In this document: in pieces, positions 1 to 32,000 of the stretch | Layout of the letters: each line of letters starts with the position of its first letter | How positions within the stretch are numbered: position 1 is the stretch's first letter | NCBI RefSeq assembly: GCF_009557235.1 | Contig: NZ_CP045650.1 | Span: 750,001 to 782,000 of the forward strand | DNA length: 32,000 nucleotides | Direction of reading: 5' to 3' | From: Acinetobacter wanghuae | GTDB taxonomy: Bacteria; Pseudomonadota; Gammaproteobacteria; Pseudomonadales; Moraxellaceae | Program-made: the position numbers and the translations under genes | Notes under the pieces: generated by a model | What the model saw: the letters and a program-made list of their open reading frames with translations, nothing else | Database searches by the model: none | What the model was told of the DNA's origin: nothing

Positions 1-54
1 GAATGACGAGTCATCGTTGAATATCCGTTAGCTTTTTAGTATTTTTTCAAAAAG

Positions 55-84
55 TTGCTAGAATATTTATTATATGAATACAAT
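55..84 (+). promoter_or_regulatory. Candidate sigma70 promoter of the marR-like gene
   Basis: TTGCTA (55-60), 18-nt spacer, TACAAT (79-84), about 15 nt upstream of the ATG at 100. No clear SD follows. Hexamer match only. Confidence 0.3.
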
Positions 85-99
85 TGCCAACTTTTATTT

Positions 100-525
100 A
101 TGAAAAAAATACGACCTTCTTTAACCTTAGCATTACTTGAGGCGCGTGAAGCCTTAATGACGCATTTTCGCCCTGAGTTAAATGATGTCGGTTTGACTGA
201 ACAACAATGGCGAATTATTCGGACGCTGGCAGAGTTTGATGAACTTGATAGCACAACACTTGCCGATAAAGCCTGCATTTTGAAACCAAGTTTGACTGGT
301 ATTATTCATCGGTTGCTAGAAACAGGACTAATTATTCGTCGTCGCTCTGAGCAAGATCAACGCTTTAGTTATATTTCGTTGAGTGATGCCGGACATAGCA
401 TGTTTGCCGAAATGTCGGTACGTATGGAACAACGTTATCAGCATATTCAAGACCGTTTAGGCACTGAGAAAATGGAGCAGCTTCTCGTATTGTTAAAAGA
501 TGCGAAAGCGCTGAAACGTGACTAA
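100..525 (+). CDS. MarR-family transcriptional regulator (HpaR-like)
   Basis: Track ORF is 55..525. The ATG at 100 (MKKIRPSLTLALLEAREALMTHFRP...) gives 141 aa, typical of the MarR family. Winged-helix-like segment LTEQQWRIIRTLAEFDELDSTTLADKACILKPSLTGIIHRLLETGLIIRR. The first 15 codons of the track ORF overlap promoter-like AT-rich DNA. A terminator follows. Confidence 0.8.
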   Translation: MKKIRPSLTLALLEAREALMTHFRPELNDVGLTEQQWRIIRTLAEFDELDSTTLADKACILKPSLTGIIHRLLETGLIIRRRSEQDQRFSYISLSDAGHSMFAEMSVRMEQRYQHIQDRLGTEKMEQLLVLLKDAKALKRD

Positions 526-552
526 GCTAAGCCTTTTGATTGTGCTGATTAT

Positions 553-585
553 AAAAAATGCCTGATTGATTCAGGCATTTTTTTC
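553..585 (+). terminator. Rho-independent terminator after the marR-like gene
   Basis: Stem aatgcctga (557-565) / tcaggcatt (571-579), 5-nt loop, then a T-run to 585. Confidence 0.7.
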
Positions 586-707
586 AGATCTTTAACATAT
601 GACGATCAAAGCGGATCATTTAAATTAAATTGATAAAGATAGGCAAGATTAAATCAGGTTGAACATGCAGTTCCCAGCAATAAAAAATGACCGATACCGC
701 TTAAAAC

Positions 708-917
708 TTAAAGCTCACGCCACACATCATTTTCATCTTTTAGAGAAACCGTAAAATTAAATGAATCGTCTGTACTGACCAGTAATGAAGTCGGGGTATG
801 CATGACCACTTTTAAAACCGTACCTGCTTCAAAGATCAATGGTTCGCAATTTTCTTTTTCCAACGTGATAGGCTTGAGTAATTCAATGACCGAGCTTTCC
901 ATTTTTTCATTCCCCAA
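708..917 (-). CDS. Hypothetical small protein (69 aa)
   Basis: Only ORF of reasonable size in the 540-1386 gap. I recognise no family and see no strong SD. An alternative start at the internal Met (MESSVIELL...) is possible. Confidence 0.3.
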   Translation of the reverse strand: MGNEKMESSVIELLKPITLEKENCEPLIFEAGTVLKVVMHTPTSLLVSTDDSFNFTVSLKDENDVWREL

Positions 918-1386
918 TAGATGTTGGTATTTTTCGCAGATGATAGCATGCTTTGACCCAAAAAATGAGCCTGTTTATCGCTTGATATTGTGAAATTGTA
1001 GCGACTTAAGTCTAAGAATTATAAAAATAATCATGACAAATGTATTGGTCATATCGTATTAATTCTGTACTTGTTCTCAGCCACGCATCATCAGGAAATT
1101 TAATACAGCTTGTAATACAAATATGGTTCTTTCACCCATTAGATGAACTTCATTGCATCTGATTTAACGCCACTCATTCAACCGTGTATTGATACCATTG
1201 CTCGCTCAAAATGCTAAATTTCTTGGCTTTCATTAAATTAATCAACGTCATCTTCCATCTTTCAGCTATATTGTGATGCATAGATCCCGTTGCCATAAAT
1301 TTGAAGATTAGTGCAGTATTTCCCTTAAAAAATAATAAACTATCTTTTTTACGTTGAAATAAAAGAATAAGGAGTATTCACCGAAC

Positions 1387-2580
1387 ATGTTTAAGTCGTT
1401 TTTCCCAAAGCCAGTCTGGTTTTTTAGCAGTTTGGTGCTATGGTTTGTGATTAATTTATGGCTTTGGCACAGTGGCGGCTCAGGATGGGGCAGCTACGTA
1501 GGTTTTGCTAAAGACTACCACGAGGTGACATTACCGATTGGTGTGAGCCGATTCTGGTCAGCGCAATTTCTTTGGTTCTATTTGTGGTATTTCGTTGCAA
1601 CGGTTTTATTTGCATGGTTTTGGCATGTTAAAGCACATCATCCATGGCAACGTTGGTCGATTTGGGGGTCTTCTTTCATTCTGTTTAACATTTGGTTTGG
1701 TGTCCAAGTCAATGTCGTGCTGAATGAATGGTACAGCCCATTTTATGATTTAATTCAAAAAATGCTGACCAGTGGTGGAGGTGATGTACAGTCACTCTAC
1801 AGTGGAGCGGTGACTTTCATATATATCGCGATGGTTTATGTCACTTTGGCGGTGTTTAACCTGTTCTTTGTGAGCCATTATGTGTTCCGTTGGCGTACCG
1901 CAATGAATGACTATTATACGGCGCATTGGGAGCAGTTACGTCATATCGAAGGTGCATCACAGCGTATTCAAGAAGATACAATGCGTTTTGCACGTACCAC
2001 AGAAGAATTGGGTGTATCTCTCATTGAGTCGCTCATGTTGCTGATGGCATTTTTACCCGTACTGTATACGCTGTCGAGTCATGTTAAAACCTTACCCATC
2101 ATTGGAGAAATCAGTCATGCCTTGGTGTGGGCATCGCTTGGCTGGGCAGTATTTGGCACGATCGTACTGATGACCGTTGGTATAAAATTGCCGGGACTTG
2201 AGTTTAATAACCAAAAAGTGGAAGCGGCATATCGTAAAGAATTGGTGTATGGCGAGGACTATGCAGAACGTGCTCAACCGCAAACCTTAAAAGAATTATT
2301 TAGCAAAGTACGTTTCAATTATTTCCGTCTTTATTTCCACTATGCCTATTTCAACATGGTACGTATTTGGTATTTGCAACTCGATAATATTTACGGGTTA
2401 TTTATTTTATTCCCAAGTATTGCTGCGGGTGCCATTACACTTGGTTTGATGATGCAGATTTTGAATGTCTTTGGCAAAGTCCGTGAATCATTCCAGTACT
2501 TAATTATGTCATGGCCAAAAATTATTGAATTACTCTCCATTTATAAACGTCTCAAAGCCTTTGAGTCGCATATTGATTAA
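1387..2580 (+). CDS. sbmA: SbmA/BacA-family peptide (antimicrobial peptide / microcin) uptake transporter
   Basis: N-terminus MFKSFFPKP... plus blocks [63 protein letters not shown] and [12 protein letters not shown] match E. coli SbmA as I remember it, along the whole length. SD aaggag lies about 9 nt upstream. Confidence 0.9.
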
Positions 2581-2599
2581 TTGTAAATAGCACATCACG

Positions 2600-2636
2600 A
2601 TCGGATCAGGTATCAACACTTGATCCGATTTTTTAT
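2600..2636 (+). terminator. Rho-independent terminator after sbmA
   Basis: Stem atcggatca (2600-2608) / tgatccgat (2621-2629), followed by tttttt. Confidence 0.65.
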
Positions 2637-2943
2637 TGTTGAAGATACGATTTGTCTTTTGATTAAAAGGAGAAGATAGTTGAAAATGCTTATGGAACGT
2701 ATTCAATGATTTAGATGTCCCACAATAAATCTGTATTAAGCTTAGATTTGAGATTTTTAAAATGCTATATCATTGATTTACTAATATTTTTATATTTATT
2801 TTTTAATGTCTGTTATAGGCTTTTTTGTGATCTATGCTTCATCGTGATTTGGCAATAAATGCTTATAAAATCAATCTATTGCGATTGTTGTTTTGGTCTA
2901 ATTCGGTTATGTTATGTGCATAATATAGCTCGAGAATAAGAAT

Positions 2944-3933
2944 GTGAAGCTCAAGGTATTTACCCTTACGATAATAATGACAAGTTTAACCGCCTGTACA
3001 CAGGTCGAGCGTTTAAAATCAGGCGCTGAGCCGAATTATGCAAGCCCACAAGAATTCATTGCCAAAAAAAATTTAAACAATCAAGATGGGACTGCCAAGG
3101 AATATATTTACGTTTGGGATGCAAAACAAAAAGGCAATAGCACACAATCTTTACTTCCGCGCACCACACTAAGCCAGTATTGTCATGCGAAGTCAGGTCG
3201 CTTGGTGCTGTCGTATAAAAGCCAATTGAGCTTAGTGAAAAATGCGGCACAAAAGCGTCGTTTAGCAGCTGATAAAAGTTTGGCACAAGGCATTGGTGCG
3301 TATCAGTGCAAATTTGCAGATGGCACACATTGGTTGGTATCCATTGAGCCGATGAGTGAGCAAGCTGTGCAGAAGAATAGCGCCACACGTTCGGTTAAAT
3401 TACTGACCAAAGTCATGAGCATGCATGAAGCACGTCAGTTTTATCGTGGGGCAGTATCTCTAGATAAAAAAATAGAATCCCCTAAAAATAGTGCCAAAAA
3501 TACCCAAAAAGAGGTCGCAAAAAAAGAAACAAGTTTAAAAGAGCACTTAAAAGAAAACCCAAGCAAAGATTTAAAGCCAACAGTTGATGTGGCGACGCCT
3601 ACGGTATTACCGAATAACCATGCAGCCGAGAGCGTACAACAGCAGCAGGCACGTTTATATGTTGCAGCCCGTCGTGATATTAACACGGGTAAAAACATCA
3701 CCAATGCCTGTAATAATGCACAAAAAGCCTATAGCTTCGGTAAATTGCAAGGTACTGAGGGAACACGTGTTTATACGGAGTCGGGGATGTTGGTGGCACG
3801 TTGTTTAAATAACATTCCGTCATATGGCAGCCGTATTCCAAATGCCAAAGGACAAGCCAAACGGATTTTGACCAATCTTGCTAATAATTATAATCATTCG
3901 GGTGCAAAAAATATGCTGCGCCAAATGAAGTAA
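2944..3933 (+). CDS. Hypothetical lipoprotein
   Basis: GTG start. Signal peptide MKLKVFTLTIIMTSLTAC with lipobox L-T-A-C. Lys/Glu-rich low-complexity middle. No family recognised. Confidence 0.7.
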   Translation: MKLKVFTLTIIMTSLTACTQVERLKSGAEPNYASPQEFIAKKNLNNQDGTAKEYIYVWDAKQKGNSTQSLLPRTTLSQYCHAKSGRLVLSYKSQLSLVKNAAQKRRLAADKSLAQGIGAYQCKFADGTHWLVSIEPMSEQAVQKNSATRSVKLLTKVMSMHEARQFYRGAVSLDKKIESPKNSAKNTQKEVAKKETSLKEHLKENPSKDLKPTVDVATPTVLPNNHAAESVQQQQARLYVAARRDINTGKNITNACNNAQKAYSFGKLQGTEGTRVYTESGMLVARCLNNIPSYGSRIPNAKGQAKRILTNLANNYNHSGAKNMLRQMK

Positions 3934-4083
3934 AAGCAAAATTTTGATGAATTGTCTATCTTTTAAGATAGGCATTTTTATGCGTTTATAGATGAATTGC
4001 TGTTTATTTTTTACAGAGCCATAACAGGCTATGTATGGTGCTTTGTGGTACAAAGAAGGCATCAGCATGGAGTAGTTTATACA

Positions 4084-4605
4084 ATGTCTTTTCGTCTTTT
4101 TAAAACGATTAAAAATATTCATCCTGCAGTGAAATCTGCCGTTCTGGCATGTGCTTTACTGAGTTCTGTGCAAATGACCGCAGCGAGTACTGCACAAGAT
4201 CAGCTCAGTAGTTGCTTAGTGAAGGCGACGACTGCGGCAGATAAGACTGCGGTTTTACAATGGACGTTTGTTGCGCTGTCAACGCATCCTGATTTACAAG
4301 CATTCGCTCAAGTGAATGCTGCACAAAAAGAACAATTGGATAAAAACTTTGCGGCGGTTTTGCAACGGATTTTGGTGGAGCAATGTTCAGCTCAAGCCAA
4401 AGCTGTGATTCAAGCCGATGGTGTTGAAGGTATTGGGTCAAGTTTCCAAGAGCTTGGGCAAATCACGGGCGACGAAATTTTAAAAAATCCTGAAATTAAA
4501 GCGCAGCTCAAAGGCGTGCTGAAATATGTCGATTTAAATAAATTAGTCATGACCTTTTTAACGCCAGATATTTGGAATAAGTTGGGCGCGATTCGAGGGC
4601 TGTAA
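4084..4605 (+). CDS. Hypothetical secreted protein (signal peptide)
   Basis: Track ORF is 3997..4605. The ATG at 4084 is preceded by ggag about 11 nt upstream and gives MSFRLFKTIKNIHPAVKSAVLACALLSSVQMTAAS, a signal-peptide-like N-terminus. No family recognised. Confidence 0.65.
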   Translation: MSFRLFKTIKNIHPAVKSAVLACALLSSVQMTAASTAQDQLSSCLVKATTAADKTAVLQWTFVALSTHPDLQAFAQVNAAQKEQLDKNFAAVLQRILVEQCSAQAKAVIQADGVEGIGSSFQELGQITGDEILKNPEIKAQLKGVLKYVDLNKLVMTFLTPDIWNKLGAIRGL

Positions 4606-4617
4606 TTTTACTAAAAC

Positions 4618-4839
4618 TTACTTAAAAATAGCCGCAATGATTTTAAATAGCCAAATGATTGGATAGATCAGTAGTTCTAAACCGTCTGCTAAGTGGGCGA
4701 GTTTACTTCGTCGGGCAGTTTCGGGATATGCTTGAAATAAACCTTTACGCCATTTTGGATGTAGTAGCATAATTGTTAAAATCAATAGAAATAAGCTGGC
4801 TAGCCCTAGCATAAAGTACATGATTGAAAATGATGTCAT
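4618..4839 (-). CDS. Hypothetical small membrane protein (2 predicted TM segments)
   Basis: Track ORF is 4618..4905. The stretch 4877-4912 forms the qor terminator hairpin, so I prefer the internal ATG at 4839 (MTSFSIMYFMLGLASLFLLILTIMLL...). Weak SD. Confidence 0.4.
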   Translation of the reverse strand: MTSFSIMYFMLGLASLFLLILTIMLLHPKWRKGLFQAYPETARRSKLAHLADGLELLIYPIIWLFKIIAAIFK

Positions 4840-4874
4840 TATTGTTTTTCTTTGGTTTTTTGATTTTATAGCAT

Positions 4875-4912
4875 AAAAAATGGATGCAGATATCAGTATT
4901 TGCATCCATTTT
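4875..4912 (-). terminator. Rho-independent terminator after the qor-like gene
   Basis: 12-bp stem aaaatggatgca (4877-4888) / tgcatccatttt (4901-4912). On the minus strand the T-run continues past the stem. Confidence 0.55.
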
Positions 4913-4946
4913 ACTTCGCTTTCGGCTATTTTTAAATGATCTAAGA

Positions 4947-5849
4947 TTAATTAAAAATTAATACACTTTTACCTTTGGTATGCCCCGATAAAATATCGCT
5001 ATAAGCGCTTTGTGCTTGCTCAAAAGGATATTCGCGGCTGACTTCCCAATGAAAACGACCCTCACTCACACCTGTTACCACATGCTGTAAATTGGCAAGA
5101 TTACGTTTGACCCACACCGGTCGAATCTGAGTTGATGATACTTTTTTACCGGCAATCGTGCCCATAAAGCCATTTGTTTTGACCATAGCTAAAGCTGCTT
5201 GTGTTGCTTCTTCTGTACCGCTTAAATCAATTGAAGCATCAAATTGAGTAGGATGAATTTGTTTAAGGCGCTCAATTAAACCATCACCATAGACCACTGC
5301 GGTTGCACCGAGCTTTTTAATATAAGCTTGATTGGCACTCGATGCTGTTGCGACGACATCAATGCCTTTTTCAACCGCAAGTTGAACCACGATTGAACCG
5401 ACACCACCTGAACCACCATGCACCAGTAAAGACTGAATATCACCTATTTCATCAAAAATGGTCATCGCGGTTTGTGCTGCACCTGCCAATGAACCTGCAA
5501 CTGCCCAATCTATATTTTGTGGTTTCTTCACTAAATTGGCTAAAGGCACATCGATCACGCTAGCATGGGTAAATGCACCGCCTGAGCCAAGGACTTCATC
5601 GCCCACTTTCCATGTATGTTGAGTTTCATCAACCTCAACAATGATGCCTGCATATTCAGTGCCGAAGGTTTGCGGCAGGGCTGCATGTTTAAATTCACCC
5701 GTCATGCGACGTGCATCAATCGGGTTAATGCCTGCGGCTTTGACTTGGATTCGTGCGTTGCCTAAAGCAAGTGGTTGTAATGTTTGTTGTGTATATTCAA
5801 GCACGTCAGGTGCGCCATATTCGTGTGCAATCAGTATTGTTGATTTCAT
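4947..5849 (-). CDS. NADPH:quinone oxidoreductase / zinc-type alcohol dehydrogenase-like (MDR superfamily)
   Basis: MKSTILIAHEYGAPDVLEY...VKAAGINPIDARRMTGEF and the nucleotide-binding stretch LVHGGSGGVGSIVVQLA are typical of Qor-like MDR proteins. Confidence 0.88.
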   Translation of the reverse strand: MKSTILIAHEYGAPDVLEYTQQTLQPLALGNARIQVKAAGINPIDARRMTGEFKHAALPQTFGTEYAGIIVEVDETQHTWKVGDEVLGSGGAFTHASVIDVPLANLVKKPQNIDWAVAGSLAGAAQTAMTIFDEIGDIQSLLVHGGSGGVGSIVVQLAVEKGIDVVATASSANQAYIKKLGATAVVYGDGLIERLKQIHPTQFDASIDLSGTEEATQAALAMVKTNGFMGTIAGKKVSSTQIRPVWVKRNLANLQHVVTGVSEGRFHWEVSREYPFEQAQSAYSDILSGHTKGKSVLIFN

Positions 5850-5940
5850 GTTGATGCCTTGGTTTTTTAAATCATGGCAGGATTATAGGCAGGGGAAACG
5901 GAGCTACATAAGCCCAAAAACTGGATCAGATTTTTCTAAA

Positions 5941-6021
5941 AATAGAACAACCTCTCCTTAGCCTTTTTTTTTCTTGCGCTTCGTTTTAAAAGCAATGCTT
6001 TAAAACTTGCTCAGGAGAGGT
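5941..6021 (-). terminator. Candidate compound terminator / junction hairpin downstream of the islet operon
   Basis: Outer 9-bp arms acctctcct (5950-5958) / aggagaggt (6013-6021) enclose an inner AT-rich hairpin, gttttaaaagc (5983-5993) / gctttaaaac (5997-6006). On the minus strand the outer stem is followed by ttgttctattttt. This is not a textbook terminator. Confidence 0.3.
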
Positions 6022-6040
6022 GGGCTAAACTGTACATGCA

Positions 6041-6736
6041 TTATAAATCAAATAAATCATACTGTGCTTTATCTGTAAGATTATAAATTTCAGAAATTTT
6101 GTTTTTGAATATATTAACTCCTCCATAGCTTGGATGGCGAACATGATGTTGGATCATATGATCTGGTATATCTAGTTTTTTTATAGATTCAAAAGAATCA
6201 TTCCCAATACATATAATTCTAGAAATATTTAGACTATTAATTAGTTTGGTAAGTATATAAATACCGAACTCTTCTTCAAGACGATTATACTTTCTGTTAC
6301 TTTGCTGGTTGTCTTTTTCATAAGGATGAAATGGGAAAATATTCCAAAAAAATATATTTTTAGGTAATTTTTCATACATTGTCCAAATTGTATTTGCAGA
6401 AACCTCAGATGATAAATTCTTTTCTTTGCTAACTATTTGTAGATTAAGATTCAACTTACTGTTTAAAGAGTTAATATTATTTTCACTGGTAAAAGGAATG
6501 CCTGTTCTTCTTCCACCCTTATATCCAAGATCTCGACCTATCCATAAATCAATCGAATCTAGAGTGGAAAAATATTCTAAATACAATTTTAAATTTTCTA
6601 ATCTTATTTTATTAGCCGTATGAACATCATAGAGATCACATATATCTTTATAGGGATTGAAAGTGTTGGTAAATTGTTTTTTAGATAAGTCACTGATTAT
6701 ACTTTTTAGATTATTTTTCATCATTCGGTGGTTCAA
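6041..6736 (-). CDS. Uracil-DNA-glycosylase-superfamily (UDG-like) protein
   Basis: Motif A-like WIGRDLGYKGGRRTGIPFTSE (GRDLGY encoded at 6521-6538) resembles family-1 GQDPYH...GLxFS and family-4 GEAPG...GxPFxG. Motif B-like RHPSYGG (HPS at about 6128-6136) lies near the C-terminus. The internal WNIFPFHP is also seen in UDG-like proteins. The track start at 6736 is TTG; ATGs at 6724 and 6721 are alternatives. Overlaps the upstream gene. Confidence 0.75.
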   Translation of the reverse strand: MNHRMMKNNLKSIISDLSKKQFTNTFNPYKDICDLYDVHTANKIRLENLKLYLEYFSTLDSIDLWIGRDLGYKGGRRTGIPFTSENNINSLNSKLNLNLQIVSKEKNLSSEVSANTIWTMYEKLPKNIFFWNIFPFHPYEKDNQQSNRKYNRLEEEFGIYILTKLINSLNISRIICIGNDSFESIKKLDIPDHMIQHHVRHPSYGGVNIFKNKISEIYNLTDKAQYDLFDL

Positions 6737-7871
6737 ATATTATTGATCTATTATTTAAGTCTACTCTAATGGTACCTGTTTTATGCTTGGATAATAATGT
6801 AAAAACTCTAAAGCCTTCGTAAATTGCTTCTTTCCATAGGGCAGGCGGACAGTTCTCTACCTCATATCCCTTGACAAAAAGTTGTACATTTTTAATCAAC
6901 TTGGTTGAAATATCTTTGCGTTCACTAAAGTAGTTATAAGCTTTAGCTTGATTGAAAATCCAAGCCGAGATCCCTTCTTCGACAACTATGGCTCTGCCTG
7001 AATCTTCATTCTCATCGAAATCCGGATTACTTTTTCTCTTTCTTTTCAATAAAGCTCTAAAGACAGGAGACCAATGTAAAATTGCAGCATATGATATATG
7101 AAAGATATCATGATATCTGTAATTATCCTTGTCTTTATGGTTGTCAGTTAATGGATCACCTAAGAAAACTTCACCATATTTCATATGAATTCTGCCAGAA
7201 GATCTTTTAACAAAAACAATTTCGAAATTATCGGGAAACCGTTCATCCTCAGGGAATGAGCTATCAAAAGGTTTTTGGATTTTAGGATAGTCTGAAATTA
7301 TTTCATTCCATGCAAAATTATCATTTTTAATTTTTTTTGAATTTGTTTTGATGATTCTTTCAAAATCACATTTAACAAAAAATAAAATTCTCCAAAAAGT
7401 CCTGAGAAAGCTTATATAAGCTGTTTTATCTTTACTTTTTAAGGTTAAGGATTTTTCGTGTAAATTAAATAATAATTTATTTTTAAAATCTTGGTGATTT
7501 TCAATTGATTCTTTTTCAACAATTAGGGGTAGAAATTTGGGATCAATTTTTTTGAAATATTCCTTTTGGTATAAAACTTGACTAGTTTCTTGTATTAATG
7601 TGTTGAGATCAAACTCTAACTCTATACAGGATAAGGTAAAATACCAAAGTATATCACCGAGTTCTTCTTCTATTTCTAACTCCGTAATCTTTGACATTTC
7701 TGATAAAGCTTTTTCTTTTATTTTTCTTTTTGAAATAGTTAGTAGTCCACCAATTTCACCATAGAGACCCAATAAGGAATAATTAAATTTATCTTTTTTA
7801 ATTTGACATGTACTTTTGACTAAATTTTGATATTCACTAATAAAATCACTTCCATTCATTAGGATTGCCAT
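6711..7871 (-). CDS. MazG-like all-alpha NTP pyrophosphohydrolase domain protein with a long uncharacterised C-terminal region
   Basis: Residues about 33-90, LLGLYGEIGGLLTISKRKIKE...EIEEELGDILWYFTLSCIELEFDL, match the MazG-like signature (LGLxGExGE...KK...ELGDvLWY). ATG at 7871 with SD agagg 5 nt upstream. The C-terminal part, of about 285 aa, contains YRYHDIFHISYAAILHWSP (7068-7121) and DFDENEDSGRAIVVEEG. Confidence 0.8.
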   Translation of the reverse strand: MAILMNGSDFISEYQNLVKSTCQIKKDKFNYSLLGLYGEIGGLLTISKRKIKEKALSEMSKITELEIEEELGDILWYFTLSCIELEFDLNTLIQETSQVLYQKEYFKKIDPKFLPLIVEKESIENHQDFKNKLLFNLHEKSLTLKSKDKTAYISFLRTFWRILFFVKCDFERIIKTNSKKIKNDNFAWNEIISDYPKIQKPFDSSFPEDERFPDNFEIVFVKRSSGRIHMKYGEVFLGDPLTDNHKDKDNYRYHDIFHISYAAILHWSPVFRALLKRKRKSNPDFDENEDSGRAIVVEEGISAWIFNQAKAYNYFSERKDISTKLIKNVQLFVKGYEVENCPPALWKEAIYEGFRVFTLLSKHKTGTIRVDLNNRSIIFEPPNDEK

Positions 7872-8454
7872 AAATACCTCTTGGTAAGGTTTGCCAATAT
7901 TTTTCTAATTCAGATATAAAATCGCTATGGAATCTATTCTTGTGATGACGTTTTACCGTAATATTTTTATTTGCAATAACATTATCTAGCAAATTATTAG
8001 GTAAGAGGATAGCATTATTTCCATAGTAAACAAAATTATCGCTAATTAAGACTTTATCCACTTGAGTGTCATGATCTCTGTTTCCTGTGTGAGTTATTGC
8101 ATTCGGGAAAGAGTGGTGTGAATCAAGTTGAACATATCTATTTAAACTATCTTGATAATAAATATTGTCACCAAATTGTCTTTTGGGATGTGACTTTATC
8201 GTAGGTTTTTTTAATTTAAATCTTTTGTCATTGAAATAATTTTCAAATGTTAAAATTTCAGTAACTTCCATAGCATAGATCAATCTATGTCCACCATCTC
8301 CACGGTACTTTTTACCAGCTAGACCAAAAATTTTATCTCCCACTTTGGCAGACTTTCTTGTCCTAGGTTTACAATTAGCAAGTGTACAAAAACCATAAAA
8401 AGGATTTGGTGCGAATCCGAAATCTCTATCTACAATGTAAGAAAAGAAATTCAT
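7846..8454 (-). CDS. Nmad2-like (nucleotide-modification-associated domain 2) protein, tentative
   Basis: The N-terminal motif SYIVDRDFGFAPNPFYGFCTLANCKPRTRK (8353-8442) matches my memory of the Nmad2 family signature (D-x-GFAPNPF-x-G-x-CTLA-x-CKP). His-rich C-terminal half (HHSFPNAITHTGNRDHD, KRHHKNRFH). The CDS call is solid (TAATG coupling to the upstream gene). The family call needs an HMM check. Confidence 0.7.
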   Translation of the reverse strand: MNFFSYIVDRDFGFAPNPFYGFCTLANCKPRTRKSAKVGDKIFGLAGKKYRGDGGHRLIYAMEVTEILTFENYFNDKRFKLKKPTIKSHPKRQFGDNIYYQDSLNRYVQLDSHHSFPNAITHTGNRDHDTQVDKVLISDNFVYYGNNAILLPNNLLDNVIANKNITVKRHHKNRFHSDFISELEKYWQTLPRGIYGNPNEWK

Positions 8455-8855
8455 TATAATCTTTTTCCTGTTTTACAGTTTACTCGCTTTATATCTTTAA
8501 TTTCTTCTTCTGAGCAGTCAGGTAGCTGTATGATTGTATCGTATGATTGTATCAGTGAAGGTATAAGGACAATATTGTCTTCGCATAATAAAGAATCTAA
8601 AAGATCTTTAATATCTTTAGGTAGATAACTTGTTAATGCTGTTGTAGACCAAACACCTATTACGTACTGAGAGGCTCTAACATTTCTAATAATTATATCT
8701 TTAAAGGATGTTAGATCTCTGTCAATTACAATTATTAAGTAATTGGTTTTTTCTTGAATTAGCTCATTATATTGAACTTCTTTGAGAGCTAAATTCAGTG
8801 TAGATAGAGTTTTTTGTTTAACTGTAGAATTACTGTCTGATATCAAGTAAGACAT
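8454..8855 (-). CDS. Hypothetical protein (133 aa), first gene of the islet operon
   Basis: ATG at 8855 with agga about 12 nt upstream. The stop overlaps the next start (TAATG at 8452-8456). An alternating beta/alpha-like pattern (NYLIIVIDRD / QYVIGVWSTT / NIVLIPSLIQ) suggests a small alpha/beta fold. No family recognised. Confidence 0.6.
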   Translation of the reverse strand: MSYLISDSNSTVKQKTLSTLNLALKEVQYNELIQEKTNYLIIVIDRDLTSFKDIIIRNVRASQYVIGVWSTTALTSYLPKDIKDLLDSLLCEDNIVLIPSLIQSYDTIIQLPDCSEEEIKDIKRVNCKTGKRL

Positions 8856-8923
8856 GAAATTATATATTCCTGTTTTATTATGCTTAGATAATTTAAATGT
8901 ATCACATTTGTTTTTATATTGTA

Positions 8924-8956
8924 TAAAAAACCCGCTCTAAAGCGGGTTTTCTTTTT
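8924..8956 (-). terminator. Rho-independent terminator after gatB
   Basis: Stem cccgct (8931-8936) / agcggg (8941-8946), extended by flanking A/T pairs. On the minus strand it is followed by tttttt. Confidence 0.75.
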
Positions 8957-8970
8957 CAGAATTGATCAGA

Positions 8971-10461
8971 TCAACCAATCAATTTCTTCATCAATTCATT
9001 CACTTGAGCAGGGTTGGCTTTACCACGTGATGCTTTCATCACTTGCCCTACAAGACCGTTGAAAGCTTTCTCTTTACCAGATTTATACTCTTCAACCATC
9101 TTCTCGTTGGCAGCAAGCACGTCTTTAATAATTGCTTCAATTGCGCCTGTATCAGTTTCCTGTTTCAAGCCTTTTTCCGCAATAATCTCGTCCGCAGTTT
9201 TACCTTCTTCCCACATAAAGCCAAACACTTGTTTCGCGATCTTACCGCTAATCGTGTTATCCACAATGCGCGCAATCATACCGCCAAGTTTTTCCGCAGA
9301 TACAGGAGAATCAGTCAATTCTAAGCCTGCTTTATTTAAAGCACCTGAGAATTCACCCATCACCCAGTTAGCCGCAATCTTACCTTGTGCAGCACCGCCA
9401 GCAGCTTTCACGACAACTTCATAGAAGTCTGAAAGTTCACGAGTCAACGTTAAAACGTGAGCATCGTATTCAGTCACACCAAAGTCCGCCACGAAACGTT
9501 CACGACGTGCTTTTGGTAACTCAGGCATCGTTGCTTTAATCGCTTCGATTTGCTCATCTGCAATAATGACAGGCAAAAGATCAGGGTCAGGGAAGTAGCG
9601 GTAATCGTTCGCTTCTTCTTTCGAACGCATTGAACGCGTTTCCATCTTCACAGGGTCGAACAAACGAGTTTCTTGGTCGATTTTACCGCCATCTTCCAAG
9701 ATTTCCATTTGACGTTCAATTTCAACATTGATCGCCTGTTCAATGAAACGGAATGAGTTCAAGTTTTTAAGCTCACAACGTGTACCGAATTCTTCACCCG
9801 GACGACGCAATGACACGTTACAGTCACAACGGAATGAACCTTCCGCCATGTTACCGTCAGAGATGCCTAACCAACGCACCAAGGTATGAATCGCTTTAAT
9901 ATAAGCAACCGCTTCTTCAACCGAACGCATATCTGGTTCAGATACAATTTCTAACAGCGGTGTGCCTGCACGGTTTAAGTCGATGCCTGACATGCCTTCA
10001 AATTGGTCATGAATCGATTTACCTGCATCTTCCTCTAAATGAGCACGTGTCACGCCAATGCGTTTAATGCCATCTTCAAGTTGAATGTCGATATGACCCA
10101 AGCCCACAATTGGGTTGTCCATTTGGCTAATTTGATAGCCTTTTGGAGAGTCAGGATAGAAATAGTTTTTACGTGCAAATACAGAAGCTTGGTCGATATA
10201 CGCATCAATACCCAAACCAAATCGAATCGCAAGATCAACCACTTCTTTGTTGAGTACAGGCAACACGCCCGGCATTGCCAAATCAACAAGGCTTGCTTGG
10301 GTATTTGGATCATTACCAAAAACAGTCGATGAACCTGAGAAAATTTTGGTATTGGTGGCAAGCTGAGTGTGAATCTCGATACCAATAACTACTTCCCAAC
10401 CATCAATCAGGTTAGATTTTGGTTTAGCCGCTTTTGTAGCATTGTTTTGAGCTTGAGCCAT
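8971..10461 (-). CDS. gatB: Asp-tRNA(Asn)/Glu-tRNA(Gln) amidotransferase subunit B
   Basis: Full-length GatB-like sequence ([14 protein letters not shown]..., [22 protein letters not shown]-terminal GatB/YqeY-like tail). The start overlaps the gatA stop (TAATG). Confidence 0.97.
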
Positions 10462-11939
10462 TATGCATTCTCCTCAGCAATTGCAGCGCGTTTGGTGTGC
10501 CAATCTGTTGCTTGTTGATACTGATGAACCACAGACAACAATTGTGATTCTGACCAGTAGTTACCAATCAACTGTAAGCCAACCGGTAAGTTGTCTTGGT
10601 CAAAACCAACAGGCGCGTTAATTGCAGGCAGACCTGCCAAGTTCACCGCGATGGTGTAAATGTCACCCAAGTACATTTCAACAGGAGAAAGGTTGGCACC
10701 AATCTTATACGCTGTTGTTGGTGCAGCAGGGGCAGCAATGACGTCTACAGATTCAAATGCTTTTAAGAAGTCTTGTTGAATCAAACGACGTACTTTTTGT
10801 GCTTTCACATAGTACGCATCGTAGTAACCCGCAGACAATGCGTATGTACCAATCAAGATACGACGTTGCACTTCTTTACCGAAACCTTCTGAACGTGAAC
10901 GTTTGTACAAGTCCATCAAATCCACAGGATTTTCTGCACGGTAGCCATAACGCACGCCGTCAAAACGTGACAAGTTAGATGATGCTTCAGCAGGTGCGAT
11001 CAAGTAGTAAGTCGGAACGTAGCTTTCTGTCATGTTGAGGTCAATCTCAACCAACGTTGCGCCCATGTCTTCCAATTTTTTCAATGATTCTTCAACACGC
11101 GCTTTAACGTCCGCAGATAAACCTTCAACGTTGAAATATTGTTTTGGAATACCAATGCGTAAACCTTTTACAGATGTGCCGTTCAAGTTCGCAACGTAGT
11201 CATCTACTTCTTTGTTGACTGAAGTTGAGTCTTTCGCGTCATGACCTGCCATCACGTTCATCAGGTACGCACAGTCTTCCGCAGAGCGTGCCATTGGGCC
11301 GCCTTGATCCAATGATGATGCATAAGCAATCATACCGAAACGCGATACACGACCGTATGTTGGTTTTAAGCCTGTAAGACCACAGAATGACGCAGGTTGA
11401 CGGATTGAACCACCTGTATCTGTACCTGTTGCAAAGGGAGCCAAATCAGCTGCTACAGCCGCAGCAGAACCACCTGATGAACCACCCGGTACATGGCTTA
11501 AGTTCCATGGGTTTGCAGTTGCGCCGTAATATGAGTTCTCAGACGTTGAACCCATCGCGAATTCGTCCATGTTCACTTTACCAAGTGTCACAAGACCTGC
11601 TGTTTTACCTTTGGCAACCACAGTCGCATCATAAGGTGAAACAAAGTTGTCGAGCATTTTTGAACCGGCAGTCGTTTTAATACCTTGGGTACAGAAAATG
11701 TCTTTATGCGCAATTGGCACACCTGTGAGTACATTTGCGCCACCTGCTTGACGAAGTGCGTCTGCCGCATCAGCTTCTGCTAATGCCAATTCAGGCGTAA
11801 CGGTGACAAATGATTTAACTTGCGCATCAATTTTAGCAATACGGTTTAAATAGTGTTCAGTCAATTCGCGTGAAGAAAATTGAGCGTTTGCCAAACCTTC
11901 AGTCATTTCACGAATCGATAAGCGATGTAAATCTGTCAT
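10461..11939 (-). CDS. gatA: Asp-tRNA(Asn)/Glu-tRNA(Gln) amidotransferase subunit A (amidase signature)
   Basis: Amidase signature [13 protein letters not shown]...[16 protein letters not shown]. Operon position between gatC and gatB. Confidence 0.97.
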
Positions 11940-11990
11940 GAGAAATAATTCTTTACGTTTAATTTAAAAAAAGTTTCAACTGAATAACAA

Positions 11991-12305
11991 TTACTCAATC
12001 ACACGTGGTACAAGGTACAAGCCTGCTTCCGTTGCAGGTGCAACTGCTTGGTACTGTTCACGATGGTTGGTTTCAGACACGACATCTTCACGTAGGGGCT
12101 GTGGATTGTCGAAAGGGCTCTTAAGTGGCTCAACACCGTCGGTATTAATGCCTTTCAATGTTTCCATCATGCCTAAAATTTTATTTAAACTTTGAGCATA
12201 TTCAGCAGATTGCGTATCATCAAGAGATAACCTTGCAAGGTGAGCAATGGCTGAAACTGTTTCTGCATTTAAATCTGCAGAATGCTGTGCATCCGATGTA
12301 GACAT
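11991..12305 (-). CDS. gatC: Asp-tRNA(Asn)/Glu-tRNA(Gln) amidotransferase subunit C
   Basis: About 100-aa protein containing IAHLARLSL...LREDVV, typical of GatC. Sits upstream of gatA. Confidence 0.92.
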   Translation of the reverse strand: MSTSDAQHSADLNAETVSAIAHLARLSLDDTQSAEYAQSLNKILGMMETLKGINTDGVEPLKSPFDNPQPLREDVVSETNHREQYQAVAPATEAGLYLVPRVIE

Positions 12306-12358
12306 AATATTACCTAATCAGTATTAAAAAAAATTCAAATTATCATGCCTTATGATAA

Positions 12359-13486
<1,128 letters not shown>

Positions 13487-13502
13487 GAAAAGGACGCGGC
13501 GG

Positions 13503-14360
13503 GTGCAAGCACATCTGTTTTCAAGACAACCGCCATCTTTTCGCTCCTTCATCATAGCGTTGGTTGCATGTTTCGTGGTGCTCTTCTTCGATTGGCGCAT
13601 GCCACATGTGATTCAACCTGCAAGGGATGTCCTGTACGCGGCATATAATCCAATTTATGCCGTGGCAAGTTATCCTGTGTTGTCGCGAGAATGGCTGACA
13701 CAACAAACCAAGTCTGAAGCGCAACTGCGTCGTGAAAATACCGCGATGCAAGCTGAACTTTTACAGGCTCAGGTACGTCTACAAAAAATTTCTGAACTTT
13801 CTGCTGAAAACACACGCTTACGTGGATTATTGGACACGCCTTTAATTATTGATGGTCGTATGGAAATTGCTGAAGTCATTGGGACAGATGCCGATCCATT
13901 GCGTCATATTATTGTAATTAACCGCGGTTCTAACAGTCAGTTGCGTGTTGGACAAACCGTCCTTGATGACAAAGGGATCATGGGGCAGGTGATTAACGTC
14001 TATCCACATAGTAGCCGTGTCATGTTGCTGTCGGACAAAGAGCATTCTTTATCGGTTCGTTTAGAGCATACGGGCATGCGTGCTATTGTCACGGGAACTG
14101 GTGATTTAGGTCGACTGAAAATGGAATACGTGCCAACCAGTGCCAATATTAAAGTGGGTGAAAAAGTTTATAGCTCAGGTTTAGGTCAGCATTTCCCTGC
14201 GGGCTACTTTGTGGGTACTGTATCGAAAGTTCAGCGTCATAATTCTGGTGAATTTGCCCAAATTGATGTTATTCCTGCAGCACAGCTTGCCGGTGGTCAT
14301 CATGTGGTGGTGTTATTTTCAGATTCATTAGCGATGGAGCAACCGCATGTCGATCGCTAA
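13503..14360 (+). CDS. mreC: Rod-shape-determining protein MreC
   Basis: GTG start with agga about 8 nt upstream. N-terminal TM segment, a coiled-coil (LRRENTAMQAELLQAQVRLQKISELSAENTRLRGLL) and a beta-rich C-terminal domain. Position after mreB. Confidence 0.9.
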   Translation: MQAHLFSRQPPSFRSFIIALVACFVVLFFDWRMPHVIQPARDVLYAAYNPIYAVASYPVLSREWLTQQTKSEAQLRRENTAMQAELLQAQVRLQKISELSAENTRLRGLLDTPLIIDGRMEIAEVIGTDADPLRHIIVINRGSNSQLRVGQTVLDDKGIMGQVINVYPHSSRVMLLSDKEHSLSVRLEHTGMRAIVTGTGDLGRLKMEYVPTSANIKVGEKVYSSGLGQHFPAGYFVGTVSKVQRHNSGEFAQIDVIPAAQLAGGHHVVVLFSDSLAMEQPHVDR

Positions 14361-14838
14361 AATGAGATCCAACCGTCAACGTGATCCTTTATTTGCCATT
14401 ATTATTTCCGTCGTACTGGCATCCATGTTGATGGTTTATCCCTTGTCCTATTCAACGTCGGGTTGGCGTCCGCTATTTATGCTGATGGTCATGCTATTTT
14501 GGGTGCTGTGTCAGCCAACATGGTGTGGTATTTGGTTTGCATTTGGTACAGGTATTTTTGCGGATCTACTACTCGATGCACCGCTTGGCTTAAATGCCTT
14601 AAGCTTCACCATCATTGCTTTTGCAGCGCGCTTTTTAACCCGTGAACGCCGTATTTTAACCTTTGCTAATATTTGGATCATTACGATTTTGGCAATGGTT
14701 GTGCATTTAATGATTTTATTTTTTGCACAAGTCTTTAGCGGCGTTCAGTTCTCATTCCCACGCCATTGGTTACCCTTAATTACAAGTGTCACCATTTGGC
14801 CTGTTCTTTATTATATGTTGCGCAAATGGCGCATATAA
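14347..14838 (+). CDS. mreD: Rod-shape-determining protein MreD
   Basis: Polytopic membrane protein of 163 aa overlapping the mreC stop by 14 nt. Conserved operon position. Confidence 0.85.
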   Translation: MSIAKMRSNRQRDPLFAIIISVVLASMLMVYPLSYSTSGWRPLFMLMVMLFWVLCQPTWCGIWFAFGTGIFADLLLDAPLGLNALSFTIIAFAARFLTRERRILTFANIWIITILAMVVHLMILFFAQVFSGVQFSFPRHWLPLITSVTIWPVLYYMLRKWRI

Positions 14839-15392
14839 TTCTCGCCTCTAGTTCACCGCGTCGACGTGAACTGCTCGCACAGCTTGGACTCGAATTTGAT
14901 ATTCTGAGTCCAGATATTGATGAATCTGTTCAAGCCGGTGAATCGGTTGCAGCGTATGTTGAACGTCTCGCACGTGCTAAAGCCGATGCCGTTGCAACGC
15001 AGTATCCCGATGCGATTATCATTGCGGCGGATACCAGTCTCGGTGTCGATGGTGAGATTTTAGGCAAACCTGAATCAAAACAACATGCTTTTGCTATGTG
15101 GCGACGTATTTCTGGTCGTCAGCATGATGTATATAGTGGTGTTTGCATTCTTTCAAAAAATGAAAAATACAGTATAGTAGTTCGAACGCAGGTACATTTC
15201 CAAGCATTAAGCTTAGATGACATGGAATGTTATTGGGCAACAGGTGAGCCGATTGGAAAAGCTGGGGCGTATGCCATTCAAGGCATCGCAGCGCGCTATA
15301 TTCCCAAAATTGAAGGCAGTTATTCCAACGTTGTTGGTTTGCCACTTTATGAAACCGTACAGTTATTACAGACAGTTAAGGCACTAAATTAA
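14826..15392 (+). CDS. maf: Maf-family nucleoside triphosphate pyrophosphatase (YhdE-like)
   Basis: The ATG at 14826 gives MAHIILASSSPRRRELLAQLGLEF...GKAGAYAIQG...SNVVGLPL, matching Maf/YhdE. Overlaps the mreD end by 13 nt. The track ORF start at 14766 lies inside mreD. Confidence 0.9.
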   Translation: MAHIILASSSPRRRELLAQLGLEFDILSPDIDESVQAGESVAAYVERLARAKADAVATQYPDAIIIAADTSLGVDGEILGKPESKQHAFAMWRRISGRQHDVYSGVCILSKNEKYSIVVRTQVHFQALSLDDMECYWATGEPIGKAGAYAIQGIAARYIPKIEGSYSNVVGLPLYETVQLLQTVKALN

Positions 15393-15436
15393 CTGCTGAT
15401 TAAAAAAATTAATTTTAAAATGTTTTGAGTGTAGTT

Positions 15437-16891
15437 ATGTCTAATGAGTTGTTGATTAATGTCACACCGACCGAATGTCGGGTGGCGTTGATTGAAAACG
15501 GTACGGTGAACGAGTTGTTCGTCGAGCGTAGTGCCAAACGTGGTTTAGTGGGTAATGTGTATAAAGGAAAAGTCGTACGTGTACTTCCGGGTATGCAAGC
15601 GGCTTTTGTTGATATTGGCCTTTCGAGAACTGCATTTTTACATATCAATGATATGGTCTGGCCACGTAACCAACCGATGCCGAATGTCTTTGAATTACTG
15701 CAACCGGGGCAAGTGCTGACGGTACAGGTCATGAAAGATATGCTCGGCACCAAAGGCGCACGTCTATCCACCGATTTGTCCATTCCTTCACGTTATTTAG
15801 TACTGATGCCGTATGGTAATCATGTCGGTGTGTCGCAGCGTATTGAGTCTGAGGAAGAGCGAGTACGTTTACGTTCCATTATTGAAAATGTGCAAAAGCT
15901 GCATCAGCTGCCCGGTTCTGTCATTGTGCGCACCGCAGCAGAAGGCATTGAAGAAGAAGCCATTGCGCAAGATATGGCGTATTTAGCGAAGCTTTGGGAA
16001 TATATTCAACGTAAACAAAAAAGCATCGCTGTGCCTTCGCTGATTTTTGAAGAATTGCCGTTACCCCAACGTGTCATTCGTGATTTAGCCAATGAGCAGA
16101 CTGCCAAAATTTATGTTGATTCACGTGAAATTCACGGCAAATTAGTCGAGTTTGTTGATGAATTTGTGCCGAACATGAAACAACGTTTGATGCATTATCC
16201 GGGCGAAGCTCCTATTTTTGATTTGTATCATGTCGAAGATGATATTCAAAAAGCACTGCAAACACGTGTTGCACTGAAGTCTGGCGGCTACCTGATGATT
16301 GATCAGACCGAAGCGATGACCACCATTGATGTCAATACTGGTTCATATGTCGGTGGTCGTTCGCTTGAAGATACAGTCTTTAAAACCAATATGGAAGCAA
16401 CCCAAGTCATTGCGCGGCAATTACGCCTACGCAATTTAGGTGGCATCATTATTATTGATTTTATTGACATGCAAGAAGCACAGCACCGTGAAGAGGTTTT
16501 AAATCAGTTTGAAAAGACCTTAGAAGGGGATCACGCTAAGACCAAAATCACTCAAGTCTCTGAACTCGGCTTGGTTGAAATGACGCGTAAACGTACCCGT
16601 GAATCACTTGAGCATTTGCTGTGTGAATCATGTCCAACCTGTCAGGGGCGCGGTTATGTCAAATCTGCCGAGACAGTGTGTTACGAAATATTCCGTGAGA
16701 TTTTGCGTTATGCACGCGCATTTGAATCGCAGACGGGCTTTACCGTAGTCGCTCATCCGCAAGTGATTGATCGATTGCTGACCGCAGAAGCTACAGCAGT
16801 TGCTGATTTGGAGCACTTTATTCAGCGTGTCGTAAAATTCCAAGTCGAAAATTTATACACGCAAGAGCAATACGATATCATTCTCAGCTGA
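15437..16891 (+). CDS. rng: Ribonuclease G
   Basis: The ATG at 15437 gives MSNELLINVTPTECRVALIENG...GNVYKGKVVRVLPGMQAAFVDIG (S1 domain), matching the E. coli Rng N-terminus. The track start is TTG at 15425. Confidence 0.93.
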   Translation: MSNELLINVTPTECRVALIENGTVNELFVERSAKRGLVGNVYKGKVVRVLPGMQAAFVDIGLSRTAFLHINDMVWPRNQPMPNVFELLQPGQVLTVQVMKDMLGTKGARLSTDLSIPSRYLVLMPYGNHVGVSQRIESEEERVRLRSIIENVQKLHQLPGSVIVRTAAEGIEEEAIAQDMAYLAKLWEYIQRKQKSIAVPSLIFEELPLPQRVIRDLANEQTAKIYVDSREIHGKLVEFVDEFVPNMKQRLMHYPGEAPIFDLYHVEDDIQKALQTRVALKSGGYLMIDQTEAMTTIDVNTGSYVGGRSLEDTVFKTNMEATQVIARQLRLRNLGGIIIIDFIDMQEAQHREEVLNQFEKTLEGDHAKTKITQVSELGLVEMTRKRTRESLEHLLCESCPTCQGRGYVKSAETVCYEIFREILRYARAFESQTGFTVVAHPQVIDRLLTAEATAVADLEHFIQRVVKFQVENLYTQEQYDIILS

Positions 16892-17026
16892 AATTGTAAC
16901 AGGATATCGCTAAACACTTGTTACATCTCTGATTTTACATTGAGTGCTGAATTGCGAATACTAGATACATCAAATAGCCAAAGCCAATCTCCCATTATTT
17001 GAGGCTTAGCCAATTAGAGGTGTCCG

Positions 17027-17200
17027 ATGAGTATGAGTAAATCAGTAATCAATAAAGGTCTAAAACACGTATTAGAACCAAAGACCGTACATGCTGGATA
17101 TATTGTAGATGAACGTGGTAATGAAGTTCAGATCACCACTTCCATGGTGCGTCATGTATGTCACCAATTATTAAAGCAATGTCGTACTGTTAAAAATTAA
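17027..17200 (+). CDS. Small hypothetical protein (57 aa), not in the supplied ORF track
   Basis: My translation is MSMSKSVINKGLKHVLEPKTVHAGYIVDERGNEVQITTSMVRHVCHQLLKQCRTVKN. SD agagg (17016-17020) lies 6 nt upstream of the ATG. A strong terminator sits about 33 nt downstream of the stop. Confidence 0.5.
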   Translation: MSMSKSVINKGLKHVLEPKTVHAGYIVDERGNEVQITTSMVRHVCHQLLKQCRTVKN

Positions 17201-17232
17201 TAGCGTATTGAACTAAAAATAAACAAATAAAT

Positions 17233-17262
17233 AAAAGGGACTTCAAATGTCCCTTTTATTTG
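17233..17262. terminator. Bidirectional terminator between the small ORF and atfA
   Basis: Stem aaaagggac (17233-17241) / gtccctttt (17249-17257), with T-rich tracts on both strands. Confidence 0.7.
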
Positions 17263-17341
17263 TTGAGCATGTGAGTGGCAAAAATGCTCAAGGTAATTTT
17301 TTAGTCAATTGCTGTTGGTTGCTCATGACACAATGCGATGT

Positions 17342-18724
17342 CTAACTGACTGCAACCAACTTTGGGGTTTGTTCGCCATCCACAATTTTTTCAAACCGTT
17401 GGATTTCATCTTCTAAATGCCCAAGCAAGTTTTGCATTTTTGGTAGGGCATTGCGACATGCGGTTAAACCCACTTCGAGCTTATCGAGGTAACTGGTCAT
17501 GGTGATGTTCAATGCTTGACCGTCTAACACAATCGATGCAGGGTAAAGCGCTTCTAAACGCGCACCGTTCCAATATAGCGGTTCTTGTGGACCCGGCACA
17601 TTGGAAATCACAAGGTTAAAAGCTTGGCGTTTTGGCATTAAACCAGACGCAATATTCAAACCCGCAGCACCATAAATAAAAGCACTATAGTTTAAAATTT
17701 GGCTCGCATTCATACGTTTAAAGCGTTCTTTGGCATTTAAGACACTACGACGCACAATTTTCAAACGTTCTAAAGGATCATCTTTATGTGTGCCTAAATT
17801 AGCTAAAATCATGGTAATTCGATTAGAGAATTCCGCATCATCTGAACGTACAGAAGCAGGCACCATCGCAATTAAAGGCTTTTTCGGCAGGGCATTTTGG
17901 CTAATTAAATACTCACGTAAAGCACCGGCACAAATCGCGAGCACAATGTCATTAATCGTCACACCCAGTGATTTGGAGATATGGCGTAAACGTGAAAACT
18001 CAAATGATTGTGCTGCAAAACGTCGTGCTGCACTGACACGCTGATTTAAGATTGAACTGGGTGCTTGGAAGCTCGATACATAATCAGGGTTACGTCCCAT
18101 GTCTTTTAATACCGTTTGTGACAACTCGTACATCACGCGTGGCGTTGATTCAAGTTGACCTTTAATGGTCGCTAAAATTCCTTTTACTTTGCTGACTTTA
18201 GGGGCTTTTAAGCGTTTTGCACGCGGACCTTCTACACACCAAGGCGGCACAATACTTTTTGCATTTGGATCATGTGACAATGATTTTTCAACCAAACGCA
18301 TACCTGCAATGCCATCCACCATCGCATGGTGAATTTTAAAATACATGGCAAAACGATTGCCTTCAATCCCTTCAATAATATGACAGGTCCAAAGTGGTTT
18401 AGCACGATCAATTAAGGCACTATGTTCTTGGGAAATATACGTCAAAAGTTCACGAATACGCCCCGGTTTAGGTAAGGCAATATGTCTGAAATGATGATCT
18501 AAATCAAAATGTTCATCTTCATCCCAAAATAGTCCATTTAAATAATTATTAAAAGGTGGGATTGGAACAGATTTTGATTGGCGAATATCGCTGACGAGTT
18601 CTTGAATAAAAGATGCAGGCGCATTATCAGGAATTTGAAATAAAAAAAGTCCGCCCACATGCATAGGCTGCTGCCGTTTCTCGAGCGAGAGAAAAATAAA
18701 GTCAATTGGATGTAATGGACGCAT
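17342..18724 (-). CDS. atfA: Wax ester synthase / acyl-CoA:diacylglycerol acyltransferase (WS/DGAT)
   Basis: MRPLHPIDFIFLSLEKRQQPMHVGGLFLFQIP... and the active-site motif HHAMVDG. Colinear with A. baylyi AtfA as I remember it. Confidence 0.93.
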   Translation of the reverse strand: MRPLHPIDFIFLSLEKRQQPMHVGGLFLFQIPDNAPASFIQELVSDIRQSKSVPIPPFNNYLNGLFWDEDEHFDLDHHFRHIALPKPGRIRELLTYISQEHSALIDRAKPLWTCHIIEGIEGNRFAMYFKIHHAMVDGIAGMRLVEKSLSHDPNAKSIVPPWCVEGPRAKRLKAPKVSKVKGILATIKGQLESTPRVMYELSQTVLKDMGRNPDYVSSFQAPSSILNQRVSAARRFAAQSFEFSRLRHISKSLGVTINDIVLAICAGALREYLISQNALPKKPLIAMVPASVRSDDAEFSNRITMILANLGTHKDDPLERLKIVRRSVLNAKERFKRMNASQILNYSAFIYGAAGLNIASGLMPKRQAFNLVISNVPGPQEPLYWNGARLEALYPASIVLDGQALNITMTSYLDKLEVGLTACRNALPKMQNLLGHLEDEIQRFEKIVDGEQTPKLVAVS

Positions 18725-18855
18725 AGCGTGGATTGCCTCATCGAACTTTCTACGGCTGTTCTTGTTGGAATAGCCTTGTTAGAATTATTAATATTACTGA
18801 TACAAAGTATAGCGATTTTGACACAGAAAGGTACACATTAATGTGTATGCAAAGG

Positions 18856-18886
18856 TTAAAAAAACCACCGTCTAATCGGTGGTTTT
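18856..18886 (-). terminator. Rho-independent terminator after cysH
   Basis: Stem aaaccaccg (18862-18870) / cggtggttt (18877-18885), with a T-run on the minus strand. Confidence 0.7.
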
Positions 18887-18894
18887 AATATTTT

Positions 18895-19626
18895 TTATTT
18901 TAAGTTGCCTGCGTGTAGACCGCATTCTTTATGGGTTGCTTCTTCCCACCACCAACGACCTTCACGCTCATGTTGGTTGGGTAGAACTGGGCGAGTACAT
19001 GGTTCACAGCCAATCGAGATATAACCTTTCTCGTGCAGTGAATTGTATGGAATTTCCATCATACGAATATAATTCCAAACATCACTACTTGACCAATTGG
19101 CAAGCGGGTTATATTTAATCAGTTGTTTCCCTGGACCTGAGAAACCCACATCGGCTTGAACCACCGGAATATCATCACGTGTACCCGGACTTTGATCTTT
19201 ACGTTGACCCGTAATCCAGCCATCTAAAGTGGCCAATTTTTTACGTAATGGCTGAACTTTACGGATACCACAGCACTCTTTATGCTCATCTTTGTAGAAA
19301 CTAAATAAGCCTTTTTCAGTCACGAGTTTTTGTACAGCGTCAGATTCAGGGAAGCAAATCTCGATATCAATTTTGTAATGCTCGCGCACTTTTTCAATAA
19401 ATTGATAAGTTTCGGCATGTAAGCGTCCTGTATCTAAACTAAACACACGAAAAGGCTTACCCAAATGTGATGCCATATCAATCAGTACAACATCTTCAGC
19501 GCCTGAGAATGAAATGGAAATTTCACCTTGTTGGCTAAGCGCAAGTGCCAAAATTTCACTTGGAGATTTATCGGCATATTCAGATGCAAGCGCATCTACG
19601 AGATCAATGCTTGGAATTGTAGTCAT
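18895..19626 (-). CDS. cysH: Adenylyl-sulfate (APS) / PAPS reductase, thioredoxin-dependent, Fe-S type
   Basis: The ATG at 19626 (agga 5 nt upstream) gives MTTIPSIDL.... PP-loop-like SFSGAEDVV. Cys pair KECCGIRK plus CEPCT and the C-terminal ECGLH are typical of bacterial assimilatory APS reductases. The track start at 19656 is TTG. Confidence 0.9.
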
Positions 19627-19828
19627 GGGAGTCCTGGCGATATAGGCGTGAAACAAGATGGCTTATATGAGTTTAATTCAGAACTATTTTAATAGAATAG
19701 ATAACACCGACTTATCACTAAAAAATAAATACTTATGAAAAAAATAGATTTAAAAAACAGCAATGCAAATGTGTGATCTTCGGCTATGATAGTGCAAAAT
19801 TTTTTCAATACAACAGAGGGGAATATTC

Positions 19829-20446
19829 ATGGAAGTTGTTTGTCTTGATCTAGAAGGCGTTCTGGTTCCTGAAATTTGGATTAACTTTGCAAAGAAAACC
19901 GGTATTAAAGCGCTTGAAGCAACGACTCGTGATATTCCTGATTACGATGTACTGATGACTCAACGTTTAAATATTTTAAAAGAGCATGGTTTAGGCTTAA
20001 ATGATATTCAAGACGTGATTGCTGAAATGGGTCCATTTGAAGGTGCACGCGAGTTTGTTGAATGGGTACGTACTCATTTTCAATTAATCATTTTATCGGA
20101 CACGTTCTATGAGTTTGCACATCCTTTAATGAAGCAATTGGGTTGGCCAACGATTTTCTGTCATAAGTTAGAGACAGATGAAAAGGGCATGATTTCAGCG
20201 TATAAACTGCGTCAACCTGATCAAAAACGTAAAGCGGTGCAAGCTTTGCATGGTTTGAATTTCCGTGTCATTGCAGCAGGCGATTCATATAACGACACGA
20301 CGATGCTCGGTGAAGCTGACGCAGGTTTCTTGTTTGATGCGCCTGAAAATGTGATTGCGGAGTTCCCGCAATTCCCACCAATTCACGGTTATGCAGCACT
20401 TAAAGAAGCCATTCGTAATGCTTCAGTGCGTGACATTCCGGCTTAA
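19829..20446 (+). CDS. thrH: ThrH-like phosphoserine phosphatase / homoserine phosphotransferase (HAD family)
   Basis: MEVVCLDLEGVLVPEIWINFAKKTGI...TTRDIPDYDVLM...AAGDSYNDTTML matches P. aeruginosa ThrH as I remember it. HAD motif I is DLEG. Confidence 0.87.
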   Translation: MEVVCLDLEGVLVPEIWINFAKKTGIKALEATTRDIPDYDVLMTQRLNILKEHGLGLNDIQDVIAEMGPFEGAREFVEWVRTHFQLIILSDTFYEFAHPLMKQLGWPTIFCHKLETDEKGMISAYKLRQPDQKRKAVQALHGLNFRVIAAGDSYNDTTMLGEADAGFLFDAPENVIAEFPQFPPIHGYAALKEAIRNASVRDIPA

Positions 20447-20463
20447 TTTAATATTTAAGCGAT

Positions 20464-20496
20464 AAAAAAAGGGCATCCGAAGATGCCCTTTTTTTC
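20464..20496. terminator. Bidirectional terminator between thrH and the first FadL paralog
   Basis: Stem aaaaagggcatc / gatgcccttttt with loop cgaa (C-UUCG-G on the minus strand). A-run and T-run flank it. Confidence 0.8.
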
Positions 20497-20527
20497 GTTT
20501 AACCCATTTTGACCCCATCAAAATGAA

Positions 20528-21937
20528 TTAGAAACGGTAACCAATTTTCAAGCTATAGCCGATAGCATCGTTGTCTTCAAATTTAGCTGCAGTTTTTTCA
20601 GTACCAAAATAGCTTGCTACTTGAGAATCAGCATCACCTAGCCAGAAGTATTTCACACCTGCTTGAATAAATGATTGAGGAGTAGGTGAATATTGACCAC
20701 CAATACCTGCGCTCCAGTAACCCTCAGTTGGACCAAGAGTTGAAACTGGATTACCTGCACCAGAGTCCCAACCTGCCATCACTGTACCAGCCCATTTATC
20801 ATTAAATTTACGACCGATACCTACGTTTGCTGAGATTTGATCTTTTTCATATGCAATTAAATCAAAACCACGCTTAGAAGGGTTTGGATTTTCAGTAGTC
20901 TTCTTATTTGTTAAATCAGCAGCTAATTGACCGAATTTATAAGGGCGAATTGCAAAATTAGACCACTCAACCCAACGTAATTGAGCAAATGCAACAGTAT
21001 TTGCCATAATGCCTGTTTGGAAGTCTAAGTTTACAGATTGAGGAGTCGTTATCTTAGTTTTTCCTTCTTCAAAGACAAATTTCTCAGCCATTGAAGGAAT
21101 GCCGCCTAAACTGCCTCCTAAAGTGCTATTCCATGGCATAGACTCTTCAATATTAACTTTATGATCAATTTCAGAACGATAAGTTAAAGAAGCTTTAAGT
21201 GCAATTTCAGGGATTTGATATGCTAAACCAGCTAGCCATCCAACTGAAGAGTTTTCTGAAATAGAAGCTTCATATCCTTTATAAAGGGTTTTTGAACCTT
21301 TTTCGTAGGCTTGTAAATTACATGCAGCTATGCAAACGATACCTGCAAGTGGGCCGTAGGCTGTACCACGCAGTTGAACATTACCTTTAACTGTTTGATA
21401 AACAGGACCAGCATAAATATTCCAGTTTTCAGTTGGTTGATAACCCAAAATGAAAGAAAGGTTTTGAGTTTGTACATCTACTTCTGTAGATTCTTCACCT
21501 AAAGTAAATGCCCCTACTTGATTAGTGCCTAGATTACCTTGAAGAGTTGAACCTGGAGCACCATGTCTTGTATCGGCTTGATTGTATTTCGCATTAGCAC
21601 CGAAAGGCTGATCATATATTAGACCAAATGAAAAATTATCATTCAATTGAACTTTTAATGCAGCACTAGGAAAATAATAACTTTCCGCCATGTCTCCTAA
21701 TTCACTACCTTTTAAAGGTTTTGTAATAGTGTTATTAGTGCTACTTGGGATAAGAAAATCGTCGTTTATTTTCCCAGAAACGTTGGCGTCTAAAACAGAA
21801 ATTCCTGCTTCAAAGTAGTTGCCAGGCTGTAAGAAAGCTTGAATCGATTGACCAGAACGATCAAGAGCAGCAGCAAATGCTCCAGAAATTGGCAAGCTTG
21901 ATAATAAAATCGCAGTACTTAATGTTTTTAATTTCAT
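20528..21937 (-). CDS. FadL/TodX-family outer-membrane channel for hydrophobic compounds or long-chain fatty acids, paralog 1
   Basis: The ATG at 21937 gives the signal peptide MKLKTLSTAILLSSLPISGAFA, then the hatch-like LDRSGQSIQAFLQPGNYFEAG and the C-terminal beta-barrel signature ...YSLKIGYRF. The track ORF extends to 22102 with no support. Confidence 0.88.
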   Translation of the reverse strand: MKLKTLSTAILLSSLPISGAFAAALDRSGQSIQAFLQPGNYFEAGISVLDANVSGKINDDFLIPSSTNNTITKPLKGSELGDMAESYYFPSAALKVQLNDNFSFGLIYDQPFGANAKYNQADTRHGAPGSTLQGNLGTNQVGAFTLGEESTEVDVQTQNLSFILGYQPTENWNIYAGPVYQTVKGNVQLRGTAYGPLAGIVCIAACNLQAYEKGSKTLYKGYEASISENSSVGWLAGLAYQIPEIALKASLTYRSEIDHKVNIEESMPWNSTLGGSLGGIPSMAEKFVFEEGKTKITTPQSVNLDFQTGIMANTVAFAQLRWVEWSNFAIRPYKFGQLAADLTNKKTTENPNPSKRGFDLIAYEKDQISANVGIGRKFNDKWAGTVMAGWDSGAGNPVSTLGPTEGYWSAGIGGQYSPTPQSFIQAGVKYFWLGDADSQVASYFGTEKTAAKFEDNDAIGYSLKIGYRF

Positions 21938-22032
21938 CTTAACGAATGTCCATTTTTTGTTACTAATAACGAGAATCTTTCTGTTATGTAAAAGCTGATA
22001 TGTATTACATTTTTTTTCATACCATGTACATA

Positions 22033-22060
22033 AAGCTAACAGAACAAAAAAAAGAGTAAA
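22033..22060 (-). promoter_or_regulatory. Candidate promoter of FadL paralog 1
   Basis: Gene-sense strand reads TTTACT, 16 nt ending in TGT, then TAGCTT. The same architecture and partly the same sequence occur upstream of paralogs 2 and 3. Confidence 0.35.
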
Positions 22061-22460
22061 GACTCTAAAAGATAAGTTTTTTGTTTTTAAAGATATTGAC
22101 ACGAATTATTTGGTTTTTTTTTATGTTTAACATTATGAATATTAATAATATATTTAATGATGATGATCATCATTTGAAGTGCATTACTTTGAGTTTAATT
22201 GTTTATTTTTTGTTCTATTGTTAAAAATAATATAATTAATAGAATAATTGTAACTTTGATTTTATCTAGAATTTAGAATTATTCAGGGTAAGTCTTTTAA
22301 GAAAATCCAATGATTTTTAAAATTATAAAAATAAGTAATGCTTATTTTAAATGTATTGAGAAATAAGATTTGTTTAGAATAATTAAATAAAGTAGCAAGG
22401 GCAATAAATCTAAGAAATTTTTACACTTGATCTATTACCTTTTAATATTTCTTTCAAAGT

Positions 22461-22491
22461 AAAAAAAGGATACTTAAGCATCCTTTTTTTT
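22461..22491 (-). terminator. Terminator after FadL paralog 2
   Basis: Hairpin aggata(c) / (g)catcct flanked by an A-run and a T-run. One mismatch in the stem. Confidence 0.55.
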
Positions 22492-22502
22492 ACAGTTTGA
22501 GC

Positions 22503-23690
22503 TTAGAAACGGTAACCAATTTTCATACCGTATGCCCAAGCATTGTTGTCTTCAAATTCGGCGACGATGTTACCGCCTGTTTGAGCATGAGCATCGCCTA
22601 ACCATAAATGTTTAACGCCCGCTTGGATAAAGTAGTTTGCAGCAGGGCTATACTGTGCCCCGAGACCAAGACTCCAGTAGCCTTCAGTTGGACCAAGTGT
22701 CGTAACAGGATTCCCTGCACCTGAGTCCCAACCTACGGTTGTAGAGGCTGACCATTTTTCAGAGAACTTATGTCCTAAACCAAGATTTGCTGACCATTGA
22801 TCTTTGTCATAAGAAATAAGGTCTTGTGAGCTTTGACCCGGAATTTTTCCTAAGCTATTTAATAGTTGCGGAGATACAGTAAATTGATCCCAATGTACCC
22901 AGCGAAGATTAGCAAAAACTAATGTATTTTCACTAACACCAGACTGTAGATCAATATTGACTGATTGCGGTGTTGTAGCATTAACAATTCCATCAATTTC
23001 GCGAAGATCAATGAGACCAGGAACAGCAATTTTCGAAGTTTCATGTGCTTGAGCATTATGTTTGATTTCTGAACGGTAAGTTACAGCAGCCTTAAGCGCA
23101 ATTTCTGGAATTTGATAGGCAAAGCCAGCTAACCAACCATATGCTTCTTCTTGCTCAACTTTAATATTGTAACCAGATAAGCTTTTATATGCAGCACCAC
23201 GTAATTTAATATCCGCTTCTACAGTTTGCCAAACCGGACCAGCATAAAAATTCCAGTTTTCATTGGGTTGAAAACCAATTAGTGCTGTCAAATTTTGAGT
23301 TTCAACCTCTACAGATGTACCTTCGCCTGCTTGAGAGAAAGTAGATACAGGTCCATTTACAGAATATATTGCGTCTGCACCATAAGGCTGGTCATAAATG
23401 AGGCCTAGAGAAATCTTATCGGTTGCTTGAACTTTGATTGCGGTATTGATGAAGTAATAATCATCAGCCATATCGCTAATTTTATCACCGGTATAATCGC
23501 CAAAATCATTCTTAACAGTTGAAGTGCCTTTTACATCGGGGTCAAGGATAGAAATACCCGCTTCAGCATAATTTCCCGGTTGTAAAAATGCTTGAATTGA
23601 TTGACCTGAACGATCTAAACCACCCGCAAATACGGCAGAAGTAGATAAAGTGCATGCAAAAAGTGCAATCGATAATGGCTTAAGCTTCAT
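22503..23690 (-). CDS. FadL/TodX-family outer-membrane channel, paralog 2
   Basis: Signal peptide MKLKPLSIALFACTLSTSAVFA, LDRSGQSIQAFLQPGNYAEAG, and C-terminus ...YGMKIGYRF. Confidence 0.9.
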   Translation of the reverse strand: MKLKPLSIALFACTLSTSAVFAGGLDRSGQSIQAFLQPGNYAEAGISILDPDVKGTSTVKNDFGDYTGDKISDMADDYYFINTAIKVQATDKISLGLIYDQPYGADAIYSVNGPVSTFSQAGEGTSVEVETQNLTALIGFQPNENWNFYAGPVWQTVEADIKLRGAAYKSLSGYNIKVEQEEAYGWLAGFAYQIPEIALKAAVTYRSEIKHNAQAHETSKIAVPGLIDLREIDGIVNATTPQSVNIDLQSGVSENTLVFANLRWVHWDQFTVSPQLLNSLGKIPGQSSQDLISYDKDQWSANLGLGHKFSEKWSASTTVGWDSGAGNPVTTLGPTEGYWSLGLGAQYSPAANYFIQAGVKHLWLGDAHAQTGGNIVAEFEDNNAWAYGMKIGYRF

Positions 23691-23734
23691 GGTTCATCCT
23701 TGATGTCGCATAAACAGATTTAAAAAGTGGTGGA

Positions 23735-23762
23735 AAAATAACATAATTTCAAAAAGAGTAAA
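23735..23762 (-). promoter_or_regulatory. Candidate promoter of FadL paralog 2
   Basis: Gene-sense strand reads TTTACT, 16 nt ending in TGT, then TATTTT. Lies inside a 34-nt block (23734-23767) that is 30/34 identical to 25462-25495. Confidence 0.4.
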
Positions 23763-23970
23763 TGCTCAGTTCTCTATTGTTAATGAACTGTATCGGATAA
23801 AGTTAAGGCTTGCTTAGAGTAGTTATACTAATTCAATTGGACTAAAGTTATGAATTATATATTGATAATTAAATTGCATTGGCTGAATTGACGGAAATAA
23901 TTAAAATATTCTAAGTGTTTTAAAATTAGGCAAATAGTTTACAAGTGTATAAAAATATTTATACGATATT

Positions 23971-23995
23971 AAAAAACCACCCGAAGGTGGTTTTC
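23971..23995 (-). terminator. Terminator after FadL paralog 3
   Basis: Stem aaaaccacc / ggtggtttt with loop cgaa (C-UUCG-G on the minus strand), followed by a T-run on the minus strand. Confidence 0.75.
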
Positions 23996-24010
23996 TAGAA
24001 AATAATTGGA

Positions 24011-25348
24011 TTAGAATTTGTAACCGATTTTAAGACCGTAACCAATCGCATTATTATCTTCAAATTTACCAACATTCGGGTTGGCAACAGTCAATGCATC
24101 AGCATCACCCAACCAGAAGTATTTCACACCACCTGCAATAAAGTAGTTAGGAGCAGGACTAAATTGCAAACCTAGACCAAGATTCCAATAACCTTCAGTT
24201 GGTCCTAAAGTTGTAACAGGATTTCCTGCACCAGAATCCCAGCCTACAGAGACATTACCAGCCCATTTTTCACTGAATTTGCGACCTAGACCACCAGTAA
24301 CAGTCCATTGCTCTTTATTGTATTCAACTAAATTGCCACCTTTCAAAGCAGATTGACCTGGTAATGTCGAAAGAGCATCTAATACTTGCCCAAATTGATT
24401 AGGACGAATCGCAAAACCTTTCCAGTCCACCCAGCGTACATTTAAGAATGCAACTGTATCTGCCATGATGCCAGATTGAAGATCAAGATTTACAGATTGG
24501 GGTGTTGTTACTTTGGTTTTACCGTCAGTAAATGCATCCACGTTGTTTCTTGCAGCTGTAGCAGCTGCACCAGCCCCTGCCTGAGCTTGTGCTGGGGTTG
24601 CTCCAGCTGCAATATACTGTGCATATGCACCAGCATAGGTTAAACCAAATACGGTATTACCAGTTGCATCGAATGGAGTTACTCCACCAATAGTTTCATT
24701 AACATTAAGTTCATGTTCGATTTCAGAACGATAGGTTAGAGATGCTTTCAGCGCAATTTCCGGAATTTGATAAGCTAAACCAGCAAGCCAACCCACCTCA
24801 CTATCTCTCTTTAAGTTAGCATCGTAACCACTTAAAGCTGAATAAGCTGCACCGCGGAGCGCTACTTCTCCTTTAGCTTCTTGATAAACAGCACCTGCGT
24901 AAATATTCCAATTTACATTTGGTTGAAAGCCTAGCAAAAGAGAAAGGTTTTCTGTATGAACTTCAGCCTCGGTACCCTCATTTCCTGTTGGATTGAATGC
25001 ACCTGATTGATTTTTGTATTCAGCTTTAGCACCGAATGGTTGGTCGTAGAGTAAACCAACAGAAAAATTCTCTGTTGCTTGAATTTTAAGTGCTGCTGAA
25101 GGGAAGTAATAAGAACTTGCCATATCACCAGTTGCTTGAGATGGAACAACAGTACCCGTAGGCGTAACAATCCTAGATGAATTACCAGAAACATCAGCAT
25201 CTAGTACAGAAATCCCTGCTTCAAAGTAGTTACCGGGTTGTAAAAATGCCGAGATAGATTGACCTGAGCGATCCATTGCAGCAGCAAATGCACCTGACAT
25301 TGGTAGCGCTGCTAAAATCATTGCTGTACTAAGCGTTTTTAATTTCAT
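24011..25348 (-). CDS. FadL/TodX-family outer-membrane channel, paralog 3
   Basis: Signal peptide MKLKTLSTAMILAALPMSGAFA, MDRSGQSISAFLQPGNYFEAG, an Ala-rich insert GATPAQAQAGAGAAATAARNN, and C-terminus ...YGLKIGYKF. Confidence 0.9.
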   Translation of the reverse strand: MKLKTLSTAMILAALPMSGAFAAAMDRSGQSISAFLQPGNYFEAGISVLDADVSGNSSRIVTPTGTVVPSQATGDMASSYYFPSAALKIQATENFSVGLLYDQPFGAKAEYKNQSGAFNPTGNEGTEAEVHTENLSLLLGFQPNVNWNIYAGAVYQEAKGEVALRGAAYSALSGYDANLKRDSEVGWLAGLAYQIPEIALKASLTYRSEIEHELNVNETIGGVTPFDATGNTVFGLTYAGAYAQYIAAGATPAQAQAGAGAAATAARNNVDAFTDGKTKVTTPQSVNLDLQSGIMADTVAFLNVRWVDWKGFAIRPNQFGQVLDALSTLPGQSALKGGNLVEYNKEQWTVTGGLGRKFSEKWAGNVSVGWDSGAGNPVTTLGPTEGYWNLGLGLQFSPAPNYFIAGGVKYFWLGDADALTVANPNVGKFEDNNAIGYGLKIGYKF

Positions 25349-25462
25349 TCTTCATTATCCCTTGAGGTACACATTGGGTTTAAACATTTGGGGTAAATAT
25401 TTAGTATTGTTTTTGGAGTTTTTGACTCGCCTTCAATGGCAAATTTGTTACTCCATGTGTCA

Positions 25463-25490
25463 AAAATAACACAATTAAAATAAGAGTAAA
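25463..25490 (-). promoter_or_regulatory. Candidate promoter of FadL paralog 3
   Basis: Gene-sense strand reads TTTACT, 16 nt ending in TGT, then TATTTT. Lies within the conserved block 25462-25495. Confidence 0.4.
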
Positions 25491-25681
25491 TGCTCTATAT
25501 TAAATATAAAGTTTAAAATATAACCTTAATAGAGTATTTGTACTAAATTTGATGTGTTTTTACGGTTTATGTAGTTGTAATTCAAAATAAAAAAATAGTA
25601 TTCAAAAAAATAAGAAACATGGAAAAGAATTCTAAGATTTTCTAAATAAATTGTTATGTATGTCACATTTTAAAAGTAGGG

Positions 25682-25757
25682 TGGTGCGCCCTGTGGGAGT
25701 CGAACCCACGTCGGTCACTTAGGAGGCAACTGCTCTATCCAATTAAGCTAAGGGCAC
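25682..25757 (-). tRNA. tRNA-Arg (anticodon CCT)
   Basis: The reverse complement folds by hand into a cloverleaf. Acceptor GTGCCCT/AGGGCGC, D-stem GCTT/GAGC, anticodon stem GTTGC/GTGAC with loop CT-CCT-AA, T-arm GTGGG-TTCGACT-CCCAC, discriminator A plus encoded CCA. 76 nt. Confidence 0.9.
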
Positions 25758-25787
25758 CAAGCGTTGCCAATGTACGCTATTTTGAGC

Positions 25788-25820
25788 CAAAAAAAAAGTT
25801 ATTACCGAAGTAATAACTTT
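25788..25820 (-). terminator. Terminator after the aroP-like gene
   Basis: Stem aaagttattac / gtaataacttt with loop cgaa (C-UUCG-G on the minus strand), then a long T-run on the minus strand. Confidence 0.75.
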
Positions 25821-25842
25821 ATAAATCATAAGCTAATTTAAC

Positions 25843-27198
25843 TTATGCTTTTTTTGTGTTCAATAATTTAAACAGGATAAACATGACAACAACCCAAATC
25901 GGAATCATGAGAACTGATTCTTTAAAGCCTTGTGTCCACATGATATATAAAATGGTTGCAATAAAGCCCAATACCAAGAAATTACTAAATGGCGACCAAA
26001 GTGCAGGGAACTTAGTCGTTTGCCCTAATTTTTTCATCCCTTGAATAAACTTGAAATGGGTTAAGCTAATCATTGCCCAGTTTAAGACCAAAGCACCCAC
26101 AACCACGTAAATCAAATGACTTAACGCATCTTCAGGAACAAAGTAGTTCAAGATCACGCAACCAAAGATTAAAACGGCTGAGAATAAAACAGCAGGAATC
26201 GGAGTCCCTTGTTTATTCACTTTCATGAATACTTTTGGCGCATTGCCTTGCTGTGCTAAACCAAACAACATACGGCTATTGGCATACATACCGCTGTTAT
26301 AAACAGAAAGTGCAGCAGTTAAAATAATAAAGTTAAGTAAGTGTGCAGCCCAATCAATACCCAATTGGCTAAAGATCATAACGAACGGACTTTTATCTAA
26401 ACCACCGAGTTCAAGTTGATTCCAAGGCACAAGTGACAAGAGAATAGTCAAGGCACCCACATAGAAAATCAAGATCCGGAACACTACTTGATTAATAGCT
26501 TTAGGAATCGTTTTTTCAGGATTTTCAGCCTCAGCTGCCGCCATACCAATCAGTTCAATCCCACCGAAAGCAAACATTAAGAATGCTAGCATGTAGAACA
26601 GACCTTCAAAGCCATTCGGGAAAAAGCCACCCGCGGTCCATAAATTACTAAATGATGCAGTTGAATCTGAACCCGCAGTTACTAGTAAGTAAACCCCGAA
26701 GATAATCATGGAAATGACTGCAGTCACTTTAATGATCGACAGCCAAAATTCTGATTCACCATAAAATTTGACATTGCCCAAATTGACCAGCGTAATCACG
26801 ACGAAAAAGAACAGTACAGATGCCCACGCAGGAATGAAAGGCCACCAGTAGTTAATATATTTGGCAACGGCAGTCAGCTCGGTCATGGCTACTAAAATAT
26901 ATAAAATCCAGTAGTTCCAACCAGCAAGAAATCCCGGAAACTTGCCCCAATATTTATAAGCAAAATGACTAAACGAACCTGCGACTGGTTCATGAACAAT
27001 CATTTCCCCTAATTGACGCATAATTAGAAATGCAATGAAGCCACCAATGGCATAGCCCAAAATAATGGAAGGACCAGCAGATTGTATGACCTGTGCGGAA
27101 CCTAAGAATAAGCCTGTACCAATTGCACCGCCCATGGCGATCAATTGGATATGACGGTTCTTTAAGCCACGCTGAAGTTGTGACGATTTGTTATTCAA
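25843..27198 (-). CDS. aroP: APC-family amino-acid permease, AroP-like (aromatic amino acid:H+ symporter)
   Basis: LQRGLKNRHIQLIAMGGAIGTGLFLGSAQVIQSAGPSIILGYAIGGFIAFLIMRQLGEMIVHEPVAGSFSHFAYKYWG is nearly colinear with E. coli AroP as I remember it. Substrate is not proven. Confidence 0.9.
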   Translation of the reverse strand: MNNKSSQLQRGLKNRHIQLIAMGGAIGTGLFLGSAQVIQSAGPSIILGYAIGGFIAFLIMRQLGEMIVHEPVAGSFSHFAYKYWGKFPGFLAGWNYWILYILVAMTELTAVAKYINYWWPFIPAWASVLFFFVVITLVNLGNVKFYGESEFWLSIIKVTAVISMIIFGVYLLVTAGSDSTASFSNLWTAGGFFPNGFEGLFYMLAFLMFAFGGIELIGMAAAEAENPEKTIPKAINQVVFRILIFYVGALTILLSLVPWNQLELGGLDKSPFVMIFSQLGIDWAAHLLNFIILTAALSVYNSGMYANSRMLFGLAQQGNAPKVFMKVNKQGTPIPAVLFSAVLIFGCVILNYFVPEDALSHLIYVVVGALVLNWAMISLTHFKFIQGMKKLGQTTKFPALWSPFSNFLVLGFIATILYIMWTQGFKESVLMIPIWVVVMFILFKLLNTKKA

Positions 27199-27530
27199 AT
27201 TCTTTCAGCCCGACGATGAAAAATAGTAAGTTTTGAGATTGTAATAGATCGCGCATAAGAAGCCTAGTACGCGCCAGTTGATGAAAAATTATTGGTGATT
27301 TTATAACGAGAAGTTATAAAAAAAAGCCAAATAAAATACAAATGAATCAATCTATTAATTTTATTAATATAATTTTTATACAGTGAACTTCACCTTTGGT
27401 CTAGATACAAATGTTGTTTTTTTAGACTAAGCTCATGAAGTCAGCGTATTTGGTAATAAAAATATTATACTGAGTATGGAAATGATCAATAACGCCTTAA
27501 AACAAAGATAGCCTAAGGATAACAATATTC

Positions 27531-28724
27531 ATGAGTGTTAAAAGCCAAATCAAAATTCCTGCAACTTATATGCGTGGTGGGACCAGTAAAGGCGTATTTT
27601 TTAAACGTGATGATTTGCCACTTGCCGCACAGCAGCCGGGAACCATTAGAGATCAAATTTTACTGCGTGTTATCGGGAGTCCAGACCCTTATGCTAAACA
27701 AATTGATGGCATGGGTGGAGCAAGCTCAAGTACTAGTAAAACCGTAATTATTACCAAATCTGAACGTCACGATCACGATGTAGATTATTTATTTGGACAA
27801 GTCGCGATCGATCGACCTTTTGTCGATTGGAGCGGAAACTGTGGCAATCTCACCGCCGCCGTCGGTTCTTTTGCCATTCGTAATGGGTTAGTTGATGACA
27901 AGCGTATTCCTGAAAATGGTTTATGTACGGTACGCATTTGGCAAGCCAATATTGAAAAAACCATTATTGCACATGTGCCTATTTCTAACGGACAGGTGCA
28001 AGAATTGGGAGAGTTTGAGCTCGATGGTGTGACCTTTCCTGCAGCAGAAGTAAAAATTGAATTTCTTGATCCTGCCGAAGATGATGCGGATGGCGGCTCA
28101 ATGTTTCCGACAGGCAATGTCACAGATTTGTTAGATGTGCCTGATTTCGGTACTTTTGAAGTGACCATGATCAATGCCGGGATTCCAACAGTGTTTCTGA
28201 AAGCATCAGATTTGGGTTATGACGGTAGAGAATTGCAAGATGCAATTAATAGTGATGCTAAAGCTTTACAGAAATTTGAAACCATTCGTGCTCATGCTGC
28301 ACAAAAGATGGGTTTAATTCAAACCCTTTCTGAAGCCGAAACACGCCAACATACGCCAAAGATTGCTTTTGTGGCGGAACCTAAAAGCTATACCTCTTCA
28401 AGTGGTAAAAATATTGCTGCAACAGAAATTGATGTATCTGTACGTGCTTTATCAATGGGGAAATTACATCATGCCATGATGGGAACGGCAGCAGTGGCGA
28501 TTGGTACAGCTGCAGCTATTCCGGGCACTTTGGTGAATTTGGCTGCAGGTGGAGGGTCACGTGAATCGGTACGTTTTGGGCATCCATCAGGCACACTGAC
28601 GGTAGGCGCACAAGCAGAACAAATTAATGGTGAATGGACGGTAAAAAAAGCCATCATGAGCCGCAGTGCTCGGGTATTAATGGAAGGTTGGGTGCACGTT
28701 CCTGAAGATGTATTAAGCGCTTAA
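27531..28724 (+). CDS. PrpF / AcnD-accessory family isomerase (2-methylaconitate isomerase-like)
   Basis: The N-terminus IKIPATYMRGGTSKGVFF is the hallmark of the PrpF family. About 397 aa, which is typical. No prpBC/acnD genes are adjacent, so the substrate is uncertain. Confidence 0.87.
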   Translation: MSVKSQIKIPATYMRGGTSKGVFFKRDDLPLAAQQPGTIRDQILLRVIGSPDPYAKQIDGMGGASSSTSKTVIITKSERHDHDVDYLFGQVAIDRPFVDWSGNCGNLTAAVGSFAIRNGLVDDKRIPENGLCTVRIWQANIEKTIIAHVPISNGQVQELGEFELDGVTFPAAEVKIEFLDPAEDDADGGSMFPTGNVTDLLDVPDFGTFEVTMINAGIPTVFLKASDLGYDGRELQDAINSDAKALQKFETIRAHAAQKMGLIQTLSEAETRQHTPKIAFVAEPKSYTSSSGKNIAATEIDVSVRALSMGKLHHAMMGTAAVAIGTAAAIPGTLVNLAAGGGSRESVRFGHPSGTLTVGAQAEQINGEWTVKKAIMSRSARVLMEGWVHVPEDVLSA

Positions 28725-28764
28725 TGGTTAAGATTGATCGTTATAAATATTTTTAATTCATCAG

Positions 28765-28792
28765 AACCGTTGCAGATGCAGCGGTTTTTTTA
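28765..28792 (+). terminator. Terminator after the prpF-family gene
   Basis: Hairpin ccgttgca / tgcagcgg followed by ttttttt. Confidence 0.6.
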
Positions 28793-28915
28793 TATGTCGC
28801 CAAGGTTCTGTTTGAAACATCGGCTGAAATAGATTTATTGCTGAAAATACGCGTCAAAACTAGGTACAATGTCGCGCAACCGAAACAAGTTTCCTGAACT
28901 TGTGATCTTTATACA

Positions 28916-29848
28916 TTGGACAACGTATTCGAGGCGAATGTGTCATCTACTCCTGATCTGTCAACTCATCCATTGACGCAAGCACAACATCGTATTCATC
29001 AAGATTTACTGACAGCATTAGATGCCTTTGCCATTCCTGAACCATTAAAGTCTGCTGTACATCATGCGGTGATGCTGGGTGGTAAACGTGTTCGTCCAGC
29101 ACTTTGTTATGCCACAGCGGCACTTAAGCCCAATCAAAATACTGCGGCTGTGCGTCGTGCTGCAGTGGCCATTGAGTTTATACATTGTTATTCATTGGTC
29201 CATGATGATTTACCGTGTATGGACAATGATTTACTGCGCCGTGGACAACCGACCTGTCATGTCGCGTTTGGTGAAGATACGGCGTTGCTTGCTGGTGATA
29301 TTTTACAATCGATGGCATTCGAGATTTTAGGTAGTCGCTTATTTGATCAAACTTATGCAGTTGAAGCGTCGATTGTATTAAAGCAAATGCAAATTTTGGC
29401 AACGGCTTCGTCGAAAATGGTCAATGGTCAGGTCATGGATTTACAAGCAGAAGGTCAGCACATTGATCAAGCAGCCTTAGAAAAGATTCATCGCAATAAA
29501 ACAGGTGCATTGATTACCGCAGCAGTGATGATGGCAGCGGTCACGATTTTTGAAGGTACGGATATTGCCATTCCGAAATTACGTGAGTTCTCTCAAGCGA
29601 TTGGTTTAGCATTCCAAGTGCAGGATGATATTTTGGATATTATTTCTGAGACAGAAGTGTTGGGTAAAACTGCCGGTAAAGATGAACAAGTCGATAAATC
29701 AACCTATCCTGCACTCATGGGCTTAGAGGCGGCGCAGCAATATGCGCAAGCGTTACATACGCAAGCAATTGCGGCATTGACACATTTGGATGCGCATGCC
29801 GATGAATTATTGCAAATCACGCAATTTTTATTGCATCGTAAAAGCTAA
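28916..29848 (+). CDS. ispA: Farnesyl diphosphate synthase ((2E,6E)-FPP synthase)
   Basis: First Asp-rich motif LVHDDLPCMDNDLLRRG, second FQVQDDILD, and KTGALI. The start is uncertain: TTG at 28916 in the track, or in-frame GTG at 28940. Confidence 0.9.
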   Translation: MDNVFEANVSSTPDLSTHPLTQAQHRIHQDLLTALDAFAIPEPLKSAVHHAVMLGGKRVRPALCYATAALKPNQNTAAVRRAAVAIEFIHCYSLVHDDLPCMDNDLLRRGQPTCHVAFGEDTALLAGDILQSMAFEILGSRLFDQTYAVEASIVLKQMQILATASSKMVNGQVMDLQAEGQHIDQAALEKIHRNKTGALITAAVMMAAVTIFEGTDIAIPKLREFSQAIGLAFQVQDDILDIISETEVLGKTAGKDEQVDKSTYPALMGLEAAQQYAQALHTQAIAALTHLDAHADELLQITQFLLHRKS

Positions 29849-29871
29849 GACTTCAACTTAAAATCAGACAT

Positions 29872-29902
29872 AAAAAAAGAGGACATCATGTCCTCTTTTT
29901 TA
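29872..29902. terminator. Bidirectional terminator between ispA and putP
   Basis: Stem aaaaagaggac / gtcctcttttt with flanking A-run and T-run. Confidence 0.8.
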
Positions 29903-29919
29903 ATCACGCATATTACGGA

Positions 29920-31410
29920 TTATTTACTTTCATTATATAGACGTTCTGCTTCTTCAAAACGATCAGTGACATCTTTACTTGGGGCTTTGCCCATTAAGCT
30001 AACCACAATAATTGCAATGAATGAACAGATAAAGCCGGGGATAATTTCATAAATGCCAGTTGCGGCAAATAGATTTTTCCATGCAATCACGATCACAGCA
30101 CCAACGACCATACCGGCTAAAGCACCGTTTAATGTCATGCGTTTCCACATTAAAGACAAAATAATCAGTGGACCAAATGCCGCACCGAAACCTGCCCATG
30201 CATACGCCACAAGACCGAGTACTTTAGATTCAGGATTACCCGCCATCCAAATCGCAAGAATCGAAATTAGTAATACCATCAAACGACCGATCCAAATCAA
30301 TTCTTTTTGCGAGGCATTTTTACGTAAGAATGATTTATAGAAATCTTCAGTCAGGGTACTCGAGCACACTAAAAGCTGACAGCTAAGTGTACTCATCACG
30401 GCAGCTAAAATAGCGGCAAGTACAACGCCCGCAATCCATGGATTAAACAGAATTTTAGTCAATTCCATAAACACTGTTTCAGGATTGGCATTAACAACTG
30501 CTGCCAGTTCAGGATGTTGTTGGAAATAAGCTATCCCGAAGAAACCTGCTGCAACAGCGCCGACCAAACACAGCGTCATCCATGTCATCCCAATACGACG
30601 TGCATTCGGAATTGATTTCACTGAATCTGCCGCCATGAAGCGTACCAAAATATGCGGTTGACCAAAGTAGCCTAAGCCCCATGCCAATAACGATAAAATC
30701 GCAACGAAGCTCAGATTGCCAATAAAGTCGAACGCTTGAGGACGAGCGGCTTCAAGCGCTAAAGTCACTTGCGATAAGTCGGAGAAACTTAAGATTGCGA
30801 CGATTGGAGTCAACAATAACGCGAAAATCATAAAGCCCGCTTGAATGGTATCTGTCCATGAAACAGCCAAGAAACCACCGATAAACACGTAACTGATGGT
30901 TGCAATCGCACTGATCCAAAGTGCTGTGCTATACGGCATTGCAAACATACTTTCGAATAAACGCGCGCCGGCAACCATACCTGAAGCACAATAAATCGCA
31001 AAGAATATTAAGATAATAACCGCAGACACGATACGTAAGACTTTCTTTTGATCATTAAAACGATTTGAAAAATAGTCGGGCAGGGTCAGGGCATTGTTTT
31101 GCACTTCGGTGTGGACACGTAAGCGACCTGCAACCAAAAGCCAGTTGAGCCATGCACCAATGATCAGACCAATCGCAATCCACATTTCAGATAAACCTGA
31201 AAGATAAATTGCGCCGGGTAAGCCCATTAAAAGCCAACCACTCATATCGGATGCGCCTGCAGATAATGCAGTGACAAAACTACCTAAACGGCGACCCCCT
31301 AAAATATAATCAGAAAAGTTAGTGGTGGCACGGTACGCCATCAAGCCGACGACGACCATCAGCACAATATATAAAAGAAAGGTGATTAATGTTGGATTGA
31401 GGGAGCTCAT
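29920..31410 (-). CDS. putP: Sodium/proline symporter
   Basis: Colinear with E. coli PutP as I remember it (DYILGGRRLGSFVTALSAGASDMSGWLLMGLPGA, GGFLAVSWTDTIQ, GYFGQPHILVRFMAA, MSTLSCQLLVCSS). Confidence 0.93.
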   Translation of the reverse strand: MSSLNPTLITFLLYIVLMVVVGLMAYRATTNFSDYILGGRRLGSFVTALSAGASDMSGWLLMGLPGAIYLSGLSEMWIAIGLIIGAWLNWLLVAGRLRVHTEVQNNALTLPDYFSNRFNDQKKVLRIVSAVIILIFFAIYCASGMVAGARLFESMFAMPYSTALWISAIATISYVFIGGFLAVSWTDTIQAGFMIFALLLTPIVAILSFSDLSQVTLALEAARPQAFDFIGNLSFVAILSLLAWGLGYFGQPHILVRFMAADSVKSIPNARRIGMTWMTLCLVGAVAAGFFGIAYFQQHPELAAVVNANPETVFMELTKILFNPWIAGVVLAAILAAVMSTLSCQLLVCSSTLTEDFYKSFLRKNASQKELIWIGRLMVLLISILAIWMAGNPESKVLGLVAYAWAGFGAAFGPLIILSLMWKRMTLNGALAGMVVGAVIVIAWKNLFAATGIYEIIPGFICSFIAIIVVSLMGKAPSKDVTDRFEEAERLYNESK

Positions 31411-31469
31411 ACAATATCCATTTTCGAGTTGGACTGTAAATCGAAATAAGGACTACGTTTAGACAACCA

Positions 31470-31491
31470 TGTGTAAAATCAACATTACACA
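31470..31491. promoter_or_regulatory. Perfect 7-bp inverted repeat upstream of putP (candidate operator)
   Basis: TGTGTAA-N8-TTACACA, located 60-80 nt upstream of the putP start codon. No regulator assigned. Confidence 0.25.
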
Positions 31492-31574
31492 AGCGACCCA
31501 GCCCAGAAGATTACAAAAAATTAACGCGAAATTTAACCATAAATTCGAACAAATTGCAGAGTTTTTATTGCGGG

Positions 31575-31608
31575 AAAAAACAATAGGTAGCGCGAAGGCT
31601 ACCTATTT
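31575..31608 (-). terminator. Terminator after the SPFH-domain gene
   Basis: 10-bp stem aataggtagc / gctacctatt, followed on the minus strand by gttttttcc. Confidence 0.7.
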
Positions 31609-31628
31609 GGATGAAACTTCATGCGATT

Positions 31629-32000
31629 TTATGGATTACGCCCCATGACACCACGGATGGTATTCATAATATCGGCAGGTAACACTACTGTTTTGGCATT
31701 GTTCGATTTCGCCATATCCTGCATGGCTTTTACATATTGCTCACCCAACAAGTAAGCCACAGGAATTTCTTTATCACCGACCGCAGAAGTGACCATTTCG
31801 ATGGCACGTTGCGATGATTCAGCCAAAACCACTTGTGCTTCAGCATCACGACGCGAGGCTTCCAGACGACCATCCGCTTCTAAAATAGCCGCTTGTTTTT
31901 CACCATCGGCTTTAGTCACCGTCGCACGACGTTGACGTTCAGCCGCAGCTTGTTCTTCCATTGCTGTTTGCATGGTATGTGAAGGTTTAATATCTTGGAT
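31629..32000 (-). CDS. SPFH/band-7 (stomatin/QmcA-like) protein, C-terminal part; the 5' end lies outside the window
   Basis: The frame stays open to the window edge (...IQDIKPSHTMQTAMEEQAAAERQRRATV...). The AER-rich coiled region and tail are typical of stomatin-like SPFH proteins. The Met in the track is internal. Confidence 0.85.
   Translation of the reverse strand: MQDIKPSHTMQTAMEEQAAAERQRRATVTKADGEKQAAILEADGRLEASRRDAEAQVVLAESSQRAIEMVTSAVGDKEIPVAYLLGEQYVKAMQDMAKSNNAKTVVLPADIMNTIRGVMGRNP

Follow-up and report, generated by a model that had tools for sequence, protein, structure and literature searches.

The window analysed, a 32,000-nucleotide stretch of Acinetobacter wanghuae contig NZ_CP045650.1, contains four overlapping minus-strand genes (8855–6041, flanked by gatB and qor), hereafter named genes A to D (Table 1). 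Their gapless packing, described in the initial annotation, was borne out by the ORF coordinates and the sequence: a TAATG stop/start overlap between A and B was read at 8452–8456, and the B/C and C/D overlaps were determined from the coordinates to be 26 nt each. These overlaps fall to 14 or 11 nt with internal ATGs (codons 5 and 6 of gene D, 'MNHRMMKNN', and codon 5 of gene C), starts that are favoured by the shorter Acinetobacter orthologues of C and D; for gene D, the ATG at 6724 or 6721 is more likely than the TTG that gives 231 aa. The placement of the operon just downstream of the gatB terminator, with its end at a nested hairpin, also agreed with the hairpins located. The one 3′ of gene D consists of a 20-nt inverted repeat (5950–5969/6002–6021) around a smaller hairpin, with a fold of −25.8 kcal/mol and a z-score of only −1.5. 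The −35/−10 site upstream of gene A is a candidate only, because promoter-like sites in the AT-rich region did not exceed the shuffled expectation.

Table 1 Features of the four-gene operon and its boundaries in the window
Feature	Position	Strand	Description
Gene A	8454–8855	minus	133 aa ORF
Gene B	7846–8454	minus	202 aa ORF
Gene C	6711–7871	minus	386 aa ORF
Gene C, N-terminal half (aa 1–197)	7281–7871	minus	All-alpha MazG/dimeric-dUTPase-like NTP pyrophosphohydrolase domain
Gene C, C-terminal half (aa 199–386)	6711–7277	minus	MazG_C domain
Gene D	6041–6736	minus	231 aa ORF from TTG start
gatB intrinsic terminator	8927–8950	minus	Terminator-like hairpin and T-run by scan; upstream boundary of the island
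Candidate promoter	8877–8905	minus	−35 GTGATA, 17 nt, −10 CATAAT; 22 nt 5′ of the gene A ATG; weak candidate
Nested hairpin, then U-rich tract	5950–6021	minus	Probable operon terminator; downstream boundary

The operon has a GC content of 29.1% compared with 40.6% overall, and GC was 0.27–0.32 at 6001–9000 against 0.42–0.45 in the gatB/gatA and qor segments; the break in composition reported initially is thus real, although the per-line G+C counts given for it were slightly low. The surrounding genes are qor, gatB and ORFs of no assigned function. Pfam, PADLOC and flank annotation confirmed that the operon and its immediate flanks carry no methyltransferase, nuclease, ATPase, toxin–antitoxin or mobility gene, and no thymidylate synthase, dNMP kinase or 5-hmdU DNA kinase gene was found in the operon and flanks. 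No known defence gene adjoins the operon in the window. A single, tightly coupled unit that was horizontally acquired is supported as the description of this operon.

The MazG-like, UDG-like and Nmad2-like motifs quoted in the initial annotation are all present, and the families were confirmed by Pfam. Gene C gave a weak match to MazG (PF03819, E=0.01) and a match to MazG_C (PF18722, E=2.3e-72), and is 37–42% identical over 96–99% of its length to relatives from other phyla. Its N-terminal half matched PDB profiles of small MazG proteins (2q73), DCTPP1 and YpjD, and the AF2 model of this half, an all-alpha four-helix fold, matched dimeric dUTPases (TMt about 0.65) and the MazG protein DR2231 in Foldseek searches. 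The invariant acidic residues of the family are Glu39, Glu69, Glu70 and Asp73. The second MazG metal motif (E69, E70-x2-D73) is invariant, and the first is a single invariant glutamate (G38-E39-I-G-G), so that pyrophosphatase activity of gene C is not guaranteed; Glu53, kept in at least 90% of the sequences, might substitute in the first motif. The C-terminal half corresponds to the C-terminal region of PHROG 229 and MazG_C has been called a 'predicted nucleotide kinase' in the literature. Its confident AF2 model had no structural neighbour in the PDB by Foldseek, and no profile similarity to MazG-N or the 5-hmdU DNA kinase (5-HMUDK) was detected. MazG_C proteins are, nevertheless, neighbours of thymidylate-synthase-like and 5-HMUDK-like genes, a link that keeps modified-pyrimidine chemistry in play.

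For gene D, the Pfam UDG match (PF03167, E=5e-5) scored 23.8 bits, just below the cut-off of 24.3 bits, and such a match was obtained for all 31 family members tested. Motif A (GRDLGY..GGRRTG), the asparagine motif (WNIFPFHP) and motif B (RHPSYGG) are intact, with GRD69LGY, WN132IFPFH137P and RH201PS invariant across 31 family sequences, and gene D has all invariant columns of the family motifs FNPY..C..D, WxGRDLG.xGGRRTG, WNxFPxHP and RHPSYGG. Sequence searches found no solved relative, and the protein lies far from any solved UDG. Gene D is thus predicted, from these motifs, to be a divergent UDG-superfamily glycosylase.

Gene B is an Nmad2 protein (PF18753, E=2.9e-62). Its AF2 model (pLDDT 89, pTM 0.87) matched EVE, ASCH, YTH and McrB-N structures and viral ASCH/EVE proteins in Foldseek searches, and these PUA-like matches were modest (E about 3e-3, TM-score 0.4–0.5). 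Pfam scans place Nmad2 in a family of its own, which shows no sequence resemblance to PUA, EVE or ASCH. Gene B models as a probable PUA-like (EVE/ASCH-like) fold. It contains a highly conserved polar pocket with invariant residues, and the many invariant polar residues of Nmad2 point more to an enzyme than to a passive reader.

Relatives of gene C are encoded in at least 535 species genomes from many phyla, and a cassette with the order TIR–Nmad2–MazG/MazG_C–UDG (T-B-C-D, where T is the canonical TIR) was defined from 75 intact, untruncated loci. T-B-C-D was found in the same order and strand in 58 of these and T-B-C in six more. In 67/75 loci the Nmad2 gene directly precedes the MazG_C gene in the same orientation, as gene B does in the window, where the MazG–MazG_C fusion protein and a UDG-superfamily gene directly downstream of it are present too. 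The identities of B, C and D between pairs of loci vary together (r=0.84–0.91; C–D, r=0.91). The modules are separable: C-D occurs without T-B, T-B occurs without C-D (in DS-4, an E. coli defence system compared below), and one locus is permuted to C-D-T-B. Along its entire length, the canonical slot TIR matches the PADLOC ThsB model PDLC00418 (E=2e-94), and it aligns to solved ThsB/TIR structures (6lhy and 9b7d) with an invariant glutamate at the catalytic position. Recurrent neighbours of the cassette are TIR-SLOG, ThsB, patatin-SLOG and CapP/HTH, and a SLOG-domain protein is inserted within the cassette at locus L001. Integrases and transposases are also found on the flanks of relatives' loci.

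The canonical first gene encodes a small TIR of about 155–165 aa with FxSHxHxDD and a catalytic WE. Gene A departs from this pattern: it gave a faint Pfam TIR_2 match (E=0.14), went unseen by a TIR profile even at E<10, had no TIR/ThsB model match at E<0.1 and showed no BLASTP similarity to the TIR of DS-4. However, hhalign comparison of gene A with the canonical slot-TIR family gave 94–95% probability (E=1e-7 to 3e-8) against ≤1.2% for the negative controls. The alignment covers solely the C-terminal two thirds of the canonical TIR, and gene A lacks the N-terminal FxSHxHxDD motif and has isoleucine in the catalytic-glutamate column, directly preceded by a conserved Asp/Glu. A ThsB-type TIR fills its slot in about 77% of related loci (TIR slot in 64/75 intact loci), and the gene A family is confined to Acinetobacter. 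The initial annotation of gene A as an orphan was rejected on the basis of the hhalign homology and the TIR slot in the operon; by these sequence comparisons, gene A is descended from a ThsB-type TIR but is truncated and fast-evolving, and the earlier reading therefore missed the NAD+/TIR arm. As gene A lacks the canonical TIR features, the window operon is a variant of the cassette and not a canonical member. If NAD+ cleavage is essential, the window copy, with no recognisable catalytic TIR, may be impaired or work differently.

The operon could also be read as a MazG pool sanitiser and a uracil-repair glycosylase co-transcribed by chance with two accessory proteins, as housekeeping enzymes are known in both the MazG and UDG families, the operon is placed among housekeeping genes (gatCAB and qor), and no mobility or known defence gene adjoins it in the window. 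The distribution of the cassette argues against this explanation, which we regard as very improbable. The content of the gatB–sbmA interval differs among Acinetobacter species, and the cassette is absent from the same locus of A. cumulans; an enterobacterial query likewise gave no match among 5,426 E. coli genomes. Among Acinetobacter, the cassette proteins are 42–73% identical compared with 92–93% for GatB, a 4- to 8-fold faster divergence. The strong compositional break recurs among relatives, with the cassette GC lower than that of the flanks in 63/66 loci. A relative was present on 35 plasmids, 22 of which are conjugative or mobilizable. Across phyla, the cassette is obligately linked to Nmad2 and a ThsB-type TIR, which, with the distance of gene D from any solved UDG, also speaks against a housekeeping role. 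The operon is, as judged from its sequence relationships, a divergent, Acinetobacter lineage-specific copy of a widespread, horizontally mobile four-gene cassette.

Defence is the function best supported for the operon: relatives have a ThsB-type TIR partner, the TIR–Nmad2 core is in common with DS-4, TIR-SLOG, patatin-SLOG and CapP/HTH recur as neighbours, relatives are carried on plasmids, and PADLOC-DB 2023 contains no model for any of the window's four proteins. We lean, by a little, towards the operon being the Acinetobacter version of a two-module anti-phage cassette, with MazG and UDG as the executive and Nmad2 and TIR as the sensing/amplifying part; what we infer in this scheme is which substrates are attacked, which way information flows and how phages are affected. 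In the executive module (C and D), the MazG/dimeric-dUTPase-like domain would hydrolyse a deoxypyrimidine triphosphate, namely dUTP/dTTP or a C5-modified dNTP of phage type, with MazG_C as a catalytic or regulatory add-on to the pyrophosphatase. The UDG-fold glycosylase would remove the corresponding base from replicating DNA, and the two proteins would jointly starve and damage the invading DNA. In the sensing/amplifying module (A and B), Nmad2 would bind, and possibly process, a non-canonical base or nucleotide in its conserved polar pocket and work with its TIR partner, in canonical cassettes a predicted ThsB-type NAD+-cleaving enzyme. The Acinetobacter TIR, having lost the N-terminal motif and, in the window copy, apparently also the catalytic glutamate, is probably a non-catalytic adaptor. 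PUA-like sensors of modified nucleotides joined to TIR or MazG effectors provide a precedent (bioRxiv 10.64898/2026.01.15.699771). Against the scheme count the lack of PADLOC-DB 2023 models for B, C and D, the reduced first MazG metal motif, the modest structural matches of Nmad2, the missing catalytic TIR in the window copy, the lack of a known defence or mobility gene beside the operon, and the small effect of DS-4 on lambda.

The same genes could be arranged in a Thoeris-like pathway, in which infection is sensed by the TIR (A or canonical T), which then produces an NAD+-derived messenger, Nmad2 or MazG_C serves as the receptor, and the messenger turns on MazG (NTP depletion) and UDG (DNA damage) as effectors. 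The likeness of the canonical TIR to ThsB, by PADLOC model and solved-structure homology, is consistent with this, as are the SLOG proteins, a ThsA-type receptor domain, among the neighbours and once inside the cassette, and the apparent nucleotide-binding type of the Nmad2 fold. Nevertheless, the cassette lacks SLOG, Macro or any other known messenger-binding domain, C-D pairs and lone C occur without any TIR, the TIR–Nmad2 pair accompanies very different enzymes in DS-4, and in Acinetobacter the TIR derivative is missing the conserved N-terminal motif and, in the window copy, the aligned catalytic glutamate. We therefore consider this pathway unlikely. Less likely still is a second model of the initial annotation, in which the operon modifies or exchanges bases of self-DNA or nucleotides, placing a non-canonical pyrimidine in host DNA with any protection arising from the modification itself. 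The Nmad and MazG_C family names come from nucleotide-modification contexts (Pfam), MazG_C proteins have the thymidylate-synthase and 5-hmdU-DNA-kinase-like neighbours described above, and DS-4 combines thymidylate synthase, dNMP kinase and 5-HMUDK. However, the window cassette contains no enzyme of base synthesis or transfer (thymidylate synthase, aGPT-Pplase, glycosyl- or aminotransferase); a pyrophosphatase with a glycosylase is a degradative pair; the TIR association and the regulators of defence type indicate a conflict system that is inducible; and phages, the usual home of hypermodification pathways, nearly lack the cassette. We regard such a pathway as improbable.

Brig1 is a single-gene system whose UDG-fold glycosylase cuts glucosyl-hmC out of T-even phage DNA. 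Gene D can be compared with it at the UDG-superfamily level only and, unlike Brig1, is obligately coupled to a MazG/MazG_C protein, as their co-variation indicates; as a UDG-superfamily enzyme directed against phage DNA bases, Brig1 is a mechanistic precedent for gene D. dCTP deaminase and dGTPase are dNTP-depleting defence enzymes, and the phage hmU-DNA toolkit comprises dUMP hydroxymethylase, dNMP kinase, dTTPase/dUTPase and 5-HMUDK. The cassette would have a logic in common with these, namely manipulation of the deoxynucleotide pool during infection, but it is unrelated in sequence to dCTP deaminase and dGTPase, and the window cassette has no hydroxymethylase or kinase.

In Thoeris, a ThsB TIR is the sensor and signal synthase for a ThsA effector. 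The canonical slot TIR of the cassette resembles this ThsB by its end-to-end match to the ThsB model, and extra ThsB-like TIRs and SLOG proteins are frequent neighbours of the cassette. Gene A, however, is only a remote derivative of the ThsB-type TIR, and Pfam, PADLOC and flank analyses found no ThsA effector (SIR2-SLOG, Macro or TM) in the cassette or the window. PUA-Cal-HAD and related systems combine a PUA-clan sensor of a modified nucleotide with nucleotide-depleting (calcineurin-CE, rarely MazG) or TIR effectors (bioRxiv 10.64898/2026.01.15.699771); the Nmad2 model may share their PUA-like fold, but Nmad2 is stand-alone, and calcineurin-CE and HAD genes are absent.

The operon had initially been proposed as an undescribed system. 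The combination of MazG/MazG-C, NMAD and UDG had, however, been predicted to be defensive by DefensePredictor (DeWeirdt, Mahoney and Laub, Science 2026; PMC13092281), presented in Fig. 6F and S12B as a machine-learning prediction without experimental validation, and that article credits Burroughs et al. 2015 with an earlier prediction of such domains as defensive. The window operon resembles the predicted system of these figures in the MazG–MazG_C fusion, Nmad2 and the UDG-like protein, a match at the level of gene products; it carries a truncated TIR derivative, whereas most cassettes carry a ThsB-type TIR. Given this prediction, the window cassette is neither a named or characterised system nor an undescribed one. 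DS-4 ('NTTI'), in the account given in PMC13092281, is a validated E. coli defence system of thymidylate synthase, dNMP kinase, a 5-hmdU-DNA-kinase-like protein, TIR and Nmad2, with a modest effect on lambda in Table S7 of about 0.9 log and small plaques. Its enzyme module differs from the MazG/MazG_C and UDG of the cassette, but DS-4 has the adjacent TIR–Nmad2 pair in common with it, the TIR being present in the window only as a divergent derivative. Identity between the DS-4 TIR and the canonical cassette TIR is 71%, and that between the DS-4 Nmad2 and gene B of the window is 46% over 147 residues.

The four minus-strand ORFs of the operon were called at the same positions as in the initial annotation (see the table), and the close packing it had described was confirmed: a TAATG stop/start overlap at 8452–8456 was seen directly in the sequence, and two 26-nt overlaps are implied by the ORF coordinates, falling to 14 or 11 nt with internal ATGs, which the shorter Acinetobacter orthologues favour. 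Matches of 100% to GFH30_03455, GFH30_03460 and GFH30_03465 assign the sequence to Acinetobacter wanghuae. The compositional break was also reproduced, with a GC content of 0.27–0.32 within the operon versus 0.42–0.45 in the gatB/gatA and qor segments (overall GC, operon island 29.1% versus 40.6%). The stability of the hairpin at the operon end is only modestly above that of shuffled sequence (z=−1.5). The operon and its surroundings contain no Rfam element, the island is not bordered by direct repeats or att-like sites, and no integrase, transposase or known defence gene adjoins the operon in the window. A perfect 13-nt tandem repeat inside gene A (GTATGATTGTATC ×2, window 8528–8553) is in frame and without an indel relative to homologues, and is therefore probably fortuitous.

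Coordinates of the operon genes and boundary elements in the window
Feature	Position	Strand	Basis or remark
Gene A (TIR derivative)	8454-8855	minus	ORF call
Gene B (Nmad2)	7846-8454	minus	ORF call
Gene C (MazG/MazG_C fusion)	6711-7871	minus	ORF call
Gene D (UDG-like)	6041-6736	minus	ORF call
gatB terminator	8927-8950		operon starts after it
Nested hairpin with U-tract	5950-6021		operon end

Gene A had been taken for an orphan, a view that was not borne out. A protein of 133–135 aa without a family match occupies the first slot, both here and in three other Acinetobacter genomes; an exhaustive HMMER search of 1.84 billion proteins gave five representatives, all of the same small family, which is confined to this Acinetobacter clade. 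When compared profile to profile (hhalign) with the canonical slot-TIR family, that is, the ThsB-type TIR found as the first gene of the cassette, gene A matched with 94–95% probability (E=1e-7 to 3e-8), with residues 39–132 aligned to TIR residues 66–155 and the motifs GVW and PD(C/G)S..(I/L)KRxxC in common. The controls, namely the families of B, C and D together with a reversed and 20 column-shuffled versions of the TIR profile, reached at most 1.2%. The link to TIRs comes from profile–profile comparison only: jackhmmer from gene A returned nothing beyond itself, a word-indexed search returned one homologue, and BLASTP found no similarity between gene A and the TIR of DS-4 ('NTTI'), a validated E. 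coli defence system. A PDB profile search with the gene A family gave nothing meaningful. Gene A is a degenerate TIR, an arm that was missing from the set of activities first proposed.

The PADLOC ThsB model PDLC00418 matches the canonical slot TIR over its whole length (E=2e-94). This TIR can also be aligned to solved ThsB/TIR structures (6lhy, 9b7d, 8wcf and 8fz9) and carries an invariant Trp-Glu where these have the catalytic Glu. Gene A is without the invariant N-terminal FxSHxHxDD motif, and when aligned has an Ile in the Glu column; with a conserved Asp/Glu one position before, catalytic competence is conceivable but doubtful. Within Acinetobacter, gene A evolves fastest (42–43% identity versus 65% for B, 73% for C and 63% for D); the identity of the neighbouring GatB is 92–93%. 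The TIR slot of Phytopseudomonas flavescens (L061:8971–9417) holds a 148-aa protein that is weakly TIR-like (E=3e-4), lacks SHxHxDD and has a tail (ARHKCGNKK) resembling the RVNCKTGKRL tail of Acinetobacter gene A; with these features it seems to stand midway between the canonical and the degenerate form.

The Nmad2-like call for gene B proved right, as it encodes a full-length Nmad2 domain protein (Pfam PF18753, E=2.9e-62). Its structure model is confident (pLDDT 89, pTM 0.87), and the nearest structures in two libraries were EVE, ASCH, YTH and McrB-N domains, all of them members of the PUA-like clan, whose domains read or process modified bases. These matches are statistically moderate (E about 3e-3, TM 0.4–0.5) and suggest that Nmad2 has a PUA-like fold. 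Its invariant polar residues are D11, N17, C23, C28, K29, R33, D96, N97, Y99, Q109, S112, H113, H114, N125, D129 and T130.

Gene C is a fusion of an all-alpha MazG-like N-terminal half with a MazG_C C-terminal half. The MazG-like character of the former, already recognized from its motif, was upheld by a weak Pfam MazG match (E=0.01), by PDB profile matches to small MazG proteins, DCTPP1 and YpjD, and by an AF2 model whose nearest structures are those of dimeric dUTPases (TMt about 0.65) and of DR2231, a MazG protein. The additional MazG_C half (PF18722, E=2.3e-72) is an uncharacterized 190-residue domain for which no structural neighbour was found in the PDB; its origin as a duplicated MazG domain and a relationship to 5-hmdU DNA kinase were both rejected (hhalign probability ≤0.1%). 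Gene D is a divergent UDG-superfamily protein. Although the window copy lies just below the Pfam cut-off, Pfam UDG is matched by 31/31 members of its family, in which the Asp-containing motif A (GRDLGY..GGRRTG), the Asn motif (WNxFPxHP) and motif B (RHPSYGG) are invariant, in agreement with the UDG-like call. A PDB sequence-profile search with this family gave spurious L31 matches only. PADLOC-DB (2023), run on the four window proteins, had no matching defence-system model for any of them, and the NCBIfam and PHROGs scans gave no informative name apart from PHROG 229 ('MazG-like pyrophosphatase') for gene C, the sole match in the three scans.

The cassette (TIR, Nmad2, MazG/MazG_C and UDG) is compact (2.8 kb) and very widespread. 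A pattern scan with one genome per species detected relatives of gene C in at least 535 species from more than ten phyla, the hosts including Alpha-, Beta- and Gammaproteobacteria, Acidobacteriota, Bacteroidota, Chloroflexota, Planctomycetota, Thermodesulfobacteriota, Nitrospirota and Cyanobacteriota. When the six-frame ORFs of 82 loci were searched iteratively with HMMs, a fixed order on one strand emerged: a small TIR (about 155–165 aa), Nmad2, MazG/MazG_C and UDG. All four genes were present in 58 (77%) of the 75 loci uncut by contig ends, across many phyla; six loci had the TIR, B and C, three had C and D, and five had C alone. Across loci, B, C and D show strong co-variation in their pairwise identities (r=0.84–0.91), indicating that the genes evolve as a unit, and the cassette has a lower GC content than its flanks in 63/66 loci (mean −7.6 points).

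C relatives were found on 35 plasmids, 22 of them conjugative or mobilizable, in hosts including Streptomyces, Mycobacterium and cyanobacteria. The full cassette occurred in only three of 2.9 million viral contigs, and tblastn detected neither MazG_C nor Nmad2 in 50,697 phage genomes. The island itself, compared by megablast with plasmids and phages, matched at its gatB edge only, and an enterobacterial cassette had no blastn match among 5,426 E. coli genomes. The cassette is a cellular, mobile element and not a phage pathway.

Other arrangements were seen in single loci. A prophage-like IMG/VR contig (2874840943_000002, L089:7989–10865) has the permuted order MazG/MazG_C, UDG, TIR, Nmad2, and thus TIR-Nmad2 and MazG-UDG behave as separable modules. 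A third architecture is found on a cyanobacterial plasmid (Allocoleopsis, L152:1290–5675), in which MazG/MazG_C ends a co-directional series of acyl carrier protein, HTH, ImmA/IrrE peptidase, thymidylate synthase and 'nucleotide kinase domain' genes; a Streptomyces plasmid (L151:1076–5663) has a similar gene set on mixed strands with no annotated thymidylate synthase. In both plasmid loci MazG/MazG_C adjoins the 'nucleotide kinase domain' gene, beside the HTH and ImmA/IrrE regulator pair, and no TIR, Nmad2 or UDG was found.

Recurrent neighbours of the cassette were TIR-SLOG genes (22 loci), extra ThsB-type TIRs (22 and 10 loci), patatin-SLOG genes (7 loci), and a CapP-like peptidase (9 loci) with an HTH gene (8 loci); thymidylate-kinase–HMUDK fusions adjoin the MazG cassette in 10 loci. 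Another recurrent family, uncharacterized and with a median length of about 224 aa, gave no Pfam or PADLOC match. It is found close to the cassette in 15 loci; in the representative locus (L004:11777–12550) its gene immediately follows that of the UDG-like protein but is encoded on the other strand. This family may supply an optional fifth component. In Pseudoalteromonas piscicida (L001:7936–9951) a gene for a 671-aa TIR_2 and SLOG-cluster2 protein is inserted between Nmad2 and MazG/MazG_C, which hints at functional cross-talk of the cassette with TIR-SLOG (Thoeris-like) components.

The window cassette sits in the gatCAB–sbmA interval, and comparison across Acinetobacter showed that this interval varies: two other species have the cassette at the same place with other extra genes and another distal flank, and A. 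cumulans (L150, NZ_CP035936.1 98938–115014) has unrelated cargo and no cassette. The latter locus belongs to a 177-kb record labelled 'plasmid' with the core chromosomal genes gatCAB, mreBCD, maf, rng and sbmA, and is either a chromid or a mis-assigned replicon. In the same variable interval of the window, two plus-strand ORFs of 329 and 202 aa (2944–3933 and 3997–4605) between sbmA and qor had no Pfam match (E≤1e-5). Elsewhere in the window, the FadL/TodX family of outer-membrane transporters is represented by three paralogues in tandem (20528–25348, minus strand). The first two are separated by a very AT-rich spacer (22001–22500, GC 0.20), and tRNA-Arg(CCT) (25682–25757) is located just past the third.

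The tight coupling of pyrophosphatase and glycosylase suggests that C and D act on the same base, which MazG would hit in the precursor pool and the UDG-like protein in DNA. The links of MazG_C to thymidylate synthase and 5-hmdU kinase, together with the dUTPase likeness, implicate (modified) deoxypyrimidines, and C and D may attack pyrimidine nucleotide supply and DNA bases. From its PUA-like fold, invariant polar residues and constant company of TIR, Nmad2 is the obvious candidate for the binding or processing of a base or nucleotide; with the TIR it would sense and amplify through NAD+ cleavage or signalling, the Acinetobacter TIR being a probable adaptor. PUA-clan modified-nucleotide sensors coupled to TIR, MazG or calcineurin effectors have a recent experimental precedent, as reported in a preprint (bioRxiv 10.64898/2026.01.15.699771). 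On these grounds a two-module anti-phage system is favoured, and towards this reading as a whole we lean slightly. The competing explanations are a Thoeris-like order of events, with the TIR signal coming first and C and D serving as effectors, a self-DNA modification pathway, raised in the initial annotation, and housekeeping pool sanitation or repair.

A more specific chain, 'thymineless' or base-poisoning immunity, can be drawn up. During infection the MazG/dUTPase-like enzyme would alter the supply of deoxypyrimidines, for example through hydrolysis of dTTP, as is known from the dTTPases of hmU phages, or through destruction of a phage-specific C5-modified dNTP; replicating phage DNA would acquire or expose uracil or hm-pyrimidine and be shredded by the UDG-fold glycosylase; and the PUA-like Nmad2 would capture the excised base or nucleotide and switch on the TIR, leading to NAD+ collapse. 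In this scheme MazG_C would represent a novel enzyme fold and might be the predicted kinase, with hydroxymethyl-pyrimidine as its substrate; the Acinetobacter variant would be a natural 'TIR-dead' version that depends on the nucleotide/DNA arm only. We regard the complete chain, that variant included, as improbable. Should the enzymes of the two-module system act as proposed, a new immune logic would link dNTP-pool editing, base excision and NAD+ signalling. The cassette brings together four activities that are not known to cooperate in immunity: those of a TIR, a putative nucleotide-binding protein of PUA-like type, a MazG pyrophosphatase that carries an uncharacterized domain, and a UDG-fold glycosylase. 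With a motif-less derivative in place of the canonical TIR, the Acinetobacter copies provide a natural experiment on the need for TIR catalysis, and, as Acinetobacter is a clinically important target of phage therapy, an unrecognized defence operon in this genus would be of practical relevance.

The sequence reading of the initial annotation was correct and its main idea stands, but the operon is not undescribed: the cassette is already a published prediction, and its TIR-Nmad2 core has one validated relative. In the DefensePredictor paper (DeWeirdt, Mahoney and Laub, Science 2026; PMC13092281), MazG, MazG-C, an NMAD domain and UDG appear as predicted, unvalidated defence (Fig. 6F and Fig. S12B), with MazG-C called a 'predicted nucleotide kinase'; according to the same paper, Burroughs et al. 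(2015) predicted that several such domains act in defence. Literature searches (Nmad2, ThsB+MazG, TIR+MazG+glycosylase) found no experimental study of the cassette, and the degenerate-TIR Acinetobacter variant was not found pointed out in the literature searched. DS-4, validated in the DefensePredictor paper, consists of a thymidylate synthase, a dNMP kinase, a 5-hmdU-DNA-kinase-like protein, a TIR and Nmad2. It shares 71% identity with a canonical cassette TIR in its TIR (E=1e-90) and 46% identity with window gene B in its Nmad2 (E=5e-47), which makes TIR-Nmad2 a conserved two-gene core that is combined with alternative enzyme modules, and these modules mix. We consider it highly probable that the operon belongs to a conflict or defence system of this TIR-Nmad2 class. 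Since the core is common to the cassette and the validated DS-4, solving one should explain the network, including the thymidylate-synthase and 5-hmdU-kinase versions.
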